Below are positions 1 to 64,000 of a stretch of DNA of 64,000 bases, one piece after another. The DNA lies in assembly GCA_964057225.1 (NCBI GenBank), contig OZ059900.1, positions 9,362,001-9,426,000 on the forward strand. The letters are read 5' to 3'. The position numbers were made by a program, and so were the translations under genes. The DNA comes from Auanema rhodensis (lineage: Eukaryota > Animalia > Nematoda). Positions within the stretch are counted from its first letter, which is position 1. Every line of letters begins with the position of its first letter. The notes under the pieces were generated by a model. That model was not told where the DNA came from. It was given only the letters and a program-made list of their open reading frames with translations, and did not search any database.

Positions 1-3000
1 TCTTAAAGACTGGAACCAGTGACAAACATCTTCCTAGCGATAACATTGAGCAGTAGAATCAAGACCTGTGAAACAAAGTCAAGGAAGTCACGGAGAGCGC
101 AAACGAAGCCTAATCGCTCTCAGCCTTATTCGGCTGTTGTCAACAACGACTCGTCAACGTAACGACGTATATCAGAAAGAAAGTGTGACGCTAATGTTGA
201 AAATGACAGCAACAACCTGATGGATTGGTTGATTCTATCATTGAACTTCAGTCGATTCGTTCCAATTTATTGTCAAAAATCAAACGACGATATCGCTTAC
301 GCCTTGTTGAAGACGGAAGATATGACCAGAGTTTTGAGAGATTGCGCGAAATCAAAGTGCATACTACGCTAATGTGAGAAATAAATGCGGAGAAATTGTA
401 TTAATAGATATAGACTAGAATATTTGCAAAATTAGAATAAACACGTGAAGTTCATGCCAAGATCTGAGCTTATTTCAAGCATAATCTGGTTGGACATCAT
501 CAAATTGCATTAGAGCACCAAAATTTAACTGAATGGAAATTTTTCAATTAAGAGACTAAGACATTTCCATTTTTATATGTACATATTCTGAGGATGATTC
601 AAGCAATCATACTATGAATATATCTTTATTTTGATGAGTTAAAACACATCTGTGAAACATATGAAGTAATAAACTTGCATGAATGCATAAAATTCTCGAG
701 AGCAAAAAATCAAAAAACATTCCGAAGCACTCGAATAAATCGCATATGCGTTAAGATAAATCGGATATAATAATGCGAAATTCATAGCATTTACTTCTTT
801 TAGTTTCAGCCAACTATCACGATTCTCGAGTAATTCAAAGATTTCAAAACATTTGTTCGGAAGTTCATCTTAATGAACACTCTATTCCCTAGCTATTTTT
901 ATCTTCTTTTGCAAATACGGAAGAAAAACTAATAATCAAGGAAAACCATCAGCCTCAAACTACAATTGATCAAGGTCAAACCAGGTAGATGAAAAGTGAC
1001 GTGAAAACGTGAACAGGTAGCGGAAAATGTTAGATTACAAAAACTTTTCATTGACAAATTTGCGTTATTTTCCTGATGATGTTATTGCTTACTACACAGC
1101 AATAGTTCAAAACTTTATCAAGAGCATTTTATGAAAAAAGTTTATCGTATGAACTTTGGCAGAAACATTCTCTTAAATTCGCTATACTGATTCAAGTAAT
1201 TTTCAATGCAGTGACTTGCCATTGTTCAGAAAAGACTTACTTATTTTATTTCCGAACACAGAACAACGATTTACATATTGAGTAGGACAATAAGTTTTCG
1301 AAGTAAGCGGTTCCTATTTTTTTCTAAAAAAAAGACATAGAATAAAGCCCTAAAGCACATGACGAACGACAAATAATGCGGATATCAAAAAAAATCTGAG
1401 GATAACATATGCATACGTAAATGTAGAGAAATTTAAAAAATAATGCAGTTTATGTATTTCTTGCATATGGGGAATTTTGTTTGAAGCCTTAAAAAATATT
1501 GAATAGAAAGTAGATGTCATGTTCGAATTCAAATGTGGTAAAAGTTGTGTATAACTGAGTGAACTAACTAACAGTAGATTCTCAAATAAGCTTAATGATA
1601 AAAGTGAGCGCAACTATCTGTGTAGGAATTCTAGCGACCAGAAGTTGAAACAAAATGAAGAAGATAAGATAATGAAATTTCACCAAACAAACATAATCTA
1701 ACACCGAATGCTATTCAAGACCGATAATCAGAACTCCAAATGTTGAAAAACATATAGACTAATGCATCGTTCTACGTCATGATAACTCATTTCGCACAGA
1801 GAGAAGAGATTAAGGAAGTATTTGAGTGAGACTGTCCGCGCAAACAAACAATAAAACATTAGGATTTTAATGTTACAACAGTTGAAATAAGTGCCAGAGA
1901 TGTTTCTAGCGTATAAGGTCAAAAATTAACTATAAGAGATAAAGTATTAAAAGTTAGTAATGCTATCTAACTGAATTGTAAAAATATTTTTTCGTAGATT
2001 TATCTGATACTGTTTTGAGCACAATATCAGATGCAGATTACCAATTAGTGATGGACGACCTTCCGCTTACGCAATAGCCTCGTCTACCAGACTAATCATG
2101 TATGGAAAATATCTCAAGTCCAAAGGATCAAGAGCGCTTGCGATCATCAGTTCAACTCCGTAATGTCGGTATTTTACCGTAATAAATAAGAGTAACAAAC
2201 AAACATTTTAACAATCAGTCTAGCTTGTGTATAACAGCATTTAACAGTATAACACGTTCTTGCTATTCAATCCCAATCAACAAACTTATTTTTGTGAATT
2301 TAATTCAAAATTAAAAACTAAAGTGCTTGTTGACATAAACTATGGTCAGCGAATTAATTAATTAGTTTAACATGCTAAGAATGAGGTAACAAGCATTAGT
2401 TCATTTTAATGAAATACATTGAGCATTTATACTAAAGCAAGAAAAATAGAAACTTAAAAAATACAGATGATCAAACATGAGGAAAAAGCATTATGAAGCG
2501 GGAGTAGTGTGCCAGAATCAATGAAAGTATATAGTGACAATTTCGGTGTTTCATTTATCATTCATCACTATCCCTTACTTTCAAACTCACAAATTTATGC
2601 GCTGTCTCTCTACCTATCTCACTGACTATAGTATAATCAACAATAAAACTATATAAATATAGACTGTTATTCAAAGCTTACTTTATTATCTTCTACAACT
2701 TTTAAAAAATATGATTGGGAATATATTCTACAAAATAATTCTTTTCGCATATTCATGATTTTGACACGAAATATGCTGAAATGTCAGTAACACGGTTATT
2801 TTCATTTATTGCTACGTTATAAAGTGCATTGTACTTAATGCCAAATTAGGTTTAGAAAGCAAAAAAAAACAAGAATAAGAGGAAGATTGAAATTAAATGC
2901 GATTAAATAATTAACAAATTTATTTCAAGCAAAAGAAAGTTGCTGAAGCACTTATTCAAATGAATATTTGAACTTTAGTTTGATAACCTACTACAAACTG

Positions 3001-6000
3001 ATAATCGATTTATGAATCTATGTCATTTCTATACACTGATAAAATATTCAGGAATTGAACTATTAATTGCATTAAAGAACAATCAAGAAATATTTTTTTG
3101 CTTTTCAAGTTGTGTATTGGGTATAAAACATCATGTATTTGAAAAGAATTGGAAGTTAGTTCAAGTGTAAAGATAAAAATCTGGGAGAAATTGAAAAACC
3201 ATGATGCTTTAGCGCAAGATTTTAGACCATTAAAAACAATGTCAAAATGAGAAATTTGAATCAAGTCAAAAGAGCGCACGTACATGAAAAAACATTTGCA
3301 CTACCACGGCTTGCAATAAAGAACGTTAGAAAGAATTTGCAAACTTTTTTCAAGTTGTTAAAAAAATTTCGTCATGCTGCAAGATTTATCCATTTTTCAT
3401 ATTTTCTAGATTTGCAAAACTAGCCATTGCGCTACGCTTTTATAGACAACTTCCTATCATGGATAGATGATAATGAATTTTGTAGAAGAATGTGGCAATG
3501 GAGAATAAGAAAATTATGAAAATAACTGTCAGATGAAACTGAAATAATTCAAGCTGATGGCAGGAAGGAGATGAGAAGAATGTCAGGGCGAAGCTAGAAA
3601 ATGTAAAAGAAACTGAAGAAATAGATAACAACAAGAGAATGTTCTGTGGATGAGCGAGAAAAGAAAATGAAGTGATGATGAAATGAGAGAATTAGCTAAA
3701 GAGGATATATGAGAGATAGGAAACAGATAGACAATGCACACAAGCTAATCAGAGAAGAAAGGAATCTGCCAACTTGTCAAAAGTTTTGAGAGCACTGATC
3801 TCTTTCAGTCAGCCTCATCCACTATCTATCTCTCATATCTTCTCTATATTTCCTTAAAATTTCAGTTTCCGCTCATCTACACAACTCTTCTCAATGGTTT
3901 TTCAATGTTTCTTTTACGTTATCTGTGGTTTCCATTTCAGCTCTTTCTGCTAAGTCCTCAACACATACGCTTACGTCATTCTAACGTCGTGTATATTCGT
4001 TTTAAAAATATGTCATATTCATTGAACAAATCCCAACCTAGTATATTTTCGCGGAGACAGAGGGATAGATGAACCAGAGTTATAATTTTTTTGAATCTAT
4101 TATTCTGTCTAACACACAGCCCCATACCACTTTCACTTTAAAAAAGAAGTAGCAAATATGAATTAAAATGCTGTTTTCAAGAAAAAAATCGGAGAGATTG
4201 CAACCTCAAGATAATAAATTACTGAAAGCTTGGACCACTTATCAGACATTTCTAGTTGAACTTATATTTGCTTTTCGTGATAAGGACCTGCTTTATTAGC
4301 ATTAATTGCTTATACATATATAACAGAGTATATAAACGCTTAGTTCCAATGCGTGTCAACGAAATTATAATATTATCAACCAAACAACTATAAGAAGCAT
4401 TTTACCAGCAAAACGATTAATAAAACAAAGAAATAAAATTTGTTGGATAACTAAGAGACATCAACGTAACCATGATATAAACTTATCACCAACAGTAGAG
4501 ATCACTGTTCACTTGTTTGGAAATGTTGCAAGCCGTACCTTGAAACTTTTTTATCGATACGAGAAAAAAAATGTTAAAGTTCAGTGTGGTGAAGTTAACC
4601 TCAATGTACAAACCTTTGCTCATTCTCTGAAGTTTATTTTTTTGTCATGCTACGCATAAGCTTAACCAAACTATGCACTGGTTTGTATGTATAGTTAGGC
4701 CTTCTTTTCCACCGTACTTTGTTCTTAGATGTGGCTTGATAAACATTGCGCATATAAAGTTCTGTTGAATTCACTCGCACGCAAGCAAATAATTGTACAA
4801 ATATCGGAAGAAAGTAAAAAATCACGTAAGCGAACTGATTGAAAAAGTTGCAAAAAATTAATAAACTTTCTAAAGTTGCATATAGCGGCATTCTAGGTTG
4901 GATGCTGCATTCGTAATATATTTGAAAATAATTTTTGTCAAGCTTAGGAAAAGAAAGAGAAACACTGAAGAAATATATAGCATAAAACCCAACGACCTAC
5001 GTGGTTAGCTCTAAAAGAAAATCGCACATGTTGGTCATAAATGTTTTTTAGAAACATAAAGAAAAATTGAGGGGCTTTTAAAAGTAAATGAGGTCGTTCG
5101 AATCATATCTTTTGAATATACTTTGTGTGATAACTGTTAAACTATGCAGTATTTAGTTTAGAACATATTAGAAGAAAGACAAGATAGACCAAAAAAATAT
5201 ATATTTCAAAGAAGAATTAAAGAGAATTAAAAAATTGACAAAAACATGAAACGTATGTGGGTAGTCAGTTCCCCTCGGGATAACTATTCTTTATAGAGAA
5301 ATTTTTTAGCTCTGCATTTCATAACGCCCATATGCAAGGCTAAAAATACATGAGCATACGAAATCGAAAAAGAATGCCCATCGGCTGCATAGCCACAGTT
5401 AAGCCAGGAAGCCACATTTCAGGAAATCCAAGATTAATAACAGCCTTAAGATATAAGATTAAGCTGTTCGCATTCTAAAGAGCATACGCATTTTCTTTTT
5501 CCGCTAGAAAAAACCATTAAGATTTAGAAAAAAGGAAAGTAATTGAATTTCACCGAATCACAAATAATACCAAATAGTAATGCTGGGAGAATATGTGAGG
5601 TAATCTCATAAAGAGTAAAGCCATAAAATGCAAAAATCTTTTCCCGTTCAAATGATTTTCGTTAGCTCAATGCACGTCAAATTCTTAGAAATTGCTTGAC
5701 AATTATTACGAAATATTGCAGAATTCATTGCATACTAAACGCAGTTATAGTGGCACATGGTATTATTAAGTTATATTTAGGCCCACTATGTCAGAGCAGT
5801 GAAAGTTGAGTTATATGATATGGTTGAGCAGCTGCTCATATTCATCCGAAAGTTCTTAAACTGGCGGAACTTTCACAAAAAAAAGCGAAGCAACGCAAAG
5901 AAATATTGTTTGAAGAAGTGGGTAGTATTACGACGTCGAAGAGATAAGTGCTACTATGTGATCAAGTTTCAGAGGGTAAATGATCAAAAATTCATATGAA

Positions 6001-6269
6001 AGAAGCAAAGCATACTGTTGAAAGCATTAATCGTATTTTTTCCTTGTTGGAAACTAAGCATACGAAAGGCAAAGTTTAATTTATATGGTGTACTTCCACT
6101 CAGAGTGGTGCTGATTACGCCATAATGATGCAAAGTCCACTAGTCGTCTTACAAAAAAAGTTAAAGTTCTATCCAAATACAAATAACCGAAAATGTTCGG
6201 AAAAAATTTCTAATACATGCACAAACCAACCTTACTATTTTGATGCATGGGAAATAAAAAGAGACTTAC

Positions 6270-7464
6270 TCGTGTAAAAAAGAGCGAACAGTTTTGACTT
6301 TTCTACTGAAAATAGTAATCATGAGATTTACTTGCATAACTTGTATAAAAAAAAAACTTACTTGTTGTTGGAAGAAACACGATGACGATTAGAGGTTTGC
6401 GATCTGAAATAAAGAGCATGTAGGAAGAAGATTCAAAAAGGTATTTAAATTATTTTCATGAGAAAATGCGATTGAGGTCAGATAAATAGCTAAACACGTT
6501 TTTTAAGACGCTTATCTGCTTATGATATATCTGTTATCATCACTTAATCAACAAGACCACCACAGGTGATTTATTCGTAATTAGAGCAGTCTATTCAAAC
6601 CGGCTCCCGATAACCAATGTTATATTCTATATGCCTATTTATCTGATAGTGAAGGTTTCCGCTATCTTATGAAATGAACATAGGATATAGAATTCTTAAT
6701 CTCTTTCTGAGCAAAAATTAATGCTGCTGAGACAAATAGTATAAATAGTAATGAATTTGCGTAAGCAAACTGATTAACTGGAGCATGTAAATGAAAAAAT
6801 CTTTCAAATTGAATACGCAGGCACGTTTCATATAATGAAAATGATGAAACTTTTCAAATTATTCGCGAAAGATAACAAATTAGCAAGTACAAGGAAATAC
6901 GTTAGCAGGAAAAACTGGTGCTTATGTGCTCTTTATACAATTATCGGAATGATTTTCTTTTATAGGAAAGTTGAGGGCATTTGTGCTCTTATCACAATGT
7001 CCGTAATGAAGGGAACAAAATAGCATATTGGAAAACGATAAATACTTTGAAAAAGAAAAAAAAACTATGCAGATGAATAAATGAATGAAACTAGAAAATC
7101 TTACTTGGATGGAGAGACTTGCGGTTTTTCATCCTCAGACTCCGTAGACGATACATTTGCCATACTCATTTCAATGTCGCCTATAGGACTGACTGCTGGC
7201 TACAAATAAAAAGCAGCAGTTAAAAATATAATATTAATGAATAATTTCAGTCAGATTTATACATAAAATGTTTAAATTGTTATTTTCTTAATTTCTCACC
7301 TTAACATCACCAGATGACTCAGGAGAAATTGGTGGTGTTGAAGGACCTTGCTTCTGAAATATAATTATTAAAACCCGGAAATTTTAAAAACAACTTAAGA
7401 AAAAAATTAACTGTAAAAAAATGACCTCTGTAATTTCACCATCTTTCTCGTTCAAAACAACCAT
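6270..7464 (-). CDS. 5' part of an unknown multi-exon gene with a Ser/Pro-rich N-terminus; the 3' exons were not found and probably lie further left
   Basis: Five in-frame exons with canonical GT/AG sites and consistent phases: 7464-7426, 7353-7300, 7199-7105, 6403-6362, 6305-6270. Product: MVVLNEKDGEITEKQGPSTPPISPESSGDVKPAVSPIGDIEMSMANVSSTESEDEKPQVSPSKSQTSNRHRVSSNNNRKVKTVRSFLH. Confidence 0.6.
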
Positions 7465-10400
7465 TGCACTAATTTATTGTTTCAAGATTGCACTGAATAT
7501 GTGATATAAGAGTAAATTTAATATGATATGAAAATTAAAAAAAATAAAGTGTTACTCTATAAAAATAATACAAAAAAGGAGAAAGAATTAAATTAGTAAT
7601 AAGAATATGAAGAAAAAAATTCAAAAAAAATTAAATCGAAATACGCATTTTGTCGTCGAGTGATGTTCAAATGACGCTATGTACGCTAAACACAGTGCGA
7701 CCTAGTTCTTTTTTCAAAAAATATTTCATATTGAATAAAACCTTCAAAATCTATTATCTGATTACTTTTATATTTTATTTTGTAGAAATAATGCTTCTCG
7801 TGAGGATAAAGTTTTTTTTTTCAAATTTGAAGCCACATATCTAAGTATTGTTCAATGTTTCAAAAATTTAGAAATATTGCTAAGGCGCTGATAAATTATA
7901 AACAAGCTCCCCGTACTTGATGAAAACAAAAAAATTAAATAAGATACTATTCACTCTAACTAAATATTTTATAAGTTCAACTAAAATTTTTGAAAAAAAA
8001 CTGTGTTTCTTTGTAATAAAATGTTCACATAGAACTCAAAGCAAATTAAATTGATGGATTTAAGAACATGAAAATGTAATCAGGATGACAATAATTTTTA
8101 TGTTTCATTACATACATTTTTATATATTTAAACATATTGATTTTATCTTGATCTCGTCTCTAATAATATGTAGCTATGTAGTTTGTTAAAGTCAAAACTA
8201 CAAGTCGAGTTTGTAATACAACATTGTCCCCCCTTATACAATCTTTTTCGTTGATTGCGATATTGTAGTTTATTACAATTCTCATTAAAGACAAAGAATG
8301 TTTTTATAGAATTAATGATCCTTTGGAAACTAAACTTGTAAAATGTATGGTTGAGCATAATATGTCATTAGTTATGTCTTCTGCATTACATTCATGTATT
8401 CATATGAAATCTGAGAAAGTTTCTCTTATTTCTGTTTGGAATAAAAATTGTTCATTGATGATTCGATTAATTTATCATATTCTTAAAAACGTTTTAAAGC
8501 AAATACGGGGATGAGAGGTTTATAAAATATTTATTTGATAGTAATGAAAAAGATATAAATATATATTTAATATTAATACCTTGAAAGCTGAGGATAAAAC
8601 AGACCATCCTCTATTTTTTTAAATTCCAAACGGTTGAAAAAACTTATACAAAGTGAAATGAAATTAATATCATAGTAAAATAGTGAATGACAATGTACGG
8701 AAACCATTTTCATATTGGCAGTCATGGTCAACCCGATAAAAAAAATACAAAAAAGAGGATCACAAACAAAATTTTTATGATAAAATGAGAAAATTAACGA
8801 CAAATGCGGGAAGTAATGGTTAGAAAATCCAAGAAAAAAAGTGGTTTGACTGTTAAAGCAAAAATGCAGCAATGATAAAATATCAAAGGACAATTGACAA
8901 TTTGGTTATCGAAGCAAAAAAAAAGATGTTTTATAGAATTATCGATAAATGTCATTAATAGAAGATATGAAAAGCAATCAATGTGTCTCATTAGTGGATT
9001 AGTTTGTGCATTCGTTATATAGATGTAAGTGAAGACTAAGTTACACTAATAGGCTATAATATGAATGATGAAATTGTGAACAAATTGTATAATATTATAA
9101 TTTCTAAAATTATTTTTAAATATGCAATTAAAATAAATAATACAAACTGGTTAGTTTGAAATGTGTTTTCATCTTATATTAGAGTGAAAAAGAAAATTAT
9201 CATTTTTTGGTTATAAAACAAAGAAATTTGTTCAAATTTGATACTTTTCTCATTGGTTAATCCAAGTCTGTCTCCATTTTCCTCATTTGTCTCATTTCAC
9301 TTATACATCTTTTAACTTTGATTGTCGCCCTACTTTCAATTGCTGTTGACGCGGAGAACGCTACGTGAACATCGTAGACGCAGATTCAAAGAACATGATT
9401 TGCTAGAATATTTGAGAAAGATAGAGAAACAGGACAAAAATACGATGTAGGTTGAAACTAAAAACAAGGAGAAGAAAATGACATAACGAGAAGAGAAAGT
9501 CAGAAAATAAAGAAGAAATATGCAATACGAGAGAATTAGATTAATAAGCAAAAATTGTTGGTTAAGAAACTAGCTAGAATCATTGTGAACATGATGATGG
9601 CCCAGGTGTTGAAAGAAAGTTGTTGGATTATAAACAAAAAATTATAGAAAGATGGTTAGAGAGTAATGAGATGTGAAGGTAAAGTAAAATAATTCTTTGA
9701 GAGAGTTAGAGAAAACAAGAGAGAAGAAACCTATGAGAGGTTCAACAGCAGAGAGAAAGGGCGGGAAGTAAATAGGCTTTGTTAAGGATGGCAATTCAAT
9801 AGAAAACGAAGAAAAGGTATTTCAGATGGCAATTAGCAAGCATGACCCTTAACAGCATCAGTTATGCAGTTTTACCACAAGGTCTACGAACCCTATCGAT
9901 CAGTTGCTATTGTAAATTGGTTAATGACTACACTCGTTGTTCTTGCTCTCGAACACGGTTATGAGAACTGTGCGTTGTTGTTCCGTCAATGATATTTTCA
10001 AGTATTTCCATGCCAAATACATATTCAGTCACTGCTAACGCCCAATGATTGAGTAACCGATTGAAATGCCATGTTTTCGTCTAAAAAAACCTTGACTTTT
10101 TCTTTCACTTTTGTCATAACCGCACCTCTTCTCACTAATATATCAACCGGAACATTTTTTAAATTATTGCAAAATTGTCATGTTTTTTCTCATTTGATTA
10201 GAATTTTTTTTGCAAATTTACAAATTCAAATTTGTTTATTTTATATGTCATCCTTGTTATTTTATCGTTTTAACTCGCCATGATTCTTCCTTCTAATTTT
10301 CAAATTTAACCTTTCCGAAATGATCGCTGAGACTAGTAATGCCAAAACGTTGTCGTTGACTCATTAGTAAAGAAATGTGAAGAACAACTTGACATTCAAC

Positions 10401-10969
10401 ACAATTTATCAAATTTTTTTCGAGGTTTTGTTATTAAACAATTCGGTATAAAAATTCCTAATTGTTTCATCATAATTGTTTTTAATTTCGAAATCAATTC
10501 ATATTTTTGATGATATTGAGCTTATTCCAAAATTTTAGTCATTTTCGTCAACTTCAAAAAGGGGGGTTCGTTACTCATCGCTTCAATATATAACTCTCAT
10601 GAAAATGCCTTTATATCAATTGTCCAGCATTGTGCGCAACCAGAAACTACTTGTTCTTCAACATTTTCTTCAGGTTTTATCAGCAAATCGCATGATCATC
10701 ATACCTTTTTCTAATTTCTGACCTAACTCTCATACATCTTTATTCTATTCATAACTTTTTGTTACATTCTGTTTCTTTTTCTGTTTATAATTACTAATTA
10801 AATATATATTCACATGATAAATCAGTATAACACTCCCACTTATTCTCTCAAGTTTAGTTATACTGTTTGTGTGATTTCAGATATTTAGTTTAATTAACTA
10901 GTACTTCGTTATAAAACTTCTTCTGCGTTCTTCTTTTCATTCACATTTTTTAGATTGAATATATTAGGC

Positions 10970-13900
10970 ATGAGGTTAGCATTGACTATTCTGGCGATTA
11001 GCCACTTGACATTGGTCGTAGCCGATATACTTGGAAATGGCATTGTCGGTACGTTTAATATGTTCTTTCAAATTGTAAACTGCTCTCCAAGTTGGAAAAT
11101 TTTAATGCTTTTGTATCAATTGAGAACAAAGTAAAATCTTAACTTTCCACAATTTTCCTCAATCGTGTTTCAATGTCATTCATTTCTTTGTTCATGAAAT
11201 GTGCAACTATTCTGAACATTAATCCAAGAAGATGGAGAAAAAAGTTATGTTTTCAAAATGAAAAGAGGAAAAAGAAATTAAATTGAGATCTCTGATCAAT
11301 TCTTAAAAAATAAAATAAAATAATTACTAAATAAACTTATCTAAAAGTCTCAAAAAAGCTCAAATTGTTAAAATTGAACATTGGTCCCTCTCAAAAGCAT
11401 CGCGTATTATATATCTAGTGCACCGCTGTTTATATCTTCCGGGCAAGCTTTTACCATCTATCTCTTTTTGTTTATCTTTATGATTAACATTAAATCTTTC
11501 ATTTAAGACAAAGATCAGTTTTAATATAAGAACTGTAATGTTTTAATAATCTTGCCTATATCAATCTCAGCTAGGCATTCAAGCTCACACTCTTTTTTGC
11601 CTTTTAATTATTTGAGAACACTTACACATATCAATTTAATGTTGATCATGTTAATCATCATTTCTTATATTTCTCATTATGTCATTTGTCTTATTTCCTT
11701 TTTTGCTTGTGTGTGACGGCATTCGATAGTTAATTTCCCATAAAAGCGCTCAATTACTTTATATATTTCGATGTCAATGCCACAAATGTCATTCGCTAAC
11801 TATAGAAGTGTTCAATCAAAGCATCATATCAAACTATTTTGTAATCAACATCATGCACAACGAATATCACACAGGTTTTTTTCTTCTTAGGTTTCCCAGA
11901 AAGAAGAATTATTATAGAAAACTGTCTCTTTCATTCAGCGATTGCAAGACTATTCAATAAAACATATGCTGTTCAAGTTTCTTAAGTAGCCTTTTATTGC
12001 TGTGTTAACTGATGGGGAAAAATATGAATAAACGAAAAAAAAACAGAAATTCATTCAGTTCAATCCCAGCTGTATAATCCGTCCCGTTTTGGAAATACGA
12101 GATTCAATCAGATATTAGCCCACAAAACAGGTTTATAGAGTTCTTGTACTACCACAAACGCATTTTTCTTTTCATTTTTCAGCGCATTGAATTTGAAAGT
12201 GCATTTTAACAGTAACATTAACTAAAAACAACATCCTTTGATAGAACGAGTAGAAAAGCTGCATGACAATGATCACAATGAATACAAATATAATCAACAA
12301 ATGGATTCAAGCTGCGGCATTAGCATTCAATCCGTTATATTCATTGTTTGAAAGTAAACTTTACGTTTTGAGATATGATATGAAAACTATTTTCCATAAT
12401 TCATTGAACAAATAGAAATCAATTTAATTTCATTTTCTCAACTTCAACATGTTTAAATAGGTGTTCAATTAACGTTAAATGAGCATCTTATCGTTAGAAA
12501 CGAATATCTCGTGTAAATATTCGGTATAACTGTTAAGCTGAGTGGCATCAAACAATTGTCAATCGCTTTATTATTTAGCAAACATAGATTTGTGATCATA
12601 ATTGTTTTTCTCTTACATCATTGCATGCACTTTTGAATGAGGATCTCTATTTTTCATTCGATTTGTAAAGCTTGATGATATTGATAAGCGAAATGCATAT
12701 AAGTTTAATCTTTTGCAGATGAGCCAAAAGTGGAATGTGGAGCAGATAGTTTGAATGTTGCTATTAACACTTTGGAGGCATTTGAAGGACATGTCTATGT
12801 TAAAGAACAATATGGGTAAGCTGTTTTTATTTGCATTTAAAATTCAAAATAATATACTAAACCCTAATGTTTGATAGAAATTTATTAAAATCATATTTAT
12901 AAATGTATATATATGTGTAGTCTATCAGATCATTAAATTTTTAATATCTGACAATTAGATGAATTGATGCAGTTTAAGCTTTAAATAGATTGATGCACAG
13001 GTGGGCAGAAAAGAGAGGATAAGCTGAGCACAAAGCTATCTGGTTACAATAATGAAACAAAATGCACAAAGAAGAAAGAGATACGGCTGTGAGCGCTGAG
13101 TTGAAAGAGATATCTCTCAGAAAATAATGTAAAAAATGAAATACAGATAAATATAATTCTAATTATATTATATAATTATTATAAATAATTGATCACATCC
13201 CCAATATTCAACAACATAAACTTATTGTTTAGCAAAGAATTGTGCCGTTCTTCCCCAACACTAATTAATTCTGTGAATTTAACAATTGACTATGAACAAT
13301 GTCAAGTGAAGAAAACTAGATTGGTAAGCAAATTATACTTCATAAATCACTTTTATTTCGTTTTTGTGAGAAAAAAAACTATACGTTTAATCTATGTTTA
13401 GGCCGAAGGAATTGAAATTTCAACCACAATTATTATCTCGTTTCACCCGGTATACTAACGTGAAGTAAAGTTATTTCTAATTATTCTGCTTATTATCAGA
13501 TGTTCCAAACTAAAGCTGACAGAACGTTTAATGTTGAGTGCTTCTACGCTGAATTGAAAAATAATGTGGAAAATGAATTGAAATTAGAGTAAGTAGCTAT
13601 AAATAGTCAAATAAACAATACAAATATAGTTTTAACTATAGAATAGTTTATATAAACATATACGTGTATATCTATATACAGAAGAAATTTTGATATAAAC
13701 AAGATTATATGAGCTAATTCAGGCTTAGTGATGAAGACAATTCTAAAGTTCTTCGTGGTGTTGGAGATAGAATCAAGTATAAATATTTAGTTGAGAAGTT
13801 TTTTTAAATTATGAAATTGCAGTGGATCACAATATTCAAATGTTTCATCAATTCTCCCCGAATGCAAATATGAGGTGATACTAGGCTTCCAATAAAATTT

Positions 13901-14775
13901 TTAAATATATCTATGCTAACTAGGTTCTAACAGCTAAAGATGGATCTCCAGTTACAGTTACAAAACTTGGGGAATCAGTTTATCATCGTTGGTCATGTGA
14001 TTATTCGGGAACAGGTCTTCTACTCATTCATATATTTGTGATCAACCGATTTTTTTCATATTTCAGAAAACTTTTGTGCTACTGTTCACACATGTTCGGT
14101 TCATGATGCCAATATGGTATCAGTTCTACTGTTGGACGAAAATGGTTGTGCAACAGACAAGTAATGACTTGATAATTTGGTGAAAAAAAATTTGTTTTTT
14201 ATAGATTTTTGCTGAACAATCTAGAATATACGTCTGATTTGGTTGGAGGACGTGAGGCTGATGTAAGCTGCTTTCTTATTTATTTCAGAACATACATGTA
14301 TAATTTGAAATAATTAAAGGTCTTCAAGTTTGCTGACCAAGCTATAATCTACTTCCAATGTTCGATTCGTTTGACATTGAAGAACAATGGAGTTTGCGAG
14401 GTTGGAATACAAATTACATGTGTTCTTTCTCAATATTACAGTTCAGCGTACATCTGATAATTGCCCAAGCCCGCTACGTGGCAAACGTTCTACTGACCAA
14501 GAGACTCAATCTGTTCGATCTCAGTTGCTCAATATTCTAGATTACAATGACCCTCACAGTAAGCTAAGATAATAGCAAGCTAACATTCATTAATTACTAT
14601 TCCAGTTGTGCTAATTGAGAAGCCAAAGGATATGACATGCATTACTACATCATTTTTCTTTGGCGGCATCTTCCTTTTAGCTACTTTGATCGTGATATCA
14701 ACTATATCTATTGCCATGTTCGTATGTCGTGCCTGCTCCAAAACATATGTTGTTAAAATGAATGATCTTGAATGA
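10970..14775 (+). CDS. Cuticlin-like ZP-domain protein (signal peptide, ZP module, furin-type RGKR site, C-terminal TM helix)
   Basis: Twelve phase-consistent exons: 10970-11048, 12719-12815, 13233-13323, 13402-13449, 13500-13588, 13823-13874, 13924-14014, 14067-14160, 14205-14262, 14320-14400, 14447-14558, 14606-14775. Cuticlin motifs include [56 protein letters not shown] and [14 protein letters not shown]. Confidence 0.93.
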
Positions 14776-17700
14776 TAATCCCTTTCTCTTCTAATACTCA
14801 AGTTTAGTCTGCTCACCCTTCATCTATGCAGAAAAAAAATCCTTTAATTTCTAATAATTTTCTCTATCAAGCATCAGGGCCAAAGCCGATTTAAAAAATA
14901 TGAAATAAATAAAAATTGACAATGACAAACTCTTCGTAAAAATATCTTGAAAAAGAAAAATTATAAAATGCCGAAGATTAATGTATAGAGCCAATATAAA
15001 TTTTAATTGTCACTCCATTTACGTATTCTTCTCTCACTAAAAACAAAAAATAATATGAATCTATGTAAACTACAACGATATTCTTCTAATATTGTTTGTA
15101 GTTTGATTCATTTTATACCTTATCTTTGGATCAGTCAGCATTTCTAACTGTGTTTTTACATGTTTTTTTGCTCTTTTATTCTTCGCTCAATTATAAATAT
15201 CATTCAGAAGATCTAAACTCAATAAAGCTTTGACTTGTATATTTGAATTGAGATATAAATATATAAAAAAAATGATTTTAGAGTATATTACACAAGGTGT
15301 TTAACACTCTATAGGATTACAGTATTAAAATCACGTGCCTACTCTATCATTGTGTGTATTCTGTCTTGCTGCCACTATTCTATTACTCTACATTCATTTA
15401 ATCAACCGATTGGCCTAGCTCTCGCATCCTATAGATATAGATATATGTATATTCTAACGATTTCTGGTTGAATATCAATCTCATTCTTATATGTTTCTCT
15501 TCTTCTCTCACTCATATAAAATCAAATTGTATTCGGCAATGCATCATTAAAATTATAACGCATATTTATAGTCAACAAAGTTGGTAATTAGAGACAAATG
15601 GTAGCAGTTTATGAGCATTTCATAAGCAAATTAGATCAAGCTCATTTAGACATATGATGTCGGATTACTAAATAACATTTTCATACCGATCTTATGCAAA
15701 ACATATACCATATATGTTATATACGCGTATATACGTGTATATAAAAATATATTTATATAGTTTATATATATATTTTTATCTCATTGTATGTATATATATA
15801 TATATTAAGATATTATTGAACGGCGAATGATGTTACGACAGATTCGAGTATCAGATATTAAGTCTTTGAAGATTAAATTAGTTTTCGAAACAGCTATATA
15901 AATGACTTGAACCACCCAAAAAGAATATAATGCATCTGTCATTCTTTATTTCATATTACCAGATATCATGTCAATATTCTATTGTATATTTGTTCTTTTT
16001 TCTTCTTCTTCTTTTTTTATTCTCCACGTGCATACAAGAAAACGATTTTTGATTGCAAAAGTGAATAACTTTTCCCATTAAGATTTTTTTTACAATCTCT
16101 TTAATATCTCGAAGTGCGTTCTTTTTTCATATCAATCATCTTTTTCTTTTCAAAAAAAATTATTAAATATCTGAATAATAGAGTCAGCATTAAAACGAAG
16201 TGATCATAGGCATATGTGTTCTATGAAAGCATTGTCGTCGTAATGCAAAACGACCTTTCTTTTAAAAACATCTCACAAACTACTTAAATTTAAAAAAAAA
16301 AAGTTTTAAAACATTACTACCTGTTATTCTGTCGAGTTTGTGTGGAGAAGAGACATAGTTTGATCGTTTAGTTTTTGTCCTATCTCTGTCATACTTTTGT
16401 TCATTTTAATTCTCTCATAACTGCCTAATAGATCTAGATTACTTCCTTCAAATCGATGATTTAAATAATTTTTTTTGTCAAATTATACGCAGCCAATTTC
16501 CAATTTTATTGTTCAGTTTGTATATATTGTAGAATTGAAAATGTGTATACATTTAAGCGTAGATGGTAAGCTTTATACATGTAAATAGAAAGTAAAAGGT
16601 GGAGAGATGGAACGGCAGAGAAAAAGGAAAATATTAGAAAGTGCAGAGAAAAGGGAAAATATAAGAAAAAAAAGAGAGGGATATAGAGAATGAAAGACAG
16701 GCGCAGAGAGACGGGTAACAGGCATCTAGGAAGATAGATAGAACGAGGAACATTTGGGCAGACAGAGATAGCTCGAAAAGAAGATCATATACATGAATAA
16801 GCAATAGATGGAAAATGATTCTCTCTCTATCTATCTCCCTCTCTCCATTTTTCTTTTGTTACCTCCGTCTTTCTCTTATTTGATATTATACTTTTAATAT
16901 ATTTTATCATTAATCCTATAAAAAATGTGGAATGATATGTTCATATAATTCAATATTTATGTATCAACTTCAGACTTCTCATATTCAAGTATCAATTATA
17001 AACGATTTTCAGCAATAGCATGCGATAATAGCTCATTAAGCCTCATAATATCATTTTACAATAAGTCAAGTAGTAGCGACATCGCTTATATTACAGTTTC
17101 GAGAAATTTTCAATTAATTTGTTATATATATCTATACGAGTATACTCAATTTACATTCATTATATATACACACACAATACCTCTGTGAGCTTTGACTAGC
17201 GTTGGCCATATGTGGAACAGACAGATAATACCAATCCGGCTCAGCTAATACTCTTACTCCGTAAGTTATTCTTTTACTCTTATTCAATACAAAAAAATAC
17301 TAAAAACTGTCCATAAACGAAGAAATACAAAAGTGCTCAATAAAATTCAATTTAATTTTGATTAAAGTAACAAATAGCCTATTAGCTATAAAACTCCTGT
17401 CCGGAATACTGAGTAATACCGTAATCCGTTAATTACCCCAAGTAAAATAAATGACACATTGATTCTAATTGTTGTTATAAATCAGTTTTTATTCTGCTGT
17501 CTTTAAAAACGAATAAAAAGAATTTAGTCGTTTTCGTCTTTCTCATCTTTTTTCGTTCACAGAAATTATTTCATCGACTTTATATGCTCTTTCAATTTAA
17601 TGTTTCTACATGATTGCCAGTGTGAATCTGTTAGGTCATTAACGGATAAGCAAAAGCTCAGTCGAATTTAGTATTGCGCTATTGAAATAGCTTCATAAGA

Positions 17701-20300
17701 ACATATTTGACGCCTCAGCAAGCAGCTTGTAGCTAAATACATAATCTGTGCATGTCTTGGCTGAGCATTATTCATTCGTTGCTAAAAGTTAAACATTTCA
17801 TTTGAATATGTTCTCCCCCCCCCCGCGAATATGATTTTTAGTTTCGTAACGGAAATTGCTTTGAAAATTAATTAATTTCAACAATATTTTAATAATTGAA
17901 TGGTTTTTGCATATGTCATTATTGATATGTTCCATGACGCCTCGTATTATTTATTGTTGATGCTCATTTTAGGCTCAAATATATAATATATTATAATATA
18001 AAAATTTATATATAAAAATAAATATCAATTCGCATATCAAAACAACCATTGTTTGTATTGTTTAGGCTCAAACTCCATACTATATTATTGTAATGATCAG
18101 ATTGGCTGCATGCCAAAACACATAGGTATATACGAATATGTTCGAATTTTGTGAACTTTGTACTATTATTGGAACTTAACTACATGCGTATCCTTAGGTT
18201 ACAGGTTGACCTACTAATGAACCATTTCATCATTCGGTGCTCGAGACAGACTGAGGCATAGTGATGAAATCTGACCCGGCTCCTATTTTTTTAGTACCGG
18301 TATATCTCTCAGCTTATTATATCTGTTTTATCTGTGCTACTCCGCTGGCTGCTCTCTTATGGCTCAGCCAGACATATTCTCAGATCATTTTTGTAACAGC
18401 TTTTTCTCCATTTCTCTTCATCTCTCAAACAGCTTGTGTCTTCTCCTCCCTCACCCCCGTCTGTTAACTATATGTGATAGCTGTCTCTGATTTCTCGTTT
18501 TACAATTGCCTTCTTCTTGTACCTCGTTCAGTATATTCTCACCAGCCATTACTATGGTCTGGTAAATGGATAGGTTTAACCTGTTTAATATCATCTTTTG
18601 ATATCTATCTTTTATATTCTATCATCCATTCGGCCATTTATCTCTCTGTTTGCCTCTTATCCTCATTTAATGTTATATTTTCACGTTCCAGTTTATGCAT
18701 TAAATTGCTCATCAATCTATGGTGTATAGGTGAATATCTTTTTTTTCAGTGCCTTTAGAAAGAAGATTGATCATACATCTGTATTTGCTACTTCCTTGTG
18801 AAGTGATAAGCTCGTGCCATTTCATATGTGCTTAACATTCTCTGTTATACTTGCGAACAGTCATTTATTATAATTTGCAGCTGAATCTCGAATGTAGCAT
18901 AGAATTGTATATGTCATATATCGCAATTACCGTAAAAGACTGGCTTATCAGTATATCACGAGATTAACTGATCATACTTTTAGATTAGCTAGCTGAATTT
19001 CCAATAATCATAACTTTACCTATTTCATAATCACCTGCCAGCTCTAATAATAGTTATATTCTTGGCAATTAGTCATTTCGGTGGCATGTTTGCCAATTTT
19101 AACATCACGTTTGAACATTATGCTTGGATTAAAATTACTTTTTGTTCAAATTTCATAGTGTTTAAGCTCATTCTCATATGGACGTCACATAATTTTGATA
19201 TTGCTTGATATGAATCTGACTCATCATTGCTCACTCACATCATTATCGTTCCAGTTCGAAAATTTAGTCAAACGAATGATTTTTTTAATCGCCAGTTCAT
19301 GCAAAAATATTGTTTTGTGAGTCAAATACTGATAAAGCTGACTGAGTATAAAGGAGGGGGGGGGGGCGTTCGGGAAGTTTTTTTTTCCTGCCAACAGCTT
19401 TGTCGATACACCTTCTCTAACTATAACGCATGAAAGCTGTTTCATAATAGGTTTTTGCAAGGAAAAAAAAACGAAAAATTTTTTCCATAAAAATCATTTT
19501 ACTCTTATCTTGTCAATTTGAATTCAAGGGATGCCAATTGCTTGCCACCAACTCTGACAACGGCTAAGCATTAACATCTTAGCATTATTGCCACTGCGAG
19601 CATGTAGTGTATTTCTACTAAAATATTTTATTCAAAGGTTATTTATTTATGAAATCGCAAATGTAATCTGGAATGTGTTTCATGTCTCCTTATCTCTCTC
19701 ACTCTCTCCACCCTTTTCTCATTTTTATTTTAGCCTCCCCTTTCTTTATTACTATTACTTTCACTTTTTATTAATTTTCTGTTTTCTCTAACTTTCACTT
19801 CATCTTTTTATTTTCATGTTAGTTTTTCTTCTGAGTATTCCCAGAGTTAACGTGTTCACTTTAAATCATCAAGAATATTTGAAATGTGTTATTTTTCAGG
19901 TTATCTTTCATGCATAAAAGTCGTAAACCATTTTACTTTGCGATACAAGTGTTTCCTCACCGTTATCATTATTGTTATCATGATTTAAATGGTTTAACTT
20001 TGTTGTTAGTCACAACGAGTAATTGAATTACTGAACTTTTCGATTATCATCTCATTTGCCTATGATATGTTTTTACTGTTCGTTACTTGGCATTATTTCC
20101 TAATAATTGTTCAATGTTTATCTTAGTTATCATATAGTTTCTCGCTCTTTCACACTATATTTGTCTTTTTTGTTTCGCCAACAACGGTTTTCATTCTTTC
20201 TTTCAATTTATTTCGCCATTATGTACTTCGTGATATTTATATTCTCTGCTAATATTATTTTTTTTCAATTTCAGTTGAAACTTGAACTCACCTAGCCAAG

Positions 20301-20737
20301 ATGATTGACAAAACTTTCGAAAAGTCCGATGAAGAGTACAGTCATAGCGTCGATGAACAAAACTGGGCTGTGCACGATAATTTTCTTAAAACCCAATTGT
20401 GGAAATTTATGGTTCGTTTTTCTAACATCTTATCATTCATCTATATGTGTATTTTTTGCAGCTTCAACGCGCTCGTGAACGCAATAGTACGAACCCTGCA
20501 GAAGATGCTAGAAAAGAAATAGAAGAACATTATCGAGCTGGCATGGCAGGAATGATTCCTCCTCACCTAAAGAGTCCTCACAACAAGTACAACAAGTCGC
20601 CTAAGCAACCATCTACTGACTCATCTGCTCGCGATCCAATGATAATTCAAAGAGAAGAATGCACGTTGGGCTCTGAAAATAGTTCAACTGTTAATTTCAA
20701 ACGCAACGAAGATGGTGATGACGCTACTGCTCTCTAA
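20301..20737 (+). CDS. Small hypothetical protein (~128 aa), two coding exons
   Basis: Exon 20301-20411 (MIDKTFEKSDEEYSH...LWKFM) joins in phase 0 via GT..TTGCAG to 20462-20737 (LQRARERNSTNPAEDARKEIEEHYRAG...ATAL*). A TTTCAG acceptor lies just upstream of the ATG, and base composition is coding-like. Confidence 0.75.
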
Positions 20738-20985
20738 ACTTTACTAGCTGACGGTGAATAATTACAATACAGCGTACGCAGCTGTTTTTTCTCTTCCCGA
20801 AACGGTTTCGGTTTAGAGTTGATTCTTTCATAATTATCATAATCAAAAGTATTCATTATAAAAAAGCATTTTAAAACTATGCCATTTTCCATTCTTCTCT
20901 ACGTTCCCTAACAGCAATTTGTTTTGCTTTAAAATGTTCCTTCAAGCTTTGAGGATCTGTATTCGGGATCTCTTTCCAGATGGTC

Positions 20986-21016
<31 letters not shown>
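20986..21016. repeat. Compound (AT)n(GT)n microsatellite
   Basis: Read directly from the sequence, downstream of the 20301-20737 gene. Confidence 0.9.
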
Positions 21017-21017
<1 letters not shown>

Positions 21018-23373
21018 TATACTGTTTTTTGACTCCTACATAGCTCTATAGATTTTTCTCTTTACAACTTTATGTTTTCATGTAATTTATCAGGTTGAAC
21101 TAATAAACCATTTGTTGATAGCGCTCGAGTCTTTATTTCTCCTTCACATGTTATCAGAAACGAGGTGTGGCTTTAGCTATGAAACACATTTGTAGTTAAA
21201 AAATGAGAGCTGGAAGAAAATTATTTTATTTTCATTATTATTAAAGTGTCTTGTCTTTGTAAACAATGATTAATAAAGTCAATATGATTTTTGAATCAAC
21301 GTTATCTTAGACAGGACGGCTCTATTGCGTTGCGTAACTAACTGATATATGTATATATAGATATATATCATGTTTACAAGACATGATACTTAGAAAATGA
21401 CAAAGAATAGTCAATACATCAGAAAATTTGATAGCTTAAAGCACATTTGCTATTGAAAAATTTGATTTTTGATGTTTAAAATGGACTGTAGTTAAATGTT
21501 TCCTCATTTGTTCTATTTATTTTAACAAATATGCTTCCTCAACTATACCTTTATCAAATTTTATGAGTTTAAAACGTTTTAGTTTGCTATAGTTCACGAA
21601 AGTGGAAACAATTTTCAAAGTAAGTCAATAAACTATTGATTGCGGCAAGAATTAGACCCATTTTCAAAAGTGCAGATTGCCTAGTTTAGCAGTTAAGTAT
21701 TTCATTTTGCGTTCAATAAAACAACCTATATCCTTAATCCCGTTGTAATAGCGGAGATATAACACAATACATCATATCTAGGTGTCTCATTAATCTTTAT
21801 GAAATGATACGACTTTAGCAGAATGAAAAAAATGAAAGTCAAAAGTCTAAAGTTACAGTCGATTAATCTTTATAATAAGAAAAGACTTTTAGTTATTTTA
21901 AATATAATATAAAATAAAAACATTTATTATATTCATTTATTATTTATATTTTATATATTTTATATGGGGGAATTCATAAATACCAACTATCACAATAAGA
22001 TATAAACTAAAATCAATATGGCATAACATAATCGAAAGGTTGCATTCATCAAGTATTTGCAATAAATGCTCATATGGGCAAAGCGTTCAGTTTCCACGGT
22101 TACAACGCATCGATGCCCCAGTTTTCCATGAACTATAGAGAGTGTGAAGATACTATTTGAAATTGCATGTTGAAAATATACATTTTAGTTCATAAACATT
22201 CTCCACGTGAATGCTTCATTTCCTGTTCAGTTTTGTTAATTTTCATGTGATAAGCAGAAGAAACAATAGCATTTTCATGAAATATCACCAAAATATCAAA
22301 GAAATTAAAAGAAAAAATTATTCTAATCAACATAATAATAACTTTTACGTCTCGTTATTTCAATATTCGTGTGAATTGTTGTTAATCGTACACATATTAT
22401 CAAATCTCCCCTTTATTATATTAATCTTAATATAAATATCATGCTAAAATATCTCACATATAATCTCTTATTTATCTGAAAACCTTGTTTTCATATTTTT
22501 GAAGCCCATGACTTATACTCAAACACTCATTCTTGCCAATTTTCCCGCGCTAATTGCTGGTTGTACGGCTTTGACTGCGGCAGGACATTGGTAGCAATTC
22601 ACCTCAAGACGGTGTTATTCAAAGGCTCAAGGGAGGAAGTTGCCATTGTCTCTCACGGTCTGTCTGTCGTTCTCATACTATTTTCCTGCATATTTTCTTC
22701 ACTCCCATATCTACCTTCTGTCTGTCCACTTTGTGGTCTAGCCGTGTTTATGAGGCTGAGCTTGCTCATACTCACGCAATACACACTTCCGTCCTCAATC
22801 AGCTGGCTATGCCGTCGTTATGGCGAACTCATTTGTCCTTGTTTAGCCGTATATACAGCATATGGATTATAGCTTAGTTAATGCTCAGCATAAAACATAT
22901 AAAATCTTATAATATCATGTATGATAGTTATGAATAAGAAAATCGGTTTCTTTTTTATATTTTATTATTTCACTACATTGTATGTATATATTATAATTAT
23001 ATAATTAACTATATTCTATTTAACGTCGTATTTGCTTTATAATTCGCATGGTATTGAGAATTATGATGAAAGACATATAGCGATTAATGAGATATTATTA
23101 GATAATATACTAGGTCGAGAGGTAATGTTAAAAAAGACCAGCAGATGTCTTTATTTCAGACAGATGTTTAATAGTTTCGTTGCTGAAAATGCTCCACTAG
23201 CGTACGGTTCTTTTCTTTTAATAATTTTTATTTATTTTTCATAGCATTTTTATGTATTTGAATGAATTTGAGTTATTATTTTTGTGTGAACATTGGGGGG
23301 GGGGGGGAGAGAGGGGGGTTTGCAGTAATTTTGAAGGAAAAGTCGATATACCTAACTGATCCTTTTCTTCCTC

Positions 23374-23387
23374 GTTGCTATGTAATT
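23374..23387. promoter_or_regulatory. Degenerate X-box (DAF-19/RFX) candidate ~70 bp upstream of dyf-11
   Basis: GTTGCTATGTAATT has one perfect RFX half-site (reverse complement ATAGCAAC) and a degenerate second half. The position is typical for ciliary IFT genes. Confidence 0.4.
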
Positions 23388-23444
23388 CTTATATTTTTTT
23401 ACATTTTTTTTACATGTTTAGACTATTTATATTATTTAGATCTC

Positions 23445-26400
23445 ATGGAATATGTTCAAATAACACAAAAAGCATATAATGGTTTGATCGATAAGCCTAT
23501 ACTGACTGAAGAACTACTAAACAAGCCTCCTTTCAAATTTATTCTTGATATTATATCAAACATCATTCGTAAAACGGGATATTTAGAAGTCAGTTTTAGA
23601 AATATTTTATTTTTCTTGATCAAAATTATTTTGTATAGAATGTCATTAGCCCTAATGAGTTGGACAGCAAACAATATGCTGACAAAGCTGCCAAAACTGT
23701 TTTTTTAGATAAACTTATAGCAATAGTAGGCGAAGATCAGCTTTCTCATATAAAATCTACTAAAATAGTTGCTGGTAAAGAGCCACAAGCAACCAATGAG
23801 GTATTTATTCATTTCTATTATTGTTATAATGCCATTAAGGTTGTATATAATATGAAAGTAAATGTATGTTTTCAGCTACTGCAGAGGCTGGCAGCAAATG
23901 CTCGTGCAGCTTCCAAAAAAAAAGAAAATCGTTCAAAGTCAAGCGATAAACCTTCGAAAGATAAGTCGAAAAGTCATGATTCAGCTGCTAAAGAGAAAAA
24001 AAAGGACAAAGATAAAGATAAAGATAAAACCAAGCCAAGAGAACGCTCAAAAACTAGAGAAAAGGAGAACCCTAAAGAAAAAGTACGAGATGCAAGTTCA
24101 GAAAAAGTGAAAAAAAAGAAAACTGTAAGTTATAATAAATTTTTCTTCTCCTTTTGAAGTATATTTTACTGGGTTTAGAGTTCTACTGCTGAGAGTGACA
24201 AACAGAAAAAAGAGAAGAAAGAGAAGAAAGAAAAGACCAAAAAACCTGCGATCGTGGATCTCAAAGAGGATGAGGAACAAGTAGTTGCACCAAAAAAAGA
24301 ACGCTTGAAATCATCAAAAGAGCGGACTAAAATGGTAAAATCTTATTTCATCCGTTTTCATATTTTTTTATCTGATATTTTCGGTTTTTAATTGCCGTTT
24401 GAGCTTTATGCTCGTTACATTGTACCCATTTTATCTAAACTTTTACAGATAGACACCGATGATCATGACAATACCATTGAAACGGCTGAGCAGGAAAACA
24501 TTCCCATTGCACATGACTCTGAAGCAGATTTTCAGCAAAGTAAATTGAATGTTAACACAATTCACGAGGACAATTCAAGATTGGATGCATTAGTTCCTCG
24601 GTGAGTTATCCAGATACATGACTGAATTCAGTAATTCAATAAAAGCTAACCTGATTATGAAGCCTATAATCCATCTGAGATTGTCTTCATTCTCATCATA
24701 TGGCTCATAATACACGCAGCTCATAAAAGCCTTACTAATATCAATACAAACTAATTTTCTATATCCTATATGTATGTTGATACCTCTTATTGTCTCTTTC
24801 TTCTATCTCTCTCTATATCTTTCTCTCGTATTCTCTCTTCTCCCTCGCAATCAGATCATTCTCGAAAATCTTAAAATGCAATTACTACATAGACTTGTAC
24901 GGTATGATTATAGTTGCTAATTCTATTGAACATTAGAGTAATGTGAGCAAATTGAATATCCAGATGCTTGAAAAAGCTCGTAAAATATATCCATGTCATC
25001 TATATAAATACCCTTTCTTATACTCCCTAAGCTTTTTCTTTGTTTAGTTGCTCATATCCGAAATATTCTCGATTAATCTTCTCTAAAGCTCATATCCAGT
25101 GTTATGAAGCCATTCAGTCAGACTATATTCTCTTTGAAATAGTTGAAAGAGAAAAGCGCCAGGTGGCCTTGTACATGTCATTATAGGTTCATGACCTCTC
25201 AGAGTTGATCTTTTAAGCTCTTTACTATCGAATTTCTTTTGTGAATATCATTAGTATGCCATTGAAAATCATCATTGCTTTTAAACTGCTCATTTTCCGT
25301 ATCATTGGCCAAGCAGCTGACATTCATGCACCCATATATATGCGAAAATATATGAAATGAATGAGAAAAGAGCTCATTCAATTCTGCTCTTATAAGCCAT
25401 CATTTCCTCTTAACGCCTTCATTTTGCTTTGGCCTATCTCTGTCGCAGCAACTGCTCAATCTTTCCTCTTGGCTCGCATCATATTTCGTTAACAAGTTCG
25501 TCTATCATGATCACTACGTCACACGTGACTGAACAACATCGATAGTCATTCGAATATTATCTTCAGCTAGCATAGTAGGCTATATTGCTTCTCCTCATGT
25601 CGACACCTCCTCCAATCACGTTTGGAAAATGGGAAACGGACTTTTTACATTATCTGCTGGCCAAAAAATCCATAAAAGCATTTCAATACTGGTTCAATTT
25701 CTACAAACAGATTCAATCAGGCTCTTACAGTCCATCCACATCCGCACGTCCACGAACTGCATCACGTCCAGCACCTCCAACCTTGAAGAAAAAACAGATT
25801 GCAGTATCAGAAGCTAATGTTCGACAGGTATTAGCTTCTGTAATCTATTTTTCTTATTATTTTTATTTTTTTCAGGTTGTGGACGCTGTAGCGATTTTTG
25901 AAGAATCTAAGGAAGAAGAAGACACTGAGCAGATTTTCAGTATGGAAGAAGAGTCTGTAACGAATATGAAAGAGCATAACGATATCCAGGTTAGGAAATG
26001 ATTGAATAACCGCAAACTAATATTCCTGTTTGAATAACAGATTGATGAAGATAATATGGGCAGTTTGGTGCAGAAAATTATGGAAACCAAAGCAGAATTA
26101 GAAGAGAGTGCTCAGACTACAATCGAGCCTGATGACGAAGATGATAATTTCGAAGAAAAAATTAAGGTATACTAACTCTAGTATGCAACAGCATTTCATA
26201 TTTCAATTTAGGTTAACAATTTGAAAAAGGATTTACAACAAGTTACTCGACAGACTTATCCAATTTCCCAAATTCTTGAGTATGCTCAGGTCAGTAGTGC
26301 AGTGCTGCATTAACTCTTTTTCTAATCAGAATCAACTTGCTCTCAAATTGAAAATCTGACTCTTCAATTCAAACAATTTTATAGGAAGATATTGAGATGA

Positions 26401-27096
26401 TGATGCGTGAATTAGAAAAGTGGCGATCAGAATATCGCGCCAATGAGCAACAGATCAAAGACATGCAAGCGCAAGAATTTAGTGACGTCAGCAAGTATGT
26501 TATTGATTAGTTTAAATACTCGAAAAAAATGGAGATTTTCAATTGACTTAATTCCAATCGGATTTGATGAAGTTCATCCAAAATTTTAATGCGTATCTCT
26601 ATCTATATGTGTGTGGGTATACATGTGTGTGTGTGTATGTATGTGTGCACAAAGCCACTCGAAACAAAAACGTAGTCAAGCTGAAAACCTGAAATAAGCT
26701 TCAGTTTGTGACAGTATGAGTAAATTGCAAATAGAAGATTAGTGTTAGAATTTCGGCCTTTTTTTTCTATTTTTTTGCTTCTACTTACAATTTCTAGTTG
26801 AAATATAAAAGTAGGACAAGCGAGAAAACACATAAAAAAAAGAAAAAAGAACATATTCACATATAGTTGAAAAACTTATTATGTTTGCCAAATATAATTT
26901 AAGATGTTCTAAGCTGAATCCAAGAATAAAATCAACTTACAAATAACATGAATATATTTTATTCTATTACAGATTATCAAACACTTTAAGCCAACTGGAT
27001 GGCGATATTAGACAGCAACTTGTCGAGATTGCCGCACTTAAGGGTCGAATTGCTCAGAACAATGAGATGATTTATCAGCGAACTACGGGCATTTAA
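23445..27096 (+). CDS. dyf-11: IFT54/TRAF3IP1/MIP-T3 intraflagellar transport protein
   Basis: N-terminal CH-like domain (IDKPILTEELLNKPPFKFILDIISNIIRKTGYL...KIVAGKEPQATNELLQRLA), K/E-rich linker, RPSTSARPRTASRPAPP motif, and C-terminal coiled coil (GSLVQKIMET...QEDIEMMMRELEKWRSE...IAALKGRIAQNNEMI). About 11 exons, including a ~1.1-kb intron at 24601-25730. Confidence 0.93.
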
Positions 27097-28402
27097 TGCT
27101 CCTTTTCTTCAATAGATATCTATATACACTAGAAACAAATCGATAGCAACTTAGATTTGTTTTCATCTTCAGCTTTACATCATTTGAAGATACATCTTAT
27201 ATTATATATTGAAAGACTTTATCATATTGCAATATCTGCTGAAAATCTAAAACTCTCTTCGCAGCATCATATTCCTCATGTTTATCAATTTCTTTCCATC
27301 ATGTATTGTTGATCTCCCGTACGTCATCAGACACCATTCCATATTACAAATCCGTCGTTTTATTTGTTTCTATCTCTTTCTATTTTTTAGATTTTCCTTC
27401 AAAATTCTCTTATATTTTCACTATCTTTCAACGAACAGCTCACTTTTTCTTTTTTTGCTATCTCCCACCTTTTTCGCATTCTCTCGACTATTCATAAGAT
27501 ATCAAACGACGTACTATCCACTCCTTTATTTCCGATATATTTGCCGTCAGAGAGTGCTTTTTTCTTATAACAAACAAACAAGAAAACAAACAAATGGTTA
27601 TTTTATATATCAAATAAGCTTCTGCTTGACAAAAGTTTTTTAAGCAAAAAAGCTATTGATATCTCTGTTCCATCTAACAAGCCAAGCTGATTATCACTTT
27701 GTCAATAGAAACAACTTTACAAAAAAATCATTCATTTCAATAATAAAGCAAATGATTCACATGAAGGAAGTTGGAAGTTCTGTTGATTGATTAACTGGTT
27801 AATACCCTTTATTCTAGTAGCATCACCTCTTAGTGTCTTATGTTCCGTGTGAGTATACTTTGTATGCACACACTCCCTCTCACTATACTCTTTTTTTTTC
27901 TTTTCGCACTTGCATTCTATAGTTTCCTATAAGAATACTAAATAGAGCACTTTATGTATAATAATATTTTGATTTCAGTGTTTTCATCGTTTTTTTTTGT
28001 TTTTTCTAAACTAACTATATGATATAATTTAGTAATATAGTTTAATTGAATTGTTTATTTGATGCAAAGCGATGCGAATGTAATTATTCACCTACTCAAA
28101 CATATCCAAAGTATACAATTGATACATACGCTTATCATTATACAACATATAGTATATGAATTCAAGCAACGGTACAAGAAAATGCAGATGATACAAGCTC
28201 TGAGATAGGTATATACATACGTACAAACATATATAGTTGTGTTTATATACAGACAGTTAGTTTTGATGTTGTTTCAATCAATCGTTTAACTATTTCGAGA
28301 AAGTGAGGTGATGCAACTGTTACGCAGAATATGCATTCATGATAACAGTGTCTGTGAGATAGTGAATAAACGTTGTCATATTGTCACAATGATTTTCAAT
28401 TA

Positions 28403-29815
28403 TTAGTATCGATATCCATTATTTGGAGGCGATTGATATGGTCCAGTTCCAAAATGATATCCTCCTTGGACAGGTTGTGCAAGTGAGGTCTGAATTGATA
28501 TTGATTAGAATCTGAACTGTACTGATTCCTATTTCGAAATATTTTCAGTCATTTAAGCTGTTATATTTTCTTTTGACAATAATCCTTAAAACAGGATAGT
28601 AAGCGGAAATTTTGTTTGAGAAAACGTCAGAAAAAATTGAAAAAGAGACGGCTACAATCCAAATTTGTCGCAATCATACCGGCTTAGAAAAACAGTACAC
28701 CGGTTTCGGCTTCCAAATAAGACAAGTGCGGTGACCGGCTTTGAAATCAGGTAGTAATACGATTGAAAACAAAACTCACGCTCGATGGAGCAGGAGACAT
28801 TCCAGATGGTTCATTGATTAGTTGTCTCTTCATTCTTTTATCTTTAGCACGATTGATAAGCCATACGATGAGCCATACAACTACTGCAACAATAACCAAA
28901 AATCCAAAAATGCAAATCAAGACAATAGCGGCAGCATATTCTCGGTTCCTACAAATGCAGAATATAACAGTCAAAATATTGAAAAAAAGGAAAGATTTGA
29001 GTAAAAATGGCAAAAGGGTGAAAAGAAGCTGTTTAATTGAATCCAATCAAGTAACAAAACTCATGTCGACTCAACATACCATTCGGAATTCTTACAGCAA
29101 CCGTTAGCACAACATCCCAGATCTTTGTAACATTGCTCAACAACAGTAGCCGCTGAGTTTTGAATACCGTAAATACAGTCATAGAATGAAGGATCGATAG
29201 CTGGAAAAATGAAAGAATTGAGTTTACATTGTGCTTTTCATTTATTAATTACCATTAATTCGCTGATCAACAAGCCCTGTTCTCAAGTATCCAGTAGCTC
29301 TTAGATTTGCACTACCTACAGCACCAACAGATCCTGTATCGAATTGACGACCTCCGGTCATTGGATTCATAACATTATTATCTGCTAAAATACAAAAAAA
29401 ACTATATAAACTAATAAATAAAATTGATAAATCATATTAGAATCGTTTATTTGTATTCCGATCTCATAGGTTTCAGCTGAGCAAACGAATCATATGCTTT
29501 TGTTGAGATGAAAAGAAAAATGTTTTGAAAAGCTAGTTTGGATGGAGAATCAAATTGTAATTATTCCAAATAGAAATGAACATTCGAAACTGTATGATAT
29601 TGCTCTTGTTTTAATAATCCAACAGCCAGAATATTACATGAAAACGAGCAATAATGTTTAAAAAAGTAGCAAAAGAAGAGAAAAATATAAAATAGTGATT
29701 GAAACAAATGAATATTTTAAAAATATGAAAGAAAAATTGATAAAATACTGAAAGAATACTACAAACCTGGCATACCATCCCATCTGCTCCAGGGGCCGTT
29801 ACGATCTTGAGCCAT
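28403..29815 (-). CDS. CX-domain (Cys-rich, Shisa-like) single-pass membrane protein
   Basis: Five spliced exons: MAQDRNGPWSRWDGMP | DNNVMNPMTGGRQF...QRIN | AIDPSFYDCIYG...EQCYKDLGCCANGCCKNSEW | NREY, TM helix, NRAKDKRMKR... | TSLAQPVQGGYHFGTGPYQSPPNNGYRY*. No clear signal peptide, so the start is uncertain. Confidence 0.82.
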
Positions 29816-31682
29816 TGCTAGTAACTGTGATAGCTGACGTTTCAGGAAGTGAATAGAAGGCGAACTACCTGCCGAAACAATTGCCCAAGGCTATAGTCCT
29901 GTTAGAAGGATTGTAAAGAAGAATACGCCCCACAGGCAATACGCAGACTACGGAAGATGAGGAGTTTTGGAATTTGAAAAACCGGATAGAAGGCGTCTTT
30001 CTACGTTGACTGAAAGTGCTTTGCTCACAAACACCAGCTCTATTTCTCTCCGTTCATGCAATACAGCTAGATAGTCTCACTCATATAGCATCTCTTTTTA
30101 TAATTCTCTCTCAACAATGCTTTCTGATTGTCTGAAATCTCTCGTAATCCATTGTCTTTTTCTTCAAAGCCTTCCTGTCTCTATCGCTGCTCGTCATTAA
30201 ATAAATAAAATCTAGTCAGACAGAATGAAGCACAACTAAGATGGGGTGTGAACGTCACAGGTTAAAGGACTACTTTATAACGTTCAACAGGTTTTTTCGT
30301 TAAGACACACACATATACATACACTCACACACAAGAAGCTTCTCAATGTCAATTTTGAAATTTGATAATTGATAACTTTAAAGCATAAACTGTACAATAC
30401 AGTCAATGCAACAGCATTAATATGTTTGTTTTTCACTAGCATGTCTTTTCCAAACAGAATTGTTAGCATTTTTTGAATTAAAAACTTGCAGTATGTTCAT
30501 AATCATAAAACTTTATCATAAATAACAAGATTGTGAACGTGTGACGTCAACATTTCATCTTGACAGATATCTTCAAAAATACATGCTGGAATATTAACAA
30601 ATCGGCTCTATTTGCTAACACATGTTCGACGCGTTTTGCCATCACTTCTGGTTTTTTTCTTGTTATATGCTAACTCTCATAACCTGTTTTCTATACACAT
30701 CCTCAAACTTCAAGACAATGTTTGATTCGTTATCACAACTGTTATGAACACTTAGTTAATAACTCACGTAATTTCGTAGCTTAGTTTAATTGTATTCCAA
30801 TTTATTCTTGAACGCTTCCAATGCTGTTATTATAAACATACCTCAAAGACGAAAAAAGCTGATTAAGAGTCATTTATGTGCTTGTTCCAGCTTTGCATCT
30901 TAGAAATCAATGAAGAATATTCATATTCCACGCGTGTATCTAAGCTTATTACTTAGGTTATAATTAATGCTTTGACAACTGAATGACAATTCATTTTCAC
31001 CCCACTATTTGGAATCACCTGAAAGAAAAAATGTTTAAAATAAAGAAAACGAATGAATGAACGATAATTAAATTACATTTTTACAGCATTCACAAAGAAT
31101 ATTAATAACGAGACTTAATTCATTTAACCGATCAAAATCAATAAAATTTTTGGTTATGAAATAGAAAAACTGCGCAGCAAAACAATTATTTTTCAATAAT
31201 CTATTAGTTTAAACACTAAAGTCCATTTTTCCCGCCATTTCTCTATGGATTTTGCATCTGAAATCTGCTTTGTATTCTAAGATTTTTCTAATTAGTTCAA
31301 TTTTCTTTAATAAACCCCACAATTATTAATGAATCTGATGAATACAAGAATTACATTAAAATATATTGCTTGACATTCTATTATTAGATGAAATACTGAC
31401 GTTGTTGTTAATATAATTGATTTGGTTATATCTAATTAGCATATATCTCCCCTGATGAGGTTATGAAAAAAGAAGATGGAAGACGTATAAGTTAACTCAT
31501 TACATCACAAAGTTCTCATATTTCGTTGTTATATATTACGAAATAAACGAATATTCAATAAAATATTTATTCAAAATATTATTAATTTGGCTTATAATAG
31601 AAGGATTTCGATCCAAATTTTGCGTTCTATATGAAAGAACATGGGAAAACCGAATGATTATATAAATATGTATATCTAATTC

Positions 31683-32632
31683 TTAGAGAGCAAGTCTTCC
31701 GGGCAGAATCTTGAAGTTTTTCAATTCAGTTGTAACTGGAGACGAGCAGAGATCCTCGGATAAACTTGGAATGATTTCTTCTTGAGATGAAAATTGATGA
31801 ATATGTCTGAAATATATATATGCGAAGTCTTCTGATGTTTCTTATAAGATTCGGGCAGCTCTTACCTTCCGCGGAGAACGTAAACGATGGTTGAGACTAA
31901 TACAACTGTTCCTACAATTGAACTAATGCATATGACAACAGCCGAAATTATGAATGTGGATGAGTTAGGTGATAGCATCATGTTGTTCTGAATAGGAGGT
32001 TAGAAACACTTCAAAAAGTGACAATTTAGATAGTATACCTTAGTATTTTTAGTGGTTTTCATCTCAAACTGATCATCCAGATTAATTCTAGCTAATGGTT
32101 TGTGGGCAAAAGTAGCAGGGAAAGCAGCTCTATAACTGCAGATAATTGAAAAAGTACACTAACAACGAAATTATCTGAGAACGTACCTTTCTGATGCAAG
32201 AATAATGGAAGGAGGAAGAGTATGCACCTTTTTTGTAGTGGTGGTTATCTCGATCATTGCCAAGGGGGTGGCATCCACCATCAGTAGAGGAGCATTCACG
32301 TTGCTTAGGGAAGTGCGAGTTTGAGAGTCTTCAACAGTTGTTGGGTCAGGGGATTGACTCTTATTCAAATTAGATTTTGAAGTAGTGCTGCTGAGTGAAT
32401 TAGGTTCAGGGGTGATCGAGCTTGCAGTTGAAGCAATATCATCTTGCATTTGAGCTGCTGCCGCCAGAAGATCCTCTTTACCAATATCATTTTTGTCTAA
32501 TTTTTCTTTTGCTAGTTCATAAGCGTTCATAGTTCTAATTACAGGAGATGTTGTTGTTATAACAACAACAGGTTTACAATCACATAGGGAATTGATGATA
32601 AGAAGACATAGTAGACGAGAAAAGATGCGCAT
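31683..32632 (-). CDS. Type I membrane mucin-like protein (262 aa); LRR-less paralog of the let-4 C-terminal half
   Basis: Exons 32632-32187, 32135-32039, 31987-31866, 31806-31683. Signal peptide, Ser/Thr-rich ectodomain, LPPSIILA motif, TM helix AVVICISSIVGTVVLVSTIVYVL, short cytoplasmic tail. Confidence 0.85.
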
Positions 32633-33643
32633 GATCGCTTTTCGATGCTATGAGTTAGTTAATGAAGGGAAACGCAAGTAACTATGAAATGAACCTTATT
32701 AACAGTGGATATGCTATTTGGGGACAATGAAGCTAGGAATAGAGGATAAGGTGAGTACGGAATAAGTAATGAATAAGAGATGCAGCAGGGGGGAGAAGGC
32801 GAATGACTGAATGACAAAGATGTCGAGTAAAGGGAATAGAGTATGGGCTCTTGGCAAAAATGAGCGCGAATGCGCGTAAATGTTCAATTGAGGAGAACCG
32901 CCCAATGCGCTTTTATGATTGACATCACTTTTTTCTTTTGGCAGATAAATGACCTATTTCTGAAGACTCGCTGTGGGGATGCTAGCGATTATCTTCTAAA
33001 TCTGCCTTTGGCAAGCCTTATGTGAGTCATTACATCATTATGTCATGATTAGATCTATGAGAAAAAACTAACTCATTTAATGTGTGCGAAAATTAGCGTA
33101 TGAGAGCAAGCATTAGATTTCTAATAGCCTTATTAGTGCGTAGGTCTTTGATGCTAAGAAAATAATGGCAGATTGAGAATAAATAGTAGGATCAGTGAAA
33201 AAAAGATGAAAAAAAGCTATTGCGCTGATGGGTTTTTTAATATATCTCATACAGCTAAGCATAAGATTAAAGAAAATGGAAGGAATTAATGGTTTATTGA
33301 GATACAAGATGATATACACAAATGAAATATTGACATTGAATTGCATATACTATGTTGTATAATATGGAAAAATGAAGAGATACAAATAGAATATTTCCTA
33401 AATGTAAATAGTTGAACAAAACAAAAAAAAATTATACAAATGCATTGAAAATGTTTAAAAATAAACAAATTATTATTATTATCATTAACGATTATCATTA
33501 TTATGCTATTACAGCTATTTGATTTATAGTTTTCTCACAGATTCTCTATCTTAAATATATGAAAAAGTTGTACCACGTCTTTTTAATAATGTATACTATT
33601 AATACTTCAAATTTGAATATAATATTGCTGTTCATTAGATTGC

Positions 33644-36617
33644 TTATTGGGGTGATTGATCAACGTTAACAGTTTCGACCTTTGAATCCTGAAAATACAT
33701 TCATATTACTTACTCATTTACATTTGAATAATAATTATTATTCAAATAATTGAATAATTAATTCATAATGCATTACTCACCGAGCTAAATTCGCTTTCGG
33801 CAGTTGTGTCACTTGGGGTATTGTCAGTCTTCTTTACAGCAGATTTGGCAAACCATGGAGGTAGACTGTTGAACATCTTTTGACGTTCACGAATGCGTGA
33901 TGGAACAAGACGGGCTGAACGAGCGGTGGTGGTAGCAACAACAGTTGTGTCTTCTTCCTCGTCTTCAGATGTATCTTCTTCCTCCTCTTCTTGATCTTCT
34001 ACAGTTTCTTGGGATTCAGATGTTTCAGATGATTCTTCATCTTCAGTTTCCTCTTCACTATCGTTGTCTTCGACAATTTCTTCAATCTGTTTACGTGGCT
34101 CCTCAGATGGAACATGTTCAGGTGTCATGAGTCCTAAATATCTTGGGCGAGGCTTTCCAGCAGCAGATGGCTTTTTCATTTCTGGCATGGCCTTTTGCAA
34201 TCTCATGAATCTCATCATGTTGATCTAGAAAAATAAATAATTATGCGTTAATTTGTATTACTGATTACCTTTCTAGTGGTGGTTTCAACCTTTTCTACTT
34301 CGGATTCTTTTTCAGTTTCAGATTCCTTTTCAGTTTCGGATTCCTTTTCAGTTTCGGATTTCTTTTCAGTTTCGCTTTCCTTCATACCTTCGGTGGTGGT
34401 GGTTGGAGCTTCAGTTGTAGAGCTGACTTCGGTGCTTTCTTCTTCTGATGATTCATCCATTTCTTCATCTTCACTATCTTCCTCAGAATTAGCTTCTTTC
34501 TCTTCTTTTACTTTCATGGTAGTTGCTTCTTCGGTGGTGGTGGTAGTTGTGGGAGCTTCAGTGGTAGTAGTTGTAGGGTTCATATCGACACCGCAGCAAG
34601 ATGGAAGAGATGGACGAGGAAGAGCCTTGGGGCAAACATTATCAGACTCTTTGCGCCAGTTTGTTTTGCAGATAAGGTTAGGCTCAGTAGTAAGGTTGAT
34701 AGCCTCACGACCATTCATGACGTGGAATCCATCATCAGAACAGACCATTGGGTTTTCTGCAAATATTTTAACATAAATAAAAACAACTCTGAGATATATG
34801 TAATACCTTGAAGACGAACAGTCAAATGATCAGATCCAGTGATGGCTCCAGGTTGTAAGCTTACAAGCTTGTTGTTAGAGAGATCGAGATGATGAAGGTT
34901 GGCCAAATGAAGGAAGGACAATGGCTGAATCTCCTTGATGTTGTTATTGGTAAGAGAAAGCTGACGAAGGTATGGAATTCCTTGGAAGCTGTTTTGGCTG
35001 ATGTTATTCAAGCAGTTATTTGGAAGCCACAAAAGAAGAAGAGGCATTCCTTCGAAACTGCGAGATCCAATTTCAGTAATTTCGTTACTGTCAAGGTTCA
35101 AATGCTGAAGACTGTCCATACCGGCAAAGTAAGATTCTTCGACTTTATCAAAGAAGTTGAAAGAAAGATCCAAAACCTGTAAGCAACTATGTATAACTGA
35201 TAATTCAGCTTTAGCCTAATACCTGAACTTGCTTGAATTGAGACATAACTCCAGAATCAATTCCTCTCAAGTTATTACTAGCGAGATAGATATAATGAAT
35301 GTTTGGACTGTTTACGACAGATTCTAAAAACAAAAAAATTGATAAACTGAGAACTTTGTGTCAGAGATTTTACCTGGGTGAATGTTGGAGATATTGTTAT
35401 TGGAAAGAGTGAGCAGAGATAAGGATTGCATGTTAACAATGGCATCCTTCTCAATCGCTTGCAGCTTAACATTTCAATATTTTACCAACTAAATTACCAA
35501 AATGGTTACTTTATTGTTCTTCATGTGAACGGCAATCAGGTTATCCATGTTTTTCAAAGCACTTCCTGGGAAAGCTGTTAAGCAATTGTTATCAAGAACA
35601 AGATTTTGAAGAGTTGATTTAACAGATCCAAAAGCATCCTCAGAAATAGAACAAATCTATAATGACTTTGTTGAAATATCAAGTATTTAGCAAACAAAGA
35701 ATTTTTCAAAATCATTAAAAATGTTCTAATCTTTTCTTGTGTTCAGAAAAAGAAAAAACAATAAATAATGATAGATAAGGTCATTCACATAGGTCAAATC
35801 GTTTTCAGCAATTTCTATGATGGGTGGCTGGTCGTGACACAAAAACTTCATATATGAACGAACCTTATTGCAGGATAGATCAAGGTCGATTAAAGTGGAA
35901 ATGTTGATAAATGATGATTCGGTCAGATTTCCAATTCTATTGCACTTCATGTGAAGAATGCTTAAAGCTCTAAGTCCAGATAAAGATTTTGTTGGAACCT
36001 GTCAAGTTTTTCATTTCATTGAGATATTATGAATATTGAATATACCTCAGTTAATTTGTTATTAGTCATAGATAACTCAACCAAAGCATTTTCAAGACCA
36101 TGGAAAGCGTCATGATGTAATCTGCGGATGTGATTGTTATCAAGATTAAGTTTCTTAATACGGAGATTTTTGAATGCTCGTGGTCCAATCTGAAGTAAAA
36201 TACGTTCATTAGCAGGTTAAGTATCAAAAAGTTTCAATGTATTATATAAGAAAATGCATAACTAACCTCAACAATATTAGCATTTTCAATGGTTAATTCT
36301 CTGATTTCATGATGTTGCTTCTTCAAATCCTCAATGACTAATGGGCCTTGGTGTCCAGAACACTTGACAATCATTCCCTCGATGTTTTCGGTACATGTAC
36401 ATGCTGACTGAAAACAAACAAAATTGAAATATCATATAATGAATAAAATTTCTATTTTAAACAATTTTACAGTGCTTTTCATCTGTGTGACAACTATGAA
36501 AACACTATCCTTGTTCTCTTTAAAATGACTAACCTGATTTTGGAATAAAGATGGACAGAAAGCGGAAGCAGTTGCTGCTATAGACAGCAATGCAACAATC
36601 CACATATGAAGCTTCAT
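33644..36617 (-). CDS. sym-1: Secreted extracellular leucine-rich-repeat protein with a Thr/Glu-rich mucin-like tail and no TM helix
   Basis: The spliced N-terminus AFCPSLFQNQSACTC...ENANIVEIGPRAFKNLRIKKLNLDNN...KCNRI...SLQNLVLDNNC-type repeats closely resembles C. elegans SYM-1 as I recall it. LRR-CT ENPMVC is present. Adjacent to let-4, as in C. elegans. Ends DSKVETVNVDQSPQ*. Confidence 0.85.
34290..34383 (-). repeat. 18-bp coding tandem repeat (ESETEK, ~5 copies) in sym-1
   Basis: Plus-strand units of the form TTC(G/A)GATT(C/T)(C/T)TTTTCAGT; translation KESETEKKSETEKESETEKESETEKESEVEK. Confidence 0.9.
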
Positions 36618-37524
36618 CTTCTATGCAGATGAAGTAACAGAGAAACACAAAAAAAGGAGGAAGTATCAGATACAACAAGCCAACAACAAATCTTGAGACC
36701 AAATGGCTAGAAAAGTGGTGAAATCGCTGTGGACTCCGCCTGTTTTGTCTCGGTTTTAGATATTAGGTCAAGGCCCAATAAAAGAAGGTCGCATCAGGTA
36801 TGATAGCTGGGAAAAAAAAGAGAAGTATTTAAGATCTTTATGATGTATTATGCACATTGATTTATATCTATTTTGCCATTAGAAATTGAATGATTGGTGT
36901 TTAATCATGATGGGTCATGGATGTGCATTGCCAATAGTAAATCACTTATAGATTATAGCATTACGATACTCATCTTGTCATCTTGAGATCAACATAACTA
37001 CAGAGTACATAAAGTAATTAAGTGAGAAGATGACAAACTCCAAATCTATTATTTGAAATATATTTCACGATTAAGAGAAATTGAAAAAAAAGAGAAAACT
37101 AGGCCAATTATACTGCGTACAAGTTAGGTCATAGGTTCTTAAGTTCGTTATGTATGTATGTTTATATCTAGTAAATGAGTATAGGATGCGACTCAAGTAT
37201 GGTTCAAATTGAAGATAATTTGTCTCATCCTGTATAGTGTCATTATAAACAGGATAAAAATGAAATTGTAATTGAGAGAAATGAAATAAACTGTTATATG
37301 ATGATACAGTGGACTTAATGGATTATGTTGTAGCTACTAAATCAGGTAGCACTGATAGTTATCTAGATTGGATCATTATTGATCATAATTATACAAAAAA
37401 AAAGTTTAAACAATTTAAAACATTTATTACAACAACTCAACAATGACAAACTAATGAGATTTCCATATGATTGTAAATACAATTCAATTTACACATAAAT
37501 ATAATATATGTATATGACTATATC

Positions 37525-40500
37525 CTAATACAGATCGCACACTTCCAATCCTGGTCTTCCACCTCGTCGTGAAGACATTTTAGGAGGATAATTCATGTGA
37601 AAATTATGGTTTAGATTTCCGTTTGCATAATTTCGAGATGATGATTTCATTCTAAAAAAAAAACAAATTATATAAGTATAGTTAGAAAAAACGTGTACCT
37701 GTGTCGCATTGCGCAAAGAATAGAAAATACAATAATCATAATGACTACAACTGAACTCAAACATATTATAATAGCTGTTGTTGGATATGATTTGTTTTTA
37801 CTGATTTTGGGAGCCGCTTCAATCTATAATTAGAATAGTTTCTAATAATTTCCTCAGTATTTCTAATTTCGTACTCTCATACTGTCAGCTTTTTCATTGC
37901 GAAGAGCAAACTGTTGGTAATTCACTTCTGTGGTAGCTTTGAAGTTATCCATGTCACTTATTGGCTTGTTTGGAGCAATAATGATGGATGGTGGCAAGCT
38001 GAACTCATCGTCTGGTGCAGTTGTTGTTGTTGTTGTAGTTATGGCTGATGGGCGAAGAACTCTAACCACCTGAAATGTGAAGTAAACTAATTAAGATACG
38101 TTCTTTATGTACATACCTGTCTACCATTGCCTGGTGCCATTTTCAAAAATGGTATTGGAAATGGAAGAATTCTTCCAGGATTATCTTCTGGTCGAGTTGG
38201 CAGTTTGTCAACAGGGGATGAAGCAGCAACATCTGATTGAGCTGTTTTCACTTCAGCGGTGTTCTCTCCGTTAGAAGCGGGAACTATTGGAGACGGTACT
38301 TCTGGAGATTGTTGTACATGACTAATTGGTCGGAGAATGGGACGAGTTGAAGCTTCGGCAGGTGTTCTGCAAAATTAATGTGAATAGACTACTACTTGCG
38401 TAAATAATTACCTATTCAAAGACATTGGACGAATTTTCAATGGGTTCATTGCTGGAGCTTCTGTTTCAGCTGGGATTGAGTCATTGTTTGTTTCAGTGGC
38501 AACTTCTTCACTCCCATCATCTTCAGCAATCAACGATGGTGTTTCAGTTGTGGTAGTTGTTGTAGTTGGCTTTGAACTACCACAAACTTTGTCTTCGCTG
38601 TTTGGAACAAACATTCCAACACTATCTTGTACCATATGTAACTTTTCCGTGCATACCAATGGATTTTCTAAACAAAGTATTAAACTTGAGAGTAGAGTCA
38701 TCAGTTCAGTTAAAGGTTACCTTTCAGTACTACTGTTCCAATTCTTCTGTTTAATACTGCATATGGTGTTTTTGTTAATTTGTTGTTACTTAAATCGATA
38801 AACAGCAAATTAATCTGAGCCAAAAATGTATTTGGTGCCAGATTGCTGATGAAGTTATGGCTCAAATCCAGAACGACAGTTGATGGTATATTGTGGAATG
38901 CATTTGGATGCACCTCGTGAATCTAAAAACAACCTTGTAATTCGGTAAATTTCGCGAGAAATAGGTCTTGATCGACAGGTCAAATAAAAATTTTTTACAT
39001 CTTTTGATAAGTTTAAAAGATTTGTGACCCAGAAAACAAGCGCGAATCTAACAGGTGTGTACTTTTTGAAGGTCAACAAGAAAACTTTGGGAATTTTAAA
39101 AAGAAGCATTCCATATAAGTTAAGATGGCTGGTTGTACAAGAAAGATGCGCTCATTTGACCAACCTTATTGTTTTTGAAAGATAGTTGTTGTAGATTTGG
39201 TAATCCACTGACGACATCTTCACCTAGCTCAGTAATTTGATTGTCAGAAATAACAAGAATGACTATGGAACTATTGGTGAAAGCCTCTTTTTCGATAGTT
39301 GTGATTGAATTGTTGCCTGAAATAAGCGTATGTCTATTATATTTTGTTGAAAAATTAAATAAGTACCTAAATAAAGCTGCCTAAGAGAAGATTGTTCAGC
39401 AAAAGCACCGTTAGGAATAGTTTCAAGACGATTTTTAGTTAAATCAAGAAATTCCATTCTTTCGAATAAATTAAACTGATGACTGGTCAGTTTAGAGATG
39501 CGATTACCCGTTAGATACATATAACGTAAGTTAGGTACATTGATAAATGCCTGAGTATTGATATCTGATATCACATTATTAGCCAAGTTGAGTAATTGAA
39601 GAACGGGAAGATTCAAGAAGCTTAAAGCTTCCAATGATGAAATATTATTGTGATGAAGATGAAGTGATTGCAATTGAGTTTGTCCACGAATAGCTGAAAT
39701 TTAGAAAGCTATTAGCATCAAGTATTATGCTGGTTATAGCATGCCTTGAGATGGTACGGCACTCAAGCAGTTCCGGCCCAGATTTAATGTTTGAAGGACA
39801 GTCTTAACCTTTTCAAAGATAGCTCCTTGAATCATACAGATTCTATTTCCACTCAAGTTTACATCGAACAGCTATAAAATTCATAAATTGTTCTACAGAA
39901 TGATTTTCAATACATATAATCCTAAGTCTATTGTATTTACATCTATAGCATATCATGCATGTTGAATGATTACGTACCTTAGGTAGAACAGGTAGCACGT
40001 CATCTGGCCGCAAATCGCCAATTGTATTATTAGCCAGGTCAAGGCGAAACAGATTGCGCTGTGTTGAGATGGCTTTACAGGGTATCTGAAAGATACAAAT
40101 TTGAAAAAAACACACATTTGCAGAAACACAAAAGGTTTTTTCCCAAAATTGTTTTAAATCTTTGTTTTTCTGGTACAGAAAGACAAAAGTGATTGGAAAA
40201 TGGAAAAAATTATAAGAAACACAGTAGATAATGAATGTTTTTTCTTCAACTGACCTTGCTCAACTTATTGTTCGATAATATGATTTCAGTAATTACATTA
40301 CTCATGCCCTCAAAAGCTTTTTCGTGTATTTCGCTAATCTCGTTATTCGATAAATCCAGTTGCTTGATGAATAATCCCTCAAAAAAGTTCTCGCTGATTG
40401 TTTGAAGGCTTGCCTAAATGAACAGATTTTTAGTAAAAGCAATCAATGTAAACAGATGAAACGGCCTAGATATGTATGTTTCTGAGATACATTTCTCTTT

Positions 40501-40931
40501 CATTTAACTCACGTTTTTCATGACTAGCGATTGCATCAAGCCAAGTTGGACTTGGTTTCGTTTTAATAGCTGAACTATTTCCGCACCATTTGTATTTGAG
40601 CAATCCAATCTATAACAGAACAAATGACCTTTTTAAAAAAATCTTCACTTGTATACAAGCTTTTTGAACTATATCGTGATTCATAATGCATAGTTATTAA
40701 GGTCATATACATGTGTATGGCTTAATACTACAAGCCAGATATATACGCATAGTGGTTAATCGTTTATAATACAGTGATAAATAGAAAATCTTTTTGTAAA
40801 AACGAAAATTCAACAAACCGTATTCCATTATTATTTTCCTCACATCTACAGACTTCATTTATTTCTTGTGGACATGAAACAACAGACTGAATACTAAGAA
40901 GCACGATAACAGCTATAGATTTCCACCTCAT
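37525..40931 (-). CDS. let-4: Transmembrane extracellular LRR protein of the apical ECM
   Basis: Signal peptide and LRR-NT (CPQEINEVCRC...RLDCS...NQVQLGLMQSL). LRRs such as AIRGQTQLQSLHLHHNNISSLEALSFLNLPVLQLLNLANN and AFINVPNLRYMYLTGN match LET-4/SYM-5 as recalled. Thr-rich stalk; TM exon 37823-37699. One intron is GC-AG. Confidence 0.87.
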
Positions 40932-42251
40932 TTCATATGAACTTTGCTGGTAACTGAAAGGAAAATGGTTTTCAGATGTGCCGAGAAAACGCTTTTCTTT
41001 ACATAGTTTCAAGAAATGTATAAATCTATATAAGCAAAGAAAGGCAAACAAAAGATTGAAACTGGTCATAGTCACGAGGTCCAGATATATTGAGGATATT
41101 CCGGGTAAATATGACTTTTAACTTCTACTGGCTATACGAATATAACACTGTCGAGTTTTTAGACTGCCGGCTAATGTAGTCAGGCAGTTCGATTAACATC
41201 TCATGATTTCTAGAAGGTCATCGTACCAAATAGTCTTTGATAAAGCGACAATGTGAAACAGAAGCAATAAGGAACGCATCTAATTTTTAAAAAATAGTAG
41301 AAATGAGAAAGAGTTTGGTCAAATTCAAATAAAACAAAAATGAGCACGAAAAAAAAAACAAAAATACTGCACGCTGCCAGTTAGCAATCAAGTTACTACA
41401 TGAGGCAGAATTTGAGCGCGAACATCGTTGAAAGAGAGAAGAGGATGAGCGACAAGAACGATTAGGTAACCAGGTCAGTTGGGATGACTGGACGTTTCTA
41501 TCGCACATGCATACCGCCCAGACACATGGACGCACATGACCATGCCCCCATTTTGAAATGAGCGGATACAAAGTCAAAAGTGATTCTGTTTACAAAATTT
41601 TTCGAGCTTTTTTGGGTAACATCAAATGACAAATGTTTAAAAAAATGTTTTTTTTCGTTTGCTTAGGATTACATTTTCATGAGAAATGATTAATAAAGAT
41701 AATAATTTCAAGAATTAATACAAAGATGACATGATTGACATGTTAAGAGGTTTTACGAGATTCAATAGCGAAAATGAACAATGAAAACAAGGGCTATTCG
41801 TTTTATTGAAGAGGAGACTTCACCTTATTTCAATTAATATTCATTTGATTTTGCAAATTCGGCAACTTGTTATGTGAGATAGAGGCTCGCATCCCGCTAC
41901 AGCCATTTAAAACTGCATCATGTCATTGTTAATAGTTACAAAAAAGTAATAGGCATTGAAATAGTTGATATTGACCAATTCAGTTTCAGATATGCATTAT
42001 AATTTTAAAAAAAAGCAAAATACTGCCTTTGGGGACTATTAAACATAATAATTTGTAATTTTCAAAAATAAAATAATCATTGCACTATTACATAATTTTT
42101 TAAATAAAATCATATATCATAATTAGATTGTAGGCTTTCTTTCCTATGTCTTATACCATATGGCTTCTGTTATGCTCCAGTTTTAATAGTAAATAGTACA
42201 TTTGTTCTCTGTAAAATCAATGAATGCCAATGTAGATCTCTTAGCATTAAC

Positions 42252-42265
42252 ATCTCCATGACAAC
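42252..42265 (+). promoter_or_regulatory. X-box (DAF-19/RFX binding site)
   Basis: ATCTCCATGACAAC matches the nematode consensus RTHNYYWTRRNRAC at every position and lies ~160 bp upstream of the GPCR ATG. Confidence 0.7.
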
Positions 42266-42423
42266 CATTCTCAATCCAATGCTGTCTCGCCATGTATTGA
42301 ATGTATACCACCACATAGAGATTGAAATTTCTATTATTCTTCTTTATTATATAGTTTTTTAACTTCTTTTTGTTATAGAATTATTAAAACATTGAAAACT
42401 TGGCTTAAATCCAAGCTGACTCA

Positions 42424-44334
42424 ATGCTTGTACCAGTACGCGTTGAGTATGTCAGCGAGGATGATACACTCGCTGAAATTGCATATCGTGAAATGACGTC
42501 ATCAAGCTTACGTAAATCGAATGCTATTCTTCTTGGTTTGTTACAACAATTAATATTTCGTCTGATTTGTGAAATCTTCTAAATTACAGCTTTAATTGCT
42601 ATATTCGCATACGGATTCAATATACTACTGGCTACTGTTATATTCGTCAAGTATATATATAGTTTTCTTATTTTTTTTTAACACAATCTCATTTTAAAGC
42701 AAAAGCTTGCGCATGGTGAATACATATCTTCTACTGGGGCACTTTGCTTGCATCAACTTAATTGATTTAACCTTTTCTGTCTTTTTTTCGTTGATTTTTG
42801 TTGCCAATAACAGTTGGATATTTGGTATGACATGGTGTCGAATCCATGCAGCAATACAAGAGGTACCTTATATCTTCAAATTAGAAAAACAACTTGAAAC
42901 TATTTGCACATGATATGTTTTTCAGTTTTGTTTGTTATATACTCTTATATCACTGATGCTGTTAGCAACTGAACGAGCAATTGAATCAAATAAGATTATC
43001 TCTCTATCATCTTCCAACTTTCACATGAGTTTGAATGGGTTTTTCACAAAAAAACACTTATTAAGTAAGAATTTGATTGATTTTCTAAATTCTGATTCAT
43101 TACTTTCTTTGAGGAATTTCATTCGTGCTTGCTATAGTATCTGTTCTGGTAACTGCTCCCATAACATCTCCAGCTATTCCGGTTAAGCCATTTAAAAATC
43201 GATTTGTCTGTGGTATTGATAGGTAAATAACGGCTTTCATCCTTCTTTTTTTTCAAATAATATCTTAGTCAATCACCTATTGCTTATTCTGTAGCTCGAA
43301 TTGTCCTGTATACAGGAGCACTGCTCGTTAGTGTTACAGCATTAGGTGCTATCCTCAAGATGAAAGTAAGTTTCATGCATGTGTGAGACAAGCAACAACT
43401 CTTCTTATGTTCAGCCAGAAAGCACTCTTCCATCTCAACCCCATGATTATAACTCATTTATTAATCGAATCCGCTTGATGCAAGAACAAAAAAGTTTAGG
43501 ACGATTGGTATATTTCCATATTCTGAATGAAAATACAATAATATTTCTCATGTTTTAGATTATAATTGTGTTTGTATTGTTTGTTCTGACGTCAAGTCCT
43601 TATTGTGTTCTCAGCTTAGTTTATGAAGTTGCAAACAGCGCTGAGCTTTCTCAAAATGGCCCACAGGTTGATATTCCACAGGATGCAGATACGCTTATCA
43701 CATGGCTTAAATTTCTCTTTCCTCTGATATCGCCAATGCTGGTCAAACAATGACGTATTTGAATAAATTATTTCTATTATTAGCTTTTAGATTATATTTG
43801 GATGTGGAGATTTACGTATGAAAGTCCGAGAATTGTTTTGTTGCTCACCTGATTCACTGCATTATGGACAGCATTTCAGCCCAACAGGTAGTAGCCCAGT
43901 GACTATGTAGAAAATATTATAAATAATTATTAAGTTAATCCTCCGCAAATTATGACATTAGTCGGCACTTCGAATGGGTTGAGGTTTCGAGAAAATCAAT
44001 TGCCAGCTAATCCGCAACAAACCGCCTTCACAAACTTGGTGACACCGTTTACTGTTGATTTGCCTCCAAAATGTTCGCTAAAATTGTTTTTGTTAGTCTG
44101 ATAGCCTAATTGTTTAGATGAAAATATTGATGATCATTCCCCCAAATATCCTGCTCCAGCTACAGCATCACCTGTGACATCAGTTCCGGTTCAAAGCAGT
44201 AGCGAAGCATCGACGGCCAACAAAAGATCAAAACGAAGAAAAAGGTTTGAAACATTTCAACAAGAGTCCCATATCCTGGAAATGAAACAAAATACCAAAA
44301 ACTTTTTTTCAGAGCGAAAAAACGTGTTCGATAA
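42424..44334 (+). CDS. Orphan rhodopsin-like (class A) GPCR
   Basis: The spliced product has 7 hydrophobic segments, the ECL1 motif NNSWIFGMTWC, TM3 ending LATERA (DRY position), an ECL2 Cys (RFVCG), TM6 FVLTSSPY, TM7 DTLITWLKFLFPLISPML, and a basic tail KRSKRRKRAKKRVR*. Confidence 0.88.
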
Positions 44335-44395
44335 CTGATATCCCCAAATATCTGAGAGAACGTGTTCGATAACTGATATCCCCAAATATCTGAGA
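44321..44395. repeat. Perfect 37-bp direct tandem duplication spanning the GPCR stop codon
   Basis: AACGTGTTCGATAACTGATATCCCCAAATATCTGAGA at 44321-44357 and 44359-44395. Confidence 0.95.
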
Positions 44396-44722
44396 TATTT
44401 TATCAAGCTTCCAAGAAATAACTATTCCGTAACTAACTGCATTTCAGACAAAGTTTTATGAGTTTTTTTATTATTTATTGATATAATACCTAATACAAAT
44501 TTGAAAAAATATTACGCTTAATTAATAAAAAAAATAGCAAAGATTAATGGGTTATATAAAATACAGAACAAAAAGAGTATGAAAAGTATCAATATGTGAA
44601 AAAAATGTAAAAACCTAAGAATAATTAAAACTGTTAATTTGTGAGATCATTTGGGAGTAATTTGTAAATTGCTGTATATCCTATCTGTTATAATCAGTGC
44701 ATTATCAGCTTGGTTTATTATT

Positions 44723-45736
44723 TTAAATGCCTTTTAGTAGTTCCTCTGAAAATGTTAATTGAAATTCTGCTAATATGATCGGATATAATTTGAAATTACT
44801 CACGATAAAGTTGTAACTTTGCTTTTTGGTCCTCTTGGCGTGTTTCCCATCTTCTCCAAACTAGCAAACAATCATTTTGAACAAGTTCCAAAACTTCCTC
44901 ATGCTTAACACAAACTTGCGTAGCCTGCATACAAAGATATAGGTAGAGATTAAAACTGATATTGATAAGTTTCACCTCTACTCCACATTTAGCAAATACT
45001 TTAATGTCATTTAGCCCTTCGAGAGTAAGAAATTTTCTTCGGCAGTATTCGACAACCTAAATATAGGAGGTGAATCAAATAATTTCGGATTCAAACATAC
45101 ATCTTCATTGCCACGAAGAACCAAATATTCTAAAAGAAGAATGCCATTTACGACATGAATCCATTTCCGGTTTACGTTGGATAGATAGTACCAGATAGCT
45201 GCCATGACTTGTCGTAACATCTTGAAAAAGGAAAATAATCAAAAAGTACAGAAAGAAATTAAAACATCTAAGAAGAAGCAGTATATACCTTAGGATGCTG
45301 CGTCATTGTAGCAATTCTGCTGAACATCAAATTTCGTTCATTGTGATTGCATCCCAGAGCTGCCTTCACCATTTTCTCCGCAAAAGACAAATTATCAGAG
45401 TGAAATAATGATTTAGCAATTCGATTGATATAAGGTACAATCATCTATAATTAAATAATTAGCATAATATATAATACTAATATATTTAAATTTTATAAAC
45501 AATGCAATACTAGTGGCATTATTATGACAAATGAAAGTAATATCTATTTATCAGTTTGGAATATTAACCGGAAATTATCTTAAATATTGCATCTCATATC
45601 TATTACATCATTTTTATCATAAATGGGCTAAACATCATTGATATAGTTAATTCGTCAATATATGCACAGCCAGTATTATTATTGATAGCATAAAAACACA
45701 TAAAAAACATACCATAAGGGGCTTTTGGGTTGGCAT
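44723..45736 (-). CDS. Divergent ENTH-domain-only protein (174 aa)
   Basis: Exons 45736-45713, 45444-45289, 45220-45101, 45056-44976, 44924-44804, 44745-44723. NLSFAEKMVKAA, FSRIATMT and VMAAIWYYLSNVNRKWIHVVNGILLLEYLVLRGNEDVVEYCR parallel epsin NYSEAEIKVREA, MSEIADLT and [42 protein letters not shown]. Confidence 0.82.
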
Positions 45737-46433
45737 CCTGAGATAAGTTCACCGGCAGCTCGGCGGCAGCTCACCCGCACGCACACGGTCCAATTAAAAA
45801 ATGATGATAAATCAATAGAGACAGGTAATCCTGTGTACTTTTAAAGATGCGTATTTATTATTATTATTATGTTATTATAATTACGGTATACAATATCATC
45901 AAAATAATTCGAATTAAGAACAAAAAAATCAATATTTGTTGTTTGTATATTGTGATGTGAAGAGATCACTACAACATAAAAACAAAATATTAATATTGTA
46001 AACAGAATATACTTTTTCTTGATTTTTCTTTGAACTATATATGAAAAACTCAATGGTCAGTTGATGTTGTGAAGTTTAGGAAAATAGAATTTGTTGTATT
46101 CAATACACATGTGTGAATAGATGTTTGCTCTTCTTTGGACATATAAAGAAATATAATCATTTCAGTATTTCATATATTGAATTGATCTCATAGATCAGTT
46201 GATGATGAAGAAAACTTAGTAGAAGCTATCAAAGAAGAATAAGTATATTATAGAGATTAAAATCTTTTTTTAGTTCAAAAATACTTTAAATTCTTTCATT
46301 GAGATTATAATTTTGTGGTATAGTTTACGTAATATATAGAAGATTAATAAAAGTTTATTAAAATAATTTATATACTATATGTATATGTTTATATTATAAT
46401 ATATAACTTATATTTAAAATATGTAGGAATAAA

Positions 46434-47945
46434 TTATGATTTGTCGTGATAGGTTATCCATGCATTGCAAACAATAGCAGCTGATGCGACGATCAAGAGA
46501 ACATTGATCGTAAGAAGTCCAGTGAGTTCCGGTTGTTCAAAGCATAGATTGTTCTTTAATTGCATAAATGTTTAGAAAACTTGTCAGGCTTCATTTACCT
46601 CTAGTTCATTGAATCTCTCGTTGAACCATGGACTGTTCAATGTTTCAACTGTACTGTTCTGCTCAGATAAGTTAACGTTTTCTGCCAAAAGGTGTATATA
46701 ATACTGAAATTTATATTACACTACCTGTAACATTGAAAGTCAGTAATTCATTTGTTGCATTTCCATTTGCTGTATCAGATCGACGTCTTCGAGGAGGATC
46801 CGGACAAGTTGGTACCTGAAAAACAATTCCTCTAGATCAGCAATGATTGAGTAAATGCTGGCAAACATCACAATATTCAGCGTATAATGGCTTCAATCGG
46901 ACAGAGATTTGACAATCAAACATGATATGATCTTGATCAGCATATTTGTAAACGTGAGCTTCTCGTCCGGCCATTAAATCTTCGGGATATTCCAAATTCG
47001 TCAGTAAGTATTTATCCATTGCACAACTAAAGTCAAATAGTGATGACTAAAATCATCAAATTCGAATTACCCATCTTGATTAAGTAAAGGAACTCGCTCA
47101 CTTTTGCCATTATCAGCATAACATGAGTGTACTGTCATACAGAACGTATTTTTCTCCTCGGATTCACATGACCATTTATGGTAAACCTATTGAATTTGAT
47201 TGTGGACTGGTTATCATAACAGTTCATACCGGCTGTCCAACTTTTGCGTAAAAGACAGGTGGACCAAATGGTGAACCATCTAATACCTCATACTTACAAA
47301 CTGGCATTGGCACCTGTTTAGAATGAAGAACGGCTGGACGCATACTTAACATAGCAATAAAATATTTTGAACGACATTAGAACTTACTTGACCTTCACTT
47401 CTCTTTGAAGATATCTATTGGTTTCTTTATAATAACACTCAATATTAAAGTATTTGTCGTGTTTTGTTAGAAAATCTGGATTAAATGCCAATATGAATGA
47501 TGTACGCACAAATACGCCATTATTTCTTGACTATAAGTATTATTTTCATTTTATTCTCATTCTAATTTTTTCAAAATACCGTAATATTACTTGCTATGCC
47601 GCATCGATCAAAAGGTAATTTTAACGTAGTTTTCAAACTATTGGAACTCTGTTTAATATGAGATCGACAATGAGGATCTGTTAAGTAGCCATGAACAAAA
47701 GCAATTCCGTGAAATGGTGAACTAGTCGAGAATGTAATCTTCAATTCAATAACTCATTTCATAGCAGAGTATGATGTGAAAAATACCTCAAAGTGGTGAT
47801 CAGCACATTTAACCAAAGGATCGTTGATAAGAGTGTTGTTATTTTCTGCGCAACTGATCTAAGAAGTGAAATTCTGGATTATAACACATAATTATCTTAC
47901 CTCTATCAGCATATATATAGTTATTAATAATAAAAAGCGGCACAT
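46434..47945 (-). CDS. Second cuticlin-like ZP-domain protein with a C-terminal TM helix
   Basis: Spliced product includes MCRFLLLIT..., DPLVKC, PFHGIAFVHG, LPFDRCG, LAFNPDFLTKHDKYFNIECYY, VPMPVCKYEVLDGSPFGPPVFYAKVGQPVYHKWSC, DGCAMDKYLLTNLEY, GREAHVYKYADQDHIMFDCQI, and a furin-type RRRRS site. Confidence 0.93.
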
Positions 47946-49521
47946 TATTAATTCATTAGTATAATTTAAATTAATAAAAATTGGAAAAGATATATGTGTT
48001 GCTATGACTTTTCCAATCGTTTATGAGAAGTCGATTTGAAGCAATTTTAACGAAGGGAAATTAAAGACAAGAAAGATGTAAACGTGGAGGTTGACATAGA
48101 TAAAAACAAGATGGAGTTGAAATAAACAAGAATCTCGCGTACCTCACAATTATGATGATTCATATAGATAAATATCATTATTTCATCTTCTTGGGAGCCG
48201 TTCACGATGTTATCTTCTTAATCTGAATTTCAACACAATAGCTGAGGTGAGGAGAATAGAATTTTATTCAATTTTTGAATTTCATAACTAAGTTTGTTCA
48301 TCTTAATTGTATGAATGAAAGCATTTAAGTACTTTATAGTTGTTTTTTCGTTTAATTGTGAAATATTAGTCCCCCCCCCTTCTTCCGTTGCTTGTAAAAT
48401 TATAATCATTTTCAGTGAGAAAAAAAGAAGAAAGATTAGAGAATACTACAGAAAATGTGATAATAAACATTTATTACTGACTATTAATCATATTCAATAG
48501 AAAAAATGCACAATAGAGTAGACTTAAATATAATTATTTGAACTTTTTCATGAAAAAAGCGCATTTTATAAAAAGCATGAAGACATAAAATGATTGACAT
48601 TAGTAGTAATAAAATAAGTAATAAAATAAAAATGGGTTGAAGCACTAGAAAAAGAATTGAAAAAAGAAATACACGAACATATGATATAGAAAGCAATAAA
48701 GCATCTGAAGATACAAAGTGCATAAACGAAAAAAAAAATCTTTTTGAAATACAAAGATTGCATTGATTGTTGAGAAAATTCAACAAATATTTCAGCAAAT
48801 AAAAACGGAGAAAAAAAAAGATCAAAATTTGATAAATTTTAGAAATAAACTGATAAGGCATTGCTAGAATTGATGTCTGATAACTTAAGATTATAAGCTA
48901 AACTTCAAACTAAAAAGATGCAAAAAAGCATTTTCGAACATTTTGTTCCCGAATATGAAAGCACAAATATTTTTCAGATAAGATAAACAACAATATGGAG
49001 CAATAGAAAACTATCTTGATTATAATTTCATTAATGCAATGTATTATTCGGAAACTCAAATATATATCTCTTGAGAGAATTAGGTTAGGTAATATTGTTG
49101 TAACGAGATATAAAGTATTTCAATCTGTGAAGACCCATCTGGTAAGTGAGCATATCCAATTAGCTTCATAGGCTCTTCATTGGCCATATAAGAGGACAGC
49201 CGAAAACATGTTCTATGCATGTGAACAGTAGTTGTTGGCTATGCATTTGCTTCAAAGATGTTTGATACCTACGGCATATATCAATTATAAGCTTATTTTA
49301 TAATTAATGATGATATTACTATTATAATCTGTGTCCCAGAAAACATTTATGAACGTCACTTCAATTTATGTTGAAAAAATTATCTTTTTTTTTAGTTAAT
49401 CCTCTTATTATCTTCCGTTTTCAGTTATTTTATGAAGCACGTCCATTAATTATAACAAAAAAAATTTTCTTCGCAAAAAAAAATGTATAGGCTGATATTC
49501 ACATACTGCAGACAGAACGCC

Positions 49522-49841
49522 ATGGATTGTGGCATGGATGAGAATGAATATCGAAAACTATCGAAAGCAGAAAGAAGAAAGCGTCGACGAGCTACACCAA
49601 AATATAGAAATCTTCATGCAACACGTGAACGGTACTATCATACGCGAATAATTGACAGATGAATTGACATCATCTCTTTCATTATTCTAGGATACGAGTG
49701 GAGTCATTCAATCAAGCATTTACCCATCTACGCTCACTCTTGCCTACACTACCTGCTGAAAAAAAATTATCAAAAATAGAGATTCTACGCCTATCAATAT
49801 CATATATCAGATTTCTAGATGATTTATTACATATTAAATAA
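49522..49841 (+). CDS. hlh-15: bHLH transcription factor, NHLH/NSCL (HLH4C) ortholog
   Basis: Two exons split in the Arg codon of RER|[78 protein letters not shown], diagnostic of the NHLH family. Confidence 0.92.
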
Positions 49842-51124
49842 ATAAAATTGATATATATATCTATATCTATACTTATTTTCTTTATATTTTTTATCGAATG
49901 TCAAAAATAATTGATTATCAAAAAAAATTGTTGCCGTACGGAAACAGGTAATATTCTTCTTTATGTATACGTGGCTTTCTTGTAACTTTTTGCGCTAGTT
50001 TGACGTATAATTCCAAATATCACCATTTTCAAATGTTTCAACGACGTTGCTACTGAAAAGGGGTGAAACTAATACTGTGAATTCAGCAGCTTAGTGCCAT
50101 GATAATATTTTAAGCTGGTGATATCATATCTTAGAACTTTGATTAGAGAGGTGAATTGAGGAGCAGTTGAGAGTTAAGCATTCATTATCGTTTCTGTAAT
50201 CATTTGAACATTGGTGAGGTTCTGATTAACGGAAAACTGTCGTTTACAGCTACCTAAAGTTTGAGTTTGAGCTTTTATAGCTGATACCTATGATATAATT
50301 TTTTATTTTTTCTGAAATTTGTTCATTTGAAATTCTAATTTATTATTCTAACTTGTAGTTATTGTATCAAACTCATTTGGTATCTTGTGACTTATTTGGG
50401 AAAAAGTTCGAATAAGCTTATGCATGCAAGTTTTTCTAATTTATTTATTTTTCTTTCTTTCATTTTTTTATATGTTGAGCATATTTTATAAACTAGAATA
50501 AAATTTTGATCGCTTGAAATAATTGATTTATTCATCACGTGGTTCCTTCAATGTATTCTAATTAAAAGCTGATAAGACTACCTCCGTATATGTCAGATTG
50601 AAAATAAGAACACAAACGTGAGGTAGCTATGATTCCATTTACATGAGGGTTTTTTCTCGTCATTCAGATATTAAACTTCATCATGTTTTTAAGTATTAAT
50701 CTGCTTATTTACTTAACTGTCATAATTTCCTTAGTACCAGTGGGGAAGTCATAAGGTCAGTAGAAGAGCAAATACAAACCTGTGATAATAGTGCGCCTAA
50801 ATACTGAAAATAATTCTTCGTTTTGAGCAAGACGTCCAATTAATTTATGAAAATGACCATTGGTAATTTAAACTTTATAAGTACGTTCTGATTCGCATGT
50901 TGTTGTTCACTATATAAGTTCATATGTTTTAATGCATTTAAACCTCAGCTTTGAATACTTTAAGTCATAGTATTCACACTTTTTCACCTTCATCCTGCTT
51001 GGCAATCACAGCCTTAACACCAGTTTTCATATGTCTGCATCGTTTTTTTCGACTCTAACTTTTCAAAGGGTTAATATGCTTCCATTGCGACCTCTAATCA
51101 TACAATTCTTAATAATTTTCCCTA

Positions 51125-51147
51125 TCTCTCTCTCTCTCTCTCTCTCT
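51125..51147. repeat. (TC)n microsatellite
   Basis: Read directly from the sequence. Confidence 0.9.
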
Positions 51148-52408
51148 GATCATCAAAGACATTCAGAAAAAAGAAAACGAATAAAAACTGATGAATACAA
51201 CTAGTTTTAGTTTTCTTCTGTGAACTAAACTACATTCTCAATTAACTCGAAAATCATTGTGGTTATTGCAAGTTCTACAAGTTATCCATCATACGCGCGG
51301 TATCGTCGTTATTGCTAAAGGAAAGGAGCGAAAAAAAAAAGAGTTTTTCTTTTATTTCACCTCGTTAATCATTAAAATTTTCTAAATTTCATCTTTAAAG
51401 TTGAAAAAAGCTCAAACTGTTGTTTCTTGGTTTTAATTCACATAAAATTCATTCTGCCAAATATTTGACGTTGTTATTATTCAATGATGAGTTTGGAAAA
51501 TTATTGTTTACTGCCACCGTTCTTGATAACTCTTTTGAACAAAAAATAAAATAAACTTTACTTGGTTTGTCCTAATTTGTCCTTCGGCATCTTATTTTTT
51601 GTTTTTCTTCCTTTAAAAAAATGTCTACATATACATCATTGTTTATCAATACATATGAACGTATACACACTTATCAGTTCAGTTTTTGTTGGCTTTGTGC
51701 CTATAGCGCATCATTTTTCGAATAATTGAATCTTTAAAAATCAGATTGTTGACTTAGCATTCTGACTGATATGTTGTACAGTTTATATCAATCATATGAA
51801 TGAGATCTATCTCTAGTCTTTTCGATCTCATCAGCCATTTCTTTAAATTTAAATATAGGCATAAATAAAATATTAACTGATAACATTTTGATCGTCTATG
51901 AATGAACTTTAGACTATCTTTTCAACTTTTCAATTCATTATAATCTCTGTATGCTTATACATAAAAGATAGGAAGCAAGCACTAAGGTTTTTTTGGGTTT
52001 ATCATATTAAACATCTAGCTTGGCTCCTTCGTCTGTTCATTCTTCCAATCTGAACTCTATTACTTAATCCAATCTGTTGACATCATCTAATCATGAGATT
52101 ATTACGCTATCATAGCCCAATTGCACATTGTGTACATGTTATGGATAAGCTAAATGAGTATTCAAATAAAAATACCAGGTGGGAGAAGTATTTATTGATA
52201 TGTGTGTTCTTAATAATAGTTTCCTATAACTAACTTGGTTCATAGTTAATAGAATATATAACTTATTCATGCTGTATAGGTATTAACAGTTGTATTTTCA
52301 TTTTTTTAACAAATAATTGTTTTTAAAACAACTAAAATTTTGTTTTCCGGTGCTTATAACTACAAAATATGTAGATTTTTCATTCTAATATTCACGTATT
52401 ATAGAAAA

Positions 52409-54568
52409 ATGACTGAACGACGTATGCCAAGTTTACGTATACTTTGTACCGCCCTTATCGTCTCGTTGGGAGGCTCATTTCATTTCGGATATCAATTAGC
52501 TATAACCAATCCAGCTCAGAGTGCTTTTATCCATTTTTTAAATACAACCTGGGGAAATCATATAAACATGTCTCCGAGTACAATGAGTGTAAGTACTAGA
52601 TGTAATATTATTATGAGCTAATAAATTATAGAATGTTTGGAGTTTTACTGTAGCGATATTATTTCTTGGAGCTGTTTGCGGATCATTTTCTATGAGCTTT
52701 GTGGCTGACTATGTTGGCAGAAAGCGTGGCTTATATATATCTATTGGTTTAGGAATAATATCTGCTGCCCTATCCATTATATCAAAATTTGTAAGTTTCT
52801 ACTTCTATCCTTGTTTCTCAAGAAAAAAACTTTTTTAATCTAGATTCCTTCGTTTATTGCTTATATTATTTCTCGTATTACAATGGGATATTCAGTAAGC
52901 TTAAGTCTTGGCTTAGCAGCAGTTTTCTTATCAGAAGTTAGGTATGATGAACAATTCTTAACTAGCAATATTTGTTTTTACTACAGCCCACGTGAGTGTC
53001 GCGGATTAGTTGGCATGATTACGGGATGCGCTGTTCAGCTTGGAACAGTAGTTGGTTCTATCTTAGCTATGCCACAGATTTTTGGTAGCGATAGTTCATG
53101 GTATAAGATGAAATCATTAGCTAATTTATAAAATACATTTAATTAGGTATCTGATATATGTTGCTGAAGGAGCTATTATGTTGTTTTTTATTTGTACGTT
53201 ACCTTATTTACCAGAGTCTCCAGGGTAAGATATATAAATAAGTTTAGCACATGTTCAAACAATGAATTTAGACATTTGCTTAAAGTTGGTGCTGTAACTG
53301 CAGCACGAAACTCAATCCAGTATTATCATGAATGCGATGAAACAACAGCGGATAGTTTATTATCGCAAGTTAAGGTACATCATTGTATTGTTTTATCAAC
53401 AATTTTGTTGAATTTCACATTAGGAAGAGCAAAAAGAAGCGAAAAAGAATTATCGAATTTTGGAAGTAATGGGAAATAGACAACTCCGTAATAAAGTGCT
53501 AATTGGTATTGTGATCGCCTTTGCTATGTCCTTCAGTGGAATTGCTGGTGAGCCGATTAAAATGCTTTTCTTTGTGTAAAAAATAAAAAACTTTCAGTTA
53601 TAAATGCATATGCTGTTCAAATCCTTCTAGACACTGGCTTATCACGTACTGCTGCATCTCTTGCGAATGTCGGTATTGCTTTTGCTAGCTTGGTACGATT
53701 TATCATCACTTTCATATACATTCAAGATATTTTCATTACTTTTCTTTGAAATTGTGTTGTACTTATAAAAATATTTTTTATCAGCAGCTAATTATGATGT
53801 TATAGGTTGCAAGTGCAATATCTTCATTAGGTGTTGATCGGTTCGGTCGCCGCCCACTACTCCTTGTATCGCTTACGGGTCTTCTCATCTGCAATTTCTT
53901 CATTTTTGCACTAATGCTCGCATTTGATATGACATCTGTAAGTATTAATCTGAGAACAGAATGAGGCATTATATCGAAATATGCTCTAAAAAAATAGATT
54001 TTTGAACTTTGACATGGATCAAAATACTTCAAAATGAGATTAATTAATCAACGATAATTACATATATTTACCTTTCAGATACAAGCTCTTGGATTCTGTC
54101 TCATATTTGTTATTTGTATTTTTGTTGTATTTTTCTCTGTTGGACCTGGTCCCTTGTGCTATTTCATTGCAGCTGAGCTTGTTGGACATACAGCTCGCAG
54201 TGCTGCTCAAGGATGGGCCAGTATTGTGCAGATGTTCAGGTATTGACATTCGTGAGTTAAACACATTAAAATCTATAATTTCAGTCGTTTCATATTAGTC
54301 ATGTCATTTCTTCCATTAAAAACAGCTATACACTCATATGCTTATCTTTTATTGTTTATTGCTCCTGTTTTTCTATCAATTGTTTTCTTATACTATCGTT
54401 TACCTGAAACAAAAAATAGAACACCAGATCAGGTACAAACTATACCATAACAACAAATACTTCAAATGAAATGTTTAGGTAAATGAAGAAATGAGTCGAT
54501 TACCTCAGTTATGTGGAAGTCGACCAGTCCATGATGCTCATTCAAATGAATCAATCAACACTGTATAG
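52409..54568 (+). CDS. MFS sugar-porter (GLUT/SLC2-like) transporter
   Basis: Spliced motifs GGSFHFGY, ADYVGRK, FLSEVSPRECRG, LPESPG, VDRFGRRPL, SVGPGPLCYFIAAELV and RLPETKNRT. Confidence 0.93.
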
Positions 54569-55047
54569 ACGTTTAAGAAAGAGGAATTTCATTGATTGTA
54601 CTTACAATATGTATATAATAGTATGATTAATTTTAATTAACGATGATCTATGATATATTATTTTGGTTATAATTGTTATAACTATGTAAAATATCATTGT
54701 ATATACGCGGTATTGAAATTATTATATTATGAGAAAATCAAGAAAAATTATAGATAATTAATGTTTAATGAAATAAATTTTTTTTTGATTTATCTAGATT
54801 ATTATGCAATTTGATTTTGTTTCTTGATTGTTTGGAAACTTTTCCTAAATTTTTTATCGCTCTTACGCCCTCTTTTCAAATTGAAAAAGTAGTTTGTATG
54901 TAGCCAACTATACTGTTCTATGTTGTTCAACTCTTTTCATTTTAGGTTCTATGGCTCTTACCTTAAAACGCATTTTTAGTTATGATTTTCTCACCAAAAC
55001 AGTTGCATTTCAATAACTGCGGCATGTTCTCAACACATGCATTGAAT

Positions 55048-56936
55048 AGGTCATTGTTAAAAATAGGGTATGAATCAGATATGAGACAGATGACTGTTAG
55101 GTATATTGTAAATAATACAAATAAGTAACAGTTGTATTCTACTTTGATCTATTTATTGTAACTTGCGCGCCAATCTATATTCGAATTATTTATATAAATT
55201 TATATCTTTTGTACGTAAATGTTTTTTTTTTTGTGAACAGTTTTATTAGTCTATCAATTCATTGACTTTTTCATTACAATCAAAGGTGGCATTATCTGAC
55301 ATACTATAACAATAAAACCTTGAAAACCTGTTTTTTCTTAGTCGTCTCTAGAATATCATGTCTAGAACGTTATTGAGAATGTACATGTCCATTGACCTGT
55401 TGGGTTTTCATTTTAGTTTTACAATTTTTTTTCATATCGGCATGATTCACATGCTTTTAATTCATATTTTTTTCCAGAAAATTATGTTATTACATACACG
55501 ATTGCATTTTGCGTATGTTTCTCTGTCTCTATGTGTTTTTTTTTCGTAGTTTTCTAATTTCTATCTAATTCATCTGTTTTGTGTAAATGGCAACAGTTAA
55601 ATGCAATGTCTCAGATCTCTTCATTTTGAATCTTCTACCTCATTTCATAGCTCGTCGTCGCTTTTCTTTTAAGTGATTTGTCATCTGCTAGCCAAAAGTC
55701 TCAATGTCTTTTTCTAATCCGTGGACGACATTTTGATACATTTCAAGTGACTTCATTCTTCTATTTCACTTTCTTTCATCTTTGAATTTGACCTGCACAA
55801 TGAATAAAACAATGACTTGAACTAAGTATTACTTCACCGAATATTGATTTCAAGATATCTTTGTTTATACATCTTAGAACAAAGGGAAATCCAGCTGTTC
55901 TATCTCAAAGCGGCTAGTATACACTTATGTTCGGTGTTCTTTTCTTACTTGGATTAGACTTTTTTGAATATTTATTTGTATTCTCATATTTCATGACCTT
56001 TACTTTTTTATATTTACCCACAAGCATAACACCTGCGCTTACCAATAGCTCTTAATTCTGTTCACAATGAGCAGATACTAACCTTCAGGTCATGTTGGTC
56101 TATTAACGACGATCTCTAGGCTTTATGTTCTTCCATTATTCTCATTTACTCAAGTTTTTTCTCATCAAATTTGTGTATTTAAATTAGATTTTTTATTTTT
56201 TATATTCGAAACAGCTGCATAACAGCCTTATTCTGATTCATAAATTGCATGTGCTTTAACATGTGAACGATCAGATGAAACGAGAAGCAATTCTCGTATG
56301 GTCATTATGCTTTCGAGAATTTTAATGCGTCATCTGTGACCTATATCCTGATTCATGTATGACCTGTACACTATTTAACATCTGTCGAGCACTTATTATT
56401 CATTTGAACGAGCTGATCAAGCACTATTTTCCAACATTTTTTATTTGCAAGCTTATATTTTCTAAATTTTAATGCTCAAATACAGTTTTAATAATGTAAA
56501 ATTATATATTTAAATAGTTTTTCAAAGCAGTTCCTTTAATATTTTTTGTTTTTTATTTTTCTACGCTTCATTTCGGTTTCATAACATTTTTCTAATAATT
56601 TGTGTATATTCTTATTATTTCAATCAATTTGATGTATTTAGTTATGAACATGGTAATGTCTTTTCTGTTTTTGGTTCAGACAGTATAATGAGCTATAGAT
56701 CTAGTTGACCTAGATAATATAAGAACAATAGGCGTCCTTGTGCTGACAACCCATTGTTCACAGAAATTTTGGCATAATGTTACATGCTGCTTGAGTACTC
56801 ATACCTACTTCAGCTTGTCTAGAATAATATCTTTTGCTGTTCTTTGTTTTTCTTCTCCTTTTTTAATTTTTTTATTCATCTTTCGGGAATTTCAAAGCGA
56901 TAGCTCCGATGGAGGACGCAATTAAATGCGTGACCT
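55048..56936. promoter_or_regulatory. Cluster of nine AGGTCA/TGACCT nuclear-receptor half-sites upstream of the Pil1-like gene
   Basis: Sites start at 55048, 55393, 55789, 55994, 56087, 56337, 56360, 56706 and 56931. The 56706 site reads TATCT-AGGTCA on the minus strand, a ROR-type extended site. Confidence 0.6.
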
Positions 56937-57701
56937 CTACTGAATGTATGGTCTTTCCTTCTTTTTCGCTTTAGTTTTGTCGATATTTTGTTCATGTATC
57001 TTATATTTTAACCACTTTTCGAATCTAAACATTCTTTTTAACTTGTTTTTTTTCTGAATATGGCGATCATGTGGCTCAACTTTTCACACTTGTTTAGAAA
57101 GTGATGAATATATTTTACAAAACAGATGTTCGTTCATAAAGGTTTACGATGAGCTAAGAAATAGTGAGTATTGAGATGATACAGCGGTCACTGCCGTACC
57201 ATCTGTCTTCTAGCTCATTCAGTTGTTATTGATTTTCTCGTGTTCTAAGTATTCTAATGAGAACAGATGTCTCACAATGTCCAGATCGCTCTATTGTGTT
57301 AATACCAACCACTGTCTCTGTCTTTCTGAGAATTCTGTCTAGGAACAGTCAAAATTCTCACACGGTTATCTCAAAATGTTTTGTGAATTTCGTTGAAGTC
57401 ACGTTTTTTTATTATTTTAGTGAATCAAAACACATCTATTGTCAATATACACATTTCTATTATTTGAAATGTTATATAAATATTCTTTTTTCTTATCAAA
57501 TAATTAGTTATGCATACATAGTTATCAAAGAAGATTGCCATATCACTCTCGTAAAATTTATTTTAATTTTTCTTTCATATGATTATATCATTTTATTCTC
57601 ATTTTTCTTCTTACTATGTATTTTATTCAAAAATTCTAATTTTTAGATTGTGTATTAGTATTTGGCCATTAGCGGCCATATTTTTCTTGTGAGAAAAAAA
57701 A

Positions 57702-58922
57702 ATGCTCATTTCAACCACAAAAGGTAAGATAATTCAATGTTATGTACACTATATAAACATGTGTATTAAAGATGCATCAAAGTCAATTTTGGACTCTAAG
57801 CCTAGTCAGAGACGACGATCCAAGGGATTATTTCAATCATCATCGCTGGAGGAGGCACTAGTGGGATTTGAAGCAGCAGGGTTTGTTTATAATAAAGCAT
57901 TTTGAACAATTTGATGCGTTTTAAGAAAAATGACAAAAAAATTAGCTGAAGTTCAAGAGAAAAGCGTGGAAAAGTTATCAGATTGGGCAAGTGATGGCAT
58001 AAATACAGCAATAGGTATAATACTCATAGCTTCATTTTAATAATCTTTAAAAATTTATTCAGATGATGTAACAGGTCGTATGAAAGATTTAATGTTAATG
58101 TATACAAAGCAACAAAAAACGTTAGCTGATCATATGATGAGAAATGCTTCGGTATGTCGTAGATGTTTACATAACGGTTTAAAAATAATTTATTTCAGAA
58201 TATGAGAATATTAATAGAATTAGAAGAAAAGGTTAAAGAAAATGAGAAAGAGGTGGAAAAATTGCGAACAAGAGAGAAAAAATTAGAAAAAGAAATGAAA
58301 AGAAATGAGAATCCTGGCTTTTTGAGAAAGAAAGCTGATTCTGACACCTTGCGCAGTGATTTGAGAGAAGTAAGATAAAACTTGGAATATTTTCATTAAT
58401 GTGTTTATTATGATTACAGTTTTTGGAAACAGCTAAAGAGAAAGAAAAAGCAGAATATGATCTTCTAACAATGAGGAAAGAAATGGAAGTCGCAAAAATG
58501 TTCCAATTCCGTAAAGAAATGAAGGTATATCTGAGAAGAAATTTTAATTCATAATCTTTTAATATAGGGTTTATTCCAATCTTATAATGAGTTTTTTGAT
58601 GCAGCAAGTAGTATTTTCAAATGCCAACAGTGAGTAATAAGTCGTTTTGTGTTGAAAATTGAATAATATTTCAGTGAACTAGTTGAGCTAGTGCCGGCAA
58701 TAAGTACGCAAGATGTTTCAAAAGTGAAATATGAAGGTGGCCAAATCGCCACAGAGAAAGTGAACCAAGTTCGCAGGTATTTAAATGCAATCATTAAAGC
58801 TTGAAAAAAAATTTGATACAATAGAAAAACCTTTTTCTTATTTTTACAGATCTTTGGGAGATTCTCCACCACGTACAAAAATTAATAGCAGACGTAGAAG
58901 TGCTCCGTTTAAAATAATATGA
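57702..58922 (+). CDS. 273-aa all-helical BAR-like protein resembling eisosome core Pil1/Lsp1
   Basis: Nine phase-consistent exons: 57702-57723, 57772-57880, 57926-58014, 58063-58151, 58199-58369, 58420-58524, 58568-58629, 58675-58776, 58850-58922. The gene model is solid; the family call rests on a by-eye alignment (see findings). Confidence 0.75.
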
Positions 58923-59254
58923 TTAATTCACTGATTATTAAGTATTAAATGTTTATATTGTAATTAAAAATGTATATACCTTGTCCTTCATTGAATGTAA
59001 TGCAGTACTATTACGGGTACGTATTATAATGAATAAAGCTTTGAAATAAGTATTGCTTGAATTTCATAGTAAACATGTTGAAAAATATAATTTTTTTTTG
59101 CTCGAACCTAATCAGTAGGTAAAATATGAAAAACACTTATACTATGTTTTGTGCAAAATTTAAAAATGTTTCACGTCTGATTTACAGAGAGAATATTGTA
59201 AGAATAATAAAGATAGGGTTACTGTAGTTTTTCAAAAATTAATTAAATGAATTG

Positions 59255-59298
59255 TGCTCTATTGTTAATTTTATTGTCCTCGTCACGAATATTGTAAA
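59255..59298 (+). promoter_or_regulatory. Conserved promoter module of the tandem family, copy 1
   Basis: TGCTCTATTGTTAA...CTCGTCACGA...TGTAAA about 180 bp before the ATG at 59435; recurs before copies 2 and 3. Confidence 0.75.
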
Positions 59299-59434
59299 TA
59301 TCTTACATAATTTATTTTGTTTATCTTTTTTTATTTACAAATATTTTTTTATAATGTTGTTATTTACAAATGTTTGTTTATAATATTTTATTTAAAATTG
59401 GTTTTGTTTAAGTTGCCTCAGCTAAACTTCGAGA

Positions 59435-60498
59435 ATGGATAAGCAATACAATCATTCACAACAAAGTAATACAAGTATTTTGTTACCAGCTAAACGCTTG
59501 GCTCTTGATGTTTACAAACGTGAAAAGGAATCGGAGGATGTTCGAAATAGGGTGGAAGACTTTGTGGCTAAGCACTTTTGGGCGAAAAAAGAGTTTTTGT
59601 TCTACATGAAAGAAGTCAATCACTTAGAAATTTGCGATCATTCTGAGAAAGTCGAACCACCCTCCTCTGCAAATGATTTTGAAGATGAATTGATTAAAAT
59701 GGATGCTCTATGTGGAGATCTCCTAGATTCTATGGACGCAATACATAATTGCTTGACCGCGAGAACACCCGATGTGCAAAGAGTTGGCCCAATTTTAAAA
59801 CGGGTCGTTTTTAATGAAAGTGAGAAGGTTCTCTCTTGTAACAAGCGGAATAATATGATATTTAGCCGTTGTAATGAAAAAGTTAGTATGCTCCACAAGT
59901 AAATATTAAGTAAAATTATTATTTCAGAGGTATATTGAGCATCCTTCAAGCAGAATCACGAACAACCAAGTTATGGATTTGATTCAACATATCGTAAGCT
60001 TTTCCTGTTATATTAGTAACTTATATTTTATTAATCAGGTATCGTTTGGAAGTTCGGTTATGCCAGACACTCCTATGTCCTTTATACAGTTGTTGGTAAA
60101 CTTTTACTTAAATATATCTTTCGAATACTTTATTTTCAGTCTTTTTTAAATATTCAAAATAAGTTATCCATTAAGAATGTTAGTAACACTTCTTTCTCTA
60201 AAATAAGAAACTTGGTAAGTTTTATTATTTTCTTAATGTGCTACTAAGACATTTTCAGATAAATAAAAAGTTGATGTGGAATCCGAACTCCAATAAAGTT
60301 ACCAAATATCCTTATATACAGAAAGAAACTTCAGCTTATTCAGCTGAAGAATTGAAATATATTGTTTCTATCGTAAGTACTTGTTTTTTTTCTTTGTCTC
60401 CGAGAACATATTCGAGTTTTCAGTTGGAAAAGGACATAGTAAAAATGGTGAGTCAAACAGCTGGCGTTCAACCATCTCTTCCAGCCAATGGTAATTAG
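59435..60498 (+). CDS. Unknown tandem family protein, copy 1 (6 exons)
   Basis: A long exon 1 (FWAKKEFLFY...VEPPSS...MDALCGDLLDSMD...IFSRCNEK) is followed by five short exons whose intron positions are shared with copies 2 and 3. Confidence 0.85.
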
Positions 60499-60966
60499 TT
60501 TAATCTTTAAACGTTGCCGACCACGAAAAAATAAATGGTTTATCTGTTTTATTTTATATAGAATTTTATTGAATTTTTTATGTTCAAAATGTTTTCTTAC
60601 TTTTTCTAAACTTTTTACAGAATACAGAGATGATTATTTTCATTTTTTTTTGTTTGGAAAATCCTCTTTGTTAAATAAATGCTAAATGACAATAACTTAT
60701 TTTATTCATTAAAAACTAGTTAGGTAGTTGAGACAACAGAAATATATATTCGGTTTATTAACAATGTTTATTCAGAAAACTCTTGAAATGAGCAAAATGA
60801 ACTCAGTAATCATCAATTAGAATTGCTCTATCTACTCGAAAGTGTTTCACTTACTAGTCTGACAAGTAATGTATATTTAACAGTGAAGATTCTCTACTTT
60901 TCCACTTCTATCAGTATATTAACAACTGGATTACGGTAATTATTATGTAATAAATTACTTAAACTA

Positions 60967-61012
60967 TGCTCTATTGTTAAATTTAAATATTTCTCGTCAC
61001 GATTATGTAAAC
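60967..61012 (+). promoter_or_regulatory. Conserved promoter module, copy 2
   Basis: TGCTCTATTGTTAAATTTAAATATTTCTCGTCACGATTATGTAAACA about 175 bp before the ATG at 61141. Confidence 0.75.
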
Positions 61013-61140
61013 AGCTAACATCTTACATCATTATTAATATCGATTAAATTTCATTTTGAAATTTAAATAAAGAAAATTTTGTTTGTTTTTATTGAGTTTC
61101 AACTGTTGTTCTTTAGGTTGCCTGAGATCAAAGTTGGAAA

Positions 61141-62262
61141 ATGGATGAGAGAGACCATTTTTCGAATCAATGCGTTCAAAGCATCAAGCTTGCGCTGAAG
61201 AATTTGACTGATGACCAATATACGCTTGCATGTAAATCCGACGAAGTTCGTAACATTACTGACGAGTTTGTGTCTAAAGAATCTTGGGCAAAACGAGAAG
61301 TATCGTTTTATATGGACGAAATCAATCATACTGCACTTTGCGATGATACTGAGAGAGTCGAACCACCCTGCTCTTCAAACGACTATCAGGATGAATTGGT
61401 TAAAATGGATGCCGTGTGTGGAGATATTCTTGACTCAATGGATGCAATATATAATTGCTTAACCGCGAGAACAGCTCACGAGCAAAGAGTTGGCCCAATT
61501 TTAAAACGCGTCGTTTCTGATGAAAGTAAGAAGATTCTCTCCTGTAACAAGCGGAATAATATGATATTTAGCCGTTGTAATGAGAAAGTGAGTATGCTCC
61601 ACAAGTAAATATTAAGTAAAATTATTATTTCAGAGGTATATTGAGGATCCTTCAAGCAGAATCACGAACAATCAAGTTATGGATATAATTGAACATGTGG
61701 TTAGCTTTGCCTTACAATTTTCCAAAATATTGTTTATTTCTTAGATTGCGTTTGGAAGTTCCTTTCTGCCTGGTGCACCTATGACCTATGCCGAATTTAT
61801 AGTTAATATAACTTTACCAAAGTTGCATAATTGTTATGTTTAGGCTTTTTTGAATGTTACCAATAGGATTTTCATAAAGAACGTTAGTCCTGCTTCTTTT
61901 TCCAGTGTCCGGACCTTTGTAAGATATTTTCCAATTGTAACCAGCTATATAATTACTTGATCAGATGAACGAAAAGATTATTTGGCATACTAAGTTCGAT
62001 CCACTCACCCGGAATCCATATTTTCGTACCAATCATTTAACTTTTACAGTGCTCGAATTGGAATATATAGTTTCTATCGTGAGTATACTCTTTATTTCCG
62101 GAAATATTTTTGAATATTCAGTTGGACAAGGACAGAGCTAAGTCGATGACTCACCACGTACAACTGCCTCTTCCAGCTGTTCTCAACACTGATTGTTCCG
62201 TGGATGAATTAGAAGAAACAATCAGTGATTCTGAAGATTATGAAGTGGATGTAGTATCTTAA
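61141..62262 (+). CDS. Unknown tandem family protein, copy 2 (6 exons, acidic C-terminal tail)
   Basis: Paralog of copy 1 with the same exon structure; ends ...SVDELEETISDSEDYEVDVVS*. Confidence 0.85.
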
Positions 62263-62864
62263 ACAGTATTTGAACTTTTGTTCTTCACACTCACACCTTT
62301 CTGTTTGTGATGTACTCTTTGTTGAATAAATGATTTGTTGATAATTCTTATAAGATTCTGATTGCAGTGTTAAAAAAGTGGAATAAAGTCTAAGAAATTG
62401 TCAAGTTTTATTTAATTACTCATAAGGAGATTAATATAAAAATAAGAAAAACAAGGTTACGGTAGCTATTATATATTTTATTTCTTGAACTTTGCTCTAT
62501 TGTAAATTTCAAATATTTCTCATTAAATAAAGGTTCAACTAGGACTGTTTATTTCATTTTACGGTGATAATCTATGTTATTTTAATTTTTATTGTTTTAT
62601 ATATGTTTTTAAACAGTGCTTAACTTTAACTTTAAATAACATTGATGTAGTTTTTAGGTGAAGGTTAATAAACCACAGTTATTTATCAAAAACTGTATGT
62701 TAGAAGAAATAAGCAATTCACATCTATAATATCATCCCTATAATAAATTAAAAATGCTTTATTTGCTTATGATGACAAGTAAAATATTTAAGAATAAAAA
62801 TTCTCAGCGGTTTAATTTCCACCAATAACGAAGGTAATTAAGCTATAATTAATTACTTAAACTA

Positions 62865-62911
62865 TGCTCTATTGTTAAATTGAAATATTTCTCGTCACGA
62901 TTAATGTAAAC
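62865..62911 (+). promoter_or_regulatory. Conserved promoter module, copy 3
   Basis: TGCTCTATTGTTAAATTGAAATATTTCTCGTCACGATTAATGTAAACA about 157 bp before the ATG at 63022. Confidence 0.75.
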
Positions 62912-63021
62912 ATCATGCATCATTTATTTGAATGATTGCACTTTTTTTGCACTTCGTTTCGAATATTAAAATTATTTTAATATTTGATTTTATCATCCTT
63001 AACTTAAGTAGAACTTTGAAG

Positions 63022-63957
63022 ATGGAAGAGAAAAATTATAATTTGCATCCACGTGTTAGATTTCTTGGAAAAGAACTCAAACGCATGAGGGATGATCTTG
63101 ATTGCCGTAACTTCGAATTGAACTGGATTAATGACAAGAATGAGCACTTTGATGCTAACTTATTCTGGGCAAAGCAGGAGTTTCTGTTTTACGCCAAAGA
63201 ATATAATCACGAAGACTTTTGCGAACATACTGAGAGAATCGAACCACCAAGCTCTTCAAATGGTTATGACGATAAATTGGTTAAACTGGATGCTCTGTGT
63301 GGAGACATTCTTGACTCACTGGATTCTCTTTATGATTCCTTGAGCGCGAGAATACTTGATATAGAAAGACTTGGCCCAGTTTTGAAATATGTTGCTAACG
63401 AACAGAAGGATAAGATTCTCACTTGCAATCATCTCAATGATTTGATCTTTAGTCGCTGTAACGAGAAAGTGAGAACTTTTTCTTGTTCATTATCCTGTTG
63501 TAATGGTTTTCAGAAGTATCTTGAGGATTCAACGAGCAAAGTCACTAGAAGCCAAGTTATAGATCTGATTCAACATGTGGTGAACATTAGTTGTTATCGC
63601 TCTGGAATTATACTTCAGTTGCAGATTGCTTTCGGAAGTACGGTGTTTCCAGATACTCCTATGAGCGCACTTAAATTGGGGGTAAAATGGCGTGAACAAT
63701 GCTTTGAAAAAAATGCTTTCAGATTTGTTTACGGGATAGAAATGTACTTCCAATGAAAAATGTCAGTGCAGATGCATTCTATTATGTTAGAAACTTTGTG
63801 AGCTACTCCATTATTTTTATTTTTTTAATATTTGTTTTATCAGATCAACAAAAAGCTTACGTCTAATCCTGTTAAAATTCAAAAAATTGCTAATCCTTTT
63901 GCGTTTATAGGAAATTTATCTTATACAATTGATGAAATGAAACATATAGCCGACATC
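63022..63957 (+). CDS. Unknown tandem family protein, copy 3 (3' end beyond the window)
   Basis: MEEKNYNLHPRV...FWAKQEFLFYAKE...IEPPSS...LDALCGDILDSLD...IFSRCNEK | KYLEDSTS...DLIQHV | IAFGSTVFPDTPMS... | ... | INKKL...YTIDEMKHIADI |. Intron positions match copies 1 and 2. Confidence 0.85.
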
Positions 63958-64000
63958 GTTAGTCTTTTTTAATTTTTTAAACATCAAAGACAGATCTTTC

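Follow-up and report, generated by a model that had tools for sequence, protein, structure and literature searches.

A predicted helical nematode protein from a spliced, expressed gene resembles fungal eisosome Pil1 marginally in its N-terminal half

We asked whether a gene in a 64,000-nt stretch of the Auanema rhodensis genome (the window) encodes an animal relative of the fungal eisosome proteins Pil1 and Lsp1, as a first-pass annotation had proposed. Lsp1 (3PLT) and Pil1 (8QB7) share a crescent-shaped BAR dimer fold, self-assemble into lattices on PI(4,5)P2 membranes and localise to furrows of the plasma membrane. The annotation linked the gene to meisosomes, the eisosome-like folded apical membranes of nematode epidermis, and knew of no membrane-shaping meisosome subunit; we found in the literature no such subunit of nematode meisosomes, no nematode Pil1, and no report linking Pil1 to FAM92. 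A paper on meisosomes states that direct orthologues of Pil1 or Lsp1 are absent from animals (PMC10010689). Were the gene to encode a Pil1-type scaffold, the family would extend to Metazoa with its first animal member, and the folded apical membranes of the nematode epidermis would gain a concrete candidate coat; should that reading fail, the gene would be one for an ordinary lineage-specific helical protein.

Splicing of the window sequence at canonical sites gave a CDS at 57702-58922 (+) with nine exons and a 273-aa product. All eight introns are GT..AG and 43-73 nt long. The exons, the span covered by transcripts, and an AATAAA read from the window sequence are as follows:

57702..57723 (+), exon 1: ATG, residues 1-7 plus 1 nt
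57772..57880 (+), exon 2: N-terminal tail, basic, containing RRRS; helix 1 begins
57926..58014 (+), exon 3: helix 1 ends; KLSDWA, aligned to Pil1 QLSxWG
58063..58151 (+), exon 4: the long helix 2 begins (hydrophobic part)
58199..58369 (+), exon 5: helix 2 ends, rich in K/E; N-P-G turn; helix 3 begins
58420..58524 (+), exon 6: charged part of helix 3
58568..58629 (+), exon 7: aromatic-rich part of helix 3
58675..58776 (+), exon 8: helix 3 ends; P/G loop; helix 4, short
58850..58922 (+), exon 9: C-terminal tail, basic, containing the second RRRS; stop codon
57641..59034 (+), transcript-covered span: spliced contigs, mRNA ~0.95-1.0 kb
59032-59037: AATAAA

Transcript contigs of 940-994 nt from four public runs (one study) contain all eight joints, and they show zero base differences from the window within exons; in three of the four, a single base differs in the first piece of the alignment. 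As the contigs skip exactly its eight introns, the gene is native, expressed and spliced. Splicing and transcripts together bore out the coordinates, the exon-intron structure and the 273-aa length that had been read from the sequence, and the presence of spliced contigs in four runs confirmed the annotation's view that the gene is native and not contamination. When exons 3, 5 and 6 were used as paralog queries against the genome (181 Mb, 112 contigs), each matched this locus only; because they match no other locus, the gene is single copy.

The protein is basic (pI 9.4) and, as read from the positions of Pro and Gly and from composition, is probably almost wholly alpha-helical. Its predicted parts are:

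residues 1-29: N-terminal basic tail, charge +5
57810-57821 (+), residues 21-24: RRRS site 1
residues 30-66: helix 1, ~37 residues
residues ~73-139: helix 2, long
58310-58318 (+), residues 141-143: N-P-G turn (ENPGF)
residues ~147-222: helix 3, long
after helix 3: P/G loop, then a short last helix (helix 4)
C-terminal end: basic tail, charge +5
58890-58901 (+), residues 264-267: RRRS site 2

Hydrophobic residues are enriched in helix 1, early in helix 2 and toward the end of helix 3, whose final 37 residues hold seven aromatics. The segments on either side of the N-P-G turn are 70% and 51% charged. An AlphaFold2 model of exon 5 alone placed a helix at 2-37, a break at 38-40 (the N-P-G) and a second helix at 41-56 (pLDDT 80). 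The layout suggests an antiparallel helical hairpin, hydrophobic at its base and charged at its tip, with a shorter helix in front. It would suit a BAR monomer without being specific to BAR.

For the comparison with Pil1, we used LEQELVRAEA, back-translated to 29 nt, as a pattern to search contigs from metagenomes; this gave at least 120 loci, from which we took 34 full-length fungal Pil1 proteins for a local profile, and a second local profile was built from 154 proteins. Pfam assigned three of the 34 to Pil1 (317-430 bits). A protein-database search with 12 of these proteins returned 3021 matches at E <= 1, and the best 120 of the 3021 all belong to PF13805, every named one among them being fungal. 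The metagenome pattern QLSxWG...DVSD..DKL gave zero matches. Many of the metagenome loci lie on contigs of 1.1-2 kb that resemble metatranscripts, and their proteins have two types of N-terminus, MHRTYSMRQSRAPTAS... and MNRSLSIRSKK....

The annotation had set three fragments of Pil1 against the nematode protein. The quoted strings proved exact (Pil1 84-104, 194-227 and 240-258 in 8qb7_A), its count of 8/34 identities in the second block is correct, and each fragment had been put at its best ungapped placement in the 273-aa protein. As evidence against chance the three pairwise blocks failed: the best placement in shuffled sequences equals or beats them in 69%, 13% and 29% of shuffles. Against a Pil1 family profile the claimed likeness survives in part, marginally, for the region of block 1 (residues 24-138), where it reaches further toward the N-terminus than the stretch originally quoted, and it does not survive for blocks 2 and 3, which lie in a C-terminal half that scores below the shuffle mean.

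No match to Pil1 is significant by standard criteria. The annotation had named a search against Pfam Pil1 as a check, and PF13805 gave no match at E <= 10 on the exons searched one by one, a test of low power. Zero loci were found in six-frame searches of the 181-Mb genome, either with PF13805 or with a 12-row Pil1 alignment. With the whole protein, hmmsearch against the HMM of 34 proteins scored 4.1 bits (reached by 19/2000 shuffles), and hhalign against the same profile scored 25.7 (probability 4.8%; reached by 1/400 shuffles). Against the profile of 154 proteins the hhalign score was 27.4 (probability 6.7%) and the HMMER score 3.3 bits.

The two halves of the protein were compared with Pil1 separately. 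The C-terminal half (residues 137-273) scored 10.7 in hhalign against the Pil1 profile vs 11.4 +/- 2.1 in shuffles (120/200 shuffles score as high or higher), and 11.8 by PSSM vs 13.6 +/- 2.0. In hmmalign to Pil1, residues 137-273 stay unaligned, and of the motifs that Pil1 conserves in its centre and C-terminal part (SVQPSRDRK, LKYK.P.S.K, LEQELVRAEA and AEAQL.N.TR.K.K) the first three are not kept. The N-terminal half scored 24.35 in hhalign (E = 1.1e-3, probability 20%, 67 aligned columns), a score reached by 0/300 shuffles (mean 11.1, sd 2.1) and by 0/408 real or spurious-ORF decoys from fetched loci and the window (maximum 18.5). The stretch concerned is:

57819..58303 (+, introns included), residues 24-138: Pil1-like stretch, against Pil1 HMM positions 40-141

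By local PSSM this stretch scored 31.2 bits, and a null that keeps hydrophobic, polar and Pro/Gly positions gave 17.3 +/- 2.7, with 0/600 reaching 31.2. Extreme-value fits to the nulls gave p ~2e-4 to 1e-3 for a single directed test. The paired motifs (query/Pil1) are SKGL/SKKL, FEAAGK/YE.AGR and KLSDWA/QLSxWG, with a 7-residue insertion in the 273-aa protein between the second and the third; beyond KLSDWA the alignment continues, less closely, through R..LK.IR and R.RK.KI of Pil1. Identical residues occupy 11/26 of the invariant Pil1 columns in the aligned stretch, and DKLGV from the N-terminal motif set of Pil1 (DVSD..DKLGVL) is absent. In yeast Pil1, R126, K130 and R133 form the basic lipid-binding patch of the concave face; aligned with them here are R106, E110 and K116, with a basic residue at two of the three positions and a reversed charge at the other. 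Residues 24-138 appear to be the sole part of the protein with a colinear Pil1 likeness that is, marginally, nonrandom. A p of ~1e-3 is suggestive for one directed comparison and would fail correction over ~25,000 families, and we lowered the weight of the likeness further because the gene had been chosen for that very likeness.

Other BAR families were searched in the same way. In a six-frame search of the genome, PF03114 found loci on contigs C6, C3 and C4 (best 55.7 bits). These canonical BAR genes, which served as a positive control, are at G000:C6:15712479-15713734 (-), G000:C3:7612204-7613191 (+) and G000:C4:14694294-14694419 (+), and because PF03114 finds them exon by exon, the six-frame search is able to see canonical BAR genes. 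It gave no match to PF03114 at C8:9419702-9420922, the locus of the 273-aa gene, which is not a canonical BAR gene. PF06730 (FAM92) had no match on the exons, in the genome or in the controls, a search that lacked a positive control. No Pfam family of the BAR clan matched any single exon; the Pfam matches of the exons were chance coiled-coil matches only, on exon 5 (DivIC, Seryl_tRNA_N and Spc24).

Searches for homologs used mainly exon 5. Compared with 1.84 billion representatives, it matched two, a 673-aa repetitive protein and a Frizzled-CRD repeat protein, both of which we judged spurious. A protein-atlas search with exon 5 gave a best value of at most 0.81, and a sequence search of the PDB only the Nup62 coiled coil (E = 0.56). 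Exon 5 and the downstream neighbour retrieved no ortholog from collections that may omit this genome or very near ones. An exon-scaffold MAFFT alignment was dropped: its exons stack, and simulated orthologs at 40-50% identity gave 7-16 bits.

Upstream of the gene, nine AGGTCA half-sites (both strands) lie at 55048-56936, in 1.9 kb of intergenic sequence 0.7-2.6 kb before the transcript start, where the shuffle mean of the whole window predicts ~0.6. The whole window has 34 such sites vs 19.4 +/- 4.7 in shuffles. Their flanks vary, some being A/T-rich like ROR-type sites. The cluster would be compatible with control by nuclear receptors and shows neither epidermal nor molting-cycle expression. 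Further upstream, exon-sized ORFs at 52340-53479 (+) resemble, on inspection by eye, a sugar (MFS) transporter. Downstream are three tandem paralogous ORFs at 59435-59902, 61141-61608 and 62932-63756 (+), of 155, 155 and 274 aa, with the stretches CGD(I/L)LDS(M/L)D and FSRCNEKV in common; the first (59435-59902) matched no record exactly and had no homolog among a collection of 5.8 billion proteins, which may omit near genomes.

What kind of protein this is can be given a graded answer. We tentatively favour, with slightly less than even confidence, a BAR-type dimerising helical-bundle scaffold without an assigned family. Judging from the layout and from established BAR proteins, the base of the hairpin would form the dimer core together with helix 1; basic residues, along with the basic tail at each end, would bind acidic membrane lipid, and the RRRS sites might allow switching by basophilic kinases. 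This assignment draws on helix lengths and on the distribution of residues, and other helical hairpins may fit these equally well. It is quite conceivable, though we rather doubt it, that the protein is a generic coiled coil or helical hairpin with no BAR fold, from a nematode lineage that evolves fast, perhaps a cytoskeletal, kinetochore or trafficking adaptor, and that it resembles Pil1 by chance, as helical K/E-rich sequences may. Such a protein would account for exons that match only chance coiled-coil models in Pfam, for an exhaustive search with exon 5 that ended in two spurious proteins, and for a C-terminal half with no Pil1 signal; at p ~1e-3, moreover, ~20 of 20,000 genes would do as well by chance, and this one was preselected. 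It would account less readily for an N-terminal signal that holds against pattern-preserving shuffles and real-ORF decoys, with matches that land on invariant Pil1 columns, and the aromatics of helix 3 (7/37) and the charged-tip hairpin depart from what a plain parallel coiled coil usually shows.

Two further readings place the protein in a recognised BAR family. Descent from another BAR family (CIBAR/FAM92, BIN3/Rvs161-like or arfaptin-like), with the Pil1 likeness reflecting the shared BAR superfamily, is quite improbable. The layout suits BAR domains in general, helix 3, with its aromatic-rich end, may resemble helix 3 of classical BAR domains, and the N-P-G turn may resemble the N-P tip loop of CIBAR; against this, PF03114 finds three other loci and not this gene, and PF06730 is without a match, but it is silent everywhere, controls included. 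A true animal member of the Pil1/Lsp1 BAR family that has diverged strongly, and that might scaffold the folded apical membrane of the epidermis, is unlikely as well. It would explain the colinearity of residues 24-138 with HMM positions 40-141 (SKKL, YE.AGR, QLSxWG, R..LK.IR), the helix lengths and loop positions that parallel Pil1, and the three best fragment placements, which are colinear with Pil1, and it has a precedent in Ssp1, whose Pil1-type BAR domain was seen by structure alone (PMC12470953). It has against it the silence of PF13805 on the exons and genome-wide, HMMER scores of 3-4 bits and hhalign probabilities of 5-20%, a C-terminal half without likeness, and the loss of the strongest motifs (DKLGV, SVQPSRDRK, LKYK.P.S.K, LEQELVRAEA). 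Animals, in addition, are described as lacking direct orthologues of Pil1 and Lsp1 (PMC10010689), and the named proteins among the best 120 Pil1-profile matches are all fungal. That the 273-aa protein serves as a meisosome scaffold, the role first proposed for it, we regard as very improbable indeed.

Among known systems, CIBAR/FAM92 proteins (PF06730) are comparable in size, consist of a BAR domain standing alone and carry N-P in the loop at the tip; the 273-aa protein has no match to PF06730 on its exons, nor has the genome, in a search without a positive control. The three-helix layout, hydrophobic core and charged distal tip of the classical BAR and N-BAR proteins (PF03114: amphiphysin, endophilin, BIN3/Rvs161) are compatible with what we predict for the 273-aa protein, but PF03114 detects three other genes in this genome and misses this one. 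Ssp1 of S. cerevisiae has a Pil1-type BAR domain that was recognised only via an AlphaFold model, and mutant tests exist (PMC12470953). Like Ssp1, the nematode protein is helical (by prediction) and has no usable primary-sequence homology to Pil1; Ssp1, however, has a fold match and mutant tests to its credit. From Pil1 and Lsp1 themselves (PF13805; 3PLT, 8QB7) it differs in the 7-residue insertion between the two N-terminal motifs, in a C-terminal half unrelated by sequence, in a basic C-terminal tail where the fungal proteins have an acidic one, and in being animal, not fungal. With them it has in common a similar size, an N-terminal tail that is basic and phosphorylatable, predicted helices and loops that follow one another in the same order at similar lengths, and, in the first half of the domain, a marginal colinear likeness (FEAAGK vs YE.AGR, KLSDWA vs QLSxWG).
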